Of a stretch of DNA of 64,000 nt, positions 1 to 64,000 are shown one piece after another. How positions within the stretch are numbered: the stretch's first letter is position 1; the number at the start of each line of letters is the position of its first letter. Under the pieces are notes generated by a model that saw nothing but the letters and a program-made list of their open reading frames with translations, was not told the DNA's origin and searched no databases. The DNA lies in contig CAZVBM010000002.1 of NCBI GenBank assembly GCA_964625885.1, forward strand, positions 7,537 through 71,536, in the 5' to 3' direction. A program made the translations under genes and the position numbers. This DNA is from an uncultured Candidatus Saccharibacteria bacterium (GTDB taxonomy: Bacteria; Patescibacteriota; Saccharimonadia; Saccharimonadales; Saccharimonadaceae).

Positions 1-302
1 GTGGCTGAAATAATTTCGTTTGCCCGTCAATTTCCAGACTGTACCAAACTTCTTTATCGGTAGCTAGGCTGCCTGACAGCACCTGGTAATCCTGTTCTAA
101 AAGTCGCCTTAAACCAACTACATCAATCCGTTCAGTGCGCGACCAGTCATAAATAAACGGCGTATCGTCGAATCGTAAATCCAACCAGCGCCGACCAGTT
201 TCATCCGCTAAAGTTTCGAGCGATTTTGTCAAATGTAAAGTGACAATCTCAACTGATTGCCCCACCAAATAGAGTATTGGTTTTCCCGCCCCTTTTACCA
301 TA
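1..302 (-). CDS. Hypothetical protein, N-terminal part. The ORF runs off the window start.
   Basis: I translated the minus strand by hand from the ATG at 302..300: MVKGAGKPILYLVGQSVEIVTLHLTKSLETLADETGRRWLDLRFDD... It stays open to position 1. I recognise no family. Confidence 0.4.
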
Positions 303-349
303 AGCTTGATTATACTGGATTTAACCAGCCGTCGCAAATCAAATCACAA

Positions 350-3166
350 TTACTTCTTAAAGTATTGTTTCAAATATTGCCCAGTGTATGACTCGCCAAC
401 CCGACTAACATGTTCAGGCGTGCCGGTCGCAACGATTTCGCCGCCACCTTCACCACCTTCTGGGCCAAGATCAATAATCCAATCGGCTGATTTAATTACT
501 TCCAAGTTGTGCTCAATTACCACCACCGTGTTGCCTTCGTCAACTAATTTTTGAATAATATCAAGCAATCGCGCCACGTCGTCAATATGAAGTCCCGTGG
601 TTGGCTCATCAAGGATATAAAGTGTTTTACCAGTAGAGCGACGCGACAGTTCGGTGGCTAACTTAACTCGCTGCGCTTCACCGCCAGAAAGTGTCGTGGC
701 CGATTGACCGAGACCAATATAGCCTAGGCCGACTTCAACCATGGTGTCTAGCTTGCGTTTTAGATTTGGCAGGTTCTTAAAGAATTCAGCCGCTTCTTCA
801 ATCGTCATATCAAGCACATCGCTAATCGACTTACCTTTGTATTTAATCTCTAGAACTTCTTTGTTATAACGCCGACCATGACACTCGTCACAAGTCACGT
901 AAACATCTGGCAAAAAGTGCATCTCGATCTTTTTGACACCGTCGCCCTGACAAGCCTCACAGCGACCGCCTTTGACATTAAAACTAAAACGACCAGCTTT
1001 ATAACCACGTAAGTTGGCTTCGGGTAGCGACGCGAACAGATCGCGAATTTGCGTAAATAAGCCCGTATAAGTTGCTGGATTAGAACGCGGCGTACGCCCA
1101 ATCGCCGACTGATCAATCACGATGACTTTATCAATCTTTTCTAAGCCCTCAACACCATTGTGCTTGCCAGCGATTTCTTTGGCTCGATAAAACCGCGCCA
1201 TCAATTCACGCGCTAATATTTGATTAACCAGGGTAGATTTACCAGAGCCCGACACGCCAGTCACGCAAGTCAAAACGCCAATTGGGAAGCTAACATCAAT
1301 CTTTTTTAGATTGTGCTCACTAGCGCCTAAGACTGTGATCGCCTGATCTTTCTTAACCGCGCGGCGCTTCGCCGGCAAAGCGATTTTCTTTTTGCCACCC
1401 ATGTATTGCCCAGTGATGCTAGCTGGATTTTGCATCACCTCTTCGGGCGTACCAGCCGCGACGATTTCACCACCATGTTTACCAGCACCTGGACCAACAT
1501 CAATCAGATAATCGGCCTGACGAATCGTATCTTCGTCGTGCTCCACGACCAAAACTGTATTACCTAAGTCACGTAAATGTCTAAGCGTATCAAGTAGACG
1601 ATTATTATCACGCTGATGCAAACCGATTGATGGTTCGTCTAAAACATAAAGCACACCTTGTAAGCCAGAGCCAATTTGTGTTGCCAGACGGATGCGCTGT
1701 GATTCACCACCAGAGAGCGTATTAGCCGCTCGCCCAAGCGCCAAATAATTCAAACCAACATCGTGCAAGAAATCCAAGCGCGCCATAATTTCTTTGATAA
1801 TTGGCCGAGCGATTAGCATTTTTTCGTCCGACAATTTGATATGGGCAAAATACTCCACCGCTCGATCCACTGGTAAATCACTGACGTCCATAATACTTTT
1901 ATCAGCCACCGTGACCGCCAAAACTTCTGGCTTGAGTCGGCGACCTTTGCAAGCGTGGCAAGGAATTTCGCGCATAAAACGCTCGATATCTTTGCGAATA
2001 AATTCGGAGTCAGTTTCACGATGACGTCGCTCCAAGTTAGGGATCACCCCTTCGAAAATCGTGTCAAACGACCGGCCATTGCCAGCCTCCACGCTATAAG
2101 TATGGTCGCCAGTGCCATATAAAATTAACTGAACTTGATCTTTGGATAGTTTCTTAATCGGCACGCGCAAACTAAAGCCGTTCGCCTCAGCCACCACACT
2201 CAGGCGTTTGAGATACCAACTCTCATAACCAAGGCGATTATATGGCCGGATGCCACCCTCAGCAATAGTTAGGTTTGGATTTAAAACTAAACTTGAATCA
2301 ATCTCCTGACGAATACCCAGTCCAGTACAAACTGGACAAGCACCTAATGGCGCATTGAAACTAAACAAACGCGGTTCGAGTTCAGGAATGTTAACTTCTG
2401 GATGGACTGGACAGGCGTAGCGCAAGGAATAGTCAACGATTTCTTCCGTGTCAGCATCCAGAATTTCCACCACTTCGTTGCCGTGCTGTAAGGCTTGCTC
2501 AACCGAGTTGGTCAAACGCGCGCTCAAATCTGGACTCACTACCAAACGATCAACCACCAGCTCGATAGTATGTTTGTAGCTCTTTTGTAATTCAGGAAAT
2601 TCGTCCAAGTCATAAATCACACCATTAACCCGCACCCGGGCGTAGCCTTGCTTGGCATACTCGGCCGGAACATGCGCAAACTCACCCTTTTTTGCCTTAA
2701 CCAGTGGCGCCAAAATAATAATTCGCTTGCCCATAAAAGTCGCAGTGATTTCATCGATAATTGATTGCTCAGTTTGGCGCGAGACCTCACGGCCACAAAT
2801 CGGACAGTGCGGTACACCAACGCGAGCAAACAAGAGGCGCATATAGTCATAAATCTCGGTCACGGTTGCTACGGTTGAACGCGGATTGCGCGAAGCGGTT
2901 TTTTGATCAATTGAAATCGCTGGCGACAGGCCGGTAATCATATCAACGTCGGGTTTGTCCATGATGCCTAAGAATTGCCGCGCATAGCTAGACAAGCTCT
3001 CAACATAACGACGCTGGCCCTCGGCGTAAATCGTATCAAACGCCAAGGTTGATTTACCCGAACCAGACAAGCCAGTAATCACCACCAGCTTATCACGCGG
3101 AATCTTTAGATCGATATTTTTCAAATTGTGCTGACGCGCACCTTTTATCTCAATATAATCTTGCAT
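350..3166 (-). CDS. uvrA: Excinuclease ABC subunit A (UvrA)
   Basis: 938 aa with two ABC ATPase modules ([20 protein letters not shown]; LSGGE signatures) and CxxC zinc-finger pairs. The length and N-terminus [18 protein letters not shown] are typical of UvrA. Confidence 0.97.
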
Positions 3167-3228
3167 AAAGCCGCTAGATTATAACATAGATAGGCGGTTT
3201 TTACCAGATGTGCACACAACTCGTGCTA

Positions 3229-3257
3229 TCTTGACAAAAGCAAGCATTAGTGCTATA
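3229..3257 (+). promoter_or_regulatory. Sigma70-like promoter (TTGACA, 17-nt spacer, TATAAT) for the 3326 ORF
   Basis: ttgaca at 3229-3234 and tataat at 3252-3257. An AGGAGG Shine-Dalgarno lies about 10 nt before the ATG at 3326. Confidence 0.6.
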
Positions 3258-3325
3258 ATAGAAAGACGCTAGGTCTTACCTAGTAGTACGGTCGCTAAGC
3301 GACTAAAAATTAGGAGGCTTTAAAA

Positions 3326-3766
3326 ATGGCAAAGGAACTAGTGATAACGCGTCGCGTTACCAAGGACGGGGACTTATCTTATAGGTTCCCAAAGGAGTCC
3401 CCGCACGGACTGCCTGAAGCGCTATTTTTAATGACAGGAAGAGGTGTTGTTGGCTTAAAGAAACAACGACAACATCTCAATCTGAAGTTTGCCAATCAGT
3501 CTCAGATGAACTTCATTGGCAACCTGTTCAGTTCTGGTGTGGTCTTTATGCTTACGATCACAAAAGACGAAGTGGTCGCAACTGTTAACCCCGACCTGAG
3601 TAATGGCGACATGGACAAAATAATGTCCACGCAATTTGAGTTACTCACGGGAGACGACTGTCAGATCAAGCCATCTGGGGAGTGGGCAAGATCGATTGCC
3701 AATGTAATCGAAGGCCTAAACGGCCTAAAAGTTGTGAGACTGTGCGAAATTCCTGTTCTCGCCTAA
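3326..3766 (+). CDS. Hypothetical protein (146 aa)
   Basis: An ORF with a consensus promoter, a strong SD and a downstream hairpin terminator. No recognisable motif. It is a plus-strand singleton among minus-strand genes. Confidence 0.6.
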   Translation: MAKELVITRRVTKDGDLSYRFPKESPHGLPEALFLMTGRGVVGLKKQRQHLNLKFANQSQMNFIGNLFSSGVVFMLTITKDEVVATVNPDLSNGDMDKIMSTQFELLTGDDCQIKPSGEWARSIANVIEGLNGLKVVRLCEIPVLA

Positions 3767-3771
3767 CCCTC

Positions 3772-3803
3772 AGAGCCAACCTAACAAGGTTGGCTCTTTT
3801 CTT
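3772..3803. terminator. Bidirectional intrinsic terminator hairpin between convergent genes
   Basis: agagccaacc-taacaa-ggttggctct followed by a T-run, located between the stop of the 3326 ORF and the stop of sbcB. Confidence 0.6.
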
Positions 3804-3807
3804 TGGC

Positions 3808-5274
3808 TTAAAAACTATCAGCTGGCGCCAGACTCTCCAGCCACAATTTTAATTCGCTGACATAAAACTCAGCTGATTCATTTTGCGCCAGAGATTCTAG
3901 CTCTTGCATAAAACTTGGCAACTGACACTGTAGACGTGCCGTGCGCCACTTTTCCCACCTTAGAGCTTCAGCTTCACTTAAACTGCGTGGGAAAGACCGA
4001 GCTTTGTAACCTAAGAACAGTTCTGGCAGGCGCTCATCACTAAACTCAGCTCGATATTCGCGTAGTTCATCGCTCGACAATCGACTAATCTCCTGCGTTC
4101 TTCGCCTATCTGAGTCATCTAAAAACGCATCGTATAATCGCTCTTCAGCAGGAGCTGGCGACTCATCAGTGAATTTCTGTTCGATTTGACGTTCTTTTAA
4201 GTCAGCTAATATATTAATGTTTTGAATCAGCTTTGGATTATCTTGCAAAGTTTTTACACGCTGTTTGATTGTTTCTGGATCAAGTTTCAGACGAGCATAA
4301 TCTTCTTTGCGCAGCACCGACATGGGCGCGACGGCCGGGCAGCGATTGTAGCGCAAAGTTTTAAAATAAACTCGCCTTTCGTTCACTTCTGCGTCATCAT
4401 TTTCGTCATCAGATTTGACATCTTTAAATTTTGAGTATTTAGCAAGAAAAGTGGCAAGTTCGGCAGGGGACTTGTCCAGCAAATCCGCCGGATCATAGCG
4501 CAAATTATAAACCATAATGTTGTTATTTTTACAATCAAAAATAGGGTAGGCGAGGGTAGTTTTTTCAAATTCTGATTCTAGTCGCCCACTGCTATACACA
4601 AACGGCGCTGGATGATCTAAATTAACTAGCTGCTGTACCGACTTTTTGTCGCGCATTTTTAGTAGATACCCCCACATTTTCGGGTCGGACTCTTTAATTA
4701 ACCGCCCCACCCCAATCAACGCCTCGACATCACTCAGAGCGTCATGCGCATGAGTATGCTCAAGATTGTTCAGCTTACTTAACAATTCCAGGCGGTTAGT
4801 TGCTTTGCCCTCGTCGTCAACCGGCCAGTTGATTTTGCCTGGCCGCACGGCGCGCGTAAAACGCACTACGTCGAGTAAGTCCCAACGACTACGACCGTCT
4901 TTATAGGCCCACTCATACGGATCACGAAAATTACGCCAAAATAGATGGCGAATGAACTCATCGTCAAAACGGACGTTATTATAGCCAACCACGATGGTGT
5001 TTGGCGTCAACATCTCGTTTAAAATTAGATCGCAAGCCTCAGCTTCGGTATAGCCTTCTTCAATGGTTTTTTGGGGCGTAATGCCCGTGACGCTGATCGC
5101 CATCGGACTAGGCAAAGTGTCTTCGCTCAGTTTAATTAAAAAATTATACGGCGCGCCAATTGGGTTTAAATCAAGATCGGTGCGCTGAGCGGCAAATTGC
5201 ATGATTCGATCAGAGCGTGGATTAAGTCCACTAGTTTCTAAATCGTAAAAAACAAAGCTTGGCTCAGGCATCAA
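3808..5274 (-). CDS. sbcB: Exodeoxyribonuclease I (SbcB)
   Basis: 488 aa. The N-terminal DEDDh exonuclease motif FVFYDLETSGLNP and the HDALSD motif match Exo I in length and architecture. Confidence 0.85.
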   Translation of the reverse strand: MMPEPSFVFYDLETSGLNPRSDRIMQFAAQRTDLDLNPIGAPYNFLIKLSEDTLPSPMAISVTGITPQKTIEEGYTEAEACDLILNEMLTPNTIVVGYNNVRFDDEFIRHLFWRNFRDPYEWAYKDGRSRWDLLDVVRFTRAVRPGKINWPVDDEGKATNRLELLSKLNNLEHTHAHDALSDVEALIGVGRLIKESDPKMWGYLLKMRDKKSVQQLVNLDHPAPFVYSSGRLESEFEKTTLAYPIFDCKNNNIMVYNLRYDPADLLDKSPAELATFLAKYSKFKDVKSDDENDDAEVNERRVYFKTLRYNRCPAVAPMSVLRKEDYARLKLDPETIKQRVKTLQDNPKLIQNINILADLKERQIEQKFTDESPAPAEERLYDAFLDDSDRRRTQEISRLSSDELREYRAEFSDERLPELFLGYKARSFPRSLSEAEALRWEKWRTARLQCQLPSFMQELESLAQNESAEFYVSELKLWLESLAPADSF

Positions 5275-6572
5275 TCAATTTCCTCGAGAGTGAATTCTGG
5301 ATCTTCGCCAATTTGCACCAGGCTCTCACCAATCGCGTCCTGCTTGATTAATTCACGCGTAATACCAGTTTTTCGCATAATATCACGCAAGCGATTGAGC
5401 GCTTCCCAACTTGAATAATCAGTGCGACGGCTAAAACGCTCGATTTTCTTACCAGTGACATGAAAAACGTCGCCAGTTTTTTCGACTTGCCATTTATCAG
5501 CTAATGCATCGGCGTCAAGTGAGATAACTGGTATCTCGTCGGCATCGTCTACCGGTGGCTCTTGCTCCAACTCAATCTGGCGCTGGCGTTCAGTCTTAAC
5601 TTGCTCGACCAGAACTCTTAGTAGATCTTTAATGCCCGATTTAGCAATCGAGGAGATAGCGTAGATGGGGGTGTCAGCTGGCACAACTGTGCGCAACCGC
5701 TCAATCTGATGTTTAATGATCTCATCATCTAGTCCATCAGCCTTGGTTAGGGCGACAACCTCTGGCCGTTCGCTCAAAATCACATCATGGGCAATTAATT
5801 CTTGACGAATTGTTGTGTAGTCTTTCGCTACATCATCATGCCAGGCATCAATTAGGTGTAGAAAAACTGCCGTGCGTTCAACATGGCGCAAAAACTCCGC
5901 GCCCAAACCTTTACCCTGACTAGCACCTTCTATTAAGCCTGGAATATCGGCAATCAAGAGGCTTGTGTCGTCAATCTTGGCCACACCCAAATTAGGCACC
6001 AAGGTCGTAAACTCATAATCAGCAATTTCTGGCTTGGCATTTGACACTATTGATAAAAACGTTGACTTACCAACATTGGGTAAGCCAATCAAACCAACAT
6101 CGGCCAACATCTTGAGCTCTAATTCAGCCGTAAATGCCTCGCCAGCCTCACCCCTCTCAGCAATCGTTGGCGCCTGACGCACCGACGATTTAAAATGCCA
6201 ATTACCGAAACCGCCTTCACCACCCCTAGCTATTACTTCTTTTTGACCATCTTCAATTAGGTCGGCAATCACCGCACCGTCACGCTTAACTATAGTGCCA
6301 ATCGGCACGCGAACCACCAAATCAGCGCCGTTTTTGCCGTGTCGCTTAGCTTTGCCACCATTACCGCCATTCTCGGCCGCCAACTCGGGCTGGAAACGCA
6401 AATTAATTAAGGTATCAATATCATGTACGGCTTCGAAAACCACATCACCGCCCTTGCCACCATCGCCACCGTCTGGGCCACCCTTGTCGACAAATTTTTC
6501 CCGACGAAAAGACCGCGCGCCATCACCGCCCTTACCTGCCATCAAGTTAACCGTTACAACATCTACAAACAT
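5271..6572 (-). CDS. obgE: GTPase Obg/CgtA
   Basis: Glycine-rich Obg fold (GKGGDGARSF, GGDGGKGGDV), G-domain GLPNVGKST and DIPGLIEGA, and a C-terminal OCT-like extension. Confidence 0.95.
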   Translation of the reverse strand: MFVDVVTVNLMAGKGGDGARSFRREKFVDKGGPDGGDGGKGGDVVFEAVHDIDTLINLRFQPELAAENGGNGGKAKRHGKNGADLVVRVPIGTIVKRDGAVIADLIEDGQKEVIARGGEGGFGNWHFKSSVRQAPTIAERGEAGEAFTAELELKMLADVGLIGLPNVGKSTFLSIVSNAKPEIADYEFTTLVPNLGVAKIDDTSLLIADIPGLIEGASQGKGLGAEFLRHVERTAVFLHLIDAWHDDVAKDYTTIRQELIAHDVILSERPEVVALTKADGLDDEIIKHQIERLRTVVPADTPIYAISSIAKSGIKDLLRVLVEQVKTERQRQIELEQEPPVDDADEIPVISLDADALADKWQVEKTGDVFHVTGKKIERFSRRTDYSSWEALNRLRDIMRKTGITRELIKQDAIGESLVQIGEDPEFTLEEID

Positions 6573-6596
6573 AATTACCTATTAGTATACGACAAA

Positions 6597-7799
6597 TTAA
6601 CGAATATAGGTGTATTTACCGTAAGTTTCGGCTGTCCACGTCTTGTAGCCGACACACCACAAGCAGTGATTAATGCCGTTCATATCCGACACATTAATCG
6701 AAGCGATTGAGCCGTCTTCATTGTAGTTAACCTTCTCCACCACACCAACATGCCCAGCCCAGCCATCCTTAGTCTGAAAAACCGCGCCAGCCATTGGCAC
6801 ACCCCTAGTAACCGTATAGGCACCCGAGGCAATAGCCGCCGTGTCCCAAGTGCGGGCATTACCCCAGTTACTACCAACCGTCCGTCCACCATTAAGCTCG
6901 GCAAAACGATTATAAGCATACCAGGTACACCAACCGGGAGCATATTTATTACCAGCATAAACGGTTTGCTTGAAAACCGGACGCTTGACTGGTGGTTTAT
7001 AGCCCGGACGCTCGGTCTCTGGCAGGATGCCGTCTGGTATGACAATTTTTGCGCCCACTGACAGGCCACTCAATTCCAGATTATTTATGGCTACAATCTG
7101 ACCGGCTGTTGAGCCATAGCGCTCAATTATAGATTCGTAAGTATCACCAACCTTGACAGTGTAATAGACACCATCAACCGGCAAGAGCCTCAACTCCTGT
7201 CCAATACTTAGACTATCGCCAGTTAAATTATTAGCCCACTTAATGGTCTGAACCGAGATACCATTAGCTGCCGCTATATGCTCAATTGTCTCATCTGGCT
7301 GTACTACGTGCAGCTTTATACCTTGTCGACCACCACCTAAGCTGGCAATCTCTGGTTTAATTAGTACCGGCTCAGCTTTTTGCACAGCGCTGGCTTGAAT
7401 CTCCGCTGACGTTGCTGTATTAGCAGCATAAATTGCCACCGGTAAGTTGGCCTGCTCGGCCACGCTAGCGACGATACCGGCCTCGACCACAGAATCTACC
7501 TTAGAGACGGTTGGTAGCTTTATCTGTTCACTTGGCCTGGTCACGACCGACTCAGTCGACATAACCGCCTTAGATTGCGACGGCAAATAATTTATAGCAA
7601 CAACACTAAACAATAGAATAAATGGTATCATCACCAAGAACTTCCAAAAACGTCGCGACATCGACCTAGGGCCAGCATTCTTAGCAATTTGTTTAGCAAT
7701 CTGCTTCTGGCTACGCCTGTCAGCTCGACGCTTACGCGCCGCACTGAGTTTTAGTTTAACAAAATTTTTTATAAATCTTCTCCGGCTAATTGTTGCCAA
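6597..7799 (-). CDS. Secreted or membrane-anchored peptidoglycan hydrolase with two LysM domains and a C-terminal CHAP domain
   Basis: N-terminal TM segment. Two LysM-like repeats (HVVQPDETIEHIAAANGISVQTIKWANNL; YTVKVGDTYESIIERYGSTAGQIVAINNL). CHAP-like CTWYAYNRF...GHVGVVE. Confidence 0.8.
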   Translation of the reverse strand: MATISRRRFIKNFVKLKLSAARKRRADRRSQKQIAKQIAKNAGPRSMSRRFWKFLVMIPFILLFSVVAINYLPSQSKAVMSTESVVTRPSEQIKLPTVSKVDSVVEAGIVASVAEQANLPVAIYAANTATSAEIQASAVQKAEPVLIKPEIASLGGGRQGIKLHVVQPDETIEHIAAANGISVQTIKWANNLTGDSLSIGQELRLLPVDGVYYTVKVGDTYESIIERYGSTAGQIVAINNLELSGLSVGAKIVIPDGILPETERPGYKPPVKRPVFKQTVYAGNKYAPGWCTWYAYNRFAELNGGRTVGSNWGNARTWDTAAIASGAYTVTRGVPMAGAVFQTKDGWAGHVGVVEKVNYNEDGSIASINVSDMNGINHCLWCVGYKTWTAETYGKYTYIR

Positions 7800-7961
7800 T
7801 TAGCATTAGCAATTTACATTAGCGGGCGCTCGACCATTTGATTAGCTTATTTCCCGTGCTAAATTGCTAAGCATACCTCTGTTTCTAAAGGCATTTCCAC
7901 CCCTTTAAAATACACAAATATACCATATAATTCTAACAAATTAGAGCTTTTAGTCAAATGA

Positions 7962-9077
7962 CTACTGAACTGAGCAGCCGATTTTACAGTGGTCGCGGAT
8001 ATTGCGCTCATGCTCAGCGTTGGTGCGCGCAAAATAGGTCTTGCCGTCGTCACCAGTCAGAAAGTAGCTATAGTCGCCTTCGGCCGGGTTAGCCACAGCC
8101 AAGAGTGAACTATTGGATGGAGACGAAATCGGCGTTGGTGGCCAACCAGCATAGCGCCTAGTATTATAAGGTGAGTCTATGTACAAGTTATTCTTTGTGC
8201 CCGCCAGGCGCGAAGCGTAGTGATAAGTCACATCTGAACCAAATTTATCACCAGAACGAGCTCGTCTTAGAAAGATTTGTGCCGCCTGAGCTCGATCGGC
8301 CTTGATGGTTAGCTCTTTTTCAATCATTGAAGCCATGATTATCCCCTGATAGAGAGTCAACCCCCGAGCCTCATATTTCTTCACCAAATCATTATCGACA
8401 ATGAATTTGTAGTAGTGATCAAAGTCATATTTGAGAACATCTTCGAGCGAGGCGTTGATATCAAAATGAAGCGTCTCGGGATAAATTAACCCCTCTAGGC
8501 TTGTTACTTCAGGCAAAAGTTTAAAAAGCGGGTGATCGCGCTGAACTTTGGCGAAAGCGACATCAATTTGTTCGTCGCTGAAGCCAACTTTGCGAAGCGC
8601 TTCACGATGAGTGGTAGTAGTGTCGTTTTCGTAAAACTTAAAATTAAGCGTTGCTCCTGGAAAGAACGTTACTATCATTTGCTGTTTTTGCCCGCCAGAA
8701 GTTAGAGCCTTAACAATCTCGGCAACCGACATTGACGATTTTAAATGATACACCCCTTCTTGCAGTAAACCACCGGTTTTGTTAAGCCGATTATAAAGTT
8801 CAAAGGCACGCTGATCACGAATCAAGCTATGCTCTTTGAGTTTCTTGGCAATTAAGGCCGAATTATCACCTTTTTTCACAACAAATTCGACTACGTCCTC
8901 AGACTGGTTGTTTACCGATTTGATACTGTCTTGATACCACTTATAGGCTAAACCAAATGCGCCAGCCGCCAATATCACAATCGCGCCAACAACCATTAGC
9001 AACCGTTTCAACCAAGCTCGACGAGGTTTAACAGCAACATTGTCGCTATTCAAAGCTAACTTCTTTTTACCAATCAT
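7962..9077 (-). CDS. mltG: Endolytic murein transglycosylase MltG (YceG family)
   Basis: N-terminal TM helix followed by a YceG-like domain (...YFLTGDDGKTYFARTNAEH). Size 371 aa. Confidence 0.8.
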   Translation of the reverse strand: MIGKKKLALNSDNVAVKPRRAWLKRLLMVVGAIVILAAGAFGLAYKWYQDSIKSVNNQSEDVVEFVVKKGDNSALIAKKLKEHSLIRDQRAFELYNRLNKTGGLLQEGVYHLKSSMSVAEIVKALTSGGQKQQMIVTFFPGATLNFKFYENDTTTTHREALRKVGFSDEQIDVAFAKVQRDHPLFKLLPEVTSLEGLIYPETLHFDINASLEDVLKYDFDHYYKFIVDNDLVKKYEARGLTLYQGIIMASMIEKELTIKADRAQAAQIFLRRARSGDKFGSDVTYHYASRLAGTKNNLYIDSPYNTRRYAGWPPTPISSPSNSSLLAVANPAEGDYSYFLTGDDGKTYFARTNAEHERNIRDHCKIGCSVQ

Positions 9078-9475
9078 AAACTCTCCAAAAAATCTTCTAG
9101 TATCATCACCGCCGCCATCGCATCAATGTCAGCTTTGCTATAAGGCTTACCGTAGCTTTTTAGACGCTCCTCTGCCAGCACGCTAGTCACCGACTCATCC
9201 TGAAAGACTACTCTAGAAAATACTTGGCGCAACTTTTGAGCGAAAGCTTCCACCTCAGCGGTTTGCTTAGTTGGCTCGCCCGATTGATTGCGTGGATAGC
9301 CGACGATAATCTTATCAATGCTTTCCAGTTCAGCTAGCCTAACAATTTCGTCAATAGCCCGGTCATCATTGGTGATAGTTTCTTGCGGAATGGCAATTTT
9401 TATTTGACTGTCACCTAATGCTACACCAATCCGGCTTGCACCGTAATCTAGTGAAAGATAGTTCTTAACCGACAT
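9074..9475 (-). CDS. ruvX: Putative pre-16S rRNA nuclease / Holliday junction resolvase-like RuvX (YqgF)
   Basis: 133 aa. LSLDYGASRIGVALGD N-terminus and GYPRNQSGEPT motif typical of YqgF. The start overlaps the mltG stop. Confidence 0.85.
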   Translation of the reverse strand: MSVKNYLSLDYGASRIGVALGDSQIKIAIPQETITNDDRAIDEIVRLAELESIDKIIVGYPRNQSGEPTKQTAEVEAFAQKLRQVFSRVVFQDESVTSVLAEERLKSYGKPYSKADIDAMAAVMILEDFLESL

Positions 9476-9476
9476 A

Positions 9477-11081
9477 TTACTGCAAATCTACACTAACAGT
9501 TATGCGATCAATATTGTTTGGCACACGGCGCACCCACATTGGTCGAAAATCAACCGTAACCGTCTCAATACCATCGATTGCCTCGTAGCGATCCTGGATC
9601 TCGCCATGACTCTTCCCTTTGGCGAATTCTTTGATTTCGTCGATGCTGACATCTGGTCCAATGCGCACCTGAGTAATAACCTTTACCGAGACAGCACCAT
9701 CTTTGGAAGTGAAGTCATCAAATTGCAACTGGTCGTCGCCCGACTGATAAACTTTTTGCTTAACTCGAGTCTCCTGCTCCTGTTTTAGCACTAGTTGGTC
9801 GATATACTCTACTAGACGACCGCGAACAACCGCCGTCAACGAGTATTTAACCGTTTGCTCAAGCGTCGCTTTGTTCTCGGGAGCCTCTTTACCAACTTCA
9901 ATCGAACTCTTGGCTTCGCCAGCTTCAATCTTAAGGCTTTCATTTATAACCACCGCCGAAGCATCAAATTTGTTTTTCAACTCACTCAGCGCCTCTTCCT
10001 TGCCAAGTTCGGCGATCTTTTCTTTGGCGGCATTGACGTCAGCTTCTGTTATAACCTTAACCACTCGATCAGTTCCGCCAGTCATATCCGAGCCATAGCC
10101 AGTAACGTAACCAATGGATGATTTATGGTCGCCTTCTTTAATGTTACAAGTCGCGCCCGGAGCGGTTGCAACAACCGCCACGGTTTTACGATCTGGCTTG
10201 GGGTCGAAAATTGAGCCGGTTGGACGCGCCAACGACACCGCCTCCTGCGTCACAAAAGTACAGCCGTCTTTACTAAAACTCGCTCCCGCTGGTACGGTAA
10301 CGGCCACCATGGCCGTGTTAGTAATAGTCATCTTACCCTGCGCCTTTTCGCCCACGTTTTTATCGCCAGTTGCCGCGAATTCCAGCTTGCGACTTTTTTC
10401 TAAAACCTGTGATTGGGCGTGAACAATATGATTGTCGTGATTTGTTTTAGATGAGTCTTCAGTCAATTGGACCACCTGACTGACGTTGACTAACTTAGTT
10501 TTGGTCTTCAAAACAATTGAAGCTTCGGGCGCAAAGACCAAAGCCCAAACTAGGCCGGCCGCTAGTAGCAACAAGAATACTGCCGACCAGATTAACTTCT
10601 TGCGAGCACCACTGAGCTTAGCCAAGAAACCTGACTTAACAGGCTTATCTATCGGCGGCTGGGGTGTAGGATCAGTCGGGTCATCAATAACGTCGGCCGT
10701 AGAAACTTTGGCGTTATTTTTTAGCGACGGACTGGCCGCCACCAATTCACCAACTGGCATGGTCTCACCATCAATTAAGTCGTCTTCCGGTTTGTCAATC
10801 GGCAGCTTAGCCAACACTGGCTTAGACTGTAAGGTCTTAGCCACTGGTATCTTCGCCATGGCAGCTAGTTTTGACAACGAATCTTTCGTTGTAATAATTA
10901 CAATATATTTCTTGGCTTCTTTGGCTGCCCGTGCCAATAAGTGTAAATTAACCGCACTTTGCAACAGGCCAATCTGCTTAGGCGGCACCAGGGCAACGAT
11001 TTTTTCCTTAGAATGCTTAATCTTCTCGATCACACTAGTGATATCATCGTTTATATCAATATAGACTACTTCTTTACTCAT
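9477..11081 (-). CDS. Hypothetical bitopic membrane protein (534 aa) immediately downstream of ftsA
   Basis: Long ORF with a central TM helix (LIWSAVFLLLLAAGLVWALVFAP). Its start overlaps the ftsA stop by 1 nt. I recognise no family. Confidence 0.7.
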   Translation of the reverse strand: MSKEVVYIDINDDITSVIEKIKHSKEKIVALVPPKQIGLLQSAVNLHLLARAAKEAKKYIVIITTKDSLSKLAAMAKIPVAKTLQSKPVLAKLPIDKPEDDLIDGETMPVGELVAASPSLKNNAKVSTADVIDDPTDPTPQPPIDKPVKSGFLAKLSGARKKLIWSAVFLLLLAAGLVWALVFAPEASIVLKTKTKLVNVSQVVQLTEDSSKTNHDNHIVHAQSQVLEKSRKLEFAATGDKNVGEKAQGKMTITNTAMVAVTVPAGASFSKDGCTFVTQEAVSLARPTGSIFDPKPDRKTVAVVATAPGATCNIKEGDHKSSIGYVTGYGSDMTGGTDRVVKVITEADVNAAKEKIAELGKEEALSELKNKFDASAVVINESLKIEAGEAKSSIEVGKEAPENKATLEQTVKYSLTAVVRGRLVEYIDQLVLKQEQETRVKQKVYQSGDDQLQFDDFTSKDGAVSVKVITQVRIGPDVSIDEIKEFAKGKSHGEIQDRYEAIDGIETVTVDFRPMWVRRVPNNIDRITVSVDLQ

Positions 11082-12349
11082 CAGATTCTCAATATTTTAT
11101 TTAGTTTCTCTTTAAAGTTTAAATCATCCGAATCATCGACCTGCGTAGTGTCCTGTCCAACTCGTAAGAGCCCCATGGCAGTAATGAAAGTGTGGTCGCT
11201 AATTGTATCAGTGGCATCCTTGATGTCAATTACATCACTCGGCAAGATTCGCTTCACTACCGGCCGCTTGCTAAACGGAATATCCTCTGGCCAGTCGTGC
11301 TCAGCTAGCGCATTCACTAGCATTTCTAAGCTAGCGCCGCCGCCGCACAGCCAAATCTGATTGGGCATCTGATCAACATCAACAAACTCACTTAGCGCTA
11401 ACTCAACCCCGGCTAGCCAAACATTAAGCGTCTTATTAAGTGCCGTCATGGCATCTTTGCGAATATCAGCATTTAGTTTTGGATTATCAATAATCAGTTT
11501 AATATTCTCTGCTTCTTCTAGCGAAACATTAGCCTCTTGCGAAATCGTTCGGGTGAAGCTGCGACCACCAATACTAAACATCTTGGTACCCTCAACGCCA
11601 CCGTCATTAACCACAGCCACGTCAGTCGTACCACCACCGATATCAGCCAAGATTGCCGTAAAGCTACTACTGGCATCGGTGCCGATCACTGCTCGCGACA
11701 CCGCAAACGGCTCGGCCGCTACGGCAATCAGCTCTAGCGCTAACTCGTCAGAGACACGCTCCAGGGCGCCAATATGCACCATAGGGGCAAAAGCTGTATA
11801 AATCTGCACCGCCACGTCGCGCCCTTGAAAGCCAATCGGATTTGAAACCTTGTAACCATCAATATGGAGTGAGACTAGGGCCGAATTGACTAATTTGACT
11901 TCAACATTTTCGTTGCCAGTTTCTAAACCGATTTGCCGCTGCGCCTTAACCAGAGCGTGATCCTGAACCTTGTTAATAATATAGTTCATCTCGTCTTCGT
12001 CTAGCTCTTTGTCGGGCTGAGGTCGACGATAACGAATGGTGTGAGTCACACCCTTGACTAATTCACCAGAAATGCCAATCACCACCCGCTTAGCTTGAAA
12101 GCCGGCCTGCTCTTCGGCTTGGTGTAGGGCCTGCTCACAGTTTTGCACCACACCAGAAATATCAGCAATCGCCCCAGCATGCATATCGCTTTGTTTCTGT
12201 CTGGCTCGGCCGACACCAACAATTTTTAAGTTATCACCATCAACTAGGGCTATTAGAGCCTTGATATATTCGGTACCAATATCCAAACCGACAATAGCGT
12301 TATCGGCGTCTTTATTCTCTTTGCGTTTGGCGCGCAATTTATCAAACAT
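11081..12349 (-). CDS. ftsA: Actin-like cell division protein FtsA
   Basis: ASKHA motifs (VGLDIGTEYIK; DIGGGTTDVAVV; LCGGGASL) and a C-terminal amphipathic tail (FKEKLNKILRI). A PilM-type alternative is not excluded. Confidence 0.7.
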   Translation of the reverse strand: MFDKLRAKRKENKDADNAIVGLDIGTEYIKALIALVDGDNLKIVGVGRARQKQSDMHAGAIADISGVVQNCEQALHQAEEQAGFQAKRVVIGISGELVKGVTHTIRYRRPQPDKELDEDEMNYIINKVQDHALVKAQRQIGLETGNENVEVKLVNSALVSLHIDGYKVSNPIGFQGRDVAVQIYTAFAPMVHIGALERVSDELALELIAVAAEPFAVSRAVIGTDASSSFTAILADIGGGTTDVAVVNDGGVEGTKMFSIGGRSFTRTISQEANVSLEEAENIKLIIDNPKLNADIRKDAMTALNKTLNVWLAGVELALSEFVDVDQMPNQIWLCGGGASLEMLVNALAEHDWPEDIPFSKRPVVKRILPSDVIDIKDATDTISDHTFITAMGLLRVGQDTTQVDDSDDLNFKEKLNKILRI

Positions 12350-12395
12350 ATATGTTCTATTATACCACTACGTAAGCGGTTTAGAAAGAATGTAG

Positions 12396-14273
12396 CTACT
12401 GCAAAACTGCTTTGACGCGGCGGACACCCGCTGAAGATGACTCTTCTTTGGTAATCTTAAATCTTTCGCCATTTGGCGCAATGTCGCCAGTGTTGGTAAC
12501 ATGTGGACCACCACAAATTTCATAGCTAAAACGTTTATCGCTTTCGCCAACCGCATAAACCTTCACCTTGTCGCCGTAGCGATCCATAAAATCGCCATGG
12601 GCGCCGCGCTTTTTGGCCTCGCTGAGCAGCATTTCTTCAAAACTAACTGGTAATTTATCGGCAATCGCTTGATTGACTAGTTTTTCAATTTCGTCTAGCT
12701 TATCGCGACTGACTTTTTCTGGGTAGTTAAAATCAAACCTAAGTCGCTCGTCAGTGATGTTTGAACCTTTTTGATTAACATCCTCGCCTAAAACTCGTTT
12801 CATCGCTGCTAGCATCAAATGAGCTGCGGTGTGTAGGCGAACTTGCTTGTCAGTCTGTCCTTCTAGGCCGCCCTTAAACATACCCTTAGAAGCTGTCTGA
12901 CTGCGCTCGCGTTGCTCTTGTAAAGCCCCGTCGTAATCAGCCTGCCAATCGCCCACTAATTTAATTTGTTGGCGCTTGGCCTCCTCTAGCGACAATTCGA
13001 GCGGAAAGCCATAGGTGTCGTAAAGCTTAAACAGCTCCACGCCAGTTAGTCCTGATGCTTTTAGGCGATCAAGCTGGCGCAAGCCATTGCGCAAGGTGCG
13101 GCGAAAAGTCGCTTCTTCGTTAACTAAAATCTGCAGAACCTCAGCTTTTTTGGCAGCAAATTCTGGATAGCCATTCTCGTAAGCCTCAATAATAACTGGC
13201 ACAACCTGCTCGAAGAAGCTACTCTCAATACCGAGTGCAAAGGATTTTACCATGGCGCGACGAACAAAACGACGCATTACATAGCCATGCTCTTTGTTGC
13301 TCGGCACACAGCCATCAACCGCTAACCAAACCGCGCTACGCAAATGGTCAGTTATGATTCGCATCGCTTGGGTGTTGTCAGTATAAGTTTGACCACTAAC
13401 TTCTTCTAATTTTTTAATAATCGGCTGGAACAGACTACCCTGGAAAACATCTGGCGTATCGAGCTTAGCCGCTACAATACGCTCGAGCCCAGCACCAAAA
13501 TCGATATTCTTCTGCTTTAATGGCTCAAAACTACCATCTTCTAGTCGCCGATACTCCATAAAGACTTGATTGCCAATTTCCATAAACCTGCCGCCGTCGC
13601 TAGCTGGATGCGATTTACCAAAACTTGGATCCTGGTTCTCCTCACCAAAATCATAAAAGACTTCGCTGTCTGGCCCACACGGATCGCTAATCGGCGTCTT
13701 TTCAATGCCGCCACCACGACTCCACCAGTTTTCTTTATCGTCATAGAGGAAGATCCGGCCGCCTTGCAAACCGAGCTCATCACCAATCTTAGCGTCGCCA
13801 ACCTCAACCACCTTGGCGTCAATGCCGACCTCTTTAAACAACTCCTGCCAAATCTCTACCGCCTCGGTATCAGCCGGAATACCATATTTTTTATTACCAA
13901 TGAAACAGGTGGCGTAGATCTTGTTTGGATCAAGGCCGACGACCTGCGTCAAGAACTCGAAAAACCATCTGATTTGCTCTTTTTTACCATAATCACCCAA
14001 GCTCCAGTTGCCGAGCATCTCAAACACTGTTGTGTGGCGGTTATCACCAACGTCGTCGATGTCCTGAGAACGCAAAGATGGCTGACTGTCGGTTAAGCGT
14101 CGGCCCTGCGGGTGGTCCTTGCCCAATAAATAAGGCATCAGTGGCTGCATACCCGAGCCAGTAAACAAGGTCGTCGGATCGTCTTTCAAAACCAGCGGCG
14201 CCCGTGCGATTAACTTGTGCCCATGTTTAATAAAAAAATCTAAATAAGCTTGGCGAATTTCATTTGTTGTCAT
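12396..14273 (-). CDS. alaS: Alanine-tRNA ligase, short form (about 625 aa)
   Basis: N-terminus IRQAYLDFFIKHGH, class II core, editing-domain HTAAHLM and CGGPHV motifs. The start is probably the second Met (MTTNEIR); the track ORF extends to 14285. It ends soon after the editing domain. Confidence 0.92.
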   Translation of the reverse strand: MTTNEIRQAYLDFFIKHGHKLIARAPLVLKDDPTTLFTGSGMQPLMPYLLGKDHPQGRRLTDSQPSLRSQDIDDVGDNRHTTVFEMLGNWSLGDYGKKEQIRWFFEFLTQVVGLDPNKIYATCFIGNKKYGIPADTEAVEIWQELFKEVGIDAKVVEVGDAKIGDELGLQGGRIFLYDDKENWWSRGGGIEKTPISDPCGPDSEVFYDFGEENQDPSFGKSHPASDGGRFMEIGNQVFMEYRRLEDGSFEPLKQKNIDFGAGLERIVAAKLDTPDVFQGSLFQPIIKKLEEVSGQTYTDNTQAMRIITDHLRSAVWLAVDGCVPSNKEHGYVMRRFVRRAMVKSFALGIESSFFEQVVPVIIEAYENGYPEFAAKKAEVLQILVNEEATFRRTLRNGLRQLDRLKASGLTGVELFKLYDTYGFPLELSLEEAKRQQIKLVGDWQADYDGALQEQRERSQTASKGMFKGGLEGQTDKQVRLHTAAHLMLAAMKRVLGEDVNQKGSNITDERLRFDFNYPEKVSRDKLDEIEKLVNQAIADKLPVSFEEMLLSEAKKRGAHGDFMDRYGDKVKVYAVGESDKRFSYEICGGPHVTNTGDIAPNGERFKITKEESSSAGVRRVKAVLQ

Positions 14274-14327
14274 AATTAAACACATTCTAGCACATCAGAG
14301 ATAGGCCAACAAACTAGACTGATTAGT

Positions 14328-16088
14328 TTATTTAAGTTTTTGAGTAGTTAGGCCACCCCACTCCACTACTGTAAAACCACGACGTGGCGTACTAACGAGT
14401 TCTTGTGACTGAATTGAGATTGGTCGTTCTAAGCCGGACATATCCAGAAAAACTCGGATTAACGTGTCGGGCTTTGGCGTAATCTTTAGTGGCGCTAAAC
14501 GATTAAGCTCATCAGTATTAAACCAAGTTAATCTAATATAAGGCGAGTCTGGTATTTTATCACCCCAGAAATCCATAAAATCACTAATTTCTTTAGTGTT
14601 TAGACCAAGCTTAACCAATTGATTTTGTATAGTAGCTAACGCATCGGATTGTTTGACTACTGTTCCTGACGTAATTGCAGGATAGCGACCATGCCCATTA
14701 CCCTCCCAAAACAATGAATCATATTTTGCGCCCTGGTAAACCAAGCTGCCGTTTGGATACGCTAACACATCACGCCAACCGTTAACTGGATAGAGCGGGT
14801 CAGAAATGGTCACATCAGCTCCAACTACTACGCTAACCTTTGTTTTAACCTCAGGATATAGATAAATGACTGGCTTAGCACAACCGTATGTTGGAGCGTA
14901 GCTACCTCTAACATAAACTAGTTTTTCACCTTGCTTATTCTTTATAATCATTAAACCGTGATTATTGATGTATTCATCAAATGCTATAACAGCGCTACTA
15001 TCGTATGAATCCTTGTATTCTTTATAAGCTTTTTGGTACAAATCAGCTTGTCGATTAATTAATTCATAAACAGCATTACCCTGGCCGGTTTGACCGATTT
15101 GTCGCAATTGATCATCGGATAAATTATCAACTCTGGTAGCAGAGGCTATTACCGTGCCACAACCCTGCGCAACAGGCAAAAGAGAATCGTAGCCACCCAC
15201 GCCAGAGCCATTATTACTTTTCATGGAAACATTGTCGTTAAATGAGTAGCCGTCCAATGACAACTCATTCGGTTCGTATCGCATCGTAATTCGAGTTTTA
15301 ATTGGTGTTTCTAAAAAATAAGCTATATTAGTTAATCCGGTATCTGCATATGTCGTCTCTGATTTAATAAGTGAACTCTGGCCAAACTTATCTACCACCG
15401 TCTCTTTAACTCCATTGACAGAATCTTTTGAATCAAATTTCTCTCCCAGGTAGAAGATTGGCGGTCGATAAACCGACTCGCCCGACTCAGAAAAAACTAA
15501 ATTTGGTGGCACACTAAGAGAATCAAAACGAGTTTCAGTATCAAAAACTGTCACCTTGTCTGTAGCCAGACCTTTTATAATGTCAATTACATTAACGCCA
15601 CCATCTTGAGGTTGACCAATAGCCACAACCTTATCATCACGCTTTTCAAATAAGAATAGGTTGGAAGCGCCTTGGCCAACACCAGGATCAAAGACCAACA
15701 CGATAGTGTTGCCATTACGCTTGCCAACCTCTTTGTAGGTCGGCATATTATCCTTTAATTGTTGCGCAACACTATAGTATTCATCATCATTATAATAAGA
15801 CCCAAACTCAGTTTTTAGCCAACCAGCTGGCACTATAGTCTTTGGGCTACTAAACCAAACCTCACCAGTAGTAGAATTAAAAATCTTAGATACTTCTGGA
15901 TTATCTGAAGACTGTAGGGAATTATTTGACGACTTGGATTTAATTATAATTATTATTAATAAGACAATAATCACCAAGACCGCTACAACTATCGAAACAA
16001 TCCGAATTCGCCGCTTTTTATCAACACTACCACTATTAACCGGAACATCCGAGATATTTGTTCCCCCACCAAGCTCGTCGTTATTCAT
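14328..16088 (-). CDS. Hypothetical membrane-anchored extracytoplasmic protein (586 aa)
   Basis: Long ORF with an N-terminal TM helix (IVSIVVAVLVIIVLLIIIII). No recognisable catalytic motif. Confidence 0.7.
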   Translation of the reverse strand: MNNDELGGGTNISDVPVNSGSVDKKRRIRIVSIVVAVLVIIVLLIIIIIKSKSSNNSLQSSDNPEVSKIFNSTTGEVWFSSPKTIVPAGWLKTEFGSYYNDDEYYSVAQQLKDNMPTYKEVGKRNGNTIVLVFDPGVGQGASNLFLFEKRDDKVVAIGQPQDGGVNVIDIIKGLATDKVTVFDTETRFDSLSVPPNLVFSESGESVYRPPIFYLGEKFDSKDSVNGVKETVVDKFGQSSLIKSETTYADTGLTNIAYFLETPIKTRITMRYEPNELSLDGYSFNDNVSMKSNNGSGVGGYDSLLPVAQGCGTVIASATRVDNLSDDQLRQIGQTGQGNAVYELINRQADLYQKAYKEYKDSYDSSAVIAFDEYINNHGLMIIKNKQGEKLVYVRGSYAPTYGCAKPVIYLYPEVKTKVSVVVGADVTISDPLYPVNGWRDVLAYPNGSLVYQGAKYDSLFWEGNGHGRYPAITSGTVVKQSDALATIQNQLVKLGLNTKEISDFMDFWGDKIPDSPYIRLTWFNTDELNRLAPLKITPKPDTLIRVFLDMSGLERPISIQSQELVSTPRRGFTVVEWGGLTTQKLK

Positions 16089-16143
16089 ACCACTTCCTTA
16101 TTAACTACTTAAAAGTATAAGCTTTTTGTGATTAAAAGCCAAG

Positions 16144-17175
16144 TTAGCCAGCCACAACACCGCCACCAAGGCAGACTTCATCATCGTAAACCACGACGGA
16201 CTGGCCACTCGTAATCGCCCGCTGGGGCGATTTTAATTGCACAACCGAGTCGTTAATCTGAGCTTCAACCAGTGGCGCTTGGTGGCGTGTCCGAACTTGA
16301 CAGATCTTGTTGGACACTGGCGCATCGTTAATCCAGTGAAGATCTTTTAACTTAATCTGCTCAACCCACAAATCTAACTGATTTAGGTCGCGCGATACGT
16401 AGACTTCATTTTTCTCGATATCTTTACCAACCACGTAATACGGTAAACCACCGCCCAAATCCAAGCCATGACGCTGACCGGTGGTGTAAAAAATCGCACC
16501 CTTGTGCCAGCCCAAGTCTTTTGTCGTTTCCTTTTCGATAATTTTTCCGGGCTTAACGTCAACATACTGGCTCAAAAATTCTTCAATTCCAACCTGACCG
16601 ACAAAACAAATTCCAACCGAATCTTTTTTGTTAGCCGTCACCAAGCCGCGCTCACGCGCCAACTCACGCACTTCACTTTTTAGCAGCCCACCAATAGGGA
16701 AAAGCGTCTTTTCAAGTGCTTCTTTGGTAACTCGATAAAGAAAATAGGTCTGATCTTTTTTAGCATCTTTAGCTCGAAGAAGTTGACCGCTATCAACTCG
16801 CGCATAATGCCCAGTGGCAATCATATCCGCCCCGTCCTCTAGCGCCGTCTCGAGAAATAATTTAAATTTAACCTCTTGATTACACATAATATCAGGGTTG
16901 GGCGTACGGCCCGCTTGATATTCGGCTAGCATATAGTCGACAACTTTTTGCTTATACTCGGTCTCAAAATCATAAACTTTTAAATCAATCCCTAACTTAA
17001 CCGCCACTCGCTTGGCGTCAGCCAAGTCTTCCGCCCACGGACAGCGCGCTCCGGGCAAATCGCGCGACCAATTCTTCATATAAACTCCGGTCACGTCATA
17101 ACCGGCCTCAATCAAAAGCGCCGCGGTGACGCTACTATCAACCCCACCGCTCATGCCAACATAGACTTTAGTCAT
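16144..17175 (-). CDS. mnmA: tRNA-specific 2-thiouridylase MnmA
   Basis: PP-loop VGMSGGVDSSV, conserved Cys residues, 343 aa. Confidence 0.95.
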   Translation of the reverse strand: MTKVYVGMSGGVDSSVTAALLIEAGYDVTGVYMKNWSRDLPGARCPWAEDLADAKRVAVKLGIDLKVYDFETEYKQKVVDYMLAEYQAGRTPNPDIMCNQEVKFKLFLETALEDGADMIATGHYARVDSGQLLRAKDAKKDQTYFLYRVTKEALEKTLFPIGGLLKSEVRELARERGLVTANKKDSVGICFVGQVGIEEFLSQYVDVKPGKIIEKETTKDLGWHKGAIFYTTGQRHGLDLGGGLPYYVVGKDIEKNEVYVSRDLNQLDLWVEQIKLKDLHWINDAPVSNKICQVRTRHQAPLVEAQINDSVVQLKSPQRAITSGQSVVVYDDEVCLGGGVVAG

Positions 17176-17181
17176 GAGAAA

Positions 17182-17820
17182 TTAACAATCCCAGCCAGAC
17201 AATTGACGCAAAAAGCCAAAGAATTCTTTTGAGGCTAGCACCCAGCTATTAGGGTTTGTGTACCAAGCCGATGGCCAGTCTTTATCCTGCGCGAGTGGCG
17301 CGTTAAATATCTCGTATTCGTGATCAAAGCTCTTCTTGAATTCAGCCAGGGCACGACGCTGATGGTAAGCCGAAGTTACTAGTGTGATTCTTCGCAGCTT
17401 ATTTTGTTCAATGATGCTTTTAGCTTTTTTAGCATTTTCACAAGTGTTGCGCGAAGCCTCTTCAACCAAGACCGCCTCCATCGGTACGCCAGAAGTGTAT
17501 GCCAAGTCGGCCATCACCGAAGCATTGCTTGGCGAGCCGTCTTCGGCTGCTGCCCCAACAAATAGAATCTTATTGGCAATACCAAATCGGTACAGCGTTA
17601 TGCCATATTCAGCCCGCGCCTTCGTGTCACCACCAGACAGCACCACAATCACGTCAGTTTTCTGACAACCGACATTTTTACCCTCACACTCCACTGTTGG
17701 CTGCAGGCACTCCAGTGTGCAACCACGATAATCATTTGGTATAAAGGCTGTGTTTAAAACGACTACTAAAATTACATAAACTACCAACAAAGAAATTAAT
17801 GTTTTAATCAACTTAATCAT
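17182..17820 (-). CDS. DUF218/YdcF (ElyC/SanA-like) family protein
   Basis: N-terminal TM segment, then VVLSGGDT...RAEYGITLYR...ILFVG and TSAYHQRRA motifs characteristic of DUF218. Confidence 0.7.
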   Translation of the reverse strand: MIKLIKTLISLLVVYVILVVVLNTAFIPNDYRGCTLECLQPTVECEGKNVGCQKTDVIVVLSGGDTKARAEYGITLYRFGIANKILFVGAAAEDGSPSNASVMADLAYTSGVPMEAVLVEEASRNTCENAKKAKSIIEQNKLRRITLVTSAYHQRRALAEFKKSFDHEYEIFNAPLAQDKDWPSAWYTNPNSWVLASKEFFGFLRQLSGWDC

Positions 17821-18950
17821 AATCTCACCCTTTCTTGCTCTAATTTTACCTCATCAACGATAATTTGTCCCGCATATTCAACATCACCCATTGACGTCCC
17901 GACGCCAATCGTCAAACGCAGGCTGCCAAGCTGCTCCGACTCACTTAGATTGATTGATCTTAAAGCGAGAGAACCGACACCACGATTGGCTGAGCAGGCA
18001 GCACCAGTTGAAACGTAGATTCCGCGCGCCTCTAATCGATAAATTAAACGTTCGGCCTCAAGGCCGGGAAAGCTTATCACACAATAATTTGGCAAGCGTT
18101 TCTTAGTGTGGTTGAGCAATTTTGCACCAGGAATTGCCAACAGAATACCCCCTAGCCGATCACGCACTTTTGCAACCTCATAGTAACCACCGTGAGTCAA
18201 TTGTTTGACCGCGGCCGCAAAACCAACTACGCCAGCCACATTCTCAGTACCGCTTCTGATACCCATCTCTTGACCGCCACCTCTTATTAGCGGTTTCAAC
18301 TTCACACCCGACCGCACCCACAAGGCGCCAACTTGCTTAGGGCCACCAATCTTGGCAGCGCTAATTGTCAATAAATCCACCCCCAGTCGCGATGGATTGA
18401 CTTCCAGATAACCCAAGGCCTGGGAGGCGTCGCAATGAAATAAAATCGGCTCTCGACCTGCTAGTTTTCTCTGTAGGTTAGCCTCAGCAAGCTGTCGACT
18501 AACTTCCGCAATTGGTTGAATTGTGCCCAAGTCACTACTAGCCAAGCTGACACTTACGAAATCGATCTGGTCGGTGATTAAATCACTAAGTTTGTCAACA
18601 TCAAGAACACCTACGGAACTGACTGGAATAACACGGTGACTAGTCCGCGCCAAGGCCGCTTGATACACTGCTGGATGCTCTACACCAGAAATCAAAACAT
18701 GATTTGCCAAGCTAAAAGCTAGGTTTATCGACTCGGTAGCTCCGGCTGTCATTATTAACTGACTAGCTTTAGCGCCAAGCGCCTCAGCAATTACACTTTT
18801 GGCTTGTTCATAATCATGACGCACCTCAACCGCCGGCAGGTATGGTGCCGAAGGATTGTAAAATAAGTCCGTCAAATACGGCATCATCGCCGTCAATACC
18901 TTATGGTTAAGTGGAGTGGCGGCGGCGTGATCAAGATAGACTGTACGCAT
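17817..18950 (-). CDS. Cysteine desulfurase (class V aminotransferase, NifS/IscS-like)
   Basis: VYLDHAATTP-like N-terminus (VYLDHAAATPL), a PLP-lysine region (SAAKIGGPKQVGAL) and a catalytic Cys loop (GAACSAN). Confidence 0.88.
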   Translation of the reverse strand: MRTVYLDHAAATPLNHKVLTAMMPYLTDLFYNPSAPYLPAVEVRHDYEQAKSVIAEALGAKASQLIMTAGATESINLAFSLANHVLISGVEHPAVYQAALARTSHRVIPVSSVGVLDVDKLSDLITDQIDFVSVSLASSDLGTIQPIAEVSRQLAEANLQRKLAGREPILFHCDASQALGYLEVNPSRLGVDLLTISAAKIGGPKQVGALWVRSGVKLKPLIRGGGQEMGIRSGTENVAGVVGFAAAVKQLTHGGYYEVAKVRDRLGGILLAIPGAKLLNHTKKRLPNYCVISFPGLEAERLIYRLEARGIYVSTGAACSANRGVGSLALRSINLSESEQLGSLRLTIGVGTSMGDVEYAGQIIVDEVKLEQERVRL

Positions 18951-18952
18951 AG

Positions 18953-19444
18953 CTACTGATATAACTGCTGTTCAACCAAGATGCTGTACACCTTTACAGC
19001 ATTATAAAAATTCTCCAGTTCTTGCCCCTCTAGCATCTGATAGCGCACCACTTGGCTAGATTTAGCGACGCCACCTTCAGAGACTTCATAGCGCATCGTC
19101 TGAGAAACCGGCTGATGCGTATTAGGGTCGGCCCAAGTCTCATACCACATCCAGGTGTGGCGATCGAAACAAAAGAAACTACGCTGTTCATCAGGCTTAA
19201 CCAGACCAAAGACCCGAGCTCCAATCTCGCTCTCTTTTTGTAGCAACATTCGCTGCGTGTCGGTCGCCTTTTCTGGGCCGCCTATAGTTAAGGCGCGTGA
19301 TTCACGCCACTGCATAATTCGATCTGACATTGCCATAATATCTTGAAGAACCGCACCACGTCCCGTCACATCAATTGGTGCATGCACCTGATCTTTAAAA
19401 AGATTGGCATATTTATCTTGTATATCTTGAATTGGCTCGTCCAT
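18953..19444 (-). CDS. Hypothetical protein (163 aa)
   Basis: ORF tightly packed in an operon between tatD and the desulfurase gene. No recognised motif. Confidence 0.6.
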   Translation of the reverse strand: MDEPIQDIQDKYANLFKDQVHAPIDVTGRGAVLQDIMAMSDRIMQWRESRALTIGGPEKATDTQRMLLQKESEIGARVFGLVKPDEQRSFFCFDRHTWMWYETWADPNTHQPVSQTMRYEVSEGGVAKSSQVVRYQMLEGQELENFYNAVKVYSILVEQQLYQ

Positions 19445-19463
19445 TTAATATTATTTTAACAGA

Positions 19464-20216
19464 TTAGATAGAAAATAACAGCTCGGCGTTACGACTAGTT
19501 TGTTCAGCCAGTTCGGTAACTGGTAAACCACGCTGTGCAGCCAAAAATTCCACTACGCGCTTAACATAAGCCGGTTGATTAACTTGGCCACGTAACGGCG
19601 ACGGTGCTAAGAATGGAGCGTCTGTTTCTAGGACAATACTATTTAGTGGCATGTTCCTGTAAATCGCTAATTGCTTATGGTCTTTGGTGAAGGTGACGAT
19701 ACCATTTAACCCCACCATCCACTCCTTAGCTAAAATTCGTTCCAGATTAGCCTGGTTATCTGAAAAACAGTGCACGACTGCTCGCCTAATATCATAACCA
19801 TCAACAACCTGCCAAAAATCATCATAAGCCTCGCGCACATGAAAAATAATTGGTAAGTCGTGCGCCAAAGCTAGCTCAATCTGCTGACGCAGCACCTTGA
19901 CCTGAACATCGCGCGGCGAGAAGTCATAATGATAATCGAGTCCTGTTTCGCCAACTGCCACCAGTTTAGAATGTGAGAAATCAATCTGATGCATGAAATT
20001 CATACCATCTTTGGCATGATGTGGGTGGACACCAACGCTAGCCCAAACATTGACATGGTTCTCAGCGAACGCCAAGGCGCGTCGCGATTCATCTTCATCA
20101 GCACTGGCTAAAATAATCTTTTCAACACCAGCCAGTCTGGCCTCAGCTAGACAATCAATTGGATCGAGCGGAAATTCGGCGTCCGCCAAATGACAGTGAG
20201 TGTCAATTAGTCGCAT
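19464..20216 (-). CDS. tatD: TatD-family metal-dependent hydrolase/DNase
   Basis: IDTHCHL N-terminal motif and conserved His/Asp/Glu pattern. 250 aa. Overlaps the metG stop. Confidence 0.9.
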   Translation of the reverse strand: MRLIDTHCHLADAEFPLDPIDCLAEARLAGVEKIILASADEDESRRALAFAENHVNVWASVGVHPHHAKDGMNFMHQIDFSHSKLVAVGETGLDYHYDFSPRDVQVKVLRQQIELALAHDLPIIFHVREAYDDFWQVVDGYDIRRAVVHCFSDNQANLERILAKEWMVGLNGIVTFTKDHKQLAIYRNMPLNSIVLETDAPFLAPSPLRGQVNQPAYVKRVVEFLAAQRGLPVTELAEQTSRNAELLFSI

Positions 20217-21705
20217 TAACTGTACCAGCTGGTTGACGAGGATCGGCTGTGTGAATATAAATCTTCGGGAAAAGTGGTAAGTGAGAAGCGTCGATCACGC
20301 CATTGCCAAATATTTGGCGAATCTTTTGGGCGGTTTCTGGCATAAACGGCTCTAGAAGTGACGACATTTGTAGCAGACCACTAGCAGCATAGTTCAGGAC
20401 ATCCTCGAGATGATGTTTGGATTCCGGATCGGTCTCAGCTTTCTTGGCAATCTCCCACGGCTTAACTGAATCAATATATTTATTCAGACTATGTACAAAA
20501 GACCAGGTTTCATCCATAGCGCGATCAAAACGCAAATCGCGTATCGCCTCAAAGTAGGAGTTCTCGTCATGATTAGTGGTATCCACTCCCGCCACCACAC
20601 CAGCTTGATATTTCTCAATCATTTTAGCGACGCGCTGCACCAAGTTGCCTAAATCATTACCCATCTCTGAGTTATAAGCCGTTTCAAATTTCTGCCAAGT
20701 AAAATCGCCATCATCTTGAGTTGGTATATGTCGCGAAAAATAATACCGAAAAGCATCGCGGCCATAGTTATCAATAAGCTCAACTGGGTCAACCACGTTA
20801 CCAACCGATTTGCTCATCTTGGCACCATCAACATTAATATGACCATGCACTAATAGGATTTTTGGTAAAGGCAGCTCCAATGCTAGTAAGATGGCTGGCC
20901 ACAAACCGGCATGAAAACGCAAGATATCTTTACCAATCACTTGCACATCAGCTGGCCAAACCTCATCCCAACCCAACTGATCTGGATAGCCAATACCCGT
21001 TATGTAGCTCGACAGAGCATCAAACCAAACATACATTACCTGATCTGGGTCGTTTGGAACGGAGATACCCCACCCCAAGCTTTTGCGTGGACGCGAGACT
21101 GAGACGTCAGCCAGACCATCTTTAATTAGGTTAAGAAACTCATTGCGACGCATCTCTGGCACAATCTGCATCTGGCCAGATTCAATAGCTGAACGAATTT
21201 GGTCACCGAAGGCACCAGCCTTGAAATAATAATTTTCTTCCTCAATATGCTCGAGAGCTTTTTGATGATCAGGACAGATACCCTCGCAAGCCGCCGCCTC
21301 AGCATCTGTAAAAAAGCGCTCACAACCGGTGCAGTACCAGCCATTGTAGCCAGATTTGTAGATATAGGGCTGGAGCTTTGTCCAGATATACTGCACGGCG
21401 CCAACATGATGGCCGTCTGTTGTCCGCACCGCATCGGTGTAACTAGCGCCGACTTTTTCAACCAAATTACGAAAGTTAAGATGATTTTCATCGACATAAG
21501 CTTGCGGTTCAAGGCCCAATTCTTGAGCTTTTTGGGCGATTTTGTTGCCATGCTCATCTGTACCGATCATAAAACGCACATCTTTGCCATGCCTCTTGTG
21601 ATGTCGTGCCCAAATATCAGCGTAAAGATAATCTAGCGCATTGCCAATGTGCGGCTTAGCGTTAACATACGGAATTGCCGTCGTGATATACAGAGAGTTC
21701 TTCAT
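20203..21705 (-). CDS. metG: Methionine-tRNA ligase
   Basis: HIGH-type motif (PHIGN), KMSKS motif and a CxxC zinc knuckle (CTGCERF...CPDH). Confidence 0.95.
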   Translation of the reverse strand: MKNSLYITTAIPYVNAKPHIGNALDYLYADIWARHHKRHGKDVRFMIGTDEHGNKIAQKAQELGLEPQAYVDENHLNFRNLVEKVGASYTDAVRTTDGHHVGAVQYIWTKLQPYIYKSGYNGWYCTGCERFFTDAEAAACEGICPDHQKALEHIEEENYYFKAGAFGDQIRSAIESGQMQIVPEMRRNEFLNLIKDGLADVSVSRPRKSLGWGISVPNDPDQVMYVWFDALSSYITGIGYPDQLGWDEVWPADVQVIGKDILRFHAGLWPAILLALELPLPKILLVHGHINVDGAKMSKSVGNVVDPVELIDNYGRDAFRYYFSRHIPTQDDGDFTWQKFETAYNSEMGNDLGNLVQRVAKMIEKYQAGVVAGVDTTNHDENSYFEAIRDLRFDRAMDETWSFVHSLNKYIDSVKPWEIAKKAETDPESKHHLEDVLNYAASGLLQMSSLLEPFMPETAQKIRQIFGNGVIDASHLPLFPKIYIHTADPRQPAGTVNATN

Positions 21706-21715
21706 ACCTACTATT

Positions 21716-22477
21716 TTATATCAGCTGAGCAATTTTCACAAAATCAGCCAAAGATAGCTCCTGGGCGCGCTTATCTGGATCAATTCCGGCCCGCTCCAAC
21801 AACGCCACGGCGTCATCTTTACTAATCGCCAGACCGCCTGCCAAAGACGAGCGTAGCTTCTTGCGCCTAGCGCCAAACCCCGCCTTGACTACGCGCATAA
21901 AAGTCCTTTCATCAGGGGCTAGTGGCTGAGAGCGTAGATCTAGTCTTACCACTTGTGAATCCACCTTTGGCGGGGGTGTAAATAGCTCAGCCGGGACAAT
22001 TTGACCAAGTTCTGTTTCGGCCCAATTCTCTACTGCCAAGCCCAGGACACTAGAGCCGTCAATCTGAGCTATTCGCTCTGCCACCTCTTTTTGAACTAAA
22101 ACTGTAATTGAGCTTGGACGATTCGGAGCCGTAAGCAAAAAGCGAATAATTTTTGAGGTGATGTAATATGGTAAATTTGCCACCACTTTATAGTTTTGAG
22201 GCAGATTGGTTAGGTCAAGTTGCAATATATCTGCCTGAATAACTTCTAGACTCTTACCAGGAAACTGCGCTGGTAGGTTGGCTGCCAAATGTTCGTCTAG
22301 CTCCACCGCAATAACTCTTTTAGCTCGCCGCAGCAGAGCGCTAGTTAGCGTCCCCAGCCCCGGTCCAATTTCTAAAACCGTATCACTCTCGTCTACACCG
22401 GCAAAATTAACAATTGAATCTAGCACCGATCGATCCTTTAGCCAGTGCTGCCCGAGCGATTTGTTTGGCGCTGTCAT
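21716..22477 (-). CDS. rsmA: 16S rRNA (adenine1518/1519-N6)-dimethyltransferase RsmA/KsgA
   Basis: LGQHWL N-terminus, SAM motif LEIGPGLGTLT, NLPYYIT motif. Confidence 0.93.
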   Translation of the reverse strand: MTAPNKSLGQHWLKDRSVLDSIVNFAGVDESDTVLEIGPGLGTLTSALLRRAKRVIAVELDEHLAANLPAQFPGKSLEVIQADILQLDLTNLPQNYKVVANLPYYITSKIIRFLLTAPNRPSSITVLVQKEVAERIAQIDGSSVLGLAVENWAETELGQIVPAELFTPPPKVDSQVVRLDLRSQPLAPDERTFMRVVKAGFGARRKKLRSSLAGGLAISKDDAVALLERAGIDPDKRAQELSLADFVKIAQLI

Positions 22478-22479
22478 AC

Positions 22480-23724
22480 TTAAATACCGTCTGGCTTGGT
22501 CCAGTCCGTTGCAATGTCAAAACCGTGTGGATGTCGAGCCGTAAAAGCACCGGTGTCGTACACCTTGCCTAAGCCAAGGCTAGTCTCCACTACTGAACAA
22601 CGCGGATAGTTATCTAAATGAGCCGCCACAATAATATAGCCATCGCGATCAACCTTGACGCCGTCACCTCGAACAGTATAGTAACCACCCTGGTTGCAAT
22701 TACGCATAACAATACTCATCGGCAAATCATAATAGGTCTCACGATGCACCACACCGCTGCTATCAACAAACTGATAAACACCTTTTGATTTAGTAAGCCC
22801 ACCAGAAGGCTTGGCCCCTACAACCTCAACCTGCTCAACTGGCTCGGTGATTATAACACTACTTAATTCGCGTCGCGCCACCTCCTCACCATTTTTTATT
22901 TCCACTTCGTAGGTCACTAGGCGCCGGCCAGAAACCCCAGCTTGCTCAATATGACGATAGTTCTGCGCACGATTAAAGTCATAGACTTTGCGTACCGAAA
23001 AGCTAACCTCTTCTTCCTGAGCAACTTCTTGTTTTCCCTCTCGCCAAAGCTCCAAAGTCATACCATCAACAACTGGCGCATCTAGTGCTAGGCTTAAACG
23101 ATCATCAGCCCCCAGCTTGATCCTCTTAACAGACAGCAGTTCGGCCACATTTTTACCCTGAGTGCGAACCTCTATCGCCTTGCCATAATAAAGAAAGTTG
23201 ACTAGCTTAGCTCGAGTAACCACATAGCTCAAGCCAGTCTCTCCGCCAGTCGCCATAAAATCAAATTTAGGTGTCACTATATCCTCTGGATAAAGCGTTA
23301 CCCCAGCTACGCGCGCGATCAAATCAGGTGTTTCGTATGGTGTCACCACCCTCAGGCGAGTCGTCCCGTCAACTAGCAACACTGAGTGAGCACGAAATAT
23401 ATTGATATTAAATTTATCGGAAATTAGTTCGGTGTCCAAGCTTGGCTCAACCACATCTCCCGGAGAAACTTTAATTTTTGCTTGCTCTAAAACCACCGCC
23501 ACGGTAGTCTGATTTGTCAGGACAACCTGTTTTTGGTCGCGATCGAAAATCGTCACTAAGCGCTGTTTAGCGCCATCATTATTCTCACTAGTCGCAAACG
23601 CCCTTGGTAGTAAAACAAATGCCCCAATTGACAAAAACGCGACCGTTGCCGCTAAAATAATTGACGTCTTAACAGATAGTCTAACCTGCCTAATTCTTCT
23701 AAGCATTTGGTTATATTGTACCAC
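22480..23724 (-). CDS. Membrane-anchored DUF348/G5/3D-domain protein (YabE/Rpf-associated type)
   Basis: N-terminal TM segment, repeated DUF348-like segments, a G5-like region (VTYEVEIKNGEEV) and a C-terminal 3D-like domain (GKVYDTGAF...FDIATDW). Confidence 0.7.
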   Translation of the reverse strand: MVQYNQMLRRIRQVRLSVKTSIILAATVAFLSIGAFVLLPRAFATSENNDGAKQRLVTIFDRDQKQVVLTNQTTVAVVLEQAKIKVSPGDVVEPSLDTELISDKFNINIFRAHSVLLVDGTTRLRVVTPYETPDLIARVAGVTLYPEDIVTPKFDFMATGGETGLSYVVTRAKLVNFLYYGKAIEVRTQGKNVAELLSVKRIKLGADDRLSLALDAPVVDGMTLELWREGKQEVAQEEEVSFSVRKVYDFNRAQNYRHIEQAGVSGRRLVTYEVEIKNGEEVARRELSSVIITEPVEQVEVVGAKPSGGLTKSKGVYQFVDSSGVVHRETYYDLPMSIVMRNCNQGGYYTVRGDGVKVDRDGYIIVAAHLDNYPRCSVVETSLGLGKVYDTGAFTARHPHGFDIATDWTKPDGI

Positions 23725-23725
23725 A

Positions 23726-25816
23726 CTATCTCTTGCTTAAATTAGCGTATTGGGTGTTGAGCTTACGAGTTTTACCATCGTTAAAACGCACTGACACTGC
23801 TAGACCATCAACGTCAATCACTTCGCCCCGACCAAACTGTGGCGATTCCACAAAATCTCCCACCTCAAAAGCGTTAATAAAGTCGATTTCTTCATAAAAC
23901 GGCTCTAATCCATAGCGCGATGATGATATGTCGGGGCGAATGCAGTCCAAAAATTGCGAAGGTAATAGATATTGACGCTGTCCAAACACAAACCGCGAGC
24001 CAGCGTAGGTTAAATAGAGCTCCTCTTTGGCGCGCGTCATTGCCACGTAACAAAGGCGCCTCTCCTCTTCTAATTCACCCGGTTCATCATAAACTCGCGA
24101 ATGCGGAAAAGTCCCCTCCTCCATGCCGACGATAATCACCACTGGAAATTCCAGCCCTTTTGAAGCATGCATTGTCATTAGACTAACTTGATTGTCGTCA
24201 GCCACCTGATCAGTACTTGACATCAGAGCTGCATCTTCTAGAAAAGACTCGATATCGCTATAAAGCGCGGCCTCGCTAACTAAAACACCTAAGTTAGCCA
24301 ACCGGTCCTCACCCTCAATCGAACCGTCGCTCAAATAATCTTTATACCCCGATAGAACTATGGCCTTATCGATAATTTCACCTGGCGCCAAACCAACCTT
24401 AAATAATTGATCAATTTGGCTGATTATCTTAGCAAACTTTTCCAACTTGGTTCGAGCTACCGTCTTTAGCGGACTTTCCTCGAGATGATACAGCGCCTCA
24501 ACCAAGTTATAATTAGTGCTTTGTTGCCAGTTAATAAAGTTTTCAACCGTCACACTACCGATGCCACGCGCCGGTGTATTAATCGCCCGCGCTAAGCTCG
24601 CCACATCAGACGGCTGATAAACCAGCTTTATATAAGCCAAAATATCCTTAATTTCTTTGCGATCAAAAAAGCGCACACCACCAATCACCTTGTGTGGGAT
24701 CTGGTAGCGCATGAAGGCCTGCTCAACCTGGTAAGATTGAGCATTAGCGCGGTAAAGCACCGCGATGTCTGCCAAGTTATGTCCATCCAACACCGCCGAT
24801 TTAACGATTTCCGCCACGCGATTAGCTTCATCAACCTCATCACGCGTTTCAATTATGTCAATTGGCTTGCCGTCACCCGCCTCAGTCCAGATTTTCTTAT
24901 CAGTTCGCTGCTGATTTTGCTCAATCAATCGCTGAGCCGCTTGCAAGATATTATTAGTCGAACGATAATTTTGCTCTAACTTAACTTCTTTTGCCTCGGG
25001 CCAATCGCGTTTAAAATTCAAGATATTAGTAAAATCTGCTCCGCGCCACGAGTAAATTGACTGCCAATCATCACCAACCACGCAGATATTTTGTTGATCG
25101 CTAACCAACATTTTAACGATTTGATACTGGGCGTGGTTAGTATCTTGGTATTCATCAACCAGGATATGCAAGAAACGCTCTTGCCATAAAGCCCGAGTTT
25201 TTGGTTTGGTACGCAACAGGCGCACCACTTCCAGCAACAAATCATCAAAATCCAAAGCATTAGCCGACCGGCGAAGCGATTCATAGCGCTCATAGACCGC
25301 GGCCAACATCTTTTGTTTCTGGCCACGCGCCTGATCAAGCGCCTCAGCCAGATCAACCATTTTATTTTTATTCGATGAGATCACCGCTACCGCTAATTGC
25401 GGTTTTAGCTCTCGGTCGGAAATATTCAGATCTTTTAATGCTCGTTTCACCAAACCTAGCCGATCTGATTCGTCGTAAATAACGAACTTCTCGTCAATTT
25501 GGATTTCGACGCCACTTTCTCGCAAGATTTTGACACAAATACCGTGAAATGTGCCCATAAAAGGCATAAAATACCAGCTGTCTTCGCGCCCCAACAGATG
25601 AGCAAGACGCGAACGCATCTCTTTAGCCGCCTTATTTGTAAAGGTCACCGCCAAAATCTCATCTGGCTTCACGCCACAATTAGCAATCAAGTGCGCGATT
25701 CGATGTGTCAAAGTTTTGGTTTTACCGCTGCCGGGGCCAGCCAAAATCAAAAGCGGACCATCGGTTATCTTGACCGCCTCGCTTTGAGCGGCATTTAAGC
25801 CCCTAAAAACATCCAT
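23726..25816 (-). CDS. pcrA: ATP-dependent DNA helicase PcrA/UvrD (SF1)
   Basis: Motifs AGPGSGKT, DEYQDTN, VGDDWQSIYSWRGA, NYRS, MTMHASKGLEF and YVAMTRAK. Confidence 0.95.
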   Translation of the reverse strand: MDVFRGLNAAQSEAVKITDGPLLILAGPGSGKTKTLTHRIAHLIANCGVKPDEILAVTFTNKAAKEMRSRLAHLLGREDSWYFMPFMGTFHGICVKILRESGVEIQIDEKFVIYDESDRLGLVKRALKDLNISDRELKPQLAVAVISSNKNKMVDLAEALDQARGQKQKMLAAVYERYESLRRSANALDFDDLLLEVVRLLRTKPKTRALWQERFLHILVDEYQDTNHAQYQIVKMLVSDQQNICVVGDDWQSIYSWRGADFTNILNFKRDWPEAKEVKLEQNYRSTNNILQAAQRLIEQNQQRTDKKIWTEAGDGKPIDIIETRDEVDEANRVAEIVKSAVLDGHNLADIAVLYRANAQSYQVEQAFMRYQIPHKVIGGVRFFDRKEIKDILAYIKLVYQPSDVASLARAINTPARGIGSVTVENFINWQQSTNYNLVEALYHLEESPLKTVARTKLEKFAKIISQIDQLFKVGLAPGEIIDKAIVLSGYKDYLSDGSIEGEDRLANLGVLVSEAALYSDIESFLEDAALMSSTDQVADDNQVSLMTMHASKGLEFPVVIIVGMEEGTFPHSRVYDEPGELEEERRLCYVAMTRAKEELYLTYAGSRFVFGQRQYLLPSQFLDCIRPDISSSRYGLEPFYEEIDFINAFEVGDFVESPQFGRGEVIDVDGLAVSVRFNDGKTRKLNTQYANLSKR

Positions 25817-25825
25817 GGAGCTATT

Positions 25826-27223
25826 TTAGCGTAAAAGCGCTTCGACGTCACCCCAGAAGAAGTAGACCAAACCAGCGACAATTAGAATTATCAGAATAAG
25901 TAATATCGTCCAACCAATTGAGCTTTTCTTATCCTCCTCGGCTACTGGACGTAGTTCCGCCCGATAAAGCGCGGTTTGTTCACCAGCGTCGTAAGTTGAA
26001 ATTCGATCTGGCACATGCATTGTAACCGAAGGAGACTGAATTAATGGCTCAGGTTGTCCAAGCGGACGCTTTTTAACCTTAGTCTCTGGTATAAATGGGC
26101 TCGACTTGGGTTGCTTCGGCTCAGCTGGAGTTAGTTGTACGTCGTCATCGTCATTAGACTCGATCAACTCCTTGGGTTGAAGCGGCGCAGCCTTCAAGGC
26201 CCTTCTGGCAACCGAAAGCTTAGCATCAATATCAGACTTCCGATCTAACCCCGGCTCAGTCTTTAGCTCGGCCCTTGGCTCCGATTTAGGCTCGGGCCGA
26301 GTGACCATCTCCACCGCTTGTTCTTTGATGGTAACTACTTCGCCATCAGGCTTGATTACAGTGGTCCTCCCCGTTTGGACGCTGCCTTTAACGGTCTTGG
26401 CTGGCTGGCCATCTTTTGCGGGAAGTTTCATTTCAAAACCAACCGAGCGCTTGGTGACAGCTGGCTTAGGCGCAACATCGGTAATCTTATCGGCTTTTTG
26501 ACGAATTTGAGCGTTAATCCTGGCCGCCCTGGCTCGACGTTCATCAGGAGACAGGCGCTTTGGGGCCACGATTGGTGTAGTAGTAGAAGTCATAAAATCA
26601 ATATATTTACCGCGGCGATGTGGGATATGAGTCTTTTGGGGAATCGAAGCGGTCGCAACGGAGGGGATAACTTTTGGTTCAGGAAGTAGCTCAGGCTCAG
26701 ACTTGGAATCAGCCAACCTAGGCACCTCTTTGACTGGAGCTAGCTCAACTTTTGACTCGGCCGCCTTTAACTTAGGCAGGGGGTCAACCTTAGCCTCAAA
26801 GGACTCCTCCTTGGCTGGCCCAATTGACACAGTCTTACCTAACAGGTCTTTTGGTATTGGTACTTTTATTGGTCGAGGCGAAGCGCTTGATGATTCTGAA
26901 GGAGACTTGGCGGCCTCAAAGCCAACTGGCACTCGCTGCTTAACCTCAACGGTGGCGTCACTCGTATCAGGAACAAATTTGTCCTTAACCTCCTGATCAA
27001 TATCGCTGACCTCTACGTCAGTAATAGCCCCAGTCTTTGCCAGATTGACAATATCGTTATCTTCTTCTAATTTAGCCACCAAATCAGCAGCAATCTCATC
27101 TAGGTTGCCACCGCCAACATCTTCGGACAACTCATTAATCACGTCCTCTTCTGCAGCCTGCTTTTCCATCAAGGCGCCGATTGCGCGGTCTAGTTCTTCA
27201 AAGTCAATGTCTTTATCTGCCAC
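25826..27223 (-). CDS. Hypothetical low-complexity (K/E/P-rich) protein with a C-terminal TM anchor
   Basis: 465 aa ORF. Acidic N-terminus, long P/K/E-rich region and a C-terminal TM helix (IGWTILLILIILIVAGLVYFFW). Confidence 0.65.
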   Translation of the reverse strand: MADKDIDFEELDRAIGALMEKQAAEEDVINELSEDVGGGNLDEIAADLVAKLEEDNDIVNLAKTGAITDVEVSDIDQEVKDKFVPDTSDATVEVKQRVPVGFEAAKSPSESSSASPRPIKVPIPKDLLGKTVSIGPAKEESFEAKVDPLPKLKAAESKVELAPVKEVPRLADSKSEPELLPEPKVIPSVATASIPQKTHIPHRRGKYIDFMTSTTTPIVAPKRLSPDERRARAARINAQIRQKADKITDVAPKPAVTKRSVGFEMKLPAKDGQPAKTVKGSVQTGRTTVIKPDGEVVTIKEQAVEMVTRPEPKSEPRAELKTEPGLDRKSDIDAKLSVARRALKAAPLQPKELIESNDDDDVQLTPAEPKQPKSSPFIPETKVKKRPLGQPEPLIQSPSVTMHVPDRISTYDAGEQTALYRAELRPVAEEDKKSSIGWTILLILIILIVAGLVYFFWGDVEALLR

Positions 27224-27232
27224 TAGCGCCTC

Positions 27233-28012
27233 CTATTGACTTTCCTTGAATGTTTCATAAGCTTTTTCGACAACTGCCGCAAAATCCGCTGGATTAATAC
27301 TGAGAGCACCAACCACTAGGCCGTCAATGCCCGGAACGCGTAAGTAGTCATCAGCACTGTTAACCGTGACACTGCCTCCGTAAAGAACGCGTACCGCCTC
27401 GGCTGCCTTGGCGCCATAAAGCTCCTTGATCTGATAACGAATAATCTTAACCGCCTCAGCAATATCATCTGGCATAGCAGACTCGCCCGTGCCAGTAGCC
27501 CAAACTGGCTCGTAAGCCACTACTACATCGGCAATTTCTTCACTAGTGACATTAGCCAGACCGCCAATTAATTGATCATTAATCGCATCACGGGTTTCGC
27601 CATTGGTTTTTTCGCTGATAGTCTCGCCAACGCACAAAATCGGCTTAACTCCTGAGCGAATTGCTGCTTGAACCTTAGCACGAACATCGCGATCGCTCTC
27701 ATTGAATAAATAGCGTCGATCAGAGTGACCGACCAAAGCATAGTCAACAATTCCCCGTAGTTGCGCAATCGACACCTCGCCAGTAAACGAGCCCATATCA
27801 CGCCAGTAGAAATTCTGAGCCGCCAGCTTAAACTGACGTCGATTGATCTGTAACGACAAAGATTGCAAGGCAAACATCGATGGCGCTAAAACAATATCCA
27901 TGCCTTGGCGAATTTTTACCTCTTTGGATAATTTCTCGAGCAATAAACTGGATTCTTGCATGTTAAAATTCATCTTCCAGTTACCCACGATTAGCGGTCG
28001 ATTTTTTGTCAT
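27233..28012 (-). CDS. tpiA: Triose-phosphate isomerase
   Basis: VGNWKMN, VGHSDRR and AYEPVWATGTG motifs. Confidence 0.95.
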   Translation of the reverse strand: MTKNRPLIVGNWKMNFNMQESSLLLEKLSKEVKIRQGMDIVLAPSMFALQSLSLQINRRQFKLAAQNFYWRDMGSFTGEVSIAQLRGIVDYALVGHSDRRYLFNESDRDVRAKVQAAIRSGVKPILCVGETISEKTNGETRDAINDQLIGGLANVTSEEIADVVVAYEPVWATGTGESAMPDDIAEAVKIIRYQIKELYGAKAAEAVRVLYGGSVTVNSADDYLRVPGIDGLVVGALSINPADFAAVVEKAYETFKESQ

Positions 28013-28052
28013 GTAAAGTCCTTGTGCTTATTTACTTTGATTGTAACGCACT

Positions 28053-29228
28053 TTAAGCGTCAAGTAAACAATCTACCCCAACCAGTCGGCCAGAACCAAT
28101 CAGCTCGAGCATCGCTCCACCGCCCGTTGATAAAATCAATCCATCGTAATTCAAATTCGGCTGTTCACGCTTTACAAAAGCTAAGGTGTCACCACCTCCG
28201 ATTAGAGCTGGCTTTTCTGACGCCGATAGTGAACGCACGATTACTTCTGAGCCAGCCTCAAAAGTTGGATTCTCAGTATAGCCCAGAGGACCATTCCAAA
28301 TGATTGAGCCAGCGTTGGCGACTAATTGACCTAAAACCATAGCCGAAGCGTCACCAATGTCAAGGATTTTATCTTGGCCTAACACTGCTTCAACTCGCTT
28401 ATTCTCCGATGCGCCGGCTAATTCATCTGACGCCACCTTGACATCAGTCGGCAGAAATAGCGCCTTGCGCTCAGACGCCACCAACTGATTAATCTCTTTA
28501 ATTACCGTCTCTTGATCATACTCTACTAGGCTTGATCCGACCGGCTTGCCACTGGCTCGTAAAAAGGTATTTCCCAAAGCCCCACCAACAAACACCTGGT
28601 CGGCCAGCTCCACCATACGCTTAACAAAACCGATTTTATCACTAATTTTAGCGCCACCCAGGATAGTCACTAACGGACGCGGTGCATTCTCAATAAATTG
28701 ATCAATCGATTTATATTCTTTGATTAGGCCAGCGCTCGCATAACTTGGAAGTAGACGGGTAACTGCCTCTGTCGTCGCCGTAGTGCGATGGCAAACTGAA
28801 AAACCGTCCTGAACGAACAAATCTGCACCAGTAGCGGTAATAAGATTTTGAGCAAAACCTGAGTCGTTTTTCTCTTCACCCGGCCAAAACCGTAAATTTT
28901 CACACAAAACGACTTGGTCCCGGCAAGAAAATGCCTCCGTGGGCTCATCAAAGCCCACCGGAAGGCCGAGAAGACCCTCCAGGCGCTCTCGTACCGGTTT
29001 GAGCGAAAAGGCCTCCTCGCGGCCCTCAGGACGCCCCAGGTGGCTTAGTATTACAATTTGCTTCGCTTCACGGCCGATTAGGTCACGAATCGTCGGTAAA
29101 CTAGCCACAATTCGACTGTCATCAGCAATAACACCACTTGAAATCGGCACATTAAAGTCCACTCTCAATAAAACCACCTTACCGGCAACATCTATGTTGT
29201 CGATGCTGGCTTTTTGATATTTGATCAT
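28053..29228 (-). CDS. pgk: Phosphoglycerate kinase
   Basis: RVDFNVP N-terminal motif and a C-terminal GGGDT-type motif (IGGGDTLAF). 391 aa. Confidence 0.95.
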   Translation of the reverse strand: MIKYQKASIDNIDVAGKVVLLRVDFNVPISSGVIADDSRIVASLPTIRDLIGREAKQIVILSHLGRPEGREEAFSLKPVRERLEGLLGLPVGFDEPTEAFSCRDQVVLCENLRFWPGEEKNDSGFAQNLITATGADLFVQDGFSVCHRTTATTEAVTRLLPSYASAGLIKEYKSIDQFIENAPRPLVTILGGAKISDKIGFVKRMVELADQVFVGGALGNTFLRASGKPVGSSLVEYDQETVIKEINQLVASERKALFLPTDVKVASDELAGASENKRVEAVLGQDKILDIGDASAMVLGQLVANAGSIIWNGPLGYTENPTFEAGSEVIVRSLSASEKPALIGGGDTLAFVKREQPNLNYDGLILSTGGGAMLELIGSGRLVGVDCLLDA

Positions 29229-29259
29229 TTGTCCCCCTTTTTAAGATTTATAGTTCAAA

Positions 29260-30690
29260 TTAACGAATCTCGCACACACTAATCGTGTCAGTGCCACCGG
29301 CTCTACCCATCTGAGAGCCAGAAGTAACGACGACTTTAACACCTTCTACGTCGCCAAAGCGTCCAGCGTCTTTTAGCTCTTTGACTAGCTTTAAGCACAT
29401 ATCAGGCTCTTCTGGTCGAACATAGCTCTGATTAGCAAAAGACAGGGCGAGCTGCTGAGCCACCCGCTTATTGTTAGTCACGCTCAAAATTACTCGATTT
29501 GGCCTCTGGGCCGACACTCGCGTTGCTGTTAAGCCGCTACGAGTCTCGACAGCGATAGCTGGCACATCTAGTACCTCCGCAATCTTCATTACCGAAGCAC
29601 TTAAAACGTCAATTTGCTGAGTGGCTTCTTCTATTTCTAGTTCTGGGCAGCGAACAGTTGAATGAGCTTGGCTATAAAGAATTACCTTTTTCATCGCCTC
29701 AACCGCCTCAATTGGATACTTACCATTAGCTGACTCGTCTGATAGCATGACCGCATCAGCGCCCTGCATAACAGCGTGAGCAACATCGGACACCTCAGAG
29801 CGAGTTGGCTCAGGGTTGTCAACCATACTAATCATCATCTGAGTGGCAATAATCACTAATTTACCGTGCTTGCGACAAAGATCAACTAACTGCTGCTGCA
29901 CCACCGGCACTACCTCGGCGCCAACTTCAACTGCTAAGTCGCCACGCGCCACCATAATGCCATCGCTAGCTTTGACGATTTCTTCAAGTGTTTCTGGTTC
30001 AATCGCGTGCTTAGTCTCAATTTTAGCAATCACCTGAGCGTCAGAATTATGCGACAACAAAATCTGGCGCAAATTATGAATATCATCGGCTGACTGCACA
30101 AATGACAGAGCTACATAATCAATATCTTGAGTTGCGCCAAATTCTAGGTCGTTTAAGTCCTTTTCAGTTAATATATCACCACCCATGTCAGTATCTGGCA
30201 GGTTTAGACCTTTTTTCTGACGAATAATACCATCATTGAGAATCTTGATGCGCACCGCCTTATCGCTGACGATTTCCACCACCTCTGACTTAACCTTGCC
30301 GTCAAAGATGTAAACCGGCTCACCAACCTCAACTTTTTCAGCCAAATTGTACTGCACTGGAATGATAGTCTTGCCATCAAACTCGCCCTCATATTCCAAA
30401 ACCAACTCATCTCCAGTTTTAACCGGAAACGGCTGATCGTCGTTAAATTCGCCAAGGCGAATCTTTGGTCCTTGTAAATCTTGTAAAATCGCCACCGGTT
30501 TACCAATCTCTTCCGAAGCCTGACGAATCCAGGCAATCTGCTCACGACGTTCATCATAATCACCGTGGCTAAAGTTTAAGCGGCAACCATTGGCGCCAAT
30601 TTCTAGCAACTGCTTTATTTTTTCGAAACTATTAGTCGCGGGACCAATCGTTGCTAAGATCTTGGTCCGCTTAAATACTGGTAAAATCAT
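29260..30690 (-). CDS. pyk: Pyruvate kinase
   Basis: TKILATIGPAT, IAKIETKHA and MVARGDLAVE motifs. 476 aa. Confidence 0.95.
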   Translation of the reverse strand: MILPVFKRTKILATIGPATNSFEKIKQLLEIGANGCRLNFSHGDYDERREQIAWIRQASEEIGKPVAILQDLQGPKIRLGEFNDDQPFPVKTGDELVLEYEGEFDGKTIIPVQYNLAEKVEVGEPVYIFDGKVKSEVVEIVSDKAVRIKILNDGIIRQKKGLNLPDTDMGGDILTEKDLNDLEFGATQDIDYVALSFVQSADDIHNLRQILLSHNSDAQVIAKIETKHAIEPETLEEIVKASDGIMVARGDLAVEVGAEVVPVVQQQLVDLCRKHGKLVIIATQMMISMVDNPEPTRSEVSDVAHAVMQGADAVMLSDESANGKYPIEAVEAMKKVILYSQAHSTVRCPELEIEEATQQIDVLSASVMKIAEVLDVPAIAVETRSGLTATRVSAQRPNRVILSVTNNKRVAQQLALSFANQSYVRPEEPDMCLKLVKELKDAGRFGDVEGVKVVVTSGSQMGRAGGTDTISVCEIR

Positions 30691-30794
30691 TTGTCTTATT
30701 ATAACAGATAACGGAACCTCAGGCTACTGCTTTAATTTTTGACATATTCTTGTTAGACTCGATTTAGTCAAACATAACTATTTTAAGGAGTTTT

Positions 30795-31619
30795 ATGCAA
30801 CCAGAAGTCAAAAATAAGAAATGGCCCATGATCATTTTGTGTGCCCTGTGTCTGGTGTTTGCCGGAGCTGGGACTTATTTCTTTATTGAGAACAACAAGT
30901 GTAGTGGCAAATTCAGCCAGCTAGATAATATCTCAACCGGCTGTATTGATGAGCTGCGTGAATCTGGCATCACCGGACTAACGATCAGCGGCACCAAAAC
31001 ACCAGTGAATAAAAATGTGCCGGCACTAGATGTCGAATTCTGCGCCGAAGATTCCCAGCTTTGCATGAAGCGCCCCGGCAACTGGATGGTCTCGGCCGGT
31101 CAATTTGAATACGTCGATGGTCAAAACAAATGGAACCAAGACATTGCCTTTTACAACCAATTTGGCACCAAAATCATGACCGTTCACAATAAAGTTTCTG
31201 GTATTGGATTTGGCCCCTGCGAAGGCAACCCAGATGACATCAAGCTAACCGTATTAGAGACCCACAAGCTCGGCTTCAAGAACAGCAATAATGAAGACTT
31301 CTATGTTTCTAAGGCCTACTATCAAGAGAAAAACGACAGCTTTTTCATCCCAATCGTAGTTATAACCGATATCAAAGCACTTCAATCTGTCAAAAAAGCC
31401 ACCAATCATAACTTCTGCGACATTGAAGCCTGGGGGCTATTTGCCACCGCGACCGCCAAAGATAACTCAACGGCCTTTTGGATAAAGCCTGAGCTTGGCA
31501 GCCCAGCCGAAGGCAAAGGCTTTTTCTTCCGCGAAGAGAGCGCTGTTAAAGATTGGCTAGAAAACAGCGACGGCGCTATTGTGTACGAGATGCTTAAAAC
31601 TGCTTATATCAAGAAATAG
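30795..31619 (+). CDS. Hypothetical membrane-anchored or secreted protein (274 aa)
   Basis: AAGGAG SD 7 nt before the ATG. N-terminal hydrophobic helix (WPMIILCALCLVFAGAGTYFFI). Followed by a clean terminator. Confidence 0.65.
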   Translation: MQPEVKNKKWPMIILCALCLVFAGAGTYFFIENNKCSGKFSQLDNISTGCIDELRESGITGLTISGTKTPVNKNVPALDVEFCAEDSQLCMKRPGNWMVSAGQFEYVDGQNKWNQDIAFYNQFGTKIMTVHNKVSGIGFGPCEGNPDDIKLTVLETHKLGFKNSNNEDFYVSKAYYQEKNDSFFIPIVVITDIKALQSVKKATNHNFCDIEAWGLFATATAKDNSTAFWIKPELGSPAEGKGFFFREESAVKDWLENSDGAIVYEMLKTAYIKK

Positions 31620-31644
31620 CTTGATTTAAGCGTTAAACGCCAAC

Positions 31645-31672
31645 AAAAACCCGCAAAAAGCGGGTTTTTGTT
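31645..31672 (+). terminator. Intrinsic terminator
   Basis: aaaaacccgc-aaaaa-gcgggttttt hairpin with a T-run. Confidence 0.75.
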
Positions 31673-31797
31673 TAGCGATACGAAGAAACATTAACTCATT
31701 TTGTCCACGGATGCTTCACCTGAATATTAGTTCAAATTCGTCGTTTTATATCCATGATTACATAATGAATAATTTACCAAGGTTATATAATGGTTCT

Positions 31798-32262
31798 ATG
31801 AACATCCACCAAGTTGAAAAATTCTTCAAAGATAAGAACGACGCGCCTTGCCCATTAACCAAGCGACTTATTAAGGCTGGTTATCAACAGACCAGTGGCG
31901 GATACATAGCCCTGGCAAAGAAGCGCGGTTTGATCGTAGATTACACAAAAGCCAAGCCTACACAATATTGGCACCTTATAGAGGGGTATTGCCCTTCCGT
32001 AGACAAGAATAAGACTTTTAGCAGAAGCATCGTTTGTGGCGAACTAATATTCTGGATGGCCGAGGTGTCGAAAGCCGTATCAAACGACGACTTAGAAGAA
32101 TTGCTTGAGCGAATAATTGCAAGTAGGGATACTGGCACCACTCCGCCAAAACATGATCGCATCAAATGGAATAAAGAGATTCAGAACCTTTGTTTTTGCG
32201 CAATAGAAGCGAAGGTAAAGAACACCGAGAATGTCGCTAACGCGACTTCCGTTCGCTCATGA
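31798..32262 (+). CDS. Hypothetical protein (154 aa from MNIHQ). Possibly leaderless.
   Basis: ORF 31711..32262 in the track. TATAAT at 31786-31791 lies 6 nt before the in-frame ATG at 31798 and there is no SD, so I prefer that start. No recognised family. Confidence 0.5.
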   Translation: MNIHQVEKFFKDKNDAPCPLTKRLIKAGYQQTSGGYIALAKKRGLIVDYTKAKPTQYWHLIEGYCPSVDKNKTFSRSIVCGELIFWMAEVSKAVSNDDLEELLERIIASRDTGTTPPKHDRIKWNKEIQNLCFCAIEAKVKNTENVANATSVRS

Positions 32263-32265
32263 AAA

Positions 32266-32410
32266 ATCCCACCGGGAAGGTTCGTTCGCTTTGCTTCCGA
32301 ACGCTCCGCCCGAACGCCAGATTAGTTTTGCTAACGCAAAACATCTGGGTTCGGTCCTGATGCGAAGCATCAAAAAAGAATACCCCAGCCGTTGGCTGAG
32401 GTATTCTTTT
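32266..32410 (-). repeat. tRNA-Glu-matched trailer unit: terminator-like hairpin, T-arm-derived palindrome and a 13-nt copy of the tRNA 3' part
   Basis: atcccaccgggaa at 32266-32278 repeats 32416-32428 inside the tRNA. ccgaacgccagat (32310-32322) and atctgggttcgg (32343-32354) form a hairpin made of tRNA-Glu T-arm sequence around gttttgctaacgcaaaac. Confidence 0.7.
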
Positions 32411-32485
32411 TGGTGATCCCACCGGGAATCGAACCCAGATTGCCAGGATGAAAACCTGGTGTCCTAACCGTTAGACGATGGGACC
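32411..32485 (-). tRNA. tRNA-Glu (anticodon UUC), CCA encoded
   Basis: Hand-folded cloverleaf: GGTCCCA/TGGGATC acceptor, anticodon loop TTTTCAT, T-arm CTGGG-TTCGATT-CCCGG. Confidence 0.9.
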
Positions 32486-32719
32486 AAAATGGTTAAAACG
32501 TGGCTAATTATAACCGATTAATTCTCAAAACACAAGCGTGGCTAAAACACAAGAATTCTTTCCGTAATCAGCCCATCATTCCGCAAGGTATCTGAGTTGG
32601 GCTTACAACCAACCAGCCGATTTTAGTAGTTGTTACACTGTAATACCAAGATCAGCTTCGTATAACAGTGGTCAAATTGCTTAGCTTATTGTTATTTTGC
32701 ACTTTTTGTTGTAAAACTA

Positions 32720-32748
32720 TTGACTTTTTAAGCCGTTTGTGCTAATAT
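32720..32748 (+). promoter_or_regulatory. Sigma70-like promoter (TTGACT, 17-nt spacer, TAATAT) followed by a leader of about 150 nt
   Basis: ttgact at 32720-32725 and taatat at 32743-32748. The leader contains three hairpins before the GGAGGG SD of the 32904 ORF. Confidence 0.55.
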
Positions 32749-32903
32749 TAAAGTATCTTTGATCCGCCCTAGGGTGGGCGACAAATCAAGGTGAAACTTA
32801 ATAGTTAGGTAATTTTAGTCTAAGAAGTTAGACTAATCAAGTTGGATTTCTTTTTTACCACTCTTGGCCGAGTGGTAGACAACAAACAGGAGGGAAAGAG
32901 ACC

Positions 32904-33746
32904 ATGGCGACAAATATAAGCCTAAAAGACGCGCGTCTCTTTGTTGAGAACGCGCTTAAAGCAGCTGGTAGCTCGGTTGACGTTTCCAAAAAGCGTCGGC
33001 CTGGACTGAGGGAGGCCTTGGTAAAAGCCAAGGTTGACTTCAAGGTTCTGCAGGAGTTTGATAGACTCTTCCCAGAACCCGCAACGGCCCAAGAACCCCC
33101 CGCCAAAAGCGGGGACGACACAAAACCCGAAGGCAACAAGCCAGAGGGTGAGAAGCCCGAGGACAAGAAGTCTGAGGGCGATGAGAAAAAACCGAAAAAA
33201 CCCTGGTATAAGAGAGTTTGGGTATGGATATTCTTTATCCTCCCCGCCCTCTTTGCAACCGGAGTGTGGTTCTTTTCTCTACCCGAAGTGGATAAGTGGG
33301 GAATTGGAGCTCAATTATTCATCGTAATAGTAAGCTCTCTGGGAATCTTCGGCCTCTGGAAGTGCCAAGAAAGGTTCCCAGTCGCCAAAGTGTTTGGGTC
33401 GGCTGCAATCATCGCAGCCTTCCTGGGCGGTATTCAGTCCGTTCATCGGGCTGATGGCGACCCCAACACCTACTTCCGATTCAGCGGCGGAGTCGCTAAT
33501 TGGACCATGGTGATAGCTGGGGTTGTCCTGGTAGCCGTAGTCACGCTTATCGCGTGGATTGTAGCTACTAAGACACCTAAGCTGTTCAAGGCGATTACGT
33601 TGTCCGCTCTGTTACTGCTCGGGATTGCCTATACATACTTTGTCACTTTTGAGGTACATCTAAGTGAGGCGAACATGATAGCGCAAACCCAAAAAGACCT
33701 AGATGGCGGCACAAATCCGGCGCCAATGGCGCCAGCAAACGATTAA
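32904..33746 (+). CDS. Hypothetical polytopic membrane protein with a charged K/E/P-rich linker
   Basis: 280 aa. Soluble N-terminus, then a PEGNKPEGEKPEDKKSEGDEKKPKK linker, then about 5 predicted TM helices. SD GGAGGG upstream. Confidence 0.7.
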   Translation: MATNISLKDARLFVENALKAAGSSVDVSKKRRPGLREALVKAKVDFKVLQEFDRLFPEPATAQEPPAKSGDDTKPEGNKPEGEKPEDKKSEGDEKKPKKPWYKRVWVWIFFILPALFATGVWFFSLPEVDKWGIGAQLFIVIVSSLGIFGLWKCQERFPVAKVFGSAAIIAAFLGGIQSVHRADGDPNTYFRFSGGVANWTMVIAGVVLVAVVTLIAWIVATKTPKLFKAITLSALLLLGIAYTYFVTFEVHLSEANMIAQTQKDLDGGTNPAPMAPAND

Positions 33747-33763
33747 AAAGGAGGGGTTCTTCC

Positions 33764-35164
33764 ATGACGAAGAATAGAAAATGGCTTTGGGCCATCTTGG
33801 CAGTCGTATTGATTGCCGCAGTCGCGTTCGGCGCATGGTACGCCGCAACAAACATTCCTGAGGTTCGCAAGCTCTTTGGTTTCGGTAAGAAGCCAGGAGC
33901 AGGCGACAACCTACCGACCCAACCGACGCAGGTACCTCTGGTGACAGAGGCGCCAGCAGCGGAACTCGTTTCCGAGGCGGTGCCCAGCGTCAAGCTGTGG
34001 CTCGCCAACGACGAGACCCTTACTGGTCGTCCGAAGAGCGAGGAACAACTCGCTTTTGAAGCCGCTCTCGGTCGCGAGTTAACAACTGGCGACGTAGTCG
34101 GTTTCTCCGGTCACGGTGACCGGATCGGCACCCGCTACGCTAATAGGCTGTTCTTCGTTGATTACGATGAAACAGTCTTCCGCGGCCTCTCTGGCGATTT
34201 TAATACCGCCAATGAGGCTTGGCTGACTATCCAGAGCGACGTCGATAACTACGACGTCATTATGAGGGCAGCCAAAATAATGCTGAATGCCAATCCTGAG
34301 GACATCAGGTTAGCAGCTCAGCAAGAAGCCGAAACCGGGCTTTGGCAGCGACTGGTGTGGAACCACGCCAACGCTTGTCTGAGCGCGAAAAAGCGCACAG
34401 CCAAGCTCGAGTATCGCGAGATGCTCGATAAGTTGGTGAACAAAGAGTATCAGAGCTTACGCACTGATACTTTTAGGACTCACTGGGTATTCCGGATCAC
34501 TCGGGTAACCAAGGAAGAGTATGAGGCGGCAACGCCCGACTTCCAGGGATGGCACCTCGGTGCAGCACCTGGAGTTTATCGCTCCAAGTCCTATGCTGAC
34601 GAGGCGAAAAACCTGTTCATCGTAGGGGAAATCTTCTACGATGAGAGTGAGTGGGCTACCCCAGTGATCCACATCCCGTTAGGTGATGTGTTCACCCAGG
34701 GCGGATTTAGGATCAACGATCTTTGCATCGTTGTCCCCTACGACCCCTGCACCGGAAACCCGTCGGTAAATCCGACCGAGGTACCGGTTCAGCCGACGGC
34801 GACACCGGCACCGACTCCTACCAAGGAACCGAAGCCTTCGGACGAAGGAGAGTATATGTATACAAACCCTGAGAAACCGAATGAATCGGCCCCGGTAGAG
34901 GCACCGAATGCCGAGCCGACAAACGTGCCGACGCCAAAGCCAACCAAAAAGTCGGCGGCACCGGCACAGCAACCGGCACCACAGCCGGCACCGGCATCAC
35001 AACCGGAACCGGCACCGGCACCGCAACCGGAACCCGCGCCAGCTCAGGTACAAGTTGTTGTCATCAACAACCCGCCTGATAACTCAGCGCCCTACCCCAG
35101 TACCACTGAACCACCCCAGGTGAACGAAACAAGCACCGAGGCGGTGGACCTCAGTGGTATCTGA
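33764..35164 (+). CDS. Hypothetical membrane-anchored protein with a C-terminal proline-rich (PAPQPEPAP) region
   Basis: 466 aa. SD AGGAGGGG. N-terminal TM (WLWAILAVVLIAAVAFGAWYAA). The proline-rich tail is encoded by markedly GC-rich DNA. Confidence 0.7.
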   Translation: MTKNRKWLWAILAVVLIAAVAFGAWYAATNIPEVRKLFGFGKKPGAGDNLPTQPTQVPLVTEAPAAELVSEAVPSVKLWLANDETLTGRPKSEEQLAFEAALGRELTTGDVVGFSGHGDRIGTRYANRLFFVDYDETVFRGLSGDFNTANEAWLTIQSDVDNYDVIMRAAKIMLNANPEDIRLAAQQEAETGLWQRLVWNHANACLSAKKRTAKLEYREMLDKLVNKEYQSLRTDTFRTHWVFRITRVTKEEYEAATPDFQGWHLGAAPGVYRSKSYADEAKNLFIVGEIFYDESEWATPVIHIPLGDVFTQGGFRINDLCIVVPYDPCTGNPSVNPTEVPVQPTATPAPTPTKEPKPSDEGEYMYTNPEKPNESAPVEAPNAEPTNVPTPKPTKKSAAPAQQPAPQPAPASQPEPAPAPQPEPAPAQVQVVVINNPPDNSAPYPSTTEPPQVNETSTEAVDLSGI

Positions 35165-35249
35165 CCCAACTTGACGGCTGTTGCTGCTGACAACCGAAAG
35201 AGCCTTGTCTGGGGCCAAACAGACAAAGCTCATCAGCGCAGTACCTTTC

Positions 35250-35273
35250 GGGCCACCACTTCGGTGGTGGCCC
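35250..35273 (+). terminator. GC-rich hairpin after the 33764 ORF (weak terminator, no clear T-run)
   Basis: gggccaccac-ttcg-gtggtggccc. Confidence 0.4.
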
Positions 35274-35323
35274 AATTCCTAGATTAAAACTACCTAACTA
35301 TTAAAGAAAATAACGCTAATGCC

Positions 35324-35352
35324 TTTACAAAACCAAAGTTTTGTGATATAAT
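35324..35352 (+). promoter_or_regulatory. Sigma70-like promoter (TTTACA, 17-nt spacer, TATAAT) followed by a structured leader of about 130 nt
   Basis: tttaca at 35324-35329 and tataat at 35347-35352. The leader has cgtgag...ctcacg and gccattac...gtaatggc stems. Confidence 0.55.
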
Positions 35353-35488
35353 GGTATTATTCACGTGAGAGATTGGTCGAAATAGCTCACGGGAGGAGCG
35401 CCATTACAATCAATATTAGCTCGTAATGGCATAAATAATTAATAAGGTCATCGGTGTTTGAGACACTAGATGGCAAAGGGAGAAAACT

Positions 35489-36934
35489 ATGAAAAAGATT
35501 TGGAGCGCTATCAAGCGTAACCCAAAGAAGGCGATTTTAGCTAGCGTACTAGCTATCGTTGGTTTGCTACCTATTGTGTCAAACGCATGGGGACCAAGCC
35601 GACCAACCTTCACGATTGAGGATCCAGCCGACTACGTCGTGTTTAACTCAATCACCAACAACCCAGCTCACGGTGACGAGCGAAGCTTCGTACAAATCAA
35701 GGAGAAAACTGCTTCTGATAGTACCTACGCTAATAAGCTTAACATCGCAACTGGTAAAACCTACACGGTTTTCGTGTATTACCACAACAACGCAGCTGCT
35801 AACTATAACCTAGTAGCGACTAACACTCGCATGAACACGCAGTTGCCAGGTACTGTCAAGGCTAACACCGAGACAGCTATCTCAGCCAAAATCATGGCTG
35901 ACAACGCCAACCCAAAAACTGTTTGGGATGAGGTCAAGGTCACCTCAACTGAGGACGTAGTGCTAAAATATGTTTCAAACAGCGCTACCATCCACAGCAA
36001 GGGTGCTGTCAATGGCAAGAAGCTTAACTCAAATGAGTTTCTAACCAGTGGCGCCCTCATCGGCTACAACGCTCTGGACGGACGAGTCCAAGGTTGTCAT
36101 CAATTCGCCGGCTATGTCACTTATGACTTCGTCGTCGAATCAGCCAACCAGCCTAACTTCACCATCGTGAAAACTGTTTCGCTGACTGGCAAGAAACAAT
36201 ACGGCGAGGAAGTCAACACAACTGATAACCAGATCGTTGACTTCAAAATCGTCTACACCAATACTGGTAAGACTACCCAGACTGGCGTACACATCAAGGA
36301 CGTTCTGCCAACTGGCATGACTTATGTCAAGGGCAGTACTATACTAGTTAACGCCGCAACTGGCGGTAAGCCTAAGGTAATCGCCGATACTATCACCACC
36401 AACGGTGTTAATATCGGAGACTATGCCCCAGGCGCCAATGCTGGTATCGTGTTCAGCGCTAAGATCAATGATTTTGACTGCAATAAGCGAGTTGAAATCA
36501 CCAACTACGCGCAAGCCATCACTAAAGATGGTACAAAATCTGACTCAGCCAAGGTAATCGTTACGACCGAAGCCTGCCCAATCAAAGACATCAAAGTCTG
36601 CCGATTGAGCGACAAGAAGGTTGTTACTATCAAGGAAAACGAGTTTGACGCTAATAAGCACTCAAAGAACTTGAAGGACTGCGACGAAGTTCCAGCTAAG
36701 CATATAGAAGTTTGCCGCCTAAGCGACAAAAAGATGGTATCAATTCTGGAAAGTCAGTTCGACGCCAGCAAGTACTCGAAAAATGCCAAAGACTGTGAAA
36801 CTACCCCAGTCGTGCCAACTCCTCCAGAGTTGCCAACTACTGGTCCAGCTGAAACTCTCAGCCAGGTAATCGGTCTTGGTGCCCTAGTCACCAGCGCGGG
36901 ATACTACATCTCGAGCCGAAAACTAGTCAAATAA
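35489..36934 (+). CDS. LPXTG-anchored cell-surface protein with a DUF11-like fold and two tandem Cys-containing 38-aa repeats
   Basis: Signal peptide (ILASVLAIVGLLPIVSNAWG). A DUF11-like segment (VDFKIVYTNTGKTTQTGVHIKDVLPTGMTYVKGST). C-terminal LPTTG, then a hydrophobic stretch, then SRKLVK. Confidence 0.85.
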   Translation: MKKIWSAIKRNPKKAILASVLAIVGLLPIVSNAWGPSRPTFTIEDPADYVVFNSITNNPAHGDERSFVQIKEKTASDSTYANKLNIATGKTYTVFVYYHNNAAANYNLVATNTRMNTQLPGTVKANTETAISAKIMADNANPKTVWDEVKVTSTEDVVLKYVSNSATIHSKGAVNGKKLNSNEFLTSGALIGYNALDGRVQGCHQFAGYVTYDFVVESANQPNFTIVKTVSLTGKKQYGEEVNTTDNQIVDFKIVYTNTGKTTQTGVHIKDVLPTGMTYVKGSTILVNAATGGKPKVIADTITTNGVNIGDYAPGANAGIVFSAKINDFDCNKRVEITNYAQAITKDGTKSDSAKVIVTTEACPIKDIKVCRLSDKKVVTIKENEFDANKHSKNLKDCDEVPAKHIEVCRLSDKKMVSILESQFDASKYSKNAKDCETTPVVPTPPELPTTGPAETLSQVIGLGALVTSAGYYISSRKLVK

Positions 36935-36975
36935 GCCTGACCGCTCCAAGATAATTCTTATAGCCTAAGGGCACT

Positions 36976-37003
36976 AAAACCTCCCCGAACTGGGGAGATT
37001 TTA
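36976..37003. terminator. Bidirectional terminator hairpin between convergent genes
   Basis: ctcccc-gaact-ggggag flanked by an A-run and a T-run. Confidence 0.55.
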
Positions 37004-38407
37004 GTTTTGCTTTTCAATATGAATACCAGGGTTGAGGCTACGATCAATTGGCAAGCGAAAACCAAAAACACTACCACCACTGTCAATTGGTTGATAATAG
37101 GCCTCGCCGTTATGACGCTCAACGATTTCTCGCACCAAATACAGCCCAATACCAGTACCATCTGGACGACGCTTGCGCCCATTACTTGCCCGAAAGAACT
37201 TATCAAACAACTCGGCTCGCTCCTTGGGCGGCACGCCAATGCCCTGATCACGCACCGCCACCTCAATCGCCCCACTCACCTGCTTCACCCCCACCTCAAT
37301 CACACTGCGCCTATTGGAGTAGTAAATAGCGTTGTCTAATAGATTGCCTATTACTTGGCGAATCTTGTCACGATCAAGGTTAAACACTGCTGGCAAGTTA
37401 TCTTGACAGGTTAACTCAATTTTCAAGTCGTACATCTGGGCAACCTCGCGCATTGACTCTACTTCCGACACGACTAAATCAACTAGATTATGTGGGGACT
37501 TGAGTAAACGAAAACGCCCTGCCTGTAGTCGCGACAAACTAACAAAATCGTTAATCATATGCGACATCGTGGCGCTAGCCCGAAAAGCCTCGCCCAATGC
37601 TCGCTGCTGCTCAGGTGTAATTTGGCCAACATCACCCTCTAAGACCAGACTTAAATAGCCCTTGATGGTCGTCAGTGGAGTGCGAAGTTGGTGCGATACC
37701 ATGGCCACAAATTCGTCTTTAATCTTGTCAAACTTACGTAACTGTTCATTAGAGCGCTCAATTTCCTTGGTAGCGTCCTGTACTCGTTGCTCTAATGTCC
37801 TGTTTAGCTCAACTAGGCTGTCGCGCGACCAAGACACGCTTAACGCTACCGCCACACCGTTTAGTGCCGCCTCAACTTCCGCTATTTTATACCTGTCAAT
37901 TTCGCCGTCGCTAGCCGTCAAACCAAGAAAACCAATCGCCTGTCCGCCAGCGCGCAATAACATCAAGTAGCTAAGCCCATAGCCCGACAGAAGTTTGTTG
38001 ATCGTAGCTTCAGTTGATGAGAGCTTTGCTCTCTCTATTACTGGCGACCGACGCGACTCGAAAAACTTTACCAGAGTCGAGAAATCAGCTTCGGCAAAGC
38101 CAGACTGGCTGTGTGTCAAACGACCGGATAAAAGCGTCGACATGGTAGTCTGCTCGCCGCCCCTGGGACGGACAATCAAACAAACTTGATCTACCTCGGC
38201 CCAACGCGCCGTCACGCGCAACAAGCGACCAATGGTTGCCTGAAATCCTATGTCAAGCGAGGCAATCTGGTAAATCTGATCCTCAAATTCATCATCGGCC
38301 TTTGCCCGAATGGCCACCAACCTACTCTGCCGCCACAATAGATAGAAACTAGTAACTAAAATTACCAGTAGAACTATGACAGTTGCCCACGTAGAAATAT
38401 CGTCCAT
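37001..38407 (-). CDS. Sensor histidine kinase (TM, GAF-like, HisKA and HATPase_c regions)
   Basis: H-box MVSHQLRTPLTTIKGYL, N-box LLDNAIYYS, and G-boxes DQGIGVP and GTGIGLYLV. N-terminal TM helix. Confidence 0.9.
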   Translation of the reverse strand: MDDISTWATVIVLLVILVTSFYLLWRQSRLVAIRAKADDEFEDQIYQIASLDIGFQATIGRLLRVTARWAEVDQVCLIVRPRGGEQTTMSTLLSGRLTHSQSGFAEADFSTLVKFFESRRSPVIERAKLSSTEATINKLLSGYGLSYLMLLRAGGQAIGFLGLTASDGEIDRYKIAEVEAALNGVAVALSVSWSRDSLVELNRTLEQRVQDATKEIERSNEQLRKFDKIKDEFVAMVSHQLRTPLTTIKGYLSLVLEGDVGQITPEQQRALGEAFRASATMSHMINDFVSLSRLQAGRFRLLKSPHNLVDLVVSEVESMREVAQMYDLKIELTCQDNLPAVFNLDRDKIRQVIGNLLDNAIYYSNRRSVIEVGVKQVSGAIEVAVRDQGIGVPPKERAELFDKFFRASNGRKRRPDGTGIGLYLVREIVERHNGEAYYQPIDSGGSVFGFRLPIDRSLNPGIHIEKQN

Positions 38408-38467
38408 TGCCCTAATTTTACCATAAACAATTTGTTTTAGACGACTCTTGGTGTTAAAATTGAGTTA

Positions 38468-38839
38468 ATGCATAAAATTGTAATCATTGAAGATGACCGC
38501 GCCATCAACCAGATGTACCGCATGAAATTTGAAACCAACGACTTTGACGTGCGAATTGCTTATGACGGCCAGTCTGGCATTGATCTAGTCAAGGCTTTTG
38601 CGCCCGAGGTGGTTCTGCTTGATCTGCAAATGCCAGAAATGACTGGCGATGAAGTATTAAAAGCTATACGAAAAGACGACAAGCTAGCCGACACTAAGGT
38701 AATCATCCTAACCAACACCAGTGCCGAAGAGGCACCAGCCAGTCTAAGCAAGTTTAAGCCAGATGACTATATCGTCAAAGCCGAATTAACCCCATCGCAA
38801 GTTGTCGAGCGCACTAAAGAAGTGCTCGGCGCAAAATAA
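38468..38839 (+). CDS. Single-domain response regulator (CheY-like receiver only)
   Basis: 123 aa. IEDD acidic pocket, phospho-acceptor context VLLDLQMPEMTG, conserved T and K positions. No output domain. Extended -10 (TGTTAAAAT) ends 7 nt before the ATG and there is no SD. Confidence 0.88.
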   Translation: MHKIVIIEDDRAINQMYRMKFETNDFDVRIAYDGQSGIDLVKAFAPEVVLLDLQMPEMTGDEVLKAIRKDDKLADTKVIILTNTSAEEAPASLSKFKPDDYIVKAELTPSQVVERTKEVLGAK

Positions 38840-38880
38840 CTTTTGGCTTTTGCGCTAAAAAGTGGTAAAATAACTCTAAT

Positions 38881-38957
38881 GCACCCGTAGCTCAGCGGAT
38901 TAGAGTACTTGGCTTCGAACCAAGGGGCCGCAGGTTCGAGTCCTGCCGGGTGCACCA
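38881..38957 (+). tRNA. tRNA-Arg (anticodon UCG), CCA encoded
   Basis: Hand-folded: acceptor GCACCCG/CGGGTGC, anticodon loop CTTCGAA, T-arm GCAGG-TTCGAGT-CCTGC. Confidence 0.9.
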
Positions 38958-39335
38958 TCCTCCGTCGCTATCCGTTGGATAGCTATGGAGGATTTTTTGT
39001 ACATCTAGGTAGGGCGAGAACCTGACTCGCCAGTTGGCGGGAGGTTCGGCGTAGCGCAGCGAAGCGAAAAAGTGTTTACATTTTTTCGCAAGCAAGCGAA
39101 GGAGCGAGCAAAGCGAGCGATGTCCTGCCGGGTGCACCATTAAAAAATAGCTACATTGTGGCCATTTTTTAATGGTCTATACCCAGACAGATTTGATTCT
39201 GCGGCGCGGCAGATTTAGCTGACGCAAGCCGCAGGTTCGGCGGAGGCGAAATGAGAAAAGAAAGCACTGTAGGTATTTTCTTTTCGAATGAGCCAGAGGA
39301 GGCAAAGCCGATGTCCTGCCACGCACCCATCACCC
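38958..39335 (+). repeat. Two tandem tRNA-Arg-matched units, each ending in a copy of the tRNA 3' part
   Basis: gtcctgccgggtgcacca (38940-38957) is repeated exactly at 39122-39139 and degenerately at 39313-39329. T-stem 5' copies lie at 39038-39049 (diverged) and 39228-39240 (12/13). Confidence 0.85.
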
Positions 39336-39385
39336 CTTGAATAAAACCCCAAAAAAGTGTAGAATAATCAGGCAAGAGAAGCTTA

Positions 39386-39974
<589 letters not shown>

Positions 39975-40053
39975 ATTACAATATTATCATAAACACAATA
40001 AAACCACCCGGTTTGTGACCGAGTGGTTTTAGTTCTGTCAAAAGCTTTGCTTA

Positions 40054-40524
40054 TTATAGTGTGGATGGGGTGTAGTCGCCACAACCACTGCCAGAGTCGA
40101 TATTGGCGCTCTGCTTCTTGTCGTAGTCCCAGTATTCTACACGGATACCAGTGTCGCTGCCATCAGTTGTACAAACTCGATAGTAGATGTTCTTTCGAGT
40201 TTCTTTGGTGTAAGTTGAGGCGGCGCCATTAGTGGCGGTCGATAGGTTAAGGACTCCAGTTACCTCACCGCTCAATTTGACGGTTGAATCAGCACCATCG
40301 GCTGAGAAAACGGCCACATCGGTTGGATAACCAGTCTCGAGTGAGTTGTAGGCTTCGGCCTTAGCAATCACTTCCTTGGCGTTTGATTGGTTTTTAGTAG
40401 TATTGGCCTTGTCTTGAACACCCTGGTAAGTCACGATAACGATAGTTGCCAAAATACCCATGACAACAATCACAATCAAGAGCTCAACGATGGTAAAGCC
40501 TTTTGCAGTTGTTTTTTTAGACAT
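40054..40524 (-). CDS. Type IV pilin, a candidate major pilin
   Basis: MSKKTTAKG|FTIVELLIVIVVMGILATIV. 156 aa. Strong SD (AAGGAGA). Confidence 0.85.
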   Translation of the reverse strand: MSKKTTAKGFTIVELLIVIVVMGILATIVIVTYQGVQDKANTTKNQSNAKEVIAKAEAYNSLETGYPTDVAVFSADGADSTVKLSGEVTGVLNLSTATNGAASTYTKETRKNIYYRVCTTDGSDTGIRVEYWDYDKKQSANIDSGSGCGDYTPSTL

Positions 40525-40601
40525 TGATTCCTGTCTCCTTTTTTAGTTTATAATCCGATTGTAAAGTATTTATGCTTATAATGCAAGTGTCTTTTGGTAA
40601 T

Positions 40602-41459
40602 TTACGGTATCCGATTAGCACGCAATTGGCCAGATATTACTGTTGGCCGATCACCCTCAATTGCCGCTACCTTACTTCTAAGTGTGATATGAACTGTGAC
40701 TGCCTTGTCTAGCGCATTTTGCCTTTCACCATCGTTAAGAGCAGATGAAAATACCTCAGTTAATGGCGTATCAGGCGCTGCTGGATCGAAGAACTCAATA
40801 TCTATTTCGGCATCTTCTAGCAGCTTGGAGTCGGGGTAAAAATTAGTAACTCCAGAACTATCATAAGCGCAAGTCGGTCTTTGCCATGGTATTTCACAAT
40901 TAGCTTTAAGTCCCACCAAGCCAGCCACCTCTGGATAGTCTACGTTATCTGGAAAGGCCACGCGACGATAGAGTACCCCATCTTTAATATAATAAATCGT
41001 ATTAGAAAACAGTGGTGGATTTAAGCTACAGTCGTCATGTGGGTTGTAAGACATATGTACCATATTTTTAGTTGTGTCTTCGGTCAACGGATTGTCGGTT
41101 GTCATTAGGGTCTGTAGAATCAAAGCTTTGCTATCTTGCCCAACCAGCTTAAAAGGCTCATAGTGTGAACCAATCACGCTATATTTTCTATCATAATAAT
41201 CACAAGATTGATTAGAGTTGTGCCCACTCTTGAAGCCAACCGACAAATAAGCGTTGCTTAAACTAATATCTTGCTCAATCCGATCTAGCGCTATCTGGAT
41301 ATCAGCCATGCGTTTGGTCAAAATGTTTTGCGCCGAAGAATCATTCACTAAACGAATACTCGTCGCTAATAACGCCAAAACCACAAAAATCGCAATTGGT
41401 AAAACAACTGCTAGCTCCACTACGGTAAAGCCACTTTTGACTAGCTTATTTTTGGACAT
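40602..41459 (-). CDS. Type IV minor pilin-like protein
   Basis: MSKNKLVKSG|FTVVELAVVLPIAIFVV. I prefer Met14 of the track ORF (40602..41498) because it gives a normal 10-aa leader. Confidence 0.75.
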   Translation of the reverse strand: MSKNKLVKSGFTVVELAVVLPIAIFVVLALLATSIRLVNDSSAQNILTKRMADIQIALDRIEQDISLSNAYLSVGFKSGHNSNQSCDYYDRKYSVIGSHYEPFKLVGQDSKALILQTLMTTDNPLTEDTTKNMVHMSYNPHDDCSLNPPLFSNTIYYIKDGVLYRRVAFPDNVDYPEVAGLVGLKANCEIPWQRPTCAYDSSGVTNFYPDSKLLEDAEIDIEFFDPAAPDTPLTEVFSSALNDGERQNALDKAVTVHITLRSKVAAIEGDRPTVISGQLRANRIP

Positions 41460-41832
41460 AGATTGTCTGCTTTTCACGCCTATCCGACCCATTAACATTA
41501 TAATCTACCGTTACATCAATCCGAATCAGCTTAGCTATGCAGGTATACGGAGCTGTGATTGCCGAAGTGATTTTTAATCCAGGCAAGCTCTCCTCGGCAA
41601 AAGGTGTTTGGGCCGCAATCAGCTCACCATCAGGACAATCAGCCATACTAAAGATATTACCAATATGACGCAGATGATTGTAAGCAATATTAGTCGCCTT
41701 GGACCGCGACCGCGCCTCCAGGGTACCACTTAAAACCACACTATAAAGCTGAAAACCAGCGATGATAAAGAGCGTCACCGCTATTAACGAGAACAAAACT
41801 TCAACCGTAGTTAAACCGCTCTTGACTCTCAT
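41446..41832 (-). CDS. Type IV minor pilin-like protein
   Basis: MRVKSG|LTTVEVLFSLIAVTLFIIAG. Confidence 0.7.
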   Translation of the reverse strand: MRVKSGLTTVEVLFSLIAVTLFIIAGFQLYSVVLSGTLEARSRSKATNIAYNHLRHIGNIFSMADCPDGELIAAQTPFAEESLPGLKITSAITAPYTCIAKLIRIDVTVDYNVNGSDRREKQTIYVQK

Positions 41833-41833
41833 C

Positions 41834-43015
41834 TTAGTACTTGCCGGTTATTGCCTTGCTTAATCTAATCTTACCGCCAGACTTTTCTAGATAATAAATG
41901 TAGTAGCCGCGACAATCAGTAGCGTCAACCACAGACGGTTGATAGCTTGTTAGGGTGATATTTGGCCTTGTACGTACTGAGTAATCAGCTAGCTCAACAT
42001 TATTACGTGAATTAATATTTTGACCAAATAGATTTTCGCCATCTACACGAGTATGAGGTAAGAGTGGCAAGCTAGACTTTTTAGGGTATGAACCTGGATC
42101 GTTCGGATTAGCCGCTGGTCCATACGTATAACCAGGGGCGACGCAGCCACCACCGCAGTATTGGTGCCCGGGATTATCAGAGTCATACCACAACTCCAGC
42201 CCATCAGAATAGCCATCGCCATCAGTGTCGCTAATAAGTGGGTTTGTTGGATCGCCCCTACCATCGCCATCGTTATCATATGGGTTGTGACTATCGTCAT
42301 TAACCTCTTGACCATCAGTCAGGCCATCGCCATCAGTGTCTATATTATTTGGGTTGGTACCAATAGCCGCTTCTTGGCTGTCAGTTAAGCCATCGCCATC
42401 AGTGTCAACACTAGGTCCTTCTGGTTTTTCAAAGCTCTCGCCCAAGCATTGCCAGGCCATATTGCTTGTATCAGCATAATCTGGTTTAGTCTTAATATTA
42501 GTAATTGGTTGATAAACAATCATACCTATATTCTTTTTATCATTGGCGTCTAGTTCTTCCATAGACGGTTCGCAAGCAACTATCTTTGCTGTTGGAATGC
42601 CAGAGACACAACCACTAGTAATCTCGCCGTCTGACGAAACCTCGCAACCCGTCATATCCTTTGAAAAGGATTCCGGAGTGGTTGACGACAGAAACGCAAC
42701 CTTGACATCATCATCAACACCCTTTTGCTGCTTGATGATCTGCTTCATGATCGCGCCATCTTTTATACAGGCGTCGTGAACCGACGGATATACACCCTTG
42801 TTGCCTTGCGTACCGTCAGTGGTCTGACCAGCCATATATAGCTCATCTAGGGCCGAAGCAATCCCTTCAGCATTAGTACGCGCTTTTTCGTGAGTTTGAT
42901 GATCTTTGAGTTTGCTATAACCGAACGAACTCAGTAGAGCAAAAGTTGATAAAATAACTATCACCACTAGCAATTCAACTATGGTGAAACCTGATTTAAT
43001 TTTGCGCTTATTCAT
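41834..43015 (-). CDS. Large type IV pilin-like protein carrying thrombospondin type-3-like Ca-binding repeats
   Basis: MNKRKIKSG|[13 protein letters not shown] prepilin signal. Four DxDxDG repeats ([49 protein letters not shown]). Confidence 0.8.
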
Positions 43016-43051
43016 ATCCTAAGCATAAGGTTTTTGGCGTAAAAACGCAAG

Positions 43052-44098
43052 CTAATCAATTGTAATTGGCTCTAATTCTAACTCAATCGCGAATTTATCT
43101 TTGACGGCATCAACAATAGCCCGCTTGGCTAATTCTAAATCTTGATAAGTCCGCGCTGATTCGTTTACCAATATCATCGGATTGTGCGCCGTGACATTCA
43201 TACCGTGAATGGTTTGTCCTGCTAAGCCCGCCTTATCAATCAGCCAACCAGTTGGGACTTTGACTAGGCCACTGGGCTGGGGATCGCCATAAGGCAAATC
43301 TGGATAATCACGTTTTAGTTCTTCAAATTTCGCTGGCGGAATCTCGGCATTTTCAAAAAACGATCCAGCACTAGGATACTCTTTGTGATCAGGTATTCTC
43401 TTGGCACGAATTGCCAAGACATATTCACGAATTTTAGCTGGCGAATAATCGGATAGACCGTTTTCTTCAACGTATTTTTCTAGCGACCAGTAAAACGGTC
43501 GCTTCAGTTCACCTGGCGCTAAATCAAAAGTCACGCTAGTGATAATGTAGCGGTTAGTGTTGCGTCTTTTTAGTGTACTAGTACGATAAGCGAACTCAAG
43601 CTCAGAAGTCTTAACCGTCACAAAACGATTATCGATTAAATCATAGGCCTCAAACTCTACCATCGTATCGGCTACTTCTTGACCGTAAGCGCCGGCATTT
43701 TGAATCGGCGCAGCGCCGACAGAGCCCGGAATACCGCTGGTTAGCTCTACCCCAGTCATACCATCAGCGACAGTTCGCGCCACAAAATTATCCCAAACTT
43801 CACCAGACGAGACGACGTAGCGTCGCTTACTCTCCTCTGTTGTGAAATTTACAATACCCATTAATTCATTTTTAATAATAATCCCATCAAACATTTCATC
43901 GGTCGCTAATGAATTGGTGCCCGCACCCAAAACGCGGATTTTTAGACCATTTTCTACTGCAAATAGGTGTATTTTAGGTACGTCCTGCTTGTCGGTCAAA
44001 GTGTAAAAATACCTAGCACGCGACATGCCCAGTTTCATAGTCGTGAGCTCACCCAAAGCGACATTTTGTTGAAATTTTAGTGGTTGATCCATAACCAT
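43052..44098 (-). CDS. murB: UDP-N-acetylenolpyruvoylglucosamine reductase MurB
   Basis: FAD-binding region (VLGAGTNSL), GIPGSVGAAPIQNAGAYG motif and a C-terminal MurB domain. Confidence 0.88.
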   Translation of the reverse strand: MVMDQPLKFQQNVALGELTTMKLGMSRARYFYTLTDKQDVPKIHLFAVENGLKIRVLGAGTNSLATDEMFDGIIIKNELMGIVNFTTEESKRRYVVSSGEVWDNFVARTVADGMTGVELTSGIPGSVGAAPIQNAGAYGQEVADTMVEFEAYDLIDNRFVTVKTSELEFAYRTSTLKRRNTNRYIITSVTFDLAPGELKRPFYWSLEKYVEENGLSDYSPAKIREYVLAIRAKRIPDHKEYPSAGSFFENAEIPPAKFEELKRDYPDLPYGDPQPSGLVKVPTGWLIDKAGLAGQTIHGMNVTAHNPMILVNESARTYQDLELAKRAIVDAVKDKFAIELELEPITID

Positions 44099-44184
44099 AT
44101 TCTAACACAATCTGATTAATCGAAGTGCTTATATAAAAATTAAAAGACCCAAGCTCATCGCTTGGATCTTCATTTTTTGCTACC

Positions 44185-45192
44185 TTAGACAGCAACCGGC
44201 GCTCTTACAGTATCATGTGATTGATAGCCGACCAATTCGATATCATCCCAGGTGAAGTCGGTAATGCTTTCAGGCACCCTCTTGATGCGGATTGACGGAG
44301 ACGGGAACGGTTCGCGACTCAGTATTGTTTCTACCGCCCCTTGATGATTCAGATAGATGTGAGCATCACCGAAAGAGTGGTTAAACTTGTCTGGCTCACG
44401 ACCAGTTATCACTGACATCAAAATCAAGAACAAAGCATCTTGCGCATCGTTGTAGGGCACACCCAGGAACGTGTCACAACTCCTTTGGTACATATTCAGA
44501 GACAGCTTGCCAGGTTGGTTGGCAAAGAATTGATAGAAGCACGGACACGGTGGCAGCAGTGTTGCATACTCAGAGTGCGGATCCCAAAGGCTTATGATGA
44601 TCCGCCGATCACTGGGCTTATTCTCGATCTTGTCAATCGCCCTCGCCAGTTGATCAACACCAGCTCTGATTATCTGACCATCTTCCGACCGAACTTCACC
44701 AAAGTTGCGGAAATGACGACCATAAGTTGGCCCAAGCTCGCCAAAACGGCTTTCAATCGAGCCATCAAGAAGTCCTTGTTCGAACTCCTCAATTCGCCTT
44801 TTCCACTCTGGACTGTAGTCACTCTTTTTGTCATCAACATACCACCCAAAGTTGTTTATCTGACCAGTATGCTCGAGCCATTTTTTAAATGGCCACTCCG
44901 TCCAGATGTGAACATTCTTTTCAAGTAACGGAATAATGTTCGTTTTACCTCTCAGCTTCCACATCAACTCTTCGAATATACCCCGAAGGTGCATCTTTTT
45001 GATGGTTTGCAGAGGAAAGCCGTGAAACAGCAGTTTGTCATTTGGGTCAGGACGTATTTCAATTGAGTAATAATGCCCCGGCACACTCAATGTTCCGACC
45101 CCAGTACGGTCACTCACCTCCTTGTTGGCATCCAGAATCTTTCGCTCCATCGCCTGATAGGCTCGGTCATACGGATTCACGCATGTGCTCAT
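44185..45192 (-). CDS. thyA: Thymidylate synthase ThyA, long form with an insertion
   Basis: DRTGVGTLS, RRIIISLWDP, LPPCPCFYQF (catalytic Cys), YQRSCDTFLGVPYN and GDAHIYLNH motifs. An insert of about 50 aa follows the WTEWP region. Confidence 0.85.
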   Translation of the reverse strand: MSTCVNPYDRAYQAMERKILDANKEVSDRTGVGTLSVPGHYYSIEIRPDPNDKLLFHGFPLQTIKKMHLRGIFEELMWKLRGKTNIIPLLEKNVHIWTEWPFKKWLEHTGQINNFGWYVDDKKSDYSPEWKRRIEEFEQGLLDGSIESRFGELGPTYGRHFRNFGEVRSEDGQIIRAGVDQLARAIDKIENKPSDRRIIISLWDPHSEYATLLPPCPCFYQFFANQPGKLSLNMYQRSCDTFLGVPYNDAQDALFLILMSVITGREPDKFNHSFGDAHIYLNHQGAVETILSREPFPSPSIRIKRVPESITDFTWDDIELVGYQSHDTVRAPVAV

Positions 45193-45383
45193 AATAATTC
45201 CCTCCTTTTATTTTTGGTTGAGCAAAATAAAAAAGGTAGCTTGTAAACGAGCCACCCACCAAATTTATCGTAACACGTCGACACAAGCCCAGTCAATAAA
45301 ACCCGCTCGCCCGGCGGGCTTTTTCTTTTCTCAGTTTTATTGTAAAATATATTCGGTGGCGTACTTTATAAGGAGGTGATCAT

Positions 45384-45959
45384 ATGAAAAGAGCCACGAC
45401 TCCAGTTTATATCATAGCTGCTGTTGGCCAAGATCTAGAATTAGGTATTGGCGATAACCTACTGGGAAATTTCCCAACTGACATGAAGCATTTTACCGAA
45501 ACGACCGAAAACAGCGTAGTAATTATGGGTCGAAAAACTTTTGATTCGCTGCGCAAAAAACCGTTGCCTGGTCGCACTAACATCGTTTTGTCGCGCGATC
45601 CAAACTTCAAATTTGAAGGCGCTCATGTAGCCAAAGATCATCTGGAAGCTCTAGAGCTAGCTCAGGAGTTGGCAGACGGTCGCAATATCTTTGTGATTGG
45701 CGGCGAATCAGTTTACCGACGGTATCTTGACGACAACCTGATCGACCAAATTTATCTGACTGAGATCCAAGCTGATTTTCCTGAGGCTGACAAATTCTTT
45801 CCATTTCATCCGTTACAAACACGGTATTCAAACTGGCATCTGGTTCAGCAAGAAATTGTTGAAGCCGATGACGTCACTATGCACTTTTCTATCTATGAAA
45901 GGTCTGGCAAAAGTCGAATTGAGGAGATTGAAGAAAGAACGAAAGAATGGCCAGACTGA
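45384..45959 (+). CDS. folA: Dihydrofolate reductase, with a C-terminal extension of about 25 aa
   Basis: IAAVGQDLELG, MGRKTFDSL, GRTNIVLSRD and VIGGESVY motifs. SD AAGGAGG. Confidence 0.88.
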   Translation: MKRATTPVYIIAAVGQDLELGIGDNLLGNFPTDMKHFTETTENSVVIMGRKTFDSLRKKPLPGRTNIVLSRDPNFKFEGAHVAKDHLEALELAQELADGRNIFVIGGESVYRRYLDDNLIDQIYLTEIQADFPEADKFFPFHPLQTRYSNWHLVQQEIVEADDVTMHFSIYERSGKSRIEEIEERTKEWPD

Positions 45960-46019
45960 AAAAAGCAATTCCCCGGCTATAATCCCAACCCCGTAAAATA
46001 AGCAAAAAACACTTCCACC

Positions 46020-46339
46020 CAGAAACACCTCGTGTAAACGAGGTGTTAATTTTAGTGAGACATCGCTCACCGCGTTCGCTCCTCCGCTCCGAAAGGGTCG
46101 AAAGCAAGCTTTCGCGTTTCTTTCGTCGCTACGCCGAACTCACGACTTGTTTTGCTAGTGAGACATCGCTCATCCGCCAATTGGCGGATTCACTCCTCCG
46201 CTTGCTTGCGAAAAAATGTAAACACTTTTTCGCTTCACTGCGCTACGCCGAACTCATTTTTGCTACGCAAAAATCTGAGTTCTCGTCTCAGCCAAAATCA
46301 AAATCCTCCATAGCAATTCAAAAGGATTGCGACGGAGGA
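46020..46339 (-). repeat. Two tandem tRNA-Lys-matched units downstream of tRNA-Lys
   Basis: tagtgagacatcgctca occurs twice (46053-46069 and 46156-46172). cgaactcacgac at 46135-46146 equals 46359-46370 inside the tRNA. The 61-nt block at 46193-46253 is the reverse complement of 39044-39104 (59/61). Confidence 0.85.
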
Positions 46340-46416
46340 TGGTGGATCTGGTGAGACTCGAACTCACGACACCCTGCTTAAGAGGCAGGTGCTCTAACCG
46401 GCTGAGCTACAGATCC
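46340..46416 (-). tRNA. tRNA-Lys (anticodon CUU), CCA encoded
   Basis: Hand-folded from the reverse complement: GGATCTG acceptor, anticodon loop CTCTTAA, T-arm GTGAG-TTCGAGT-CTCAC. Confidence 0.9.
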
Positions 46417-46497
46417 GAACGTCATTATTTTACACTTTTTTACAGATTTTACAAGAGAATAAGAAAAATCCCTGCCTGTACGGCAGAGATTTTGTTA

Positions 46498-47154
46498 CTA
46501 GGTGGCGAACCAATCGTCAACAATTGGCCGGATGATTTGATAGATATCAGCCGCCACCTTTTCCTCGGACTGACTGGCGTCAACCAAATGACGACCATTT
46601 TGTTGACTAAGCTCGATATAACCCTGCCTGACTCGCTCGTGGAAATCAGCACCTTTTGACTCAAAGGTGTCAGCTTGGGCTGCAGCCAAGTCGCGCGACC
46701 GCATACGCTCCTGGATTGTTGGCACATCGACCATCAAGATTATTTCAGCGCCTGGCTTGGTGTAGTCTTTTGGCAACCACATTTTCGTCGAAGCAATGAT
46801 GTCATCAAGATCAACGCCTTCGCCATAGCCCTGATAAGCCAATGTCGACAAATAGCTCCGCGATGAAATAACCCAAATGCCCTCTTGCAATTTTGGGCCA
46901 TAAACCGTGTTCCACGCATCAGCCCTGGCGGCCAAGAACAACAAAGCGTTCGTCTTGGGATGACGATCGATCTCTTTGTTCTTTAAAATACCCTTTAAAG
47001 TATCCGCCATAACCGTTCCGCCTGGCTCCTCAATCTCAATGCATTTAATGCCATAACTACGTAACCGTGCCAGCAAGCGCTGCACTTGAGTTGATTTGCC
47101 AGAACCATCACCACCGTCTAATACAATGTACCTACCTCTTTTCACAAAATTCAC
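46498..47154 (-). CDS. tmk: Thymidylate kinase
   Basis: P-loop LDGGDGSGKSTQ and DRY-like region. 218 aa. Confidence 0.9.
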   Translation of the reverse strand: MNFVKRGRYIVLDGGDGSGKSTQVQRLLARLRSYGIKCIEIEEPGGTVMADTLKGILKNKEIDRHPKTNALLFLAARADAWNTVYGPKLQEGIWVISSRSYLSTLAYQGYGEGVDLDDIIASTKMWLPKDYTKPGAEIILMVDVPTIQERMRSRDLAAAQADTFESKGADFHERVRQGYIELSQQNGRHLVDASQSEEKVAADIYQIIRPIVDDWFAT

Positions 47155-47240
47155 CTCACCTTTTATTTGTTTTTAATAAGATATAGTTCTAATATACACC
47201 ATTGGCCTAAATCGGTCCAATATGGTAAAATAATGAAGCT

Positions 47241-47315
47241 TGCGGGTGTCGTATAATGGCTAATATATCTGCCTTCCAAGCAGAGGCTGCGAGTTCGATT
47301 CTCGCCACCCGCACC
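47241..47315 (+). tRNA. tRNA-Gly (anticodon UCC), CCA encoded
   Basis: Hand-folded: acceptor GCGGGTG/CACCCGC, anticodon loop CTTCCAA, T-arm GCGAG-TTCGATT-CTCGC. Confidence 0.9.
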
Positions 47316-47568
47316 AGACCGCATTTGAGGCTTTAGTCTCAAATAAGGTATGCTCGGCGTAGAAGAGAAGCGAACTCTTCGATAATTTCGCGGTCAGCGA
47401 AATTACATGTTGAGCCCAAGAAAACCAGCAACCTAAAAAATAGTTTTCATGGCGCGAGACTATATTCTCGCCACCCGCACCAAATCGTATTTGAGATTTT
47501 AATCTCAAATGCGAGTTGGCTCAGCATGGAAGAGAAGCGAACTCTTCGTTCTCGCCACCAACATCGTA
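47316..47568 (+). repeat. Two tandem tRNA-Gly-matched units between tRNA-Gly and tRNA-Arg(UCU)
   Basis: attctcgccacccgcacca (47297-47315) is repeated at 47463-47481. A degenerate third copy, ttctcgccacc, lies at 47548-47558. Both units start with an atttgag...ctcaaat hairpin and share gaagagaagcgaactcttcg. Confidence 0.85.
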
Positions 47569-47645
47569 TGCCTCGGTAGCTCAGCTGGATAGAGCAGGAG
47601 ACTTCTAAGCTCAAGGTCATAGGTTCGACTCCTATCCGAGGCGCC
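47569..47645 (+). tRNA. tRNA-Arg (anticodon UCU), CCA encoded
   Basis: Hand-folded: acceptor GCCTCGG/CCGAGGC, anticodon loop CTTCTAA (the anticodon stem has mismatches), T-arm ATAGG-TTCGACT-CCTAT. Terminator tcgcc-acacaa-ggcga with a T-run follows. Confidence 0.85.
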
Positions 47646-47676
47646 AAATTATTCGCCACACAAGGCGATTTTTTGT

Positions 47677-49203
47677 TTAATAAATCGTTTCAATATTTGC
47701 ACCAAGGGAGTTGAGGCGGCGAGCAAAGTCTTCATAACCCCGATTGATTGAGTAGACATTGCGCAAAATCGACTCGCCTTCGGCCGCCAACATCGCTAGC
47801 ATCAACACTACCGCTGGCCTTAGGGCTGGTGGCGTGACAATTTCTGCTGGCTTGAAGTTAGTTGGTCCAGTGATAATAATGCGGTGCGGATCAATTAGTT
47901 GAGTCGAGACATTTAATTTACTCAGCTCAGCCAAGTAAATCGCCCGGTTCTCGTACACCCAGTCATGAATCATCGTTGGCCCCTCCGCCACCGCCGCAAT
48001 CACCGCAAAAAAGGGCAGGTTATCGATGTTTAAGCCCGGATATGGCATCGGGTGAATTTTATCAACTGAGCAGGTCAACTTGCTCGGCTTTATTGTTATA
48101 TCAACCAGCTTAGTACGCTCATTGCGCGAGAAATAAACATCAGAAACTTTTAAGTTCGCCCCCATGCCCCGCAAAGTTTCGATTTCAACTTCGAGAAAAT
48201 CGATTGGCGCACGCTTAACGGTAATCTCCGAATTGGTTACCAGGCCAGCAGCGATGAAGCTCATAGCTTCAATCGGGTCTTCGCTAATTTCATAACTAAC
48301 GTTTTTATTAATATCGGCAAGACCCTGAACTCTTAGAAGCGTCGTACCGATCCCTTCAATGCGCACCCCTAATTTTTCTAGGAAGAAGCAGACGTCTTGC
48401 ACCATATAGTTCGGACTAGCGTTGTGAATTTCAGTCACGCCACTATGCAAGGCTGCCGCCATCAAGACGTTTTCTGTTACGGTATCACCTCGCTCCACCA
48501 AGACAATCTTGACTGGCTTTTTAGGGTCAACCGCTGAAACTTCAGCTTTATAAAACCCGCCAGCAGTATTGACGCTTAGGCCAAATGATTCTAAGGCCTT
48601 AAGATGCGGCTCAACCGTACGTGCCCCAAGATTACAGCCACCAGCGTACGGTAGCTTGAAGCGCTTATTTTTGTGAAGCAAGACCCCCATTAGCATAATC
48701 ACGCTACGGGTCATACGAGCCGACTCGAGGTTAATTTGGTTAGTATCAAAGCTAACTGGTGGAATTATTTCTAAATCACGATGATTGTTAAGCCAACGAA
48801 CTTTGACGCCCAAACTCTCAATCACTTCAATGATGCGATAAACTTCTTCAATGTTAGCGACGTGCCTGAGCACAGTCTTGCCACGGTTAAGTAACGAAGC
48901 GCAAAGTAGCGCTACAGCCGCGTTTTTTGAGGTATTAATGTTAATTGAGCCGCTTAGTTTCTTGCCACCATTGATACGAAAATGGATCACTCCCTTTTGG
49001 CCAAACGTCAACAGCCCCACTTTTAAAACCTCGCTGATCCTTTCGATCATCTCGAGACTAATGTTTTGTTTACCTTTCTCAATGCGGTTAATCGCACTCT
49101 GGGAAGTACCAACTTTGACCGCCAAATCAGCCTGTGTCATGTTTTTTTGCAAACGCGCGCGCTGAATCAAGTCCCCCACTAAACGTTTATAATTCTTTAC
49201 CAT
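47677..49203 (-). CDS. murA: XRE-type HTH domain fused to UDP-N-acetylglucosamine 1-carboxyvinyltransferase (MurA)
   Basis: The N-terminal 65 aa (LIQRARLQKNMTQADLAVKVGTSQSAINRIEKGKQNISLEMIERISEVL) form a classic HTH_3. The rest is a MurA/EPSP-fold protein (SKNAAVALLCASLL; GGCNLGARTVEPH with the catalytic Cys). Confidence 0.85.
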   Translation of the reverse strand: MVKNYKRLVGDLIQRARLQKNMTQADLAVKVGTSQSAINRIEKGKQNISLEMIERISEVLKVGLLTFGQKGVIHFRINGGKKLSGSININTSKNAAVALLCASLLNRGKTVLRHVANIEEVYRIIEVIESLGVKVRWLNNHRDLEIIPPVSFDTNQINLESARMTRSVIMLMGVLLHKNKRFKLPYAGGCNLGARTVEPHLKALESFGLSVNTAGGFYKAEVSAVDPKKPVKIVLVERGDTVTENVLMAAALHSGVTEIHNASPNYMVQDVCFFLEKLGVRIEGIGTTLLRVQGLADINKNVSYEISEDPIEAMSFIAAGLVTNSEITVKRAPIDFLEVEIETLRGMGANLKVSDVYFSRNERTKLVDITIKPSKLTCSVDKIHPMPYPGLNIDNLPFFAVIAAVAEGPTMIHDWVYENRAIYLAELSKLNVSTQLIDPHRIIITGPTNFKPAEIVTPPALRPAVVLMLAMLAAEGESILRNVYSINRGYEDFARRLNSLGANIETIY

Positions 49204-49246
49204 AGATTAATTATATATCACTAGTGATATATTTCAAGGGCTTGTA

Positions 49247-51682
49247 TTAATTATTAGCAATATAATCAGCTTCTTTTTGCTTTTCGACGATATTTTTTAC
49301 GTCATCAAGCGTAATAGTAATAGTTGAGCCAGATAAATCAGGCCGCGCAATCATTTCCCGTGCCACAATATTCTCAACCGTTGACTGCACCATACGGCGC
49401 ATCGGTCGCGCCCCCAAGCGTGGATCATAGCCAACATCAACCAGATAGCTCATCGCGTCTTCAGCTACTTCTACAGTAACCTTCTGGGCAGACAAGTTCT
49501 TGTTGACTCCCTTGATAATCAATCCCAGAATCTGCATTAGTTCTAGCTTGTTGAGCGGGCGAAAAACCACAATCTCATCAAAACGGTTGAGAAACTCAGG
49601 GCGAAATTGATTAGACGAAATTAGCTCGTCAACAAACTGCTTCTCGAACTTACTGACCTCATAACCCCGCTCTACATACTCACGAATGCGCTGCGCTCCA
49701 GCATTTGAGGTAGCAATAATAATCGCGTCACGGAAACTAACCTCACGATTGTTCTCGTCACGCAGAACGCCTTCATCAAGTAGCTGCAATAGAGTTGATA
49801 GAACAGCCGGATGGGCTTTTTCAATCTCATCTAGCAAGACGACTGAAAACGGTCGCTGCATCACCTGCGCCGTTAAGCTATGCGGATTATTGGCGCCATC
49901 CTCCAATAGGCGCGATACGTCATTGACCGTCACAAACTCGTTCATATCTAGCCGTATGATACTAGCTTCGCCACCAAAATAAACTGCCGCTAGCGACTTA
50001 GCTAGCTCAGTTTTACCAACACCAGTCGGACCCAAAAACAAGAAAGTGCCAATTGGTTTTCCTTGACTGCGCACACCAGCGCGCGCTCGCCTAAGCGCAT
50101 CACTCACCACACTGACTGCTCGATCTTGATTAATCATGCGTTCGTGAATGAGCTGTTCCAAGTTAAGCAACATCTCGCGCTCTTCTTCGTGATTGACAGC
50201 CCCTATTTTAACGTTCATGGTTTTTTCAATCGCTTCTTGCACCGACTCTACGGTCACCAGGCCATCGCGATTGTATCCAGCAGCCGACTCCATTAGACGA
50301 ATGGCCCGCCCTGGCATGGTTAAGTCGTGAATATAACGCTCGCTCAGACGGTAAGCCTCTTTCATCGCTTGATACATATAAATCACCTGAAAGCGCGGCT
50401 CTAAGTCCACCGCCCGATCTTGCATTGCCACAATTGTTTCAAGCTCATCAGTCGGATGAACAACAATTCGGTTTAGTGTATTGACAAGATTTGGATGTTT
50501 TTTATTAATCTGCAGCAGTTTGTGCTCATTGATAGTTAAGATCACTCGCGCATTACCTGACTCAAAGATCGGCAAAAGTACGTTTGATAAATCTATTGCC
50601 CCCACACCTTCTTCAAAAAAGACATGGGCGTTGTCAAAACAAATAATGATATTCTTGGCGTTATAAGCCTCGGCAAAAATCTGAGTAACAAGTTTTTCTA
50701 ACTCTCCCCGACCAGGCGCACCAGCCACAATCGCACTAGCATCCAGCAGTACAATTTGTCTAAACCTTAGGTTGCTGGGTAAGTCATCATCGACCGACAG
50801 CAACTTTTCCGCCAAGGCATAAACCATCGTCGTCTTACCAACGCCATCTAGGCCAACCAACGCCACGTTTTGTCGAGCGCCACCAGAAAAAATATCAATC
50901 ATTTGCTTGATAGCGCCCTGACGAGAGCCAGCCGTCGTCTGCATAAAACGACGGCCGATAATTTCTTGACTGATATTCTGGCCATATTGATCAATCAGTG
51001 GTGTGTAGCCAAACGACCAATCGCGAGCGATACCACCAGTCCGAAGGCGCACGCCAGTCTGGTCCCTAACACCATGAATATAATCATGCCAACGCACACC
51101 AGCGATTAGGTCATCCAGGCTAAGCTGCAACTTGGCCAAAACTTGCTCATAATTAGGGAAATTCTTGATTAGGGCTAGTGCTAAAGCGCCACCCGACAAG
51201 GTAGCTGAGCCAGTTAATTTACGAATCTCTAAAGCTGCTGACCAGATTGCCGGCATATCGGCCGAATTGGTTGATGACAGTTCGGTTAAAAACCTCGGGC
51301 TAATGCCAAAGCGAACTAGCAAGAACGATCCGCTCGAAGTGTGGGTGAGAATCTCTGCCAACTCACGCGGAGTGGGATTTGATGACAGGCGACCCAAAAC
51401 ACTACTCGACAAGATGTTGTCGACTTGATTATCATCACCAGCAATAGTCCCTAGACGATATAGATGCCAGCGCCACCACTGATAAGTTGCCCACATAACA
51501 ATACCCGGAATCGCAATCAGCCAACCAAAGTAATAACCAAAAACCACAGCCGCTAGACCACTAAGCATAAGTAGCCAACTAAACCACTGCAATACAAAAC
51601 GCCAATTTGGAGTGATGCCGACTGTTGCGCGCGCCTCGCTGGCCCGCAAGCTACGATAATTAAACCTCATTACATCAGCCAT
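49247..51682 (-). CDS. Membrane-anchored double-AAA+ Clp/Hsp100-like ATPase
   Basis: Two TM helices near the N-terminus. Walker A motifs GLDGVGKTT (D1) and GPTGVGKTE (D2). ClpB/ClpC-like D2 small domain (GARPMRR). Start at MADVMRF (51682) or MRF (51670, overlapping the upstream stop as TAATG). The track start at 51748 is less likely. Confidence 0.8.
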   Translation of the reverse strand: MADVMRFNYRSLRASEARATVGITPNWRFVLQWFSWLLMLSGLAAVVFGYYFGWLIAIPGIVMWATYQWWRWHLYRLGTIAGDDNQVDNILSSSVLGRLSSNPTPRELAEILTHTSSGSFLLVRFGISPRFLTELSSTNSADMPAIWSAALEIRKLTGSATLSGGALALALIKNFPNYEQVLAKLQLSLDDLIAGVRWHDYIHGVRDQTGVRLRTGGIARDWSFGYTPLIDQYGQNISQEIIGRRFMQTTAGSRQGAIKQMIDIFSGGARQNVALVGLDGVGKTTMVYALAEKLLSVDDDLPSNLRFRQIVLLDASAIVAGAPGRGELEKLVTQIFAEAYNAKNIIICFDNAHVFFEEGVGAIDLSNVLLPIFESGNARVILTINEHKLLQINKKHPNLVNTLNRIVVHPTDELETIVAMQDRAVDLEPRFQVIYMYQAMKEAYRLSERYIHDLTMPGRAIRLMESAAGYNRDGLVTVESVQEAIEKTMNVKIGAVNHEEEREMLLNLEQLIHERMINQDRAVSVVSDALRRARAGVRSQGKPIGTFLFLGPTGVGKTELAKSLAAVYFGGEASIIRLDMNEFVTVNDVSRLLEDGANNPHSLTAQVMQRPFSVVLLDEIEKAHPAVLSTLLQLLDEGVLRDENNREVSFRDAIIIATSNAGAQRIREYVERGYEVSKFEKQFVDELISSNQFRPEFLNRFDEIVVFRPLNKLELMQILGLIIKGVNKNLSAQKVTVEVAEDAMSYLVDVGYDPRLGARPMRRMVQSTVENIVAREMIARPDLSGSTITITLDDVKNIVEKQKEADYIANN

Positions 51683-52059
51683 GACGGCGCCACCTCCAAA
51701 ACGAACAAAATAACGCAAACTGCCGGCAAAAACGGCACAAATAGCCACAGAATCATCGCTACCAGGCTATAAACCAGCCGAGCTAACAAAGCTAACAAGC
51801 CAACTAAAAGCACCCCAAAGCGTATCATCGCGCCAATCAAACGCGAGATTAATCGATCAAACCAGTTGCGCACTTTGTCTTCCAGCGCGCCCTTTTCTAG
51901 TTTTTGCGAATCAATCATGCGAAACGGCTGAAAGAAAGTCTTAATCAATAAATCAATTGAGAAAAAATCCGATGTTTTAATTATCTTATCGGTCAAACGC
52001 TCAAAACGATTTTTTAGGCCGGCTCCATACCACCATTTGAAAAAACTAGCCAAAAGCAT
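51670..52059 (-). CDS. Small hypothetical membrane protein, translationally coupled to the Clp-like gene
   Basis: 129 aa with C-terminal TM helices. Its stop overlaps the downstream start. Confidence 0.6.
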   Translation of the reverse strand: MLLASFFKWWYGAGLKNRFERLTDKIIKTSDFFSIDLLIKTFFQPFRMIDSQKLEKGALEDKVRNWFDRLISRLIGAMIRFGVLLVGLLALLARLVYSLVAMILWLFVPFLPAVCVILFVLEVAPSWLM

Positions 52060-52107
52060 AAGCTAATTATACATCAAACAAGCGTCGCGCTAAAACTAAG
52101 TTTGCGA

Positions 52108-52192
52108 TATAATATGAGCACCTGAGAGAAAAGCGAAACTTGTTTTAGCTTTTCCGAAGGTGAGAAATATTACACGGAGTATAATCAACGTT
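52108..52192 (+). promoter_or_regulatory. Conserved promoter/hairpin module upstream of murT (copy 1 of 2)
   Basis: Order of elements: TATAAT (52108-13), a hairpin cacct...GAAAAGC..GCTTTTC...aggtg (52119-52162), then TATAAT (52180-85), then the ATG 7 nt later. About 85% identical to 55037-55121. Confidence 0.65.
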
Positions 52193-53446
52193 ATGCATTT
52201 TAAACGCTGGCTCTCAATTAAAATCGGCAAGTTCCTGTTACGAGTGGGGCGGATCTACGGTGGCGGCTCAGCTCTGCCCGGTCTGATGATGGAAAAGATT
52301 TATCCAAATTTTGTTCAAGACTCCCTAGGTAACCTACCACTGGGAGTAGCAATCATATCTGGCACCAATGGTAAGACTTCAACCACCAAGGTTGTCAGTC
52401 AAATCTTAACCGAACAAGGGGTGTCAGTTTTTACTAATCCGTCCGGCAGCAATTTCTCACGCGGAGTAGCTTCAGCCTTACTCAAACAGTGCGATAGTCG
52501 TGGTCAAATAAAAGCGCAAATTGCTGTGCTAGAGCTAGATGAAGCTCACGCTGTCCATTTTATTAAGCAAGTTAAGCCAACATATAGCCTACTTCTAAAT
52601 ATCCTGCGCGACCAACTAGACCGCTTCGGCGAGATTGATAAGGTTACAGAGCTATTGAAACAAATTGCCGAGGCCACTACTAAAACCGTGGTAATTAATC
52701 GCGAAGACGCCCGCCTTAGGTCCATCGCTGTTAAACTACCAAACGCCAGCTACTACGGCTATAGCGACAAGGTGGGTGAGCAGCTGCAAAACCTTGACGA
52801 CCCACTAACCGCCGCCGAACTACCGCCAGCTGATGTTGAGCTAGTCTACCATGGCGCCGACAATGCCAATGTTTATCGCATCGGCCACGATAAAATCAGC
52901 ACCAAACCTAAAATGAGCGGACTTTATAATCACTTTAATATTGCTGGTGCCATTGCCCTAGTTCGCGTCATACTGGGCGACAAGCTTGACCTTGACCGGC
53001 TAGTTAATAGCCTAAAGAATCTGGAACCGGCGTTTGGACGAGGCGAAAAATTCCTAATCGGCGGACAAACCACAGAACTAATTTTAGTTAAGAATCCATC
53101 CGGTTTTCAGATGTCAATCAATGCGCTAGCCGACCCCAACGCCGCCATCATGATGGCCGTCAACGATAATTATGCCGACGGTCGTGACACTTCATGGTTA
53201 TGGGATGTTGATTTTACTAACCTGCCACAAAAGACCGTTAATGTCACGTCAGGCAGTCGCTGTTTCGACATGACCAACCGACTAAAATACGATCTAAAAA
53301 AAGTTAAAATTAGTCAGCCAGATTTAAAAATCGCGACCGCTGAACTTTTAACTATTAATCAGCCGCGCCAAATCTTTACTACCTACACCGCCATGATGCA
53401 GATTCGTAAATTTCTACTGGAAGCCGTTAAAGGAGAAAAACCATGA
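52193..53446 (+). CDS. murT: Lipid II isoglutaminyl synthase subunit MurT (Mur-ligase family)
   Basis: ISGTNGKTSTTK P-loop about 55 aa from the MHFKRW start, a Mur ligase middle domain and a DUF1727-like C-terminus. The track ORF starts at 52160. The internal ATG at 52193 gives the expected spacing from the N-terminus to the P-loop (inference). Confidence 0.85.
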   Translation: MHFKRWLSIKIGKFLLRVGRIYGGGSALPGLMMEKIYPNFVQDSLGNLPLGVAIISGTNGKTSTTKVVSQILTEQGVSVFTNPSGSNFSRGVASALLKQCDSRGQIKAQIAVLELDEAHAVHFIKQVKPTYSLLLNILRDQLDRFGEIDKVTELLKQIAEATTKTVVINREDARLRSIAVKLPNASYYGYSDKVGEQLQNLDDPLTAAELPPADVELVYHGADNANVYRIGHDKISTKPKMSGLYNHFNIAGAIALVRVILGDKLDLDRLVNSLKNLEPAFGRGEKFLIGGQTTELILVKNPSGFQMSINALADPNAAIMMAVNDNYADGRDTSWLWDVDFTNLPQKTVNVTSGSRCFDMTNRLKYDLKKVKISQPDLKIATAELLTINQPRQIFTTYTAMMQIRKFLLEAVKGEKP

Positions 53447-54168
53447 GCCAAGAACTGACCATACTACAACTTTATCCAGATGAACTAAACATCTACGGCG
53501 ATGGTGGCAATTTATTGGCCTTAAAGCGCCGACTAGAGTGGCGCGACATCACCGTCAATATCACGCACCACCAAATCGGTGATAATCCCAGCCAATACAA
53601 CCCAGACATTGTTATTGCTGGTGGCGGGCAAGACTCTAACCAAATTAAGATTGCCAGCGATCTAGAGCGGCTACGCGAACAACTGGCTGGCTGGATAGAG
53701 AGCGGCGTGCCATGCCTGATGATCTGCGGAGCTTATCAGATTTTAGGCAAACCTTATCAAAACAACGACGGTGTCACTATACCTGGGTTAAAAATAATTG
53801 ATATTGAAACGAGGGCTGGCAAAGAACGTATCGTCGGTAACCTGGTAATTGATAGCGACGATTTTGGCCGCATTGTTGGTTACGAGAACCACTCCGGACA
53901 AACCTACCTAGGCGCCGAACTCAAACCATTAGGTAGGGCTATAAAAGGCGGCGGTAACAACGGCCAAGACGGTACGGAAGGCTTACAATACAAGAATCTA
54001 ATCGGCACCTATTGCCATGGACCAATCCTGCCGAAAAACCCCAGAGTAGCAGATTTCCTGATTACCCAAGCTTTAAAACGAAAATACGGCGAAAATGTCC
54101 AATTATCGCCACTCGATGATACCGTTGAGCTAGCGGCCCAAAGCCAATCAGCCGATAGGCCACGCTAA
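53443..54168 (+). CDS. gatD: Glutamine amidotransferase GatD (CobB/CobQ-like), partner of MurT
   Basis: Overlaps the murT stop. Nucleophile context MICGAYQILG and the CHGP histidine motif. 241 aa. Confidence 0.85.
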   Translation: MSQELTILQLYPDELNIYGDGGNLLALKRRLEWRDITVNITHHQIGDNPSQYNPDIVIAGGGQDSNQIKIASDLERLREQLAGWIESGVPCLMICGAYQILGKPYQNNDGVTIPGLKIIDIETRAGKERIVGNLVIDSDDFGRIVGYENHSGQTYLGAELKPLGRAIKGGGNNGQDGTEGLQYKNLIGTYCHGPILPKNPRVADFLITQALKRKYGENVQLSPLDDTVELAAQSQSADRPR

Positions 54169-54174
54169 ATAAAA

Positions 54175-54200
54175 CAGACCGCCTATATAGGCGGTCTGTT
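54175..54200. terminator. Bidirectional terminator hairpin
   Basis: cagaccgcc-tatata-ggcggtctg between convergent genes. Confidence 0.65.
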
Positions 54201-54220
54201 CAAATTGTTTAACTTAAAAA

Positions 54221-54646
54221 CTATTTCTTATCTAGCTTATTGCTAATTTCGCCCAAGTAGCGGTAGATCTTGATAATGATCATCGCAAACTGGAAGGTGA
54301 TCCATAGCGCAATATTACCAACAACCAAGGTTAATAGGAACGCTAAGAAGCTAGCACTAATTAACTCGAAAGAGATTAAAGTGGTGAACAAAGCCATGGC
54401 TAGGTAGACTAATTTAAGAATCGCTTCAACCCGTAGACGCTTGAAGTTAACGAAGTCGTGTAACTTGACCGCAAAACCCTTAAACTTGTCACGTGACTGA
54501 CGAGCAAAGAAGAAATAGATTACTAAAGCACCAACAATCGCCAGAACCAGAGCGATAATACCCCAGATCGACAGCGCCGACAACAAGACCGGGCTTGAAG
54601 TGGTGACACGAGTGGTTGGATAATCTAAACCATAACTACTATACAT
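54221..54646 (-). CDS. Hypothetical polytopic membrane protein (141 aa)
   Basis: ORF with 3-4 hydrophobic helices and SD AAGGAAG. Confidence 0.6.
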   Translation of the reverse strand: MYSSYGLDYPTTRVTTSSPVLLSALSIWGIIALVLAIVGALVIYFFFARQSRDKFKGFAVKLHDFVNFKRLRVEAILKLVYLAMALFTTLISFELISASFLAFLLTLVVGNIALWITFQFAMIIIKIYRYLGEISNKLDKK

Positions 54647-54758
54647 ATCTTCCTTTCATTAAATTATTTTAATCATATGTTAATCTAATAATTTTTGCAA
54701 CTGGCAAAGCTCACAGCCTTGATTTTATTAGCAAAATCTACTATACTTTGTACCTAAT

Positions 54759-54835
54759 CGGGGCGTGGCGCAGCTTGGTAGCGCGCGCGGTTTGGGACCG
54801 TGAGGTCGCAAGTTCAAATCTTGTCGCCCCGACCA
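54759..54835 (+). tRNA. tRNA-Pro (anticodon UGG), CCA encoded
   Basis: Hand-folded: acceptor CGGGGCG/CGCCCCG, anticodon loop TTTGGGA, T-arm GCAAG-TTCAAAT-CTTGT. Confidence 0.9.
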
Positions 54836-55030
54836 AATAAAATTAGTCACCTTCATGGTGGCTGATTTTATTTGACCACGGAATGGTGAGTTGAACTTGC
54901 GACGTTTTGCGCCAGCAAAACAAGTCGCAAGTCGTGAAGTGAGTGAAGCGAGTGAAAAGCAGGCCGAAGGCTTGTTTTTCCGAGCGAACGAGCGGAAGAG
55001 CGAGTAATACGAGCGATAATCTTGTCCCAA
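54836..55030 (+). repeat. tRNA-Pro(UGG)-matched trailer unit
   Basis: Elements in order: a terminator-like hairpin at 54836-54876; ttgaacttgcgac (54891-54903), the inverse of the tRNA T-arm 5' side; the inner hairpin gttttgcgccagcaaaac; a direct copy gtcgcaagt (54924-32); a central hairpin GAAAAGC..G.TTTTTC (54954-80); and a 3' copy aatcttgtc (55018-26). Confidence 0.8.
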
Positions 55031-55036
55031 ATATTG

Positions 55037-55121
55037 TATAATTAGAGCATCTGAGCGAAAAGCGAAACCTTGTTTCAGCTTTTCCGAAGATGTGAATAAT
55101 TACACGTAGTATAATCAAGCT
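55037..55121 (+). promoter_or_regulatory. Conserved promoter/hairpin module upstream of the deacetylase gene (copy 2 of 2)
   Basis: Order of elements: TATAAT (55037-42), a hairpin catct...GAAAAGC..GCTTTTC...agatg (55048-55092), then TATAAT (55110-15), then the GTG 6 nt later. Confidence 0.65.
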
Positions 55122-56567
55122 GTGAGAAAGAAATTAGAACTCTTTAAACAAAGATTAGGCAGGCTAGTCAAAAACGACAAGACTCCCTACTTATTTATCC
55201 TTCTCAGTGGCGTGATTTTTCTAGCCCTGGCTTATATCTTTCAAGAAAATGGCATCGGTCTAACTAGTAGACAAGCCTACTTAAAAAACTCCGCCTATAA
55301 CGGCGTCAGCAGCAACTTTGTAACCGAACAAAAATGGCACCTTAAATCACAACGCGAATATCCAATTACTTCAAACAATGATGTCAACCAAAAACTGGCT
55401 CAAAAAATTAATAATTTCCATCAGGAGTATTTGAATCGTCTTAAAAACAAAACTCACAAATTGAGCTACGAAGAAAACACTAGCTTTAGCGTCACCTACA
55501 ATCGCAACCAACTGCTATCAATATCAATTAATTCCGTACAAGATTCAGACAATAAGACCGTCACTATGTTGACTGATTCGGAAACCTTTGACCTAACCAC
55601 CGGAAAGCCAATCGGCCTAGCCGACATATTTATCAACACTGATTGCTTACACTCCAGAGCTCTACCAGATCTACGCCAGCTGGTTGTCAAGGAAATTCAG
55701 CAAGCGAAGCCAGATTTTGATTCTAATAAGTTAAGCCAGACACTAACGGTAGAATTAGCTAATAATTTTCTAGTTCATCAAGATGGTAGTTTTCAATTTG
55801 AGTTTACGCCAGAAAAGCTTGGCGCCGATTTCAATGGCAGAATAGTCGTAAACTTGCCGGCAACCCGCTACTTATCAAGCATAAAACCAGATCTAGCCAA
55901 GAGGTTATTTGACCAAGCGGTCATCGACCTCAACTCACCCGAGAGTCCGCAAAACCGATCGGGATTTTGCAGCAAGAACCCATGCGTCGCCCTGACTTTC
56001 GACGACGGACCGAGCGACCAAACTCCCCAAATTCTAGATATTCTGCAAAAATACAATGTCAAAGCTACTTTCTTTGTTTTGGGTAAAAAAGCTCACGATC
56101 ACCCTGACATTATTAAGCGACAAATTGATGAGGGACATCAAGTAGGCTATCACGGCTGGAACCACACCGCCTTTAACCGATTGAGGCCTGAGCAAATCCA
56201 TGACGAACTCAATCGCACCGACGAGATTTTTCGAGCTAATAATTACATCTCAAGAGTAGCTCGACCACCTTATGGAACATTAAATCAAAAATCCATTGAT
56301 GTTTTACGCGATCGCAATCAAGATATTATCCTATGGTCGGTTGACCCGCGCGACTGGGATGTCAAGGACGCCGAGCAAATCTACAACCGCGTCATAACCG
56401 CCAGCCACAACGGCGCCATTATTTTACTCCACGATATTTACCCCAGCACCGCTGATGCAGTCGAGCCAATTATTAATTATTTTCAAAACAACGGCTTTTA
56501 CTTAGTAACCGCCAATACACTACTTGGCGACGTGCCACCATCTGGCAGTATTTATCGCCGACGCTAG
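55122..56567 (+). CDS. Membrane-anchored polysaccharide/peptidoglycan deacetylase (NodB domain) with an N-terminal DUF3298/RsiV-like region
   Basis: TM helix (YLFILLSGVIFLALAYIF). NodB motifs TFDDGP, HGWNH and LLHD. Only a GTG start is available. Confidence 0.82.
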   Translation: MRKKLELFKQRLGRLVKNDKTPYLFILLSGVIFLALAYIFQENGIGLTSRQAYLKNSAYNGVSSNFVTEQKWHLKSQREYPITSNNDVNQKLAQKINNFHQEYLNRLKNKTHKLSYEENTSFSVTYNRNQLLSISINSVQDSDNKTVTMLTDSETFDLTTGKPIGLADIFINTDCLHSRALPDLRQLVVKEIQQAKPDFDSNKLSQTLTVELANNFLVHQDGSFQFEFTPEKLGADFNGRIVVNLPATRYLSSIKPDLAKRLFDQAVIDLNSPESPQNRSGFCSKNPCVALTFDDGPSDQTPQILDILQKYNVKATFFVLGKKAHDHPDIIKRQIDEGHQVGYHGWNHTAFNRLRPEQIHDELNRTDEIFRANNYISRVARPPYGTLNQKSIDVLRDRNQDIILWSVDPRDWDVKDAEQIYNRVITASHNGAIILLHDIYPSTADAVEPIINYFQNNGFYLVTANTLLGDVPPSGSIYRRR

Positions 56568-56589
56568 TTCTATGATAAAATTAGAAAAT

Positions 56590-56665
56590 CGGGATGTGGC
56601 GCAGTTGGTAGCGCGCACGGCTGGGGGCCGTGAGGTCGCCTGTTCAAGTCAGGTCATCCCGACCA
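56590..56665 (+). tRNA. tRNA-Pro (anticodon GGG), CCA encoded
   Basis: Hand-folded: acceptor CGGGATG/CATCCCG, anticodon loop CTGGGGG, T-arm GCCTG-TTCAAGT-CAGGT. Confidence 0.88.
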
Positions 56666-56747
56666 TCCTCCTTCGCTGTCTTCTGGACAGCTACGGAGGA
56701 TGCAGTCCGTAGCCTTTGGCGAAGGAGTGCATTTTATCAACACGCAT

Positions 56748-56824
56748 CGGGGCGTGGCGCAGCTTGGTAGCGCGCACCGTTCGGGACGGTGAGGTCGCCT
56801 GTTCAAATCAGGTCGCCCCGACCA
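56748..56824 (+). tRNA. tRNA-Pro (anticodon CGG), CCA encoded
   Basis: Hand-folded: acceptor CGGGGCG/CGCCCCG, anticodon loop TTCGGGA, T-arm GCCTG-TTCAAAT-CAGGT. Confidence 0.9.
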
Positions 56825-57282
56825 TAAAAATTGACTCACCTTTTGGTGGGTCAATTTTTATCTGTTGCGCGCAACATGTTTGACTGGCGACCTTTTGCGT
56901 AGCAAAAATTGGTCGCCTGTCGTGGAGTGAACGAAGCGAAGAAAAGCGCGTAGCATTTTTCTGAGCGAGTGAACGGAGGAGCGAAACGAAGTGGAGCGAT
57001 AATCAGGCCTGATACTATCGTAATATTGGTGGCTGATTTTATTTGGCCACGGAGTGGTGAGTTGAACAGGCGTGCCTGTTCGCGAATGAACTCAGCCTAC
57101 ATACGATCATGTGACCGGTTTAATAATTACTTTGAAGGGAATCTCGCAGTTACGACGGAGAGCTTAGCGCAGACGGCCCTGTAACGACAGGCGCCGTCAA
57201 GTGTCCCTGAAAAGTAATTATTAAATATCAGGTCGTATTAGAAATAGACAAGCAGGGTGGACGAAGCCCATAATCAGGCCCT
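56825..57282 (+). repeat. Three tandem tRNA-Pro(CGG)-matched units. The middle one carries the type-2 structured insert.
   Basis: Partial T-loop/T-stem 3' copies lie at 57001-57009 (aatcaggcc), 57225-57235 (atatcaggtcg) and 57270-57281 (ataatcaggccc). T-stem 5' copies are ggtcgcctgt (56911-20) and gcctgttcg (57074-82). Confidence 0.8.
57117..57235 (+). ncRNA. Candidate structured element (type-2 insert), copy 1. Strand and RNA status unproven.
   Basis: A 21-bp closing helix (ttaataattactttgaaggga / tccctgaaaagtaattattaa, with 2 mismatches) encloses a core that is about 85% identical to 61247-61310. Confidence 0.5.
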
Positions 57283-58756
57283 AAAACAACTTCTCACCGT
57301 AAATTTCATTTTCTAACTCATCATGATCATGACACCAAACCTGCGCAATAAACTGACTTTTCTTAGCTAATTTATCATTGTTCCACGGTGGCAAGAAACA
57401 TTCCGGACACCAATGCCCAGTTTTTAAGACTAAATACGGACTGGCCTCAAATTCGTGACCTTCGGAACAAACCCATTTCAATTTAGTTTGCAAATCGCCC
57501 TTTTTCATTTTATTAGACAAACAGTCGCCACCACGAAACTGAGCGGCTCGCTTCATATCAGCCAAATCTAACTGGTCTAACGGTTTTGTTTCATCATAAC
57601 CATGGTCTAATTTTGAATGCGCTTCATCGTGCACTAAACTAAAACCATCCCAGCCACCAGGAATCGCCTGCCATTTTTCAACCGAGCCAAAGAAAGCCTT
57701 AAATTTAGCCACTTCACCATGTTTTAGCCAATAGAGTGGCGCATTGGGCCGGTTGGCACGCGGTAACATAAAGAATCGCTTTACCAAACTAGCTGGGATA
57801 TATTTCAGTAATTTTAATTTGAGCGGTAGATCTCGTTTAATCTCTGCCAAAACATCATCAACCGTTTCGGTTCGAAAGTCTAAATAATTATTTAAATCAT
57901 CGGAATCCAAATACCACATGCCATGAAAATTACGCAGCGCATACCAATTTGGCTGTTCTAATGATTTAAGATCCACCCCTAACATACGATAAAACTTGTC
58001 TAAAAATTCAAAGGCCGTCAAGCGATTGGCCGCGCCACCACCAATATTATAGACTCGGCTCCAGAATCCACTAGGTAGCTCTTTGGTGCAGAGATTGTAT
58101 AGCAGCCGACCAGAATCACGCGCCGTAATCCACTCCAAGCTATTGTTGAGTGGCTGATGATAACTAATACCATCGTCCACCGCAAAAATATCTTTGTGTA
58201 TAATGCCCGTCTGACGGAGCGACACCCACTGCTTTATACCAGATTCAATCACATAACGTTCAGCTGCCACTTTGGAAATGGAATAATAGTCAAAAGCACT
58301 CGGTAGTAGTGGATCGCCGACTCGCCCCCAGTGGACTGGAATTGGCCGATTGCCATACTGACCAATACTACCAATGTAAACAAATTTAGTTGTTTCACCC
58401 TGCCCAAGTTCTATCACCGCATCGACTAAGTTTTTTGTGCCACCAAAATTAATTCGCCAGGCTAGTTTTGGACGCGTATCGGCCATCGGCGAGACCAACG
58501 CCGCAATATGCAAAACAATATCTATCCCAGATACAGCCTTTTTAACATCGTCATAATTGGTTAAATCACCCCAAACAATTTTAATATCTAGATTATCTTG
58601 ATAGGGCGCCAAGACCTTCTTGTCTGACTCACTTGGCAAAGAGAATATTACCAAATCAAATTGGTCAGTCTTTTCAGCCAATTGACGCAAAGCCTCACGC
58701 CCCATATTGCCAGTCGCGCCGGTTAAAAGAACCTTGGTTTTTTTAGCTTGACTCAT
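57281..58756 (-). CDS. NAD-dependent epimerase/dehydratase (extended SDR) with a C-terminal Cys-rich, zinc-ribbon-like domain
   Basis: Rossmann motif LLTGATGNMG and catalytic YSISK (YxxxK). C-terminal WVCSEGHEFE...GHWCPEC. Confidence 0.75.
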   Translation of the reverse strand: MSQAKKTKVLLTGATGNMGREALRQLAEKTDQFDLVIFSLPSESDKKVLAPYQDNLDIKIVWGDLTNYDDVKKAVSGIDIVLHIAALVSPMADTRPKLAWRINFGGTKNLVDAVIELGQGETTKFVYIGSIGQYGNRPIPVHWGRVGDPLLPSAFDYYSISKVAAERYVIESGIKQWVSLRQTGIIHKDIFAVDDGISYHQPLNNSLEWITARDSGRLLYNLCTKELPSGFWSRVYNIGGGAANRLTAFEFLDKFYRMLGVDLKSLEQPNWYALRNFHGMWYLDSDDLNNYLDFRTETVDDVLAEIKRDLPLKLKLLKYIPASLVKRFFMLPRANRPNAPLYWLKHGEVAKFKAFFGSVEKWQAIPGGWDGFSLVHDEAHSKLDHGYDETKPLDQLDLADMKRAAQFRGGDCLSNKMKKGDLQTKLKWVCSEGHEFEASPYLVLKTGHWCPECFLPPWNNDKLAKKSQFIAQVWCHDHDELENEIYGEKLF

Positions 58757-58831
58757 TACACTTAATTGTACATCAAAATTTTAACCCAAAGAAAAATCGG
58801 GCTTAACGCCCGATTTGGAGAAATAATTTGC

Positions 58832-59110
58832 TTAAATGGCAAGTTCTAAATCCGAAATGTACGCACCAATTTCGGCAGACTGCTTTTCAAGACTTTCTAG
58901 CTCACTCTCGACGTTGTCGGTAGAGCGACCATCATTCTGCAACTCGGCAAGCAACTCGCACTGCTTGACGTACCTGTTGTGGACGCACTCCAGTGCCTCA
59001 TTAGCTTCCCTTAGTTTGCGATCCCTAAACTCGACAGCCTCATGGTCCAAGCCACGAGAGAGGTAATCGGCTATCATGGTTAACGCTCTTGTGTCTATAT
59101 CATATTTCAT
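58832..59110 (-). CDS. Small hypothetical helical protein (92 aa)
   Basis: SD GGAGGG, its own TATAAT and its own terminator (58793-58818). Heptad-like charged sequence. Confidence 0.55.
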   Translation of the reverse strand: MKYDIDTRALTMIADYLSRGLDHEAVEFRDRKLREANEALECVHNRYVKQCELLAELQNDGRSTDNVESELESLEKQSAEIGAYISDLELAI

Positions 59111-59205
59111 AACATAGCCCTCCTTTTTGTACTAGCACCCTTACGAGCGCCTCATCCTACAATTATAGCATAAAAATGTATAAATATCAAATAAAAGCCG
59201 GGTTT

Positions 59206-59448
59206 TTACCCGGCATTGAGCATTTCGCCAAAAGTTTCTAGCTCGGCAATAAAATGAGAAATAGTTTCAATTTTAGCCTCAATACTCTTACGATCTTTTG
59301 CTGAAGCGGTTTCATATTGTTCGTCTAGTTTTTTTAACTCAGCTCGACTCTCGCCAAGGACCCGATTCATCAAATCTCGTGCCTTGTCCCGCTCATCCAA
59401 AAGAAACAGTTTGTTTAGTTCGATCCTAACGTCATCACGATACAGCAA
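59206..59448 (-). CDS. Small hypothetical helical protein (80 aa, TTG start). Possible paralogue of the 58832 ORF.
   Basis: SD GGAGGGA before the TTG. It shares the leader motif ggtgctagtaYaa with the neighbouring small gene. Its own terminator (aaagccgggtttttacccggc) overlaps the 3' end. Confidence 0.5.
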   Translation of the reverse strand: MLYRDDVRIELNKLFLLDERDKARDLMNRVLGESRAELKKLDEQYETASAKDRKSIEAKIETISHFIAELETFGEMLNAG

Positions 59449-59533
59449 TCAAACTCCCTCCTTCGCTTATACTAGCACCAAAAAGCGCCACAACCATCAT
59501 ACAGTCATAGCGCTTTTATATCAAGCAGGCTAT

Positions 59534-61045
59534 TTATTTGGCGTATTCTTCGGCGCGAGTTTCGCGCACGACATTAACCTTAATCACACCCGGATATTGC
59601 ATAGTGCTTTCGATTTTTATAGCAATATCGCGCGCCAATTTAATAGCTGACAAATCATCGACTTTTTCCGGTTTAACAATCACACGTAGCTCGCGACCGG
59701 CTGAGATCGCATAAGACTTCTCAACACCAGGAAAGGCGTTGGCAACATTTTCCAAGTCGCGCATGCGCTCCACAAAGTTTTCACTTGAAATGTTGCGTGC
59801 GCCTGGCCGAGCGGCTGAAACCGCATCAACTACACGTACCACCAGAGCTTCTGTTGTAGTAGCTTCGATATCCTCGTGGTGCGCTTCCATGGCGTGCGCT
59901 ATCTCTTTTGACATGCCATATTTACGAGCTAATTCAGCGCCAATTACATGGTGCTTGCCTTCAATCTTATGCGTCACCGCCTTGCCAATATCGTGGAATA
60001 GGGCGGCTGTCTTGGTGATTTTGACATCAGCACCAATTTCCTCAGCAATTTGCCCGGCTAATTGGGCCATTTCAATTGAGTGCTTCAAAACGTTTTGGCC
60101 ATAAGACGTACGATATTTTAATTCACCGAGCAGGTGCAGCATCTCGCGCGGCATGCCAATCAATCCAACCTCACGCGCTGCGTCTTCACCAGCCCTCACA
60201 ATTTCTTTATCAATTTCTTTTTCAGCTTTAACAACTACTTCTTCAATGCGAGAGGGGTTAATGCGCCCATCTTTCATCAAGAGCTCAAGCGCTAGACGAG
60301 CTACTTGGCGACGCACTGGATCAAACGAGCTCAACACTACCATGCCAGGGGTTTCGTCGATTAAAATGTCAACACCGGTGGCGCGTTGCAAGGTCTGGAT
60401 GTTTCGCCCCTCCTTACCAATAATTCGCCCTTTCATTTCATCATCCGGCAACTCTACTGACGTTACTGTGTGTTCAGAAGTGACTTCTGAGCTCATGCGC
60501 TCCATAGCGCCTAATAAAATCATCTGAGCACTCTCTTCGGCCGCCTCAGTCGCTTCGTTCTTTAATTTACTAATCAAACCAGTCAAGTCGTCTTTGACGT
60601 TCTTTTCAGTCATGTCAAGCAGCTTTTGACGTGCCTCGTCCTTAGTCAATTTAGCAATTTTCTCCAATTTTTCTTCTTGCTTTTGGCGAATATCTAAAAC
60701 CGCATTCTTTAGATCTTCCAACTCTTGTGTCTGTTGGCGCAAAGAATCCATCTTTTCATCGGCCTGCTCGTTCTTTTTATCAAGTAGAGCCTCACGCTCA
60801 GTTAGGCGACTTTCGACGCGGTCCAGTTCTTTGCGACGACTAGCCTCATCACGCTTAGCCTGTTCTAAAACCTTATCGGCGTTACTTTGAGCTTCTTTGG
60901 CTAATTTGCGCGCCTTATCTTCGGCTTCTTTTACTAAATCGTCAGCCTTTTGCTGGTGTTTTTTCGCCTTGGTCGTCAAGACACCATAAGCCGCGCCACC
61001 ACCAATAGCTAGGCCAGCTAGCGAGGCAATCACTATTTCTATCAT
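59534..61045 (-). CDS. rny: Ribonuclease Y
   Basis: N-terminal TM, long coiled coil, KH domain (IGKEGRNIQ) and HD domain (LFHDIGKA). Confidence 0.95.
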   Translation of the reverse strand: MIEIVIASLAGLAIGGGAAYGVLTTKAKKHQQKADDLVKEAEDKARKLAKEAQSNADKVLEQAKRDEASRRKELDRVESRLTEREALLDKKNEQADEKMDSLRQQTQELEDLKNAVLDIRQKQEEKLEKIAKLTKDEARQKLLDMTEKNVKDDLTGLISKLKNEATEAAEESAQMILLGAMERMSSEVTSEHTVTSVELPDDEMKGRIIGKEGRNIQTLQRATGVDILIDETPGMVVLSSFDPVRRQVARLALELLMKDGRINPSRIEEVVVKAEKEIDKEIVRAGEDAAREVGLIGMPREMLHLLGELKYRTSYGQNVLKHSIEMAQLAGQIAEEIGADVKITKTAALFHDIGKAVTHKIEGKHHVIGAELARKYGMSKEIAHAMEAHHEDIEATTTEALVVRVVDAVSAARPGARNISSENFVERMRDLENVANAFPGVEKSYAISAGRELRVIVKPEKVDDLSAIKLARDIAIKIESTMQYPGVIKVNVVRETRAEEYAK

Positions 61046-61220
61046 AAAACCCTTTCATCTGGGCGATCGTTTTCATCGCCTGTAAAAATATTCTTAAATC
61101 CGCGTCTTCGTCAAAAAATGGTCACTAAACGCTAATTAGATTGTAGCACAAAGCCATTTAGCGCGCGACTAATTATTAAAACCGACAACTAGTTTGCGTC
61201 ATTGTCCTTTATTCCGTACG

Positions 61221-61335
61221 GCCAGTTCAACAACTCACCAGCAGACAATCTCGCAGTTACGACGAGAGTTTAGCGCGAGCAGCCCTGTGACGACAGGCGC
61301 TGCCGACGCGTGTCTGATGGGGAGTTGTTGAACAT
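61221..61335 (+). ncRNA. Candidate structured element (type-2 insert), copy 2, embedded in an orphan tRNA-Pro-like T-arm. Strand unproven.
   Basis: ggccagttcaa | insert | catcaggcc. The closing helix gttcaacaactcaccagcagac / gtctgatggggagttgttgaac is unrelated in sequence to that of copy 1, while the core is conserved. Confidence 0.5.
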
Positions 61336-61490
61336 CAGGCCGTGGGTTAGCCTGGATTGGGGCTTTCAACCGACCAGCTCTCCAGAGACGTTTGACCACG
61401 CCCGTCGTTACGGGGTGGTCTGCACTTCGCTGTCGGTCGTAACCGCCAGAGCCTCTGTCGAGCTGGTTGGTTTACGCCCACTAGGTGACA

Positions 61491-61865
61491 CTATTTACGT
61501 GGTTGGGTGATTACCGCGTCCTGATAATAAATCGGCGTGATTACTTGTGGTGTTGCCTGCTTTTTCAGCAACTCATCACCATCAGCGCGCCAATTTTCGC
61601 CACCGGAACCAACAATTGGAATTTGCAAGCTATCAGCCAAAGTATTCGCCACCGTAATACCGATGCGAAGTGATGTATAGCTACCAGGCCCACGAAACAC
61701 CACAATACCATCAAGATCTGACCACCCCCTACCCTCGCCCCCTAACGACTGTTGTAAAAATTGCAACATATTTTTAGAAAGCTCACGACCAAACTGTTGC
61801 TCGAATAATTTATCGTCGAGCCACAAGCGACACCAGTCATCGGCGGTTTGTAGATATAATTTCAC
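61491..61865 (-). CDS. tsaB: tRNA t6A biosynthesis protein TsaB, N-terminal-domain-only short form
   Basis: GPGSYTSLRIGITVANTLA motif. 124 aa, versus roughly 230 aa for the usual protein (from memory). Overlaps the tsaE stop. Confidence 0.75.
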   Translation of the reverse strand: MKLYLQTADDWCRLWLDDKLFEQQFGRELSKNMLQFLQQSLGGEGRGWSDLDGIVVFRGPGSYTSLRIGITVANTLADSLQIPIVGSGGENWRADGDELLKKQATPQVITPIYYQDAVITQPRK

Positions 61866-62284
61866 GCTTTTAGTTCCCCTAGCGTTACCTTGCGGCCATC
61901 TACGGTGTAGTCAATCATCAGGCGGTAGCGATTTAAGGGCAAGACCGCGCCGATCGTCTCGCCCCACTCCACTACCACCGAAGTTAGATTATCATTCAAG
62001 TCTTCAGCCAATTCCTGATTCATCACACCGCCCTCATTTAGACGATAAAAGTCAAAATGCGACAACATCTTGCCGTCATCTAGACGATACTGATTATTAA
62101 TCGTAAAACTCGGACTAGTGACTTCGTCGATTGAGCCCAGCCCCTTAGCCAAACCTTTTACAAAAGTTGTCTTACCAGCACCAACATCGCCGACTAGTTC
62201 TAAACAAAATGGCCAAGTTAGTTCCCTAGCCAAGCGCTCACCTAGCGCCACCATCTCCGCATCGCTTTTGACTTCAAATTCCAT
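61862..62284 (-). CDS. tsaE: tRNA t6A biosynthesis ATPase TsaE
   Basis: P-loop GDVGAGKTTFVKG, SPSFT and YHFDFYRL-like (SHFDFYRL) motifs. Confidence 0.9.
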   Translation of the reverse strand: MEFEVKSDAEMVALGERLARELTWPFCLELVGDVGAGKTTFVKGLAKGLGSIDEVTSPSFTINNQYRLDDGKMLSHFDFYRLNEGGVMNQELAEDLNDNLTSVVVEWGETIGAVLPLNRYRLMIDYTVDGRKVTLGELKA

Positions 62285-62306
62285 ATTACCTTAATTATAC
62301 ATGATT

Positions 62307-63761
62307 CTATTCAATCACATTGAACGCCTTGAGCGCCTCCGCTAGCTTGACATCACGCTGATTGCACCACGCCATATAAGCCGTCGCCGCGATAATCACC
62401 GCGTAAGCTAAAATTACTTGCCATAAATTAACCGTCACATCAATCTGCGCCAGTGGCAGGCCAGCAAACCAATTAGTTACGCCGATGACGTAATTTAATA
62501 CCAATTGCAGTGGCCAGACCAAAATCGCACCAACACCCGGTATAGCGCCAAACAACGACACTAACAAACTAAGTAGCATCAGAAGCGACGCCACTGGCAC
62601 GACTAGTAAATTAGTTAGCAAAGCCACCGTTGATAATTTACCAAAAAAGAAAATACTAATAGGTAAAGTAGCGATTTGCGCGGCGATTGATTCGGTCAGG
62701 AGCTGTTTTACAAAACCCAATTTAGTTTTGCCCCAAAAGTATTGACGCATAATCGGCCCAATTATTAATACGCCAGCGAAAGCCCCAAACGATAGATAAA
62801 ACGACGCATTGCCCCAGAGATAGAGTGGGTTCATTAGGACAGTTAGACCCAAAACCAGCAGTAAGATTCGCCCCGCCGAACTACGCCGACCATAATACCA
62901 ACCAACTAGCGAGATTAAACTGACTAGCCCTGCCCGCGTCATGCTTGATGACGCGCCAGTTATCATCGTAAATAGCCCAATCGCCGCCAAACCCAAAGCC
63001 AACGCCCAACGACGCGATCGCTTCTCACCCAACCTTTTGCCAGCTCGCACCACTGTCGTTAGGTGAAAACCGCTTGCCACTACCAGATGAGTCAGGCCAA
63101 CAATTTGCAGATTGAGCGTGAAGTTAGCCGGCAACTCACGTCGTTTGCCCGTTAAAAAAGCGCTGGCTAGGCTAGATTGCAAGGGTGACAAGTGATAATC
63201 CAAGTTATCAGTGAAAAAATTCCGCATTGCTAAACCCCAGCTGGTACTAGCCGCTACCTGCCCTAGTCGAGCATTTTTGAAGGCTACCTGATAGCCCGCC
63301 AGACCCTCAGACACCACTCCCGCAATCTCCAATCGATCACCCCGCTTCGCCACGCTCGACTGGCGTGACATCACTAAAATATCGCCGGGCAATTTCCTAC
63401 CATAGACCTCAATCTGATCCAGTCGATACACATACGCCCCCGACGTAGTTTTAGCGACATCGTCAAACAAAACTCCTGACAGCACCACCTCTTTATTCAC
63501 TAATTGGTCATACGCCTGTAATTGCTGACGAAATGACGTCGCATAACGCCAGCCTAGCAAAAAACCAACCAAAACCAAGATTAAAAGTGGCCAAATGGTT
63601 GTTTTAGTGGTCTTTATTAACACTGCTAACACGACCAGCAAAATTATCAAAACTACCCAAGAAACGTCCAGCCAGATAAAATATGCCGTCGCTACCCCAA
63701 GCGTAGTGCCCATCATCAACATGACTGGCCACCAAGACGGATGAAACTTCCGGCGCTGCAT
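62307..63761 (-). CDS. comEC: ComEC/Rec2-family competence membrane channel (no beta-lactamase domain)
   Basis: 484 aa with about 10 TM helices. N-terminal OB-like region plus the Competence domain pattern (GLTHLVVASGFHL). Confidence 0.8.
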   Translation of the reverse strand: MQRRKFHPSWWPVMLMMGTTLGVATAYFIWLDVSWVVLIILLVVLAVLIKTTKTTIWPLLILVLVGFLLGWRYATSFRQQLQAYDQLVNKEVVLSGVLFDDVAKTTSGAYVYRLDQIEVYGRKLPGDILVMSRQSSVAKRGDRLEIAGVVSEGLAGYQVAFKNARLGQVAASTSWGLAMRNFFTDNLDYHLSPLQSSLASAFLTGKRRELPANFTLNLQIVGLTHLVVASGFHLTTVVRAGKRLGEKRSRRWALALGLAAIGLFTMITGASSSMTRAGLVSLISLVGWYYGRRSSAGRILLLVLGLTVLMNPLYLWGNASFYLSFGAFAGVLIIGPIMRQYFWGKTKLGFVKQLLTESIAAQIATLPISIFFFGKLSTVALLTNLLVVPVASLLMLLSLLVSLFGAIPGVGAILVWPLQLVLNYVIGVTNWFAGLPLAQIDVTVNLWQVILAYAVIIAATAYMAWCNQRDVKLAEALKAFNVIE

Positions 63762-63821
63762 GGGTTTATCATCGCAAATCTGATCTGAATGCGCAAGCCG
63801 GTTGTACTAAGTATCTTAATA

Positions 63822-63850
63822 TTGACTTTTTATCAAGCTTATGCTATAAT
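63822..63850 (+). promoter_or_regulatory. Sigma70-like promoter (TTGACT, 17-nt spacer, TATAAT) driving a structured leader of about 130 nt at the window end
   Basis: ttgact at 63822-27 and tataat at 63845-50. A long hairpin at 63924-63966 overlaps a second hairpin, ggaggtg-a-cacctcc (63964-78). An ATG lies at 63986. Confidence 0.5.
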
Positions 63851-64000
63851 GAAGTCATTGAGTTACAAGATAGCTCAACGCACCTTAAGGTTAGGTTAAG
63901 GACTTGGTTAATCCATCAGTCATCTCCAGATTAGGGTTTGTTCAAAACACAAATCCTAACCTGGAGGTGACACCTCCAAAAAATCATGGCAAGCGCGGCC

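Follow-up and report, generated by a model that had tools for sequence, protein, structure and literature searches.

The window analysed here is a stretch of 64,000 nucleotides from the genome of an uncultured Candidatus Saccharibacteria bacterium (G000; 0.74 Mb in 23 contigs, 45 tRNA genes), and it holds a tRNA-Glu gene followed on its own strand by a trailer in which pieces of the tRNA recur. Read away from the tRNA, and including the gene on the opposite strand that the trailer runs into, the locus is organised as follows:

32411..32485, minus strand: tRNA-Glu(UUC) with an encoded CCA, the source of all copied segments (ARAGORN; Rfam tRNA, 60.5 bits).
32372..32410, minus strand: intrinsic-terminator-like hairpin of tRNA-Glu, a 15-bp stem with a T run (from sequence and fold), identical in the relative G002.
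32359..32371, minus strand: small hairpin gatgc-ttc-gcatc (from sequence).
32343..32371, minus strand: the small hairpin plus segment D, an antisense T-arm copy (from sequence comparison).
32343-32354, minus strand: ccgaacccagat, containing an 11-nt exact reverse complement of tRNA-Glu nt 47-57.
32325..32342, minus strand: segment E, the palindrome GTTTTGCGTTAGCAAAAC, that is GTTTTGC-GTTA-GCAAAAC (from sequence).
32310..32324, minus strand: segment F, taatctggCgttcgg, a sense copy of tRNA-Glu nt 45-57 with one extra C.
32279..32309, minus strand: segment G1, a 31-nt purine-rich insert within the T-loop.
32266..32278, minus strand: segment H1, ttcccggtgggat, exactly tRNA-Glu nt 59-71, the 13-nt direct repeat.
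32233..32265, minus strand: what is left of a second module, namely ttttcat followed by gagcgaacggaagtcgcgttagcgac, the 3' half of a cassette; its orthologue is the cassette 3' half of G002.
32223..32232, minus strand: segment H2, attctcggtg, tRNA-Glu nt 58-67 with one mismatch.
31798..32262, plus strand: conserved Saccharibacteria hypothetical protein (481 homologues, about 143 aa).

The locus comprises two fused modules, a compact one (D, E, F, the 31-nt G1 and H1) and the 3' half of a second one (the 3' half of its insert G, and H2). In the compact module, segment F reads aatctggCgttcg with its one inserted C and ends at the breakpoint that is fixed throughout the family described below. 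The insert, which the earlier note had put at about 30 nt with the flavour of other tRNA loci, measures 31 nt and retains both the 5' start of the family cassette (gcggagcg) and its 3' motif (agcgaacgaac), without the central hairpin; in the predicted fold it has a cgttcg/cgaacg hairpin of its own. The repeat itself is also as first described: 32266-32278 is identical to 32416-32428 over exactly 13 nt, with different flanking bases on both sides, and three bases separate it from the TGA (32260-32262) that ends the neighbouring reading frame, and the other sequence features listed in the earlier note were all found where it had placed them. The 137 nt between the two copies of the repeat contain no gene or ORF. 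Two elements were absent from that description. The 3' arm of the small hairpin is part of an antisense copy that extends, imperfectly, over the whole T-arm, a continuation of D that is predicted to be able to pair with H1, and a second, truncated copy lies at 32223-32258, in which attctcggtg is preceded by a cassette 3' half. The ttttcat of this second remnant corresponds to the descending arm of a cassette central hairpin, H2 stops where ORF-derived sequence starts, and both H1 and H2 end short of the CCA. Family profiles match the locus weakly (nhmmer E=0.027-0.045; CM 12.3 bits, E=0.01, 32236-32297), and the match, which runs across the fusion, takes in G1 and H1 as well as the 3' half of the second module.

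On its own, a 13-mer with up to two mismatches is uninformative, since 0.88 matches are expected by chance in the window, and the repeat could be read as a random match beside which a purine-rich flavour was noticed. For a genome-wide background, the last 22 nt of each tRNA were compared with 300 nt of every non-cognate trailer (approximately 1,400 pairs), and the longest exact match was at most 10 nt, apart from three 22-nt matches, which we take to be neighbouring tRNA genes; the upstream controls gave at most 8 nt, except for one case with a sister tRNA upstream. The exact 13-nt match between tRNA-Glu and its own trailer therefore exceeds the genome-wide background, and cognate matches of 13-22 nt occur at several loci. 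Because four independent family features also coincide at the expected spacing, and because orthologous modules exist in G002 and in G035, a member of another genus, we regard chance as already refuted.

The Glu unit proved to be a real member of a family found at other tRNA loci, as had been suspected. In canonical form, each module consists of an antisense copy of the neighbouring tRNA's own T-arm (D), a small palindrome capped by GNA or GNNA, typically TTTTGC-GNA or GNNA-GCAAAA (E), a sense copy of roughly nt 45-57 (F), a two-hairpin, purine-rich cassette, 60-90 nt long, that sits at the centre of the T-loop (G), and a sense copy from nt 58/59 that reaches the CCA in half of the modules (H). 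The two cassette hairpins are a central one, flanked by A/T, and a small one of the GGC-GAA-GCC type. Under a uniform rule, by which a module is called when at least two of five criteria hold, 17 of the 40 assessable tRNAs of G000 pass (five more lie at contig ends), two of them only through the module of a neighbouring tRNA, which leaves about 15-17; the tRNA-Glu module passes four of the five criteria, with F ending at nt 57 and H starting at nt 59. The palindrome E lies 59-96 nt downstream of at least 14 tRNAs, and 71 nt past the end of tRNA-Glu. The breakpoint was counted over 41 modules with a located cognate tRNA, from genomes of other families as well as from G000 and G002. In 30 of the 41, the last copied base of F is nt 57; in 34 of 40, H begins at nt 58/59, and in 21 of 40 it runs to the CCA.

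The copies derive from the adjacent tRNA gene. One tRNA-Gly has an unusual T-loop, TTTGA, and its F is GGGTTTG, with a D to match; at the Glu locus of G000 both D and F share a T variant of the tRNA-Glu T-stem, which G002 does not have. Among 151 genomes sampled from the order, a model built on the cassette sequence alone found the cassette in 18, which belong to many families, with 14, 14 and 1 copies within the genus of G000, and cassettes at different tRNAs are approximately 90% alike by eye. Such a model was built because no consensus emerged when RNAalifold was run on 22 cassettes aligned with MAFFT, as the cassette subtypes misalign. The same plan with unrelated inserts is present at the tRNA-Glu of other genera (L014 and L018). 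By inspection, the cassettes showed stops in the frames tried and no consistent start codon. Our literature search found no description of such repeats in Saccharibacteria, and scans of metagenomes and genomes for near-identical tRNA-Glu trailers returned only G002.

Some further observations concern the family as a whole. In the central hairpin (e.g., window 39235-39310, and L049-L068), most copies from many families carry a tandem G.T/C.A non-Watson-Crick step, AAAGCACC...GGTATTTT, while the tip of the stem covaries, and the step looks like a conserved recognition feature. When G.T and A.C mismatches in stems were compared as a strand test, terminators accounted for most of the apparent excess, and the G.T/C.A tandem of the cassette hairpin is a conserved one. 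Contigs of G000 end at tRNA genes or inside modules at C5:2-76, C8:2-75, C21:1-90, C23:2605-2692, C13:121 and C23:151, and the tRNAs at these ends carry modules in G002; the repeats thus probably break the assembly, and the module count for G000 is a lower bound. Outside the window, in the trailer of C8:26780-26855 and some 76 nt past tRNA-Phe, stands ggctccgccctcgattcaagtccgagaggagccacca, an uninterrupted minihelix copy of the tRNA-Phe acceptor stem and T-arm with CCA and no cassette, which is decayed in G002.

The earlier note had called the repeat att-like, and its position invites that reading: an integrative element would have crossed over in the T-loop of tRNA-Glu and later been almost wholly deleted. 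Integrases that cross over in the T-loop leave att repeats that start there. The Glu locus resembles att repeats that target tRNAs in that a direct repeat of the tRNA 3' part begins inside the T-loop, and in that its surroundings vary and are prone to islands. Among relatives, the interval from tRNA-Glu to the pyruvate kinase gene (pyk) indeed differs. In G002 it receives an island of approximately 10 kb (L025 4766-13951 plus L026 1-985, spanning a contig break, with a possible primase-like ORF at the contig end) that encodes a large serine recombinase, a type I restriction-modification (R-M) system (hsdRSM), RhuM and a NOV_C-domain protein. In G000, H2 is abutted by the 31798..32262 gene, and in the one homologue looked up type I R-M genes lie just downstream. 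Against an att-type scar stand the 137 gene-free nucleotides between the repeats, with the ORF outside them, which does not support a role of the repeat as an island boundary, and the island junctions of G002, which split the loop of the terminator of the neighbouring 30795-like gene, 5 nt outside the H of the tRNA-Glu module. Moreover, unlike tRNA-targeting att repeats, the Glu locus has no island or integrase between its repeats, and its five-part plan recurs at about 15 other tRNAs, each time with that tRNA's own sequence; a conserved cassette interrupts the loop of the T-arm copy, an antisense copy stands before it, and no att site is known to us with these two traits. The only integrase of G000 is one Xer-like gene. 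We consider an integration scar very unlikely, and favour a module built from the adjacent tRNA.

The ORF at 31798..32262, which had been called an orphan, has too many homologues for that name. It is absent from G001, G002 and G035; in the window it is 11 residues longer, the tail ENVANATSVRS and the stop being encoded by H2 and the remnant of the cassette 3' half. The 30795-31619 gene (plus strand), which encodes a hypothetical membrane protein beside pyk, has two tandem paralogues in G002 (L025 2996-4765; 63% and 52% identity), and its product was not found in G001 or in the other genera searched. The variable insertions in the tRNA-Glu/pyk interval make it a hot spot for accessory DNA, and the Glu module is neither boundary nor cargo of those insertions. 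It had been proposed that relatives in which tRNA-Glu is directly followed by the 30795 gene would reveal an empty site. In G002, however, the site holds the module, which directly adjoins the terminator of the 30795-like gene; contrary to expectation, what G002 is missing is the ORF segment of approximately 550 bp. In more distant relatives, pyk directly follows tRNA-Glu.

G002, a Candidatus Nanosyncoccaceae (Saccharibacteria) MAG, is the closest relative compared and a congener. At its orthologous site, the terminator and the small hairpin are identical to those of the window, and a single full module that lacks E comes next (cgaatcc-tt-gggttcg / gtggagtg...gaaaaagtgtttacattttttc...agcgaacggaagttgcgctagcgac / attcccggtgggatcac). 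Window 32223-32265 (ttttcat gagcgaacggaagtcgcgttagcgac attctcggtg) aligns to the 3' half of that module, which identifies the stretch as what remains of a second module, with an H (H2) that breaks off after nt 67. In G035 the small hairpin is gacgc/gcgtc, changed on both arms, and the Glu module has a full 76-nt cassette. The palindrome E at Glu is found in G035 and not in G002, and the compact module shares with G035 the E-F sequence gcaaaactaatctgg-gttcgg and the cassette/H junction aacc|ttccc. The simplest reading of these alignments is that a common ancestor had two modules, of which G002 would have lost most of the first, while in G000 the second would have been deprived of its 5' half and the first of its centre. 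The earlier note had left open whether the unit is minimal or decayed; with full-length cassettes at the orthologous site of G002 and in G035, decay is the better of the two.

Copy number also changed between these congeners at other tRNAs: G000 and G002 differ by one extra module at tRNA-Ser(GCT), by 1 versus 2 periods at tRNA-Leu(CAG), and by presence versus absence at tRNA-Met. In arrays, the period runs from T-loop to T-loop, as at tRNA-Asn and tRNA-Lys(UUU) in G002 and at tRNA-Met in G000. A divergent tRNA-Met pair (G000 C4:24184-24938; G002 L031) has its flanks swapped, as if the pair had been inverted, and one of the two tRNA-Met genes has a module only in G000, with a 53-nt duplication of the tRNA end and terminator.

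The genome G000 encodes neither a resolvase-domain protein nor a reverse transcriptase or Y1 transposase, and its single Xer-like tyrosine recombinase is encoded on another contig. The Y1 domain (PF01797) is absent from G000 and G002, a tblastn search of G000 with a RAYT-like protein of G091 gave nothing better than E=2, and neither PF00078 (reverse transcriptase) nor PF08704 (TrmI) was found in G000 and relatives. The family is explained by no known mobilising enzyme. RAYT-like genes were found only in G091, G093 and G083. The three RAYT-like Y1 genes of G091 are unrelated to tRNA modules, and one of them (L069 2300-3075) lies between ruvC and ruvA with the REP-like palindrome TTCCAAGACCAGGTCTTGGAA on both sides.

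The modules could still be small non-autonomous mobile DNA of a MITE- or PATE-like kind that targets the centre of the T-loop, the Glu copy being an internally deleted element; G and, separately, E would insert in the loops of T-arm hairpins and survive only in the dispensable copies behind tRNAs. The likeness of cassettes at different tRNAs, the breakpoint fixed at nt 57|58-59, the patchy spread over many families with such uneven copy numbers within the genus, and the contig breaks at module-bearing tRNAs all suit such an element. So do the inversion of both cassette and E at a tRNA-Met of contig C8, in G000 and G002, and the two cassette hairpins, approximately 20 nt from the 5' end and near the 3' end, a placement that resembles the ends of IS200/IS605. 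With REP/RAYT and IS200/IS605-derived palindrome-associated elements, the modules further share that they are short, non-coding, hairpin-rich dispersed repeats with imperfect conserved stems. However, REPs do not copy a flanking tRNA, G000 and G002 lack Y1 and reverse transcriptase genes (G000 also lacks resolvase-domain recombinases, and one Xer-like gene is its only tyrosine recombinase), and the RAYT-like gene whose flanks were read, one G091 copy, is accompanied by a different repeat. Terminal inverted repeats and target-site duplications are not evident, and a simple insertion leaves the copying of D, F and H from the adjacent tRNA unexplained. Mobile DNA seems to us an unlikely origin.

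More specific mechanisms were rejected. Mobilisation by Y1/RAYT proteins is contradicted by the restriction of these genes to three genomes and by the other REP that flanks the one examined. Insertion by a serine recombinase at a CG dinucleotide of the T-loop would call for a resolvase-domain protein, which G000 does not have, and a flip by such an enzyme is at odds with the inverted tRNA-Met cassette, which brings flanking bases along, unlike a clean flip. Retroviral primer-binding sites copy the 3' 18 nt of a tRNA up to m1A58, the same 18 nt as in an H of nt 59-76; an origin by reverse transcription has nevertheless become a distant prospect, given the absence of PF00078 and PF08704 and given that H can pass the CCA into a copy of the terminator (tRNA-Met, C4). 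For an inverted triplication by template switching (ODIRA-like), the expected palindromic junctions are missing.

A parallel is found in the tRNA-Tyr operon of E. coli. The rtT RNA has been reported to arise from a single repeat unit of tyrT (Bosl and Kersten 1991, as cited in PMC3318445), and its mode of action has been called unknown (bioRxiv 10.1101/2024.07.17.603846). We read the tyrT-tyrV locus of E. coli K-12 directly (rttR; Rfam RF00391; L076, 1286300-1287800). Each unit, with a period of 178 bp, consists of an antisense GGGGAAGGATGAGAAGCTTCG, acc, aaggttcga, a 66-nt purine-rich insert with a hairpin, and AATCCTTCCCCCACCACCA. The first of these is an antisense copy of tRNA-Tyr nt 49-69 with GA for the central TC; after the short loop, AAGGTTCGA is a sense copy ending at nt 57/58; and AATCCTTCCCCCACCACCA is tRNA-Tyr nt 58-76, CCA included. 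The RtT units and the Saccharibacteria modules thus share their position directly after a tRNA on the same strand, the possibility of tandem repeats, an antisense T-arm, a sense copy up to approximately nt 57/58, a purine-rich insert with a hairpin (of about 66 nt in RtT) and a 3' copy from nt 58. The GA opposite tRNA nt 57-58 in the antisense copy is present in each E. coli RtT unit and in 10 of 22 Saccharibacteria modules, but not in the Glu copy. The Glu locus follows the RtT layout, on the same strand after its tRNA, with copies of the tRNA 3' part and with D, F and G1 at 32279-32354, although in comparison with RtT it is truncated (an H of 13 nt, the central hairpin lost) and stands behind a terminator. 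The systems differ in that RtT has a loop of 3-4 nt where the modules have the E palindrome, and in that the E. coli region examined has four RtT units, all by two tRNA-Tyr genes, whereas in G000 approximately 15 tRNAs are involved, each with cognate-matched copies, and the cassette is shared by many families of the order.

The likeness extends to the predicted structures. The Rfam consensus structure of RtT and the folds of the modules are both predicted to be closed by pairing between the antisense copy and the 3' copy, and D:H closure appears in the predicted folds of E. coli RtT, the G000 tRNA-Tyr module and the compact Glu module. The last is a three-way fold made of D:H1, D:F capped by E, and the cgttcg/cgaacg hairpin. 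E. coli RtT had a z-score of -2.7 and the compact Glu module one of -4.5, whereas the G000 tRNA-Tyr module, at -0.3, was no better than shuffles. Departures from the tRNA sequence that are compensated are few (4 positions in D:H and 2 in D:F). The RF00391 model, which scores 133-138 bits on E. coli, found nothing in 32150-32500 with the cutoff at E=10, and five other module loci, searched with the cutoff at E=5, gave no match either; no score is expected at other tRNAs, as the model contains sequence specific to tRNA-Tyr. The cassette model in turn did not match the E. coli RtT repeats. Since the sequence models fail in both directions, the link with RtT is one of architecture and not of demonstrable sequence homology, and the Glu unit is not a member of RF00391.

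Taken together, we consider it probable (approximately 0.6) that 32223-32371 on the minus strand is a decayed composite member of a family of RtT-like tRNA-trailer modules and carries no integration scar. Unequal recombination between the tRNA-derived repeats, or slippage, may lengthen and shorten arrays of such modules, in which the period runs from T-loop to T-loop, and compact copies may arise by deletion, such as one that would have fused H1 to an arm of the cassette hairpin. For the arrival of modules at new tRNAs and the likeness of their cassettes, gene conversion and a trans-acting activity are candidates. In intact modules, read-through from the tRNA promoter would yield a closed, multi-arm RNA with a tRNA-like tail, in which, according to the folds, D:H would form the closure, D:F the first arm and the cassette hairpins the others; this RNA would be comparable to the RtT RNA of E. 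coli, which is processed and stable. At the Glu locus, the strong terminator between the tRNA and the module counts against read-through. Placed behind that terminator and deprived of the central hairpin, the Glu copy is most probably a relic that is no longer active, although its predicted fold makes it possible that the compact module is a minimal but coherent form. For the family at large, the high turnover within the genus (14, 14 and 1 copies) and the patchy spread over 18 of 151 genomes are as compatible with selfish DNA as with a functional RNA, if not more so.

RtT has for decades been an oddity of the tyrT operon of E. coli. The finding of the same five-part plan behind approximately 15 tRNAs of a 0.74-Mb CPR genome turns a single-locus curiosity into a comparative data set, which fixes the breakpoint at T-loop nt 57/58, shows the adjacent gene to be the source of the copies, and does so with no need for a reverse transcriptase, a resolvase-domain recombinase or a Y1 transposase in the resident genome. 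Within it, the Glu copy illustrates how a module decays, by fusion and internal deletion; the pieces that it has in common with G002 and G035 indicate that modules persisted at this locus, and the extended C-terminus of the neighbouring protein shows that module sequence can be recruited as the tail of another gene. Partial tRNA repeats such as these should not be annotated as att sites. More speculatively, RtT-like modules may form a widespread tRNA-linked class, from Enterobacteria to the CPR, that rebuilds itself from the T-arm of its neighbour and gives structured RNA products, a generalisation that we hold to be quite improbable at present. If it were true, modules would be copied in a templated manner from the neighbour's T-arm, with a break fixed at nt 57/58 and no enzyme encoded by the element, and their structured, CCA-tailed trailer RNAs would act on tRNA processing or on starvation signalling. 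The Glu locus would then be a snapshot of the cycle of birth and decay of these modules.

Follow-up and report, generated by a model that had tools for sequence, protein, structure and literature searches.

Results

Two composite units follow tRNA-Arg(UCG)

The window analysed here is a 64,000-nt stretch of DNA from an uncultured Candidatus Saccharibacteria bacterium (GCA_964625885.1, contig CAZVBM010000002.1, 7,537–71,536 of the forward strand), and the locus under study spans positions 38958–39335 of this window, 3' of tRNA-Arg(UCG). Two units of ~185 nt each lie downstream of this gene, with all matched pieces drawn from a single source segment, nt 47–76 of tRNA-Arg(UCG), termed A. In each unit a hairpin abutting the CCA (T) is followed by an inverted copy of the tRNA end (A'), a second small hairpin (hp), a direct copy of nt 47–57, a 72-nt GA-rich insert with a hairpin, and a direct copy of nt 59–76. 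The individual features are as follows.

38881–38957, forward strand: tRNA-Arg(UCG), CCA encoded (ARAGORN; Rfam tRNA, 70.5 bits)
38958–38998, forward strand: T1, a TCCTCC...GGAGGA hairpin (38958–38992) plus T-run, terminator-like (read in the sequence)
38997–39024, forward strand: A'1, decayed inverted copy of tRNA nt 76 to 50, TTGTACATCTAGGTAGGGCGAGAACCTG (local alignment, 19/28 identities, p = 0.006 against shuffles)
39026–39041, forward strand: hp1, small hairpin CTCGCC AGTT GGCGGG (sequence and fold)
39040–39049, forward strand: unit 1 direct copy of the T-stem 5' side plus TTCG, GGAGGTTCGG (read in the sequence)
39050–39121, forward strand: insert A, GA-type, CGTAGCG...GAGCGAT, central hairpin at 39064–39089 (nhmmer family matches; consensus hairpin)
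39122–39139, forward strand: unit 1 copy of tRNA nt 59–76 including CCA, GTCCTGCCGGGTGCACCA (18/18 exact)
39140–39172, forward strand: T2, hairpin abutting the copied CCA, with T-run (terminator-like match at 39150–39162)
39181–39205, forward strand: A'2, decayed inverted copy of tRNA nt 70 to 46, ending in GATTCTGCGGC, the complement of the T-stem 5' side (19/26 identities, p = 0.002)
39206–39227, forward strand: hp2, loop and small hairpin between A'2 and the direct copy (sequence and fold)
39228–39240, forward strand: unit 2 direct copy of tRNA nt 47–58, GCCGCAGGTTCG (39228–39239), then G (12/12 exact)
39241–39312, forward strand: insert B, GA-type, with a different hairpin at 39253–39286 (nhmmer E = 1.9e-10)
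39313–39329, forward strand: unit 2 decayed copy of tRNA nt 59–75, GTCCTGCC then ACGCACCCA (first 8 nt exact)

The 18-nt exact copy, the 12-nt T-stem copy, the hairpins and the degenerate copy at 39313–39329 had all been described correctly in the original prediction. What it missed is a complement to the 3' strand: decayed inverted copies of the last 27–31 nt of the tRNA are present at 38997–39024 and 39181–39205. T1 is a tail-to-tail turn-around, and hp1 is the head-to-head turn-around between inverted and direct copies. In the RNAfold minimum free energy structure, A'1 pairs with 39122–39139 through 15 bp, 4 G.U pairs among them. The GGAGGTTCGG copy of unit 1 pairs with GAACCT of A'1, a match of only 6 bp that is not significant alone; the duplex of A'2 with 39228–39240 has z = -3.1 (p = 0.004). 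A three-way junction of the upstream strand with the 59–76 copy is predicted by RNAfold for Arg unit 1, and was rejected as not general.

Copies of T1 with ~87% identity lie 3' of tRNA-Lys and tRNA-Pro-GGG, and T1 is kept in L002, a related Saccharibacteria genome and the sole intermediate relative found; a metagenome scan for nearer relatives gave none above 69% MurA identity. The hp equivalent at other loci is TTTTGCG-N-AGCAAAA, located 67–71 nt 3' of the tRNA.

The same layout at other tRNA genes of the window

The layout recurs at five further tRNAs in the window, giving six loci in total with a module length of ~182–190 nt. This bears out the earlier claim that a T-arm split by an insert, and matched to the local tRNA, is found again at other tRNA genes.

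32262–32410, reverse strand: tRNA-Glu; inverted copy 32343–32372, hp hairpin, short insert, 13-nt copy 32266–32278
46050–46339, reverse strand: tRNA-Lys; T hairpin, inverted copy 46276–46300, TTTTGCGTAGCAAAA hairpin, two insert-bearing copies
47317–47569, forward strand: tRNA-Gly to tRNA-Arg(UCU) spacer; inverted copy 47351–47377, 19-nt exact copy 47464–47482, 11-nt copy 47549–47559
54836–55030, forward strand: tRNA-Pro(UGG); same architecture
56825–57290, forward strand: tRNA-Pro(CGG); two units, the second with a ~190-nt F-type insert

Inserts of 31–190 nt split the T-arm copy in the window units. The inverted copy was significant in 8/8 units tested (p ≤ 0.006), and its pairing with the direct copies is uneven: the A' arm facing the nt 47–57 copy pairs significantly in 6/7 units and that facing the nt 59–76 copy in 1/7, this part of A' having decayed. 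At the Arg and Gly loci the copy nearer the tRNA is exact, the farther one decayed. Unit orientation tracks the tRNA on both strands, despite a GC skew of one sign across the whole window, which favours insertion directed by the site over insertion directed by the replication strand.

Two other candidates were set aside. Matches to the tRNA-Pro 3' end at 23823–23939 lie inside a coding region and are attributed to chance. Small open reading frames in the inserts were considered (ATG TCC TGC CGG GTG CAC CAT TAA in Arg unit 1), yet the Pro loci have no start codon.

Distribution across Saccharibacteria

The inverted copy is found downstream of 47/330 tRNAs and upstream of 2, ends 60–72 nt past the tRNA, and occurs in 33/106 sources; about one in seven sampled tRNA genes bears the architecture. 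Among 182 tRNAs at related loci, near-exact copies of nt 58–69 were found 22 times downstream and once upstream, compared with 0–2 occurrences when tRNA and locus were mismatched, more than chance would give. An exact 3' copy of at least 14 nt was detected at 25/341 tRNAs, with starts clustering at -18, -19 or -21 from the 3' end, corresponding to T-loop nt 59, 58 or 56.

Variants of the module also occur. In L062, two changes from the tRNA sequence (ATCGGC with GCCGAT) together preserve the pairing of A' with the 47–57 copy. 'Empty' modules with an unsplit T-arm copy occur in L022 (two in tandem), L070 and L040, and a minimal form consisting of tRNA, T and inverted copy, with no direct copy, is present in L101. 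Inserts are confined to direct copies and absent from inverted ones. Separately, islands of ~4 kb lie between a tRNA and a 14–19-nt copy in L122 and L147.

An amplification (MDA) or assembly artefact was rejected, as 33 independent sources, and independent samples of a single species, share these structures. Ten contigs from the species of the window (99.7–100% identity) showed no presence/absence polymorphism and no indels within the units. Short-read contigs of this species end inside tRNA genes of the cluster, a region that appears hard to assemble.

Insert families are conserved and exchanged between loci

The inserts belong to conserved families (GA-type, K-type and F-type) found across distant Saccharibacteria. 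Insert A of Arg unit 1 is 96.7% identical to a tRNA-Lys insert in the window (46193–46253) and 87–89% identical to inserts at two tRNA-Pro loci of L002, and insert B is 90% identical to a tRNA-Lys insert of L002. The hp hairpin and the insert families are conserved between genomes with ~62% MurA identity, at different tRNAs. A total of 28/35 insert matches lie within 500 nt downstream of a tRNA and are co-oriented with it. The junction with the T-loop differs by family, K-type inserts starting after nt 54 and GA-type after nt 57, and the insert ends show no duplicated crossover core.

Orthologous slots can hold unrelated inserts. In the window the slot of Pro-CGG unit 2 is filled by the 190-nt F-type insert and in L002 by a GA-type one, with near-identical flanks. 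At tRNA-His and tRNA-Arg-UCU the insert is of K-type or GA-type depending on the genome. The tRNA-Arg T-stems of the window and L002 differ; the window copies match their own tRNA, and the L002 copy is partly decayed. Unit frames are 95–98% identical between window and L002 over 50–110 nt, compared with 69–86% for coding DNA. Conservation above the coding level contradicts simple neutral decay and, together with the conservation of insert families across distant genomes, the earlier suggestion of decayed local duplications.

Searches for enzymes, mobile forms and known families

The recombinase or reverse transcriptase search proposed with the original prediction was run on the window, covering 64 kb of the source genome; no recombinase, transposase or reverse transcriptase domain was found among its 54 ORFs, and neither integrase fragments nor recombinase domains were found in the islands of L122 and L147. 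Viral contigs scanned with the pattern of the unit frame gave one match, inside a coding region and due to chance. The conserved GA hairpin had no viral match, the K-type motif had a single chance match in a GC-rich phage contig, and blastn of the region against phages and plasmids gave nothing. These sequence searches revealed no free, circular, phage or plasmid form of the units.

Rfam 15, at both gathering and E-value thresholds, reports only tRNAs in the window and four related loci, with nothing else near a gathering score, and ARAGORN calls no tRNA gene in the units. The units have no internal sigma-70-like promoter, and in most cases the first unit lies behind a strong terminator-like hairpin and its T-run. 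Our literature and database search found no described mobile element or RNA family that accounts for the modules.

A proposed miniature cassette model

We favour, at a probability of about 0.4, a reading in which the units are integrated, gene-less and non-autonomous cassettes of ~110–190 nt, specific for the T-loop of the cognate tRNA. The module would be phased as nt 58/59–76, T, inverted nt 76 to 47, hp, nt 47–57 and an optional insert. As a single strand, A' could pair with both direct pieces to give a double-stranded T-arm that mimics an attachment site, closed by T and hp at its two ends and with the insert bulging at the T-loop. A single exchange of strands in the chromosomal T-loop, immediately 5' of nt 58/59, would then bring in the whole module, leave the tRNA intact and push the old 3' end downstream. 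The recombinase would be supplied in trans, as for CTX-phage attP(+) or integron attC, and repeated insertion would yield tandem units, some of which may still be mobile. The reading draws on the constant order and length of the module at the six loci, the significant inverted copy at a fixed position and its pairing with the 47–57 copy, the empty modules, the match of the copies to the local tRNA, and the orientation of the units.

The serial T-loop integration of integrase-less miniatures put forward in the original prediction is in line with this model as regards the breakpoints at nt 56–59, the swapped inserts, the window free of recombinases, and the exact proximal and decayed distal copies (Arg, Gly), the last being expected if new insertions enter at the tRNA. 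Its 'attR-like scar' anatomy does not stand, having missed A' and the second hairpin: the anatomy is that of a module, (58–76)-hairpin-inverted copy-hairpin-(47–57)-insert.

Several observations count against cassettes. Unit frames are more conserved than coding DNA, which suggests a cellular function over selfish scars, and transcription has to run through the spacer that holds the Gly units. The T-loop junction lies at slightly different nucleotides in different insert families, with no duplicated crossover core seen. The part of A' facing nt 59–76 is decayed, and in most units its pairing is not significant. No recombinase was found in the 64 kb covered and no free or circular form in our searches, and the ten same-species contigs show no variation in the presence of the units. 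Furthermore, circles of 110–190 nt are, to our knowledge, smaller than known recombination substrates.

More tentatively, the modules may represent previously unrecognised tRNA-specific mini-cassettes in an elaborated sense: a single-strand 'dumbbell' of ~110–190 nt, with a double-stranded copy of positions 47–76 and two hairpin ends, opened at 57/58 and integrating seamlessly in the cognate tRNA gene. Its exchangeable GA, K and F payloads could be new non-coding RNAs expressed from tRNA trailers, the whole forming an integron-like platform with no linked integrase.

Alternative explanations

The units may instead be functional RNAs, or processing or insulation modules, in tRNA trailers and spacers, a reading raised as a co-transcribed RNA module in the original prediction and one that we rate as less likely than cassettes. 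The inserts would be structured RNAs held in a T-stem-like scaffold, with A' pairing alternatively with the tRNA 3' half or with the decoy copy to create duplexes for nuclease processing or a switch. K-type inserts show strong covariation: 97% of alignment cells are paired and 19/30 pairs have compensatory changes, a level reached by 0/500 shuffles. On the tRNA-sense strand the K-type has 26 G.U and 1 A.C pairs, with G.U conserved in 11/12 copies, although this count leans largely on one conserved insert position and on T-stem pairs inherited from the tRNA. An automated count in the inverted-repeat arms (6 G.U to 4 A.C) was contaminated by neighbouring tRNAs and carries no information either way. 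In distant genomes the GA-type hairpin likewise retains a G.U at an equivalent position. The position and orientation of the inserts relative to tRNAs and the conserved frames fit an RNA role, as do the Gly units: the two tRNAs around them are only 253 nt apart, and neither a promoter nor a T-run terminator lies in that gap. Against it, the units have no internal promoter and most first units sit behind a terminator-like hairpin, folding z-scores are equal on both strands, and Rfam offers no family match. Function alone also leaves unexplained the exact copying of the local tRNA, the starts at nt 56–59 and the unrelated inserts in orthologous slots.

It is improbable that replication template switching (fold-back) at a palindromic terminator beside highly transcribed tRNA genes produced the units as a by-product, in the manner of DUP-TRP/INV-DUP events or quasi-palindrome extension, with no dedicated machinery or mobility and with inserts as later junk. 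This would account for the direct, inverted, direct layout with palindromes at both turn-arounds, for the constant distance at which the inverted copy mirrors the tRNA end on the far side of the terminator, and for the minimal form in L101. The GA tracts also resemble reverse complements of the T-loop, as does the Gly 'insert' TGCTCGGCGTAGAAGAGAAGCGAACTC, which can be aligned with the tRNA-Gly 3' end in reverse complement. Against this reading stand hp and insert families shared by distant genomes at different tRNAs, inserts that are never seen in inverted copies and are exchanged between loci, direct copies split nearly always exactly in the T-loop, and conservation above the coding level.

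Decayed attR/attL scars of conventional integrase-encoding prophages or islands, now almost wholly deleted, are more improbable again. Partial 3' copies beside tRNA genes are the classic footprint of tRNA-targeting integrases, with successive integrations producing arrays (PMC9897764; bioRxiv 10.1101/2020.12.28.424599). Our units display such direct repeats (exact copies of 18, 19 and 13 nt at window loci), as well as tandem arrays, and the tRNA-bounded islands of L122 and L147 would fit. A contiguous att block of ~40 nt with an integrase gene or remnant between repeats is not seen, the block being split in the T-loop and no integrase fragment being found in the window ORFs or those islands. 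Nor would scars be expected to contain a fixed-position inverted copy and a conserved hp, to recur at a module length of ~180 nt, or to be conserved instead of decaying.

Finally, tRNA genes or halves with T-loop introns, split or permuted, are effectively refuted by the missing 5' halves: the inserts do occupy T-loop positions at which archaeal non-canonical introns are known, but upstream of each unit lie a hairpin and an inverted 3'-end copy in place of a 5' acceptor strand, D-arm and anticodon arm, a complete cognate tRNA stands alongside in every case, ARAGORN and Rfam make no call in the units, and the host is bacterial. Two further candidates were discarded. A retroviral-type primer-binding site, to which an 18-nt complement of the tRNA 3' end had pointed, is at odds with the missing CCA part of most units and with the lack of a reverse transcriptase in the window. 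Bridge-RNA or omega-RNA guides, IS200/IS605 ends and group I/II introns do not fit in size or in position of the complementary arms, and no partner proteins were found.

Discussion

If the cassette reading is true, T-loops in a reduced-genome episymbiont serve as landing pads for the smallest site-specific integrating units known to us, and the inverted tRNA-end copy provides a folding partner within the unit itself. In that case the system might be developed into genetic tools for the Saccharibacteria, a group in which manipulation is difficult. Should the RNA reading hold instead, the K-type and GA-type inserts would represent at least two new structured RNA families, widely conserved and linked to tRNA trailers, in a phylum with a largely unexplored RNA biology. 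Under either reading, partial tRNA copies could mislead the annotation of tRNAs and islands.

Comparison with known systems

Archaeal and red-algal T-loop introns and split or permuted tRNAs share with the modules a T-arm interrupted in the T-loop by a structured insert. They differ in that the modules have no 5' half and no evident bulge-helix-bulge, and stand beside an intact cognate gene in a bacterial host. Template-switch rearrangements and rolling-hairpin concatemers likewise join head-to-head and tail-to-tail segments via two palindromic turn-arounds. Unlike template-switch rearrangements, the modules conserve the turn-around hairpin and the inserts across genera, retain a fixed geometry at many tRNAs and have inserts in direct copies only.

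REP, BIME and REPIN sequences and MITEs are also small, gene-less, hairpin-forming intergenic repeats that follow genes and are mobilised in trans. By comparison, the modules have tRNA-derived flanks that vary by locus and occur at tRNA 3' ends only, with no RAYT or transposase, terminal inverted repeats or target-site duplication seen. The placement of most insert matches 3' of tRNAs, a window with no HUH enzyme, and junctions that vary by insert family are also unlike REP/REPIN sequences or PATEs derived from IS200/IS605.

The partial-tRNA att repeats of tRNA-targeting elements (prophages, ICEs, tycheposon arrays) resemble the modules in their direct 3'-end copies, T-loop breakpoints and tandem arrays, and in the exact proximal and decayed distal copies of the Arg and Gly loci. 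The modules are set apart by being gene-less and 110–190 nt long, by the insert-split block and the inverted copy at fixed distance, and by conservation between species.

CTX-phage attP(+) with XerCD, and attC with IntI, invite the last comparison. No Xer or IntI gene was found in the window; a tRNA T-arm takes the place of dif, attI or attC as the site; a typical cassette is far larger than the modules; and folded-strand chemistry is here only a proposal. The attC consensus RYYYAAC ... GTTRRRY is not reproduced, the ends being ...CGAAC and GTTCG..., where the fourth base of R' is C and not a purine (T-loop GTTCRAN), and the arrays start at tRNA genes in place of an attI beside an integrase gene. 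In common with these systems, the modules are short, gene-poor and tandem, and their contents appear exchangeable. In CTX-type IMEX, two inverted site halves fold into a duplex imitating the chromosomal target. The inverted copy of the modules is complementary to both direct pieces, with significant pairing in 6/7 units for the 47–57 arm but in only 1/7 for the 59–76 arm, and such a repeat could fold one strand into a duplex site with a bulged or unpaired centre and variable terminal structure.

The tRNA-Arg(UCG) units and their recurrence

Two units of the same plan, each of ~180 bases and built from direct and inverted copies of the cognate tRNA 3' end, lie between tRNA-Arg(UCG) and tRNA-His in the window.

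Features of the tRNA-Arg(UCG) to tRNA-His region (window positions)
38881-38957, tRNA-Arg(UCG)
38958-38992, unit 1 hairpin T1, against the CCA, T-run after it
38997-39024, unit 1 decayed inverted copy of the last 28 nt of the tRNA (p = 0.006 vs shuffles)
39026-39041, unit 1 small hairpin
39040-39049, unit 1 direct copy, T-stem 5' side plus TTCG
39050-39121, unit 1 GA-rich insert, 72 nt, with hairpin at 39064-39089
39122-39139, unit 1 exact copy of tRNA nt 59-76 including CCA
39140-39172, unit 2 hairpin T2
39181-39205, unit 2 inverted copy (p = 0.002 vs shuffles)
39206-39227, unit 2 loop
39228-39239, unit 2 exact copy of tRNA nt 47-58
39241-39312, unit 2 GA-type insert, different from that of unit 1
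39313-39329, unit 2 decayed 3' copy
39404-39480, tRNA-His

The original prediction had all positions and tRNA matches of these units right, and the parts it listed are present; it overlooked the inverted copies, each of which is significant. Its claim of the same architecture at five other tRNA loci also holds, with the plan seen downstream of tRNA-Glu, Lys, Gly, Pro(UGG) and Pro(CGG), among bacterial housekeeping genes. At four loci (Glu, Lys and both Pro) a conserved TTTTGCG-N-AGCAAAA forms the second hairpin, 68-70 nt past the tRNA end. In 6 of 7 units, the arm before the second hairpin forms better pairing with the 47-57 copy than shuffles do. A general three-way junction, suggested by one fold, was dropped because the remainder of the inverted copy pairs weakly with the 59-76 copy, Lys unit 1 excepted and Arg unit 1 marginally so.

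Three tRNAs, Arg-UCG (38958-38992), Lys (46300-46339) and Pro-GGG (56666-56701), have almost the same TCCTCC...GGAGGA hairpin directly against their CCA; at Pro-GGG it has no T-run and falls within a tRNA-tRNA spacer.

Insert families and their replacement

Both Arg inserts belong to the GA-type family, for which 23 nhmmer matches include copies at Gly, His, Arg and Lys tRNAs in distant genomes, some with an identical AAAAAGTGTTTACATTTTT hairpin; the consensus is an irregular hairpin with compensatory changes. The K-type family (~120 nt), modelled by a covariance model, carries the motif GGTGAGA...CGCAAGG...GGGGTCGCG...GTGACC and sits in T-loop copies of tRNA-His and tRNA-Arg(UCU), with 12 full copies in 8 related sources (L015, L026, L096, L099, L103, L117, L122, L129). 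It is a strongly covarying structured element, with 97% of cells paired and compensatory changes in 19 of 30 pairs, which no shuffle reached, and 26 G.U vs 1 A.C on the tRNA-sense strand. Co-orientation with a tRNA <500 nt upstream is seen for 28 of 35 GA- and K-type matches; two K-type copies in L103 do not lie downstream of a tRNA in the same orientation.

K-type and F-type (~120-190 nt) copies
L122 10998-11117, K-type example
57115-57235, F-type, T-loop insert
61247-61300, F-type, gene-free stretch
L002 21013-21132, F-type

The gene-free stretch (61046-61490, 445 nt, between RNase Y and TsaB-like genes) has long AT-rich stems and no Rfam match. GA-, K- and F-type all lack an Rfam counterpart, and the phage, plasmid and viral collections searched contained no copies.

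By its MurA-HTH protein the window belongs to the Saccharibacteria family Nanosyncoccaceae. The closest genome, L002, the sole intermediate relative in the comparison, is syntenic with 92% protein identity. The same slots are occupied by units in both, with different contents. The insert of Arg unit 1 is also carried by the Lys locus of the window, and L002 has it at two Pro loci; the Lys locus of L002 carries the insert of Arg unit 2. In the second unit after tRNA-Pro(CGG), almost identical flanks enclose 190 nt of F-type sequence in the window and a 67-nt GA-type insert in L002. The unit frames are unusually conserved: over the first 110 nt downstream of tRNA-Pro(CGG), for example, 107 positions agree, against 69-86% identity for coding DNA, and a number of other intergenic regions cannot be aligned. 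The two genomes have different tRNA-Arg T-stems; the window copies match the window tRNA, and the L002 copy is partly decayed. The comparison of orthologous loci foreseen in the original prediction thus showed changed contents in L002. Ten same-species contigs (99.7-100% identity) displayed no polymorphism in the units.

This conservation above coding level, together with K-type covariation and G.U bias and the expected transcription of the Gly-Arg spacer, could be explained by a functional trailer RNA. We consider this doubtful: internal promoters are absent from the units, folding z-scores are equal for both strands, and neither flanks copying the local tRNA nor unrelated inserts at orthologous slots are explained.

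MurA (47677-49203) has an N-terminal Cro/C1-type HTH domain, a fusion shared with Intrasporangiaceae and Dermatophilaceae actinobacteria (61-63% identity); this might reflect gene exchange between Saccharibacteria and these groups. Two 74-nt leaders, 88% identical (55045-55118 and 52116-52188; hairpin GAAAAGC...GCTTTTC), lie directly upstream of the cell-wall genes polysaccharide deacetylase and MurT and may be a shared regulatory element.

Spread among relatives

Genome and metagenome scans gave 161 sources (2.5 Mb, 341 tRNAs). Near-exact copies of tRNA nt 58-69 follow the cognate tRNA in 22 cases and precede it in one; mismatched tRNAs gave 0-2. Exact copies of at least 14 nt begin at -18, -19 or -21 counted back from the tRNA 3' terminus, i.e. 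at T-loop nt 59, 58 or 56. Downstream of 47 of 330 tRNAs (upstream of 2) the last 31 nt recur as an inverted copy, which ends 60-72 nt past the tRNA gene (mode 67-68) and occurs in 33 of 106 sources. The T-arm copy is uninterrupted in 'empty' modules (L022, L070, L040), and a minimal form in L101 consists of tRNA, hairpin and inverted copy alone.

Template switching would produce both this minimal form and the direct-inverted-direct order. As the origin of the modules it is nevertheless unlikely, leaving the conserved small hairpin, the insert families and the restriction of inserts to direct copies unaccounted for. Conventional integrase scars are more improbable still, failing both the contiguity and the integrase test, and T-loop introns or split tRNAs are scarcely credible given absent 5' halves.

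Other observations also concern tRNA genes. Islands of ~4 kb (L122 3006-7700, L147 9163-13700) are flanked on one side by a tRNA and on the other by 14-19 nt repeated from its 3' end, with hypothetical genes and no Pfam-recognisable integrase. Upstream of tRNA-His in L002 (20698-21000), tandem ~112-nt repeats each start with the first 13-17 nt of that tRNA; these 5'-fragment repeats may mirror the 3' units. Same-species short-read contigs (L083-L091; window 46367-47715) stop inside tRNA-Lys, tRNA-Gly or tRNA-Arg(UCU) genes, and this cluster therefore appears to break assemblies.

A folded single strand as the proposed integrating form

We favour, at a probability of roughly 40%, integration of the module into the T-loop as a folded single strand. 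Phased as (58-76)-T-inverted(76->47)-hp-(47-57)-insert, where T and hp are the CCA-abutting and small hairpins, each module would start and stop inside the T-loop. The inverted copy would pair with both direct pieces, giving a duplex of tRNA-gene positions 47-76 with a hairpin capping each end and an opening at 57/58 from which the insert protrudes. If the module exchanged one strand with the chromosomal T-loop 5' of nt 58/59, the tRNA would stay intact and be followed in turn by T, the inverted copy, hp, nt 47-57 and the insert; beyond these would come the former 3' end, pushed downstream together with the hairpin behind it. This predicted product is exactly the arrangement observed. Repetition would yield tandem units with the newest adjoining the tRNA, in keeping with copies at Arg and Gly that are exact near the tRNA and decayed farther away. 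The sequence comparisons show the anatomy, its statistics, the spread and the replacement of inserts; folding, exchange, enzyme and any activity today are inferred. Integration of this kind and the trailer RNA, the two leading readings, are compatible, as cassette payloads could be expressed by read-through.

It is well established that partial tRNA genes can be att scars and that integrations in succession build arrays (PMC9897764; bioRxiv 10.1101/2020.12.28.424599). Because split, mirror-image tRNA-end modules were nowhere described in a full-text literature search, we would class them as a putative variant of tRNA-targeted integration outside any named family; that they form a distinct cassette system is suggested only tentatively. 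No recombining enzyme is encoded in the 64-kb window. The proposed folding and exchange follow the same logic as CTX-phage attP(+) and integron attC, and the enzyme would therefore act in trans.

Follow-up and report, generated by a model that had tools for sequence, protein, structure and literature searches.

The two units that lie behind tRNA-Lys(CUU) in a 64,000-nt stretch of DNA (the window), which its gene content assigns to Saccharibacteria, are probably members of a family of tRNA trailer modules of the RtT type. RtT (Rfam RF00391; gene rttR), the 178-bp repeats behind tRNA-Tyr in the E. coli tyrT operon, entered the literature with the sequencing of those repeats. To our knowledge it has no settled function, and it had been recorded, in essence, behind a single tRNA and in a single bacterial order. 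When read along the tRNA strand, a complete module consists of a hairpin immediately 3′ of CCA, a decayed antisense copy of the 3′ part of the tRNA, a small capping hairpin, a sense copy of the 5′ side of the T stem followed by TTCG, a conserved purine-rich core with one hairpin, and a sense tRNA copy that runs from T-loop position 59 onward and extends through CCA in the best-preserved copies. The flanks of these modules track the adjoining tRNA in many species and for many specificities, while the cores are shared, swapped and occasionally inverted, and RtT has the same anatomy and spacing. The initial annotation of the Lys locus overlooked the antisense T-arm copy ahead of the units, and it did not recognize that what it called an insert is a conserved core family common to different tRNAs. 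It likewise missed that the E. coli RtT repeats are built on essentially this plan, and hence that this is not a new kind of element.

The Lys array is read on the minus strand, beginning with tRNA-Lys(CUU) itself (46340-46416; CCA encoded; found by ARAGORN and with 72.9 bits for the Rfam tRNA model), which is the origin of the T-arm sequences copied in both units. Next comes a segment (46294-46339), read directly from the sequence, in which a terminator-like trailer hairpin, tcctccgtcgc..gctatggagga (46304-46339), is followed by ttttgatttt. Then, at 46275-46293, the T arm of tRNA-Lys recurs in degenerate antisense form (ggCTGAGACGAGAACTCAG / ggctgagacgagaactcag; alignment score 26.5); this copy departs from the perfect complement of the T arm, gtgagactcgaactcac, and has the YGAGAAC loop variant that is also present in E. 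coli RtT. Folds and mapping place a small hairpin, atttttgc-gta-gcaaaaat (atttttgcgtagcaaaaat), at 46256-46274, and one long hairpin is predicted to form from it, the antisense segment and the gagttc that comes next.

Lys unit 1 (46158-46255, minus strand; nhmmer core profile E=1.7e-13) opens with gagttcg (46249-46255), which copies TTCG and the T-stem 5′ side before it, the 5′ stem being reduced to tgag. An 84-nt core with an A/T-stem hairpin and one extra hairpin follows (46165-46248), and the unit ends with the T-loop GT and the T-stem 3′ copy, gtctcac (46158-46164). The linker tagcaaaacaa (46147-46157), which is the 3′ half of a small hairpin, leads into unit 2 (46055-46146, minus strand; E=1.3e-13). 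This second unit carries an exact 12-nt copy of the variable loop, T-stem 5′ side and TTCG, gtcgtgagttcg (46135-46146), a 73-nt core of a second subtype (46062-46134) and again gtctcac (46055-46061). The cores between the T-stem halves are thus 73-84 nt long, and they are GA/GC-rich. The array is closed by a hairpin (46025-46046) that is shared with a convergent DHFR gene and is terminator-like on the plus strand.

Re-reading the sequence bore out the initial annotation at this locus: all quoted strings lie where they had been placed, as do the trailer hairpin and the two split-T-arm units 3′ of tRNA-Lys on the minus strand. The string tagtgagacatcgctca is repeated exactly at 46053-69 and 46156-72, and cgaactcacgac stands at 46135-46 and again, letter for letter, at 46359-70 within tRNA-Lys; nowhere else in the 64 kb does it occur exactly. 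By chance, one 12-mer is expected about 2e-5 times per 320 nt. In both units the copy of the tRNA 3′ side comprises 7 nt (T-loop GT plus T-stem) and then diverges, so that the tails stop before the acceptor strand and CCA, unlike those at the Arg and Gly loci. Because the complete tandem modules at 39140-39329 have a terminator, an antisense copy and a 5′ hairpin half, unit 2 seems to lack the corresponding parts of its own. The Lys array is a partly eroded example, with 7-nt tails and a second unit that is without its own hairpin and antisense copy. Contigs of the same species from other samples carry the array unchanged (99.8% identity, no indel). Several Logan short-read contigs (L002-L004, L006 and L126-L128) stop inside tRNA-Lys just before the T arm, plausibly due to the effect on the assembly graph of a T-arm sequence that recurs in the downstream units.

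Modules are found behind six of the nine tRNA genes in the window (Glu, Lys, Arg(UCG), Gly, Pro(UGG) and Pro(CGG)), and none is present behind tRNA-His, Arg(UCU) or Pro(GGG). The core profile has five matches in the window (39045-39121, 46062-46138, 46165-46252, 54943-55018 and 56921-57001), every one behind a tRNA. Two complete tandem modules follow tRNA-Arg(UCG) on the plus strand (38958-39329). Both contain the hairpin, the antisense copy, the small hairpin, the T-stem 5′ side, the core and the tRNA tail, and the first of these tails (39122-39139) reproduces exactly the last 18 nt of the tRNA, CCA included. Behind tRNA-Gly(UCC) there are two modules, also on the plus strand (47317-47559); the first has an exact 19-nt tRNA tail through CCA (47464-47482) as well as a T-arm copy that is unsplit and has a mutated loop. 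One module with a short core lies behind tRNA-Glu(UUC) on the minus strand (32266-32411), one behind tRNA-Pro(UGG) on the plus strand (54835-55026) and two behind tRNA-Pro(CGG), likewise on the plus strand (56825-57280). The assertion in the initial annotation that unit orientation follows that of the tRNA therefore holds throughout the window: the units at Glu and Lys on the minus strand, and those at Arg, Gly and the two Pro genes on the plus strand, are all co-oriented with their tRNAs.

In the second Pro(CGG) module the same T-loop slot is filled by a different, structured core that is about 190 nt long. This element, which has the conserved centre AATCTCGCAGTTACGACGGAGAGCTTAGCGC, occurs in the T-loop slot behind Pro(CGG) and Arg(UCG) tRNAs, in the window (57085-57275, plus strand) and in the syntenic contig L007 (18530-18710, minus strand), and it has no match in Rfam or IMG/VR. 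Hairpins of the TCCTCC..GGAGGA type stand directly 3′ of CCA at three tRNAs (38958-38992, 46304-46339 and 56666-56700), and their 5′ arm could pair with GGAGGAG of the cores. Two other features were considered and rejected. A mini-ORF, suggested by GGAGG followed by ATG at the core/tail junction, fails for the absence of the ATG in the Pro units and in most others, and avoidance of TCGA restriction sites as the cause of the altered loops fails on the observed/expected ratio of 0.74 (214 sites), which indicates no strong avoidance. We also note that the MurA protein encoded in the window (EPSP_synthase family; 47677-49203, minus strand) has an N-terminal HTH_3/HTH_31 domain that is kept in the relatives L007 and L126.

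The association with tRNA genes extends well beyond the window. In a survey of about 24 Saccharibacteria genomes the core profile yielded 52 real matches, of which 40 are on the same strand as a tRNA and no more than 700 nt downstream of it, two are inverted in place and about ten have no detected tRNA. The co-oriented copies involve ten tRNA specificities (Pro, Arg, Ser, Met, Lys, Tyr, Phe, Asp, Ala and Gln). These counts uphold the proposal that the units are tied to the tRNA gene, and the cores for which no tRNA was detected are not scattered at random positions: two lie in the D-loop of a partial copy of tRNA-Glu, four follow a gene-like sequence that ends in CCA, two are at a contig edge and two are true orphans. 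The few orphan copies are in L086+ and L045. The gene-like sequence is unannotated, ends in ...GCGAGCCA followed by a terminator, and is not called as a tRNA or tmRNA by ARAGORN or Rfam; the modules behind it, in L015, L059 (7080-7335), L067 and L092 (1820-2060), have the split T-arm copy GTCGCGGTTCG..ATCCAGCCGCCGG. The partial tRNA-Glu copies that hold a core in their D-loop, in L060 (2790-3035) and L097 (1-230), both on the minus strand, comprise the 5′ part of the tRNA (acceptor 5′ strand, D arm and anticodon arm), have their own promoter-like box and lie just upstream of the real gene. For the real gene in L060, ARAGORN returns tRNA-Asp(GTC) on a Glu-like body, and an anticodon switch may be the reason. 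A separate tRNA duplication is seen in L007 (18360-18470, minus strand): about 90 nt upstream of the true tRNA-His gene stands a 23-nt repeat of its 5′ end, together with 4 nt of leader.

The unit ends match the adjoining tRNA, as the initial annotation had proposed for the Lys pair. In 22 of 27 parsed units the T-stem 3′ side after the core agrees with that of the adjoining tRNA at five of five positions, and the mean agreement (4.70) is far above that of 2000 permuted tRNA pairings (mean 2.85, maximum 3.31). Of 76 tRNAs in Saccharibacteria loci, about 40 have a second copy of a tail 12-mer at a distance of 130-185 nt downstream, compared with roughly 2.6 expected. An antisense copy of the tRNA 3′ end accompanies 42 of the 76, starting some 35-40 nt after CCA and usually at TGG; the complement of the T-stem 5′ side is essentially perfect in these copies, and about half of the remainder is decayed. 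In a pattern scan of one genome per species, with a pattern that detects one core family only, the matches in Saccharibacteria loci with a GC content of 0.40-0.52 stood 60-175 nt downstream from a tRNA on the same strand, and high-GC genomes gave chance matches. A metagenome scan with the type-B motif returned almost solely chance matches to coding sequence in high-GC DNA. We found no literature on tRNA-linked repeats in Saccharibacteria or Patescibacteria.

Duplication of a tRNA 3′ end starting in the T-loop is, as Williams reportedly set out in 2002, the classic signature of integrative elements, and the units might accordingly be stacked remnants, resembling attL and attR, of deleted islands or prophages that were inserted by an integrase at the tRNA T-loop. 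The position at which the duplications start fits this signature, arrays of tails do occur, and behind the Pro tRNA of L007 an apparently original tail with a native-type terminator is found at the far end. However, the repeats are merely 130-185 nt from the tRNA with no ORF between, the window has no distant tail copy, no integrase lies beside the tRNAs inspected, and phage and plasmid matches are absent. A conserved core within the T-loop and an antisense copy are both foreign to att sites, and the majority of tRNAs in these genomes of about 1 Mb are affected. We therefore give this explanation very little credence.

In the syntenic contig L007 (whose Tmk is 55% identical), the antisense segment, small hairpin and T-stem 5′ side behind tRNA-Lys are nearly base-for-base those of the window, whereas the trailer hairpin and the core differ, the latter being of the type that stands behind Arg unit 2 in the window. 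More generally, orthologous tRNAs in different species have different core types. For Pro(CGG), the flanks in the window and in L115 are about 95% identical and the cores are paralogous or different. Within the window, the core of Lys unit 1 and that of the tRNA-Arg unit at 39049-39121 are 96% identical over 56 nt, with two differences. In L057 and L121 the segment TCGGCG..GAGCGAT is inverted between the same T-stem halves, and the slot is shared by at least five families of cores that are unrelated to one another. Based upon these type differences, near-identities, swaps, inversions and multiple families, the cores behave as exchangeable cassettes. One family, with cores ending GGGGTCGCGGAACGTGACC|AAGTC, is found behind Pro, Lys and Ile tRNAs (L026, 4280-4385; L044, about 1680-1780, minus strand; L090, 1620-1660) and shows compensatory changes in its terminal hairpin (GGTCGC/GTGACC versus GGCTGC/GTGGCC).

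The main rival to our interpretation takes up this behavior. The cores could be small non-autonomous mobile DNA cassettes that enter the T- or D-loops of spare partial tRNA copies, in which case the split T arm would be an insertion scar and no RNA function would be needed. Such cassettes would account for near-identical cores in different tRNA contexts of one genome, for unrelated families in one slot, for the Pro(CGG) pair with its matching flanks, for the two exact inversions, for the cores in the D-loops of the partial tRNA-Glu copies and for the few orphans, and they accord with structure scores that are equal on both strands. Yet the core copies examined have no transposase-like or recombinase gene beside them, and they show neither terminal inverted repeats beyond TCG/CGA nor a regular target duplication; the number of loop bases kept at the junctions (two or three) depends on the tRNA. 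Searches of IMG/VR and of phage and plasmid collections gave no match, the orientation bias is 40:2, and no empty T-arm copy turned up among the core-bearing loci. Mobility also leaves unexplained the antisense copy and the occurrence of the same architecture, with RNA helices supported by covariation, in RtT. We consider mobile cassettes an unlikely explanation of the modules, if one that deserves to be taken seriously.

A third possibility starts from the antisense copy. The tRNA end, the hairpin and the antisense copy make up one extended quasi-palindrome that starts at TGG opposite CCA, and the modules could be neutral by-products of template switching at the hairpin terminator, in which extension of the palindrome generates inverted and then direct copies with neither function nor mobility. 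The antisense copy is decayed with an unbiased substitution spectrum, as would be expected of such by-products; the spectrum shows no transition bias and no wobble or DGR-like mutation bias. Neutral by-products are, however, difficult to reconcile with a 30-mer, GAGCGGAGGAGCGAAACGAAGTGGAGCGAT, that is identical in at least eight species at different tRNAs, with the retention of modules in very small genomes and their stability between samples, or with the same architecture and spacing in E. coli. We regard this origin as very improbable. Both template-switch products and integrase scars fit less of the evidence.

The preferred reading, in which the modules are trailer elements of the RtT type, is compatible with the predicted structures. 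Minimum-energy folds of whole modules contain a closing helix that pairs the tRNA tail with the 5′ part of the antisense copy; a long hairpin made of the antisense T-stem, the small hairpin and the T-stem 5′ side; and the core hairpin. Three of four folded modules have z-scores between -3.3 and -5.1, and the fourth has -1.4. The region of Lys unit 1 scores -4.8, and unit 2, when folded by itself, does not exceed shuffled sequences in stability (z about 0). In the fold of the unit 1 module the antisense segment 46275-46293 pairs with the tail copy; the fold of an overlapping stretch is without this helix. Although the sense strand folds better by 6.5 kcal/mol on average before composition is controlled for, this advantage disappears under dinucleotide shuffling (z of -2.6 versus -2.5), and strand assignment by folding energy was thus discarded. 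Since the controlled scores are equal on both strands, folding gives no strand call and does not separate RNA constraint from a DNA palindrome, and neither the folding z-scores nor the antisense substitution spectrum marks the tRNA strand as the active RNA. RNAalifold on a MAFFT alignment of the cores was uninformative, as the hairpins of different subtypes do not align, and the full-module alignment was too ragged for a covariance model.

In these folds the closing helix amounts to the acceptor/T-stem stack of the cognate tRNA, and the module is most likely a trailer RNA closed by a helix that imitates this stack. By analogy with E. coli, transcription would run on from the tRNA through the module, and the module would be freed as a small RNA, which would adopt a three-way junction in which antisense segment and tRNA tail reproduce the cognate acceptor/T-stem stack. 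Because of this resemblance, the enzymes that process tRNA ends may also set the 3′ end of the module RNA. The exposed GA/GCGA-rich strands could bind a putative partner. Unequal recombination of the tRNA tail with its copies might lengthen and shorten the arrays, and the same recombination would keep the flanks matched to the tRNA. Co-transcription is made uncertain by the terminator-like hairpin that separates tRNA from module, and a full tRNA-like 3′ end is not always maintained, since many tails are truncated, including both Lys tails. The inverted cores in L057 and L121 are not predicted by a fixed RNA design.

The E. coli tyrT/tyrV locus (L131; K-12 1286000-1288200), when analysed with the same scripts, displays this plan in detail. 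An antisense copy, GGGGAAGGATGAGAAGCTTCGA, lies at +54-81 after CCA, with its loop changed from TTCGAA to TGAGAA as in many Saccharibacteria modules, and in the tyrT/tyrV units it is followed by AAGGTTCG. The units continue with a GC/GA-rich core with one hairpin and end with an exact 18-nt tRNA-Tyr tail whose CCA is at +157-160. The 3′ end of the annotated rttR RNA is the CCA of this tail, and in the Rfam RtT consensus GgGaaGG pairs with CCuuCcC. The spacer between tyrT and tyrV is itself an RtT unit. The helices of RtT have covariation support, and one of them frames a tandem GA motif (10.1101/2020.02.04.933952; PMC8250186). In E. coli genomes the number of RtT places ranges from 1 to 14, with a median of 3.

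Sequence similarity between the two groups is slight. As a positive control, the E. coli units score 133-138 bits with the Rfam RtT model (gathering threshold 45 bits), which has no match in the whole window at that threshold and none at E<=10 on 45990-46345. Rfam searches of the window and several other loci at gathering and permissive thresholds gave tRNAs only. A Tyr-linked Saccharibacteria unit (L108:1202-1358) aligns over the full model length and is correctly placed, with 11.7 bits and E=9.9. In the reverse direction, the Saccharibacteria core profile finds solely AGGAGCGAA in the E. coli locus (E=2.2), and pairwise core similarities are marginal (z of 0.5 to 4.5). Since model, profile and pairwise comparisons are all marginal or below significance, common descent with RtT is unproven, and as far as the sequences tell the likeness could be convergent.

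If the family assignment is correct, RtT has gained a second and much larger family of the same anatomy, in a distant genome-reduced phylum and with many tRNA specificities. This family offers natural variation for the RtT problem: the tRNA-derived arms vary with the host tRNA while the core is constant, and therefore what must pair can be separated from what must be recognised. There is also a consequence for annotation: the modules look like fragments of tRNAs, and in these genomes of about 1 Mb most of the 'intergenic' DNA around tRNAs consists of them. More speculatively, and with considerable doubt on our part, the modules may be self-matching cassettes, with a core copied by a templated mechanism into a hairpin-form replica of the adjoining tRNA end, in the T-loop and sometimes the D-loop, or else cognate-specific mimics of the acceptor/T half that tune tRNA sensing, for example in the stringent response. 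Either way, RtT would then be the lone enterobacterial remnant of an ancient and widespread class.

Comparison with known systems sets the modules apart from several other kinds of element. Like the tRNA duplications made by integrative elements, they are direct repeats of the 3′ part of a tRNA from the T-loop, downstream of an intact gene, but neither an element body nor an integrase accompanies them, the distance to the repeat is just about 150 nt, and they contain a core in the T-loop and an antisense copy. They share with MITE and REP-type repeats a short, structured, multicopy and intergenic nature and signs of copying between loci. However, they are bound to tRNA genes, their flanks are copied from the host tRNA and their orientation is strongly biased; moreover, of their ends, TTCGGCG.. 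and ..GAGCGAT, solely TCG/CGA is inverted and the junctions are heterogeneous, so that the terminal inverted repeats and target duplication of a MITE or insertion sequence are not seen. The T arm is interrupted in its loop by an insert, as with T-loop introns and the split or permuted tRNA genes of archaea and red algae, but the units comprise the T arm and 3′ strand only, with an intact tRNA immediately upstream. They have no D or anticodon arm, and ARAGORN and Rfam detect only the upstream tRNA.

RtT is the known system that the modules resemble most fully, despite several differences. The modules stand behind at least ten tRNA specificities in Saccharibacteria, whereas RtT is found behind Tyr only and in Enterobacterales; a terminator-like hairpin, which E. 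coli lacks at this point, separates tRNA from module; and several unrelated core families share one slot and many tails are truncated. The tail of about 19 nt through CCA that is typical of RtT is kept at Arg (39122-39139), at Gly (47464-47482) and in many units elsewhere, compared with 7 nt in the Lys units. Nevertheless, both groups lie downstream of a tRNA on the same strand and often in tandem, as does the Lys array (46055-46339). In both, an antisense T arm with a YGAGAAC loop precedes the T-stem 5′ side with its TTCG; a core that is rich in GC/GA and contains one hairpin comes next, and the unit ends with a tRNA tail, which where complete runs from T-loop to CCA. The spacing is also alike, with the antisense copy at about +55-80 and the tail at about +157-160 in E. 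coli, and the tail at +130-185 in Saccharibacteria. In both, finally, a closing helix is predicted between the antisense segment and the tail, and the Lys array retains the segment that would form it (46275-46293).

Follow-up and report, generated by a model that had tools for sequence, protein, structure and literature searches.

Small hairpin-rich non-coding modules lodged in split tRNA 3′-end copies of Saccharibacteria

A 61-nt block shared by two tRNA trailers proves to be the conserved core of a family of small non-coding modules, rich in hairpins, that is widespread and unannotated in Saccharibacteria, which are CPR bacteria. Its members are apparently copied from one tRNA locus to another. 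The block makes up the 5′ two-thirds of a purine-rich "body" of 73 to 85 nt without an open reading frame (ORF), which we call GA-type. The only type of site in which we find this body is the T-loop of a partial, extra 3′-end copy of the tRNA gene just upstream. The stretch analysed, referred to here as the window, is 64,000 nt of contig CAZVBM010000002.1.

The original prediction was that the trailers of tRNA-Arg and tRNA-Lys share 59 of 61 nt in the same orientation relative to each tRNA. Recomputing the comparison gave the same result: positions 39044-39104 (+) and the reverse complement of 46193-46253 have two mismatches, at block position 17 (C/T) and position 56 (A/G), and blastn of one block against the other returned an E value of about 1e-22. 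Both blocks lie about 87 nt 3′ of their tRNA, as placed by ARAGORN, and follow the tRNA's own orientation. The string GTTCGGCGTAGCG has three exact matches in the window, all within the Arg and Lys trailers, and 0 of 100 shuffles got as many. The hairpin in the block had been described as a perfect 8-bp, A/T-clamped one; it actually has 11 bp (GCGAAAAAGTG/CATTTTTTCGC), including one G.T pair. Identity between the two copies stops inside the element. The 3′ thirds of the two bodies diverge, with an extra hairpin (ATCCGCCAATTGGCGGAT) in that of Lys, and then both finish in GAGCGATGTC; the first 61 nt and the last 10 nt are common, and the module between them is different. The flanks are T-arm-derived and each matches its own tRNA, as claimed: GGAGG-TTCG...GT-CCTGCCGGGTGCACCA for Arg, the final 18 nt being an exact tRNA 3′-end copy, and ATGAG-TTCG...GT-CTCAC for Lys. 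Among 68 non-redundant copies, the two in the window are mutual nearest neighbours and agree at 32 of 34 variable positions, and in a syntenic relative the orthologous Arg and Lys loci hold other bodies, which bears out the claim of copying, strong constraint or both between non-homologous loci. High identity by itself is no proof of recent copying, since the Lys block also agrees at 58/61 positions with a tRNA-Ser copy found in another metagenome (L084).

The GA-type body is built around a central hairpin (CGAAAAAGTGTTTACATTTTTTCG), with G(T/C/A)AG about 10 nt to its 5′ side; a GGAGGAG box and a small hairpin of variable sequence are further components, and CGAT forms the end. The CGCAG part of the block is specific to one sub-variant. 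At the site, the 5′ strand of the T-stem and (T)TCG precede the body, and its CGAT end is followed by N59N60 and the T-stem 3′ strand, with or without the acceptor and CCA. On the 5′ side of this split pseudo-T-arm lie the tRNA's terminator-like palindrome, an antisense copy of the tRNA 3′ end and a variable apex hairpin. The antisense copy prolongs the palindrome in register, and the palindrome itself extends, also in register, into CCA/TGG at 22 of 49 loci. Read from sequence, the first hairpin after each tRNA resembles an intrinsic terminator, being G+C-rich with a T-run. The larger nested architecture of antisense tRNA copy, apex hairpin and split pseudo-T-arm was overlooked in the original prediction, as were the similar units behind most window tRNAs.

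Scanning the 64-kb window with nhmmer and motif searches placed each GA-type match in a tRNA trailer and in tRNA orientation. Five clear and two weak bodies were found, all within tRNA trailers; 6 of the 9 window tRNAs carry a unit, and most have a nested repeat architecture of about 100 to 400 nt. The intact tRNA-Arg(TCG) gene (38881..38957, +; ARAGORN and Rfam) encodes its CCA and is the flank source for both Arg units. Directly 3′ of the CCA is a terminator-like hairpin, TCCTCCGTCGC...GGAGGATTTTTT (38958..38998, +). Arg unit 1, also on the + strand, consists of an antisense copy of the T-arm 5′ half (CGAGAACCT) with an apex hairpin (CTCGCCAGTTGGCGGG; both within 39012..39041, read directly from the sequence), a sense copy of the T-stem 5′ strand with TTCG (39040..39048), a 73-nt GA-type body (39049..39121; nhmmer E=1e-20) whose central hairpin is at 39064-39089, and an exact 18-nt copy of the tRNA-Arg 3′ end, from N59 to CCA (39122..39139). 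A second hairpin (39137-39175, +) comes after this 3′-end copy. Arg unit 2 (39195..39329, +) has its antisense copy and apex at 39195-39227, the T-stem 5′ copy with TTCG at 39228-39239, a body of another subtype at 39240-39312 and a degenerate 3′ copy at 39313-39329.

The intact tRNA-Lys(CTT) gene, with CCA encoded, is on the − strand (46340..46416; ARAGORN and Rfam), and so are its trailer elements. The segment 46256..46339 holds a terminator-like hairpin (46300-46339) and an antisense T-arm copy with apex hairpin ATTTTTGCGTAGCAAAAAT (46256-46293). Lys unit 1 (46154..46260; nhmmer E=6e-20) has a T-stem 5′ copy with TTCG (46249-46260), an 84-nt GA-type body (46165-46248), to which most of the reported block (46193-46253) belongs, and a T-stem 3′ copy, GT-CTCAC (46154-46164). 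In Lys unit 2 (46050..46146; E=7.5e-4), the corresponding copies at 46135-46146 and 46050-46061 enclose a body of a third subtype (46062-46134), 82% identical to a tRNA-Phe body of the Saccharimonadales MAG L021.

The trailer unit of tRNA-Pro(TGG) (54890..55028, +; E=1.8e-4) is composed of antisense copy and apex (54890-54921), T-stem 5′ copy (54922-54932), GA-type body (54933-55017) and T-stem 3′ copy (55018-55028). Two units follow tRNA-Pro(CGG): the first (56882..57012, +; E=2e-7) has the antisense copy and apex, both T-stem copies and a GA-type body at 56921-57000, and the second (57061..57283, +) is a split pseudo-T-arm around an unrelated "long" body of 189 nt (57083-57271). Behind tRNA-Glu, a weakly matching unit (32266..32353, −; E=0.14) has an antisense copy and apex (GTTTTGCGTTAGCAAAAC), both T-stem copies and a short, degenerate body (32279-32310). 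The spacer between tRNA-Gly and tRNA-Arg(TCT) (47317..47569, +) contains two more tRNA-Gly 3′-end copies, one of them exact over 19 nt (47464-47482), together with short hairpin modules, whose order is swapped in the relative L040.

To look beyond the window, we scanned metagenomes with the 23-nt hairpin as the query, which located at least 120 additional loci. The distance from a tRNA on the same strand to the start of the hairpin is 93 to 123 nt in 55 of the first 80; in all, 22 tRNA isoacceptor types precede bodies, and the core sequence is nearly invariant across many environments. Antisense and sense copies of the locus's own tRNA T-arm are present at 49 of 49 non-redundant loci. Some copies are inside 16S-23S spacers, between tRNA-Ala and tRNA-Ile, and, being part of rRNA operon spacers, must be transcribed there. 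A genome-contig scan with the two-anchor pattern GTTCGGCGTAGCG N40-70 AGCGATGT, in a collection from which the window's own genome is apparently absent, gave 29 matches. One, in L021, is a true relative, and the other 28 were judged to be chance by organism names alone (mostly high-G+C taxa). Three patterns gave zero matches in viral contigs, the hairpin pattern being absent from 2.9 million of them, and a metagenome scan anchored on the thymidylate kinase protein found nothing. We retrieved orthologous loci via homologues and exact look-up.

Comparison with syntenic relatives separates the frame from the body. At the orthologous Lys locus of L040, the frame is identical at 44 of 45 positions, whereas the body is just 62% identical; that body, from L040 Lys unit 1, is closer to the body of window Arg unit 2, at 89% identity. 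Where the window's Arg locus contains two short bodies, that of L040 contains a single long one, and the Pro-TGG units number one in the window and at least three in L040. In the window, a terminator-like sequence directly follows tRNA-Pro; in L040, an additional unit separates the two. The body of L040 Pro unit 1 is composite: the first 58 nt are 95% identical to window Pro-TGG, and the last 28 nt are 96% identical to window Pro-CGG. Unrelated body families are found in the same T-loop position, and a tRNA-Ile 3′-half copy is intact and empty in L066 but holds a 106-nt T-loop insert in L087. Body similarity is nearly independent of tRNA identity, averaging 67% for pairs of the same isoacceptor and 64% for pairs of different isoacceptors; the nearest neighbour is of the same isoacceptor for only 12 of 68 bodies. 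The tRNA-specific frame is thus inherited at the locus, and the bodies, which are mosaics of modules, are exchanged among the frames of different tRNAs. The original prediction had raised variation between strains as a sign of mobility. Two strains with 99.7% identity have no presence/absence difference, with 61 substitutions and zero indels over 20.6 kb, and 6 of the 61 substitutions fall in trailers, which is the average density. The window and L040/L041, on the other hand, differ by swapped bodies, unequal unit numbers and reshuffled modules at orthologous sites.

We put at about even chances the explanation that the bodies are an ORF-less repeat module that spreads and is homogenised among pseudo-T-arm sites by recombination or template switching. 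As for the mechanism, we infer copying at the DNA level from one pseudo-T-arm site to another. Gene conversion or template switching via the short common T-loop junctions (GGTTCG... and ...CGAT-NN) would be candidate routes; alternatively, some enzyme may act in trans. Selection would purge insertions into working tRNA genes. The 59/61 identity would then be the trace of a recent conversion within this genome, with a tract reaching from the T-loop junction as far as the GGAG box and shared by the Arg and Lys units; the body lineage concerned is already strongly conserved between genomes. More speculatively, the frames may arise via outward growth of the terminator and apex palindromes by intrastrand template switching. 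The 64-kb window has no integrase, transposase or reverse transcriptase gene, and no gene for a Y1 transposase (RAYT) in particular. Nor do the bodies show clear terminal inverted repeats, as MITEs do, or clear target duplications: their ends share only a TCG(G)...(C)CGA symmetry of 3 to 5 nt, with no consistent covariation. The junctions fit either duplication of the T-loop CG or loss of 1 to 4 loop nucleotides, and they are ambiguous by 1 to 3 nt because the body ends (TCG and CGA) repeat T-loop sequence. A point against mobility is that the orientation is strictly that of the tRNA, though the T-arm DNA target is nearly palindromic.

The main rival reading, possible though on the unlikely side, takes the units for structured RNAs with a function, encoded in cis within tRNA 3′ trailers and rRNA spacers; it is compatible with mobility. 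They might serve as a processing or decay signal, in read-through control, or as a riboswitch- or T-box-like sensor in which the closing helix, a T-stem copy, and the antisense tRNA 3′-end copy upstream of it would be in competition. Near identity would then reflect purifying selection and concerted evolution. All copies have a fixed orientation relative to the tRNA, and those between tRNA-Ala and tRNA-Ile are transcribed with the 16S-23S spacer. Covariation was detected at alignment columns 27-53, 17-61 and 18-60, with a score that 0 of 500 shuffles reached; the hairpins of Lys unit 2 and L021 differ by compensatory changes, and one G.T pair is invariant. In 64 of 66 bodies, folding is better for the tRNA-sense strand than for the complementary one, and the sense strand has 232 G.U pairs against 101, but this asymmetry is partly an effect of composition. 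Conserved purine-rich internal loops, with unpaired positions that are highly conserved, sequence-variable hairpins and a variable closing stem make an aptamer-like layout. Persistence of 58/61 identity in a different metagenome and the presence of units behind six of nine window tRNAs in a streamlined genome also favor function. The fixed orientation, purine conservation, covariation, strand folding and rRNA-spacer copies can be explained by a functional RNA no less well than by a selfish element.

Other observations argue against a functional RNA. At most loci, the units are 3′ of terminator-like hairpins with T-runs, and inspection by eye revealed no local TGnTAAAAT-type promoter within them, so the units may not be transcribed outside rRNA operons. 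Unrelated body families replace one another freely at orthologous loci, copy number changes there too, and distal copies decay (Arg unit 2, Glu and Gly). The Arg unit has a thermodynamic z-score of −0.9 and the Lys unit one of −2.6; these values are modest, and support for a global fold is weak. The block matches no known RNA family: at gathering thresholds, Rfam 15, whose models include riboswitches, T-boxes, self-cleaving ribozymes and group I and II introns, found nothing but tRNA and rRNA in the whole window and 13 related loci, and scans of both trailers and the long body at permissive E values gave only sub-threshold matches, which we judged to be chance.

An improbable alternative is that integrative elements targeting tRNA genes inserted one after another and left the units behind as scars. 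Each event would add a new tRNA 3′ end and terminator, displacing the old 3′ end downstream, and the body would be the remainder of an element or a tiny element of about 200 bp. The order of tRNA, hairpin, unit, 3′-end copy (often the exact last 18-19 nt) and second hairpin does fit attL/attR, distal copies are more degenerate, and the extra L040 unit sits between tRNA-Pro and the terminator-like sequence. Moreover, L099 and L105 have islands of 5 to 6 kb with large serine recombinases between tRNA-Asp and a displaced unit. However, an att scar should be a contiguous T-arm, and here the repeat is split by a conserved 75-nt body behind 22 tRNAs; the inter-repeat DNA, of about 200 nt, encodes nothing and has no match in viral contigs, including the 2.9 million scanned for the hairpin. 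Each copy would further require three segments specific to its own tRNA, bodies change while frames stay put, and the window has no integrase gene.

Hardly credible is the reading of the interrupted copies as T-loop introns of working tRNA genes, or as tRNA-like genes starting with an acceptor and D-arm. The latter likeness had been proposed for GGCGTAGCGCAG, and GCGTAGCGCAG does resemble positions 5-15 of many tRNAs. But the consensus at the proposed place is GGCGTAGCGA(T/A)TGAA, the D-arm pairing is unconserved, and the CGCAG part is limited to a sub-variant. Archaeal tRNA introns do occur at non-canonical positions and are similar among diverse tRNA species (PMC4033280). Here, in silico removal of the body restored a full tRNA in 0 of 86 cases, the T-stem 5′ copy is preceded by the apex hairpin and antisense segment instead of a tRNA 5′ half, and neither the Rfam tRNA model (RF00005) nor ARAGORN gives the block a score; these results contradict the intron or tRNA-like reading. 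Finally, simple segmental duplication or chance similarity of low-complexity DNA, for which two copies 7 kb apart and nothing else would speak, is refuted by unlike flanks that match different tRNAs, by the 120 or more loci elsewhere and by shuffle controls that exclude chance.

Several other identities for the block were rejected. A small ORF (GGAGG then ATG) was dismissed by eye: the ATG exists only where the T-loop ends in GT, and the spacing is variable. A promoter reading of AAAAAGTGTTTACAT (compare the tRNA promoters AAAAAGTGTAAAAT) fails in that, whichever strand is read, the −10-like part misses the key positions. Nor is the block an intrinsic terminator, its hairpin being A/T-rich, with no T-run after it, and about 87 nt downstream. 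Hammerhead and kink-turn readings of the purine-rich loops fail on motif order and spacing, and Rfam was negative as well. In integrons, attC sites have an R″/L″-L′/R′ arrangement with RYYYAAC...GTTRRRY cores and are acted on by the IntI integrase. The hairpin made by the antisense and sense T-arm copies, ..TTCGAAC..apex..GTTCGGC, is core-like but misfits the GTTRRRY consensus, and no integrase gene is in the window.

Among known systems, REP/BIME and other interspersed hairpin repeats or MITEs of bacteria, such as ERIC, RUP and Correia, are short, ORF-less, multi-copy, extragenic and hairpin-forming. They are often just 3′ of genes, overlapping terminators, and are mosaic and homogenised within genomes without an adjacent transposase; RAYT-dependent ones have an imperfect palindrome after a conserved GTAG and a gene for RAYT, a Y1 HUH transposase, in the genome. 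GA-type bodies share these general properties, mosaicism included, and most have a GTAG motif 5′ of the hairpin as REPs do. They differ in their site, the T-loop of a partial 3′-end copy of the preceding tRNA, in flanks that are tRNA-specific in both orientations, in a strictly fixed body orientation, and in lacking clear terminal inverted repeats, clear target duplications and, within the window, a RAYT-type or other partner gene. Like the tRNA 3′-end direct repeats that border integrative elements (attL/attR) and tandem arrays of their remnants (tycheposon-type), the units place partial 3′-end copies downstream of an intact tRNA, the newest apparently nearest, and real islands with serine recombinases use the same tRNAs. 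Unlike in those systems, the copy is T-loop-split by a conserved 75-nt module, an inverted copy comes before it, and the inter-repeat unit of about 200 nt encodes nothing. In the E. coli tyrT trailer, tandem 178-bp repeats at a single locus include the last 19 nt of tRNA-Tyr. There too, a tRNA 3′-terminal stretch is repeated in its own gene's trailer, but the units described here have a T-loop insert and an antisense copy and form a dispersed family. The transposing non-canonical tRNA introns of Thermoproteales have similar sequences in many tRNA species, implying spread between tRNA loci (Fujishima et al. 2010, as summarised in PMC4033280). They interrupt working tRNA genes and are excised by the archaeal splicing endonuclease at bulge-helix-bulge motifs. 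Our elements are likewise short, similar inserts associated with many tRNA species at non-canonical positions. Their host, however, is bacterial, the interrupted copies are non-functional fragments, and splicing is not implied. Literature searches, whose coverage is incomplete and no proof of novelty, turned up no description of such elements.

A broader proposal, which we consider rather doubtful, is that the bodies are either a new class of ORF-less structured elements homing to bacterial T-loops or tRNA-specific trailer riboregulators. The former would parallel, in bacteria, the transposing tRNA introns of archaea and would be tolerated just in decoy tRNA 3′-half copies. In the latter, a closing helix made of a T-stem copy would toggle against the antisense 3′-end copy, making a switch from the tRNA's own sequence. 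Either would imply a dedicated process that builds sense and antisense tRNA 3′-end copies beside the gene. Saccharibacteria and other CPR bacteria have very small genomes, yet nested repeats stand behind most window tRNAs. If the modules are mobile, insertion into the T-loop of dead tRNA-end copies would be an unusual safe-harbour strategy, and the enzyme or replication error that recognises T-arm hairpins would deserve to be tracked down. As functional RNAs, the modules would form an abundant, lineage-wide, unannotated class tied to the handling of tRNA and rRNA transcripts, in organisms with poorly known RNA processing. On the practical side, the units explain tRNA-fragment calls in such genomes and provide a lineage marker.

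As first described, the 61-nt block at 39044-39104 on the forward strand and the block at 46193-46253, read as its reverse complement, share 59 of their 61 bases. ARAGORN places tRNA-Arg(TCG) at 38881-38957 on the forward strand and tRNA-Lys(CTT) at 46340-46416 on the reverse strand, so both blocks lie about 87 nt 3′ of a tRNA and in its orientation. The window holds three exact copies of GTTCGGCGTAGCG, all within the Arg and Lys trailers, a match count reached by none of 100 shuffles. The hairpin in the block, originally taken for a perfect 8-bp one, actually has an 11-bp stem that includes one G·T pair, GCGAAAAAGTG-TTTA-CATTTTTTCGC. A longer purine-rich module, the body, measures 73 to 84 nt in the window, and the block makes up its 5′ two-thirds. 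The Arg/Lys identity ends within this element: past ...GGAG, Arg reads CGAGCAAAGC and Lys reads TGAATCCGCCAATTGGCGGAT, and after this divergent middle both copies share a final GAGCGATGTC.

The original prediction held that the flanks are tRNA specific, and indeed each body is enclosed by a T-stem copy of its own upstream tRNA. The Arg bracket is GGAGG-TTCG, body, GT-CCTGCCGGGTGCACCA, its final 18 nt matching the 3′ end of the tRNA exactly; the Lys bracket is ATGAG-TTCG, body, GT-CTCAC. On the 5′ side of each bracket are a terminator-like hairpin abutting CCA, a stretch antisense to the 5′ half of the T-arm (CGAGAACCT for Arg, CGAGAACTC for Lys), and a small apex hairpin. Both trailers carry a second unit, that is, a body with its flanking pseudo-T-arm copies, in which the body is different. 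The same layout is present 3′ of tRNA-Glu, tRNA-Gly, tRNA-Pro(TGG), and tRNA-Pro(CGG), and the second unit of tRNA-Pro(CGG) has an unrelated 189-nt insert at the equivalent position. When we searched the window with a profile built on 36 bodies, there were five clear and two weak matches, all in tRNA trailers and all oriented with the tRNA. Partial T-arm copies of a given tRNA were confined in the window to its own trailer. Among the 39 larger predicted window genes scanned against Pfam, there was no integrase, transposase, or reverse transcriptase; all were housekeeping genes or had no Pfam match. The UvrD-like helicase of the window has 86% identity to a protein listed under Candidatus Nanosyncoccaceae, and its other matches carry the names Candidatus Saccharibacteria or Saccharimonadales, which places the window in Saccharimonadia (Patescibacteria/CPR).

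Some features of the window tRNAs and trailers were recorded along the way. The trailers of Arg-TCG, Lys-CTT, and Pro-GGG start with TCCTCC(G/T)TCGC right after the encoded CCA (38958-38968, 46329-46339 on the reverse strand, and 56666-56676), and their hairpins close with GGAGGA. The resulting ACCA-TCCTCC is anti-Shine-Dalgarno-like, and a complementary GGAGGAG box occurs in the bodies. The tRNA promoters (for example, 38858-38875, 46425-46445, and 39355-39372) consist of an A-tract and an extended −10, AAAAAGTG-TAAAAT-AA, and the opening nine bases of this promoter motif recur in AAAAAGTGT, the 5′ arm of the body hairpin. ARAGORN detected two neighboring tRNA-Pro genes, GGG and CGG (56590-56665 and 56748-56824), that were missed by the Rfam gathering-threshold run, which recovered seven of the nine window tRNAs.

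The block might have been a two-copy segmental duplication or part of a known RNA family. A metagenome scan returned at least 120 further stretches that match the 23-nt hairpin CGAAAAAGTGYTTRCATTTTTTC, and no Rfam family matched the block or the units; across the window and related loci, Rfam recovered tRNA and rRNA alone at threshold. The hairpin had no match in the viral collection, and the one true match in the genome scan was a Saccharimonadales MAG. In 55 of the first 80 loci listed, a tRNA on the same strand ends 93 to 123 nt before the start of the hairpin; with the window and its relatives included, the hosts comprise 22 isoacceptor types. The architecture is constant. On the tRNA strand, the tRNA is followed by an A/T-clamped palindromic hairpin, a copy of the tRNA 3′ end that is antisense and in part degenerate, an apex hairpin that varies, and the sense 5′ strand of the T-stem with (T)TCG. 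The body comes next, running from the consensus G-Y-G-N-A-G-Y-G-A..GAA-R through the central hairpin, Y-GA..GA-R-C-GGAGGAG, and a small hairpin of variable sequence to CGAT. The final two or three T-loop nucleotides, the 3′ strand of the T-stem, and often the acceptor strand and CCA follow, and after these there is often a second hairpin. The antisense copy often opens with TGG in the register of the palindrome, pairing with CCA; 22 of 49 loci show this, where a rough estimate predicts about one. At three further loci (L066, L087, and L109), tRNA-Ala and tRNA-Ile flank units within 16S-23S spacers, where the units must be transcribed. These small non-coding modules form a family that is large, conserved, and unannotated, and they occupy one stereotyped site, the split T-arm copy of the tRNA that precedes them. 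The Arg/Lys pair is the visible tip of this much larger feature of Saccharimonadia genomes, which is apparently undescribed; our literature searches found no account of such units.

We then considered structure. The search pattern imposes the pairing of the central hairpin, but three further pairs covary in an alignment of 36 sequences. One extends the hairpin (A-U 19, G-C 9, G-U 5), and two long-range pairs (C-G 21, U-A 11; G-C 28, A-U 4, G-U 4) link an upstream AG-CG/AG-TG to a downstream GA-GC-GG/GA-AC-GG. None of 500 shuffles attained the covariation score. Sequence varies in the apex hairpin and in the small 3′ hairpin, yet both are kept as hairpins, and Lys unit 2 shows compensatory changes in two helices relative to the body of L021, a Saccharimonadales MAG. 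In 64 of 66 bodies, folding is better for the tRNA-sense strand than for the opposite one, and the sense strand has more G·U pairs, an advantage to which G-rich composition contributes; free-energy z-scores were modest for the two window units. Covariation, compensatory changes, and strand-asymmetric folding show that local hairpins are constrained on the tRNA-sense strand, as RNA or as single-stranded DNA, while a global fold is not established.

The original prediction had asked whether copy number or position varies between strains. In a second strain at 99.7% identity neither does: over 20.6 kb there were 61 substitutions and no indels, with average substitution density in the trailers, so there has been no very recent movement. 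Numbers do differ between the window and L040, a syntenic relative that retains the same genes and tRNAs (thymidylate kinase, 55% identical). L040 has one long-body Arg unit versus two short ones in the window, and at least three units versus one at Pro(TGG); its Gly-Arg spacer terminator modules are swapped. At the Lys locus, its antisense copy, apex, and 5′ T-strand are 44/45 identical to those of the window. The L040 Lys body belongs to a different subfamily, 62% identical to the window Lys body and 89% identical to the body of window Arg unit 2, and in the second L040 Lys unit an insert of about 270 nt replaces the 73-nt body. In Pro unit 1 of L040, the first 58 nt of the body are 95% identical to window Pro(TGG) and the last 28 nt are 96% identical to Pro(CGG). 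Over 34 variable hairpin-flanking positions in 68 non-redundant copies, identity was 67% within an isoacceptor versus 64% between isoacceptors, and the nearest neighbor had the same isoacceptor for 12 of the 68. The window Arg and Lys copies are mutual nearest neighbors (32/34); the next closest, at 31/34, is behind tRNA-Ser(GCT) in another metagenome (L084). Other insert families occupy the same T-loop position, including an "M-type" body behind tRNA-Ile, tRNA-Met, and tRNA-Gln. For tRNA-Ile, L066 has an uninterrupted 41-nt copy of the 3′ half and L087 has such a copy with the M-type insert in its loop. The bodies are mosaics, and the Arg/Lys pair is of the same kind. The frame around a body (antisense copy, apex hairpin, and T-strand copies) is locus specific and inherited; bodies are exchanged among the frames of different tRNAs and recombine with each other.

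We propose that bodies spread by DNA-level copying through the short shared T-loop junctions, possibly by gene conversion, template switching, or an enzyme acting in trans, and that selection may purge insertions in working tRNAs. The 59/61 identity would then mark a tract converted between the units of Arg and Lys within a strongly conserved body lineage. Quasipalindrome mutagenesis is an established phenomenon, and we conjecture from it that frames grow by palindrome-centered template switching, as suggested by the terminator palindrome continuing in register into the antisense tRNA copy. As the main rival, the units would act as functional RNAs of trailers or spacers. In favor of this are covariation, the conservation of unpaired purines, the constant orientation, the asymmetry between strands, and the presence inside rRNA spacers; against it, unrelated bodies swap freely, copy number changes, distal copies decay, and the units sit after terminators. 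Since mobile structured RNAs exist, a functional RNA and spread by copying are compatible. Scars of serial integration, introns in T-loops, and a simple duplication either have poor support or are refuted; in silico removal of the body yielded a tRNA in 0 of 86 cases, so the interrupted copies are dead fragments rather than intron-containing genes.

We file the units with a known class, the tRNA-linked non-coding repeat modules that occur dispersed in genomes. It seems rather unlikely that they are something categorically new, such as a structured element that homes to T-loops or a trailer switch specific to each tRNA. In its behavior, the family is close to the interspersed hairpin repeats of bacteria (REP/BIME, MITE-like) but shows no clear terminal repeats or target duplications of the kind that define them; within the window, no partner gene was found. 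Like att-site remnants, it repeats the tRNA 3′ end, but here the repeat is interrupted, and very little DNA, none of it coding, lies between the copies. Conceptually, the nearest analogue is in Thermoproteales, where similar non-canonical introns are spread among many tRNA species; unlike our units, these introns lie in functional genes, and an archaeal enzyme splices them out (PMC4033280).

At two tRNA-Asp loci, L099 and L105, islands of 5 to 6 kb encoding putative large serine recombinases lie between the tRNA and the unit. They start with ORFs of about 530 aa (L099, 144-1730; L105, 858-2456) whose resemblance to such recombinases was judged by eye from N-terminal motifs; the L105 ORF overlaps the tRNA 3′ end. 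A displaced 3′ fragment, a terminator, and a unit of the GA type described here are at the distal end of each. These are ordinary tRNA-targeting islands, a phenomenon distinct from the units.

Several minor observations were made. In the Gly-Arg(TCT) spacer (window 47317-47569; L040 9587-9835), two copies of the tRNA-Gly 3′ end are each followed by a terminator-like hairpin; excision via one repeat pair and re-insertion via another would yield the opposite module order. L021 carries at 460-510 (reverse strand) a truncated second body copy that spans its first 36 nt, TTCGGCGTAGCGAGCAAAGGAAGCGAGAGCTTGCTC, about 50 nt 3′ of the complete unit and without T-arm flanks. Between the RNase Y gene (59534-61045) and tsaB (61491-61865), the interval 61200-61490 holds two stem-closed, structured-looking modules with no Rfam match and no ARAGORN tmRNA: module A (about 61222-61345; closing stem GTTCAACAACTC/GAGTTGTTGAAC) and module B (about 61365-61470; AACCGACCAGCTC/GAGCTGGTTGGTT). 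Paralogous pieces lie inside split pseudo-T-loops, at 57083-57271 in the window and in the Arg and Lys trailers of L040; from copy to copy, the closing stems have wholly different sequences but stay paired. At 47677-49203 on the reverse strand, a protein of 508 aa combines a Cro/C1-type HTH domain at its N terminus with a complete EPSP-synthase/MurA-fold domain, a fusion conserved in L040 and a second syntenic relative, L041. Finally, in Logan contigs of the same species (L031, L032, and L034-L039), many short-read contigs stop about 127 nt past the thymidylate kinase gene, inside tRNA-Lys.
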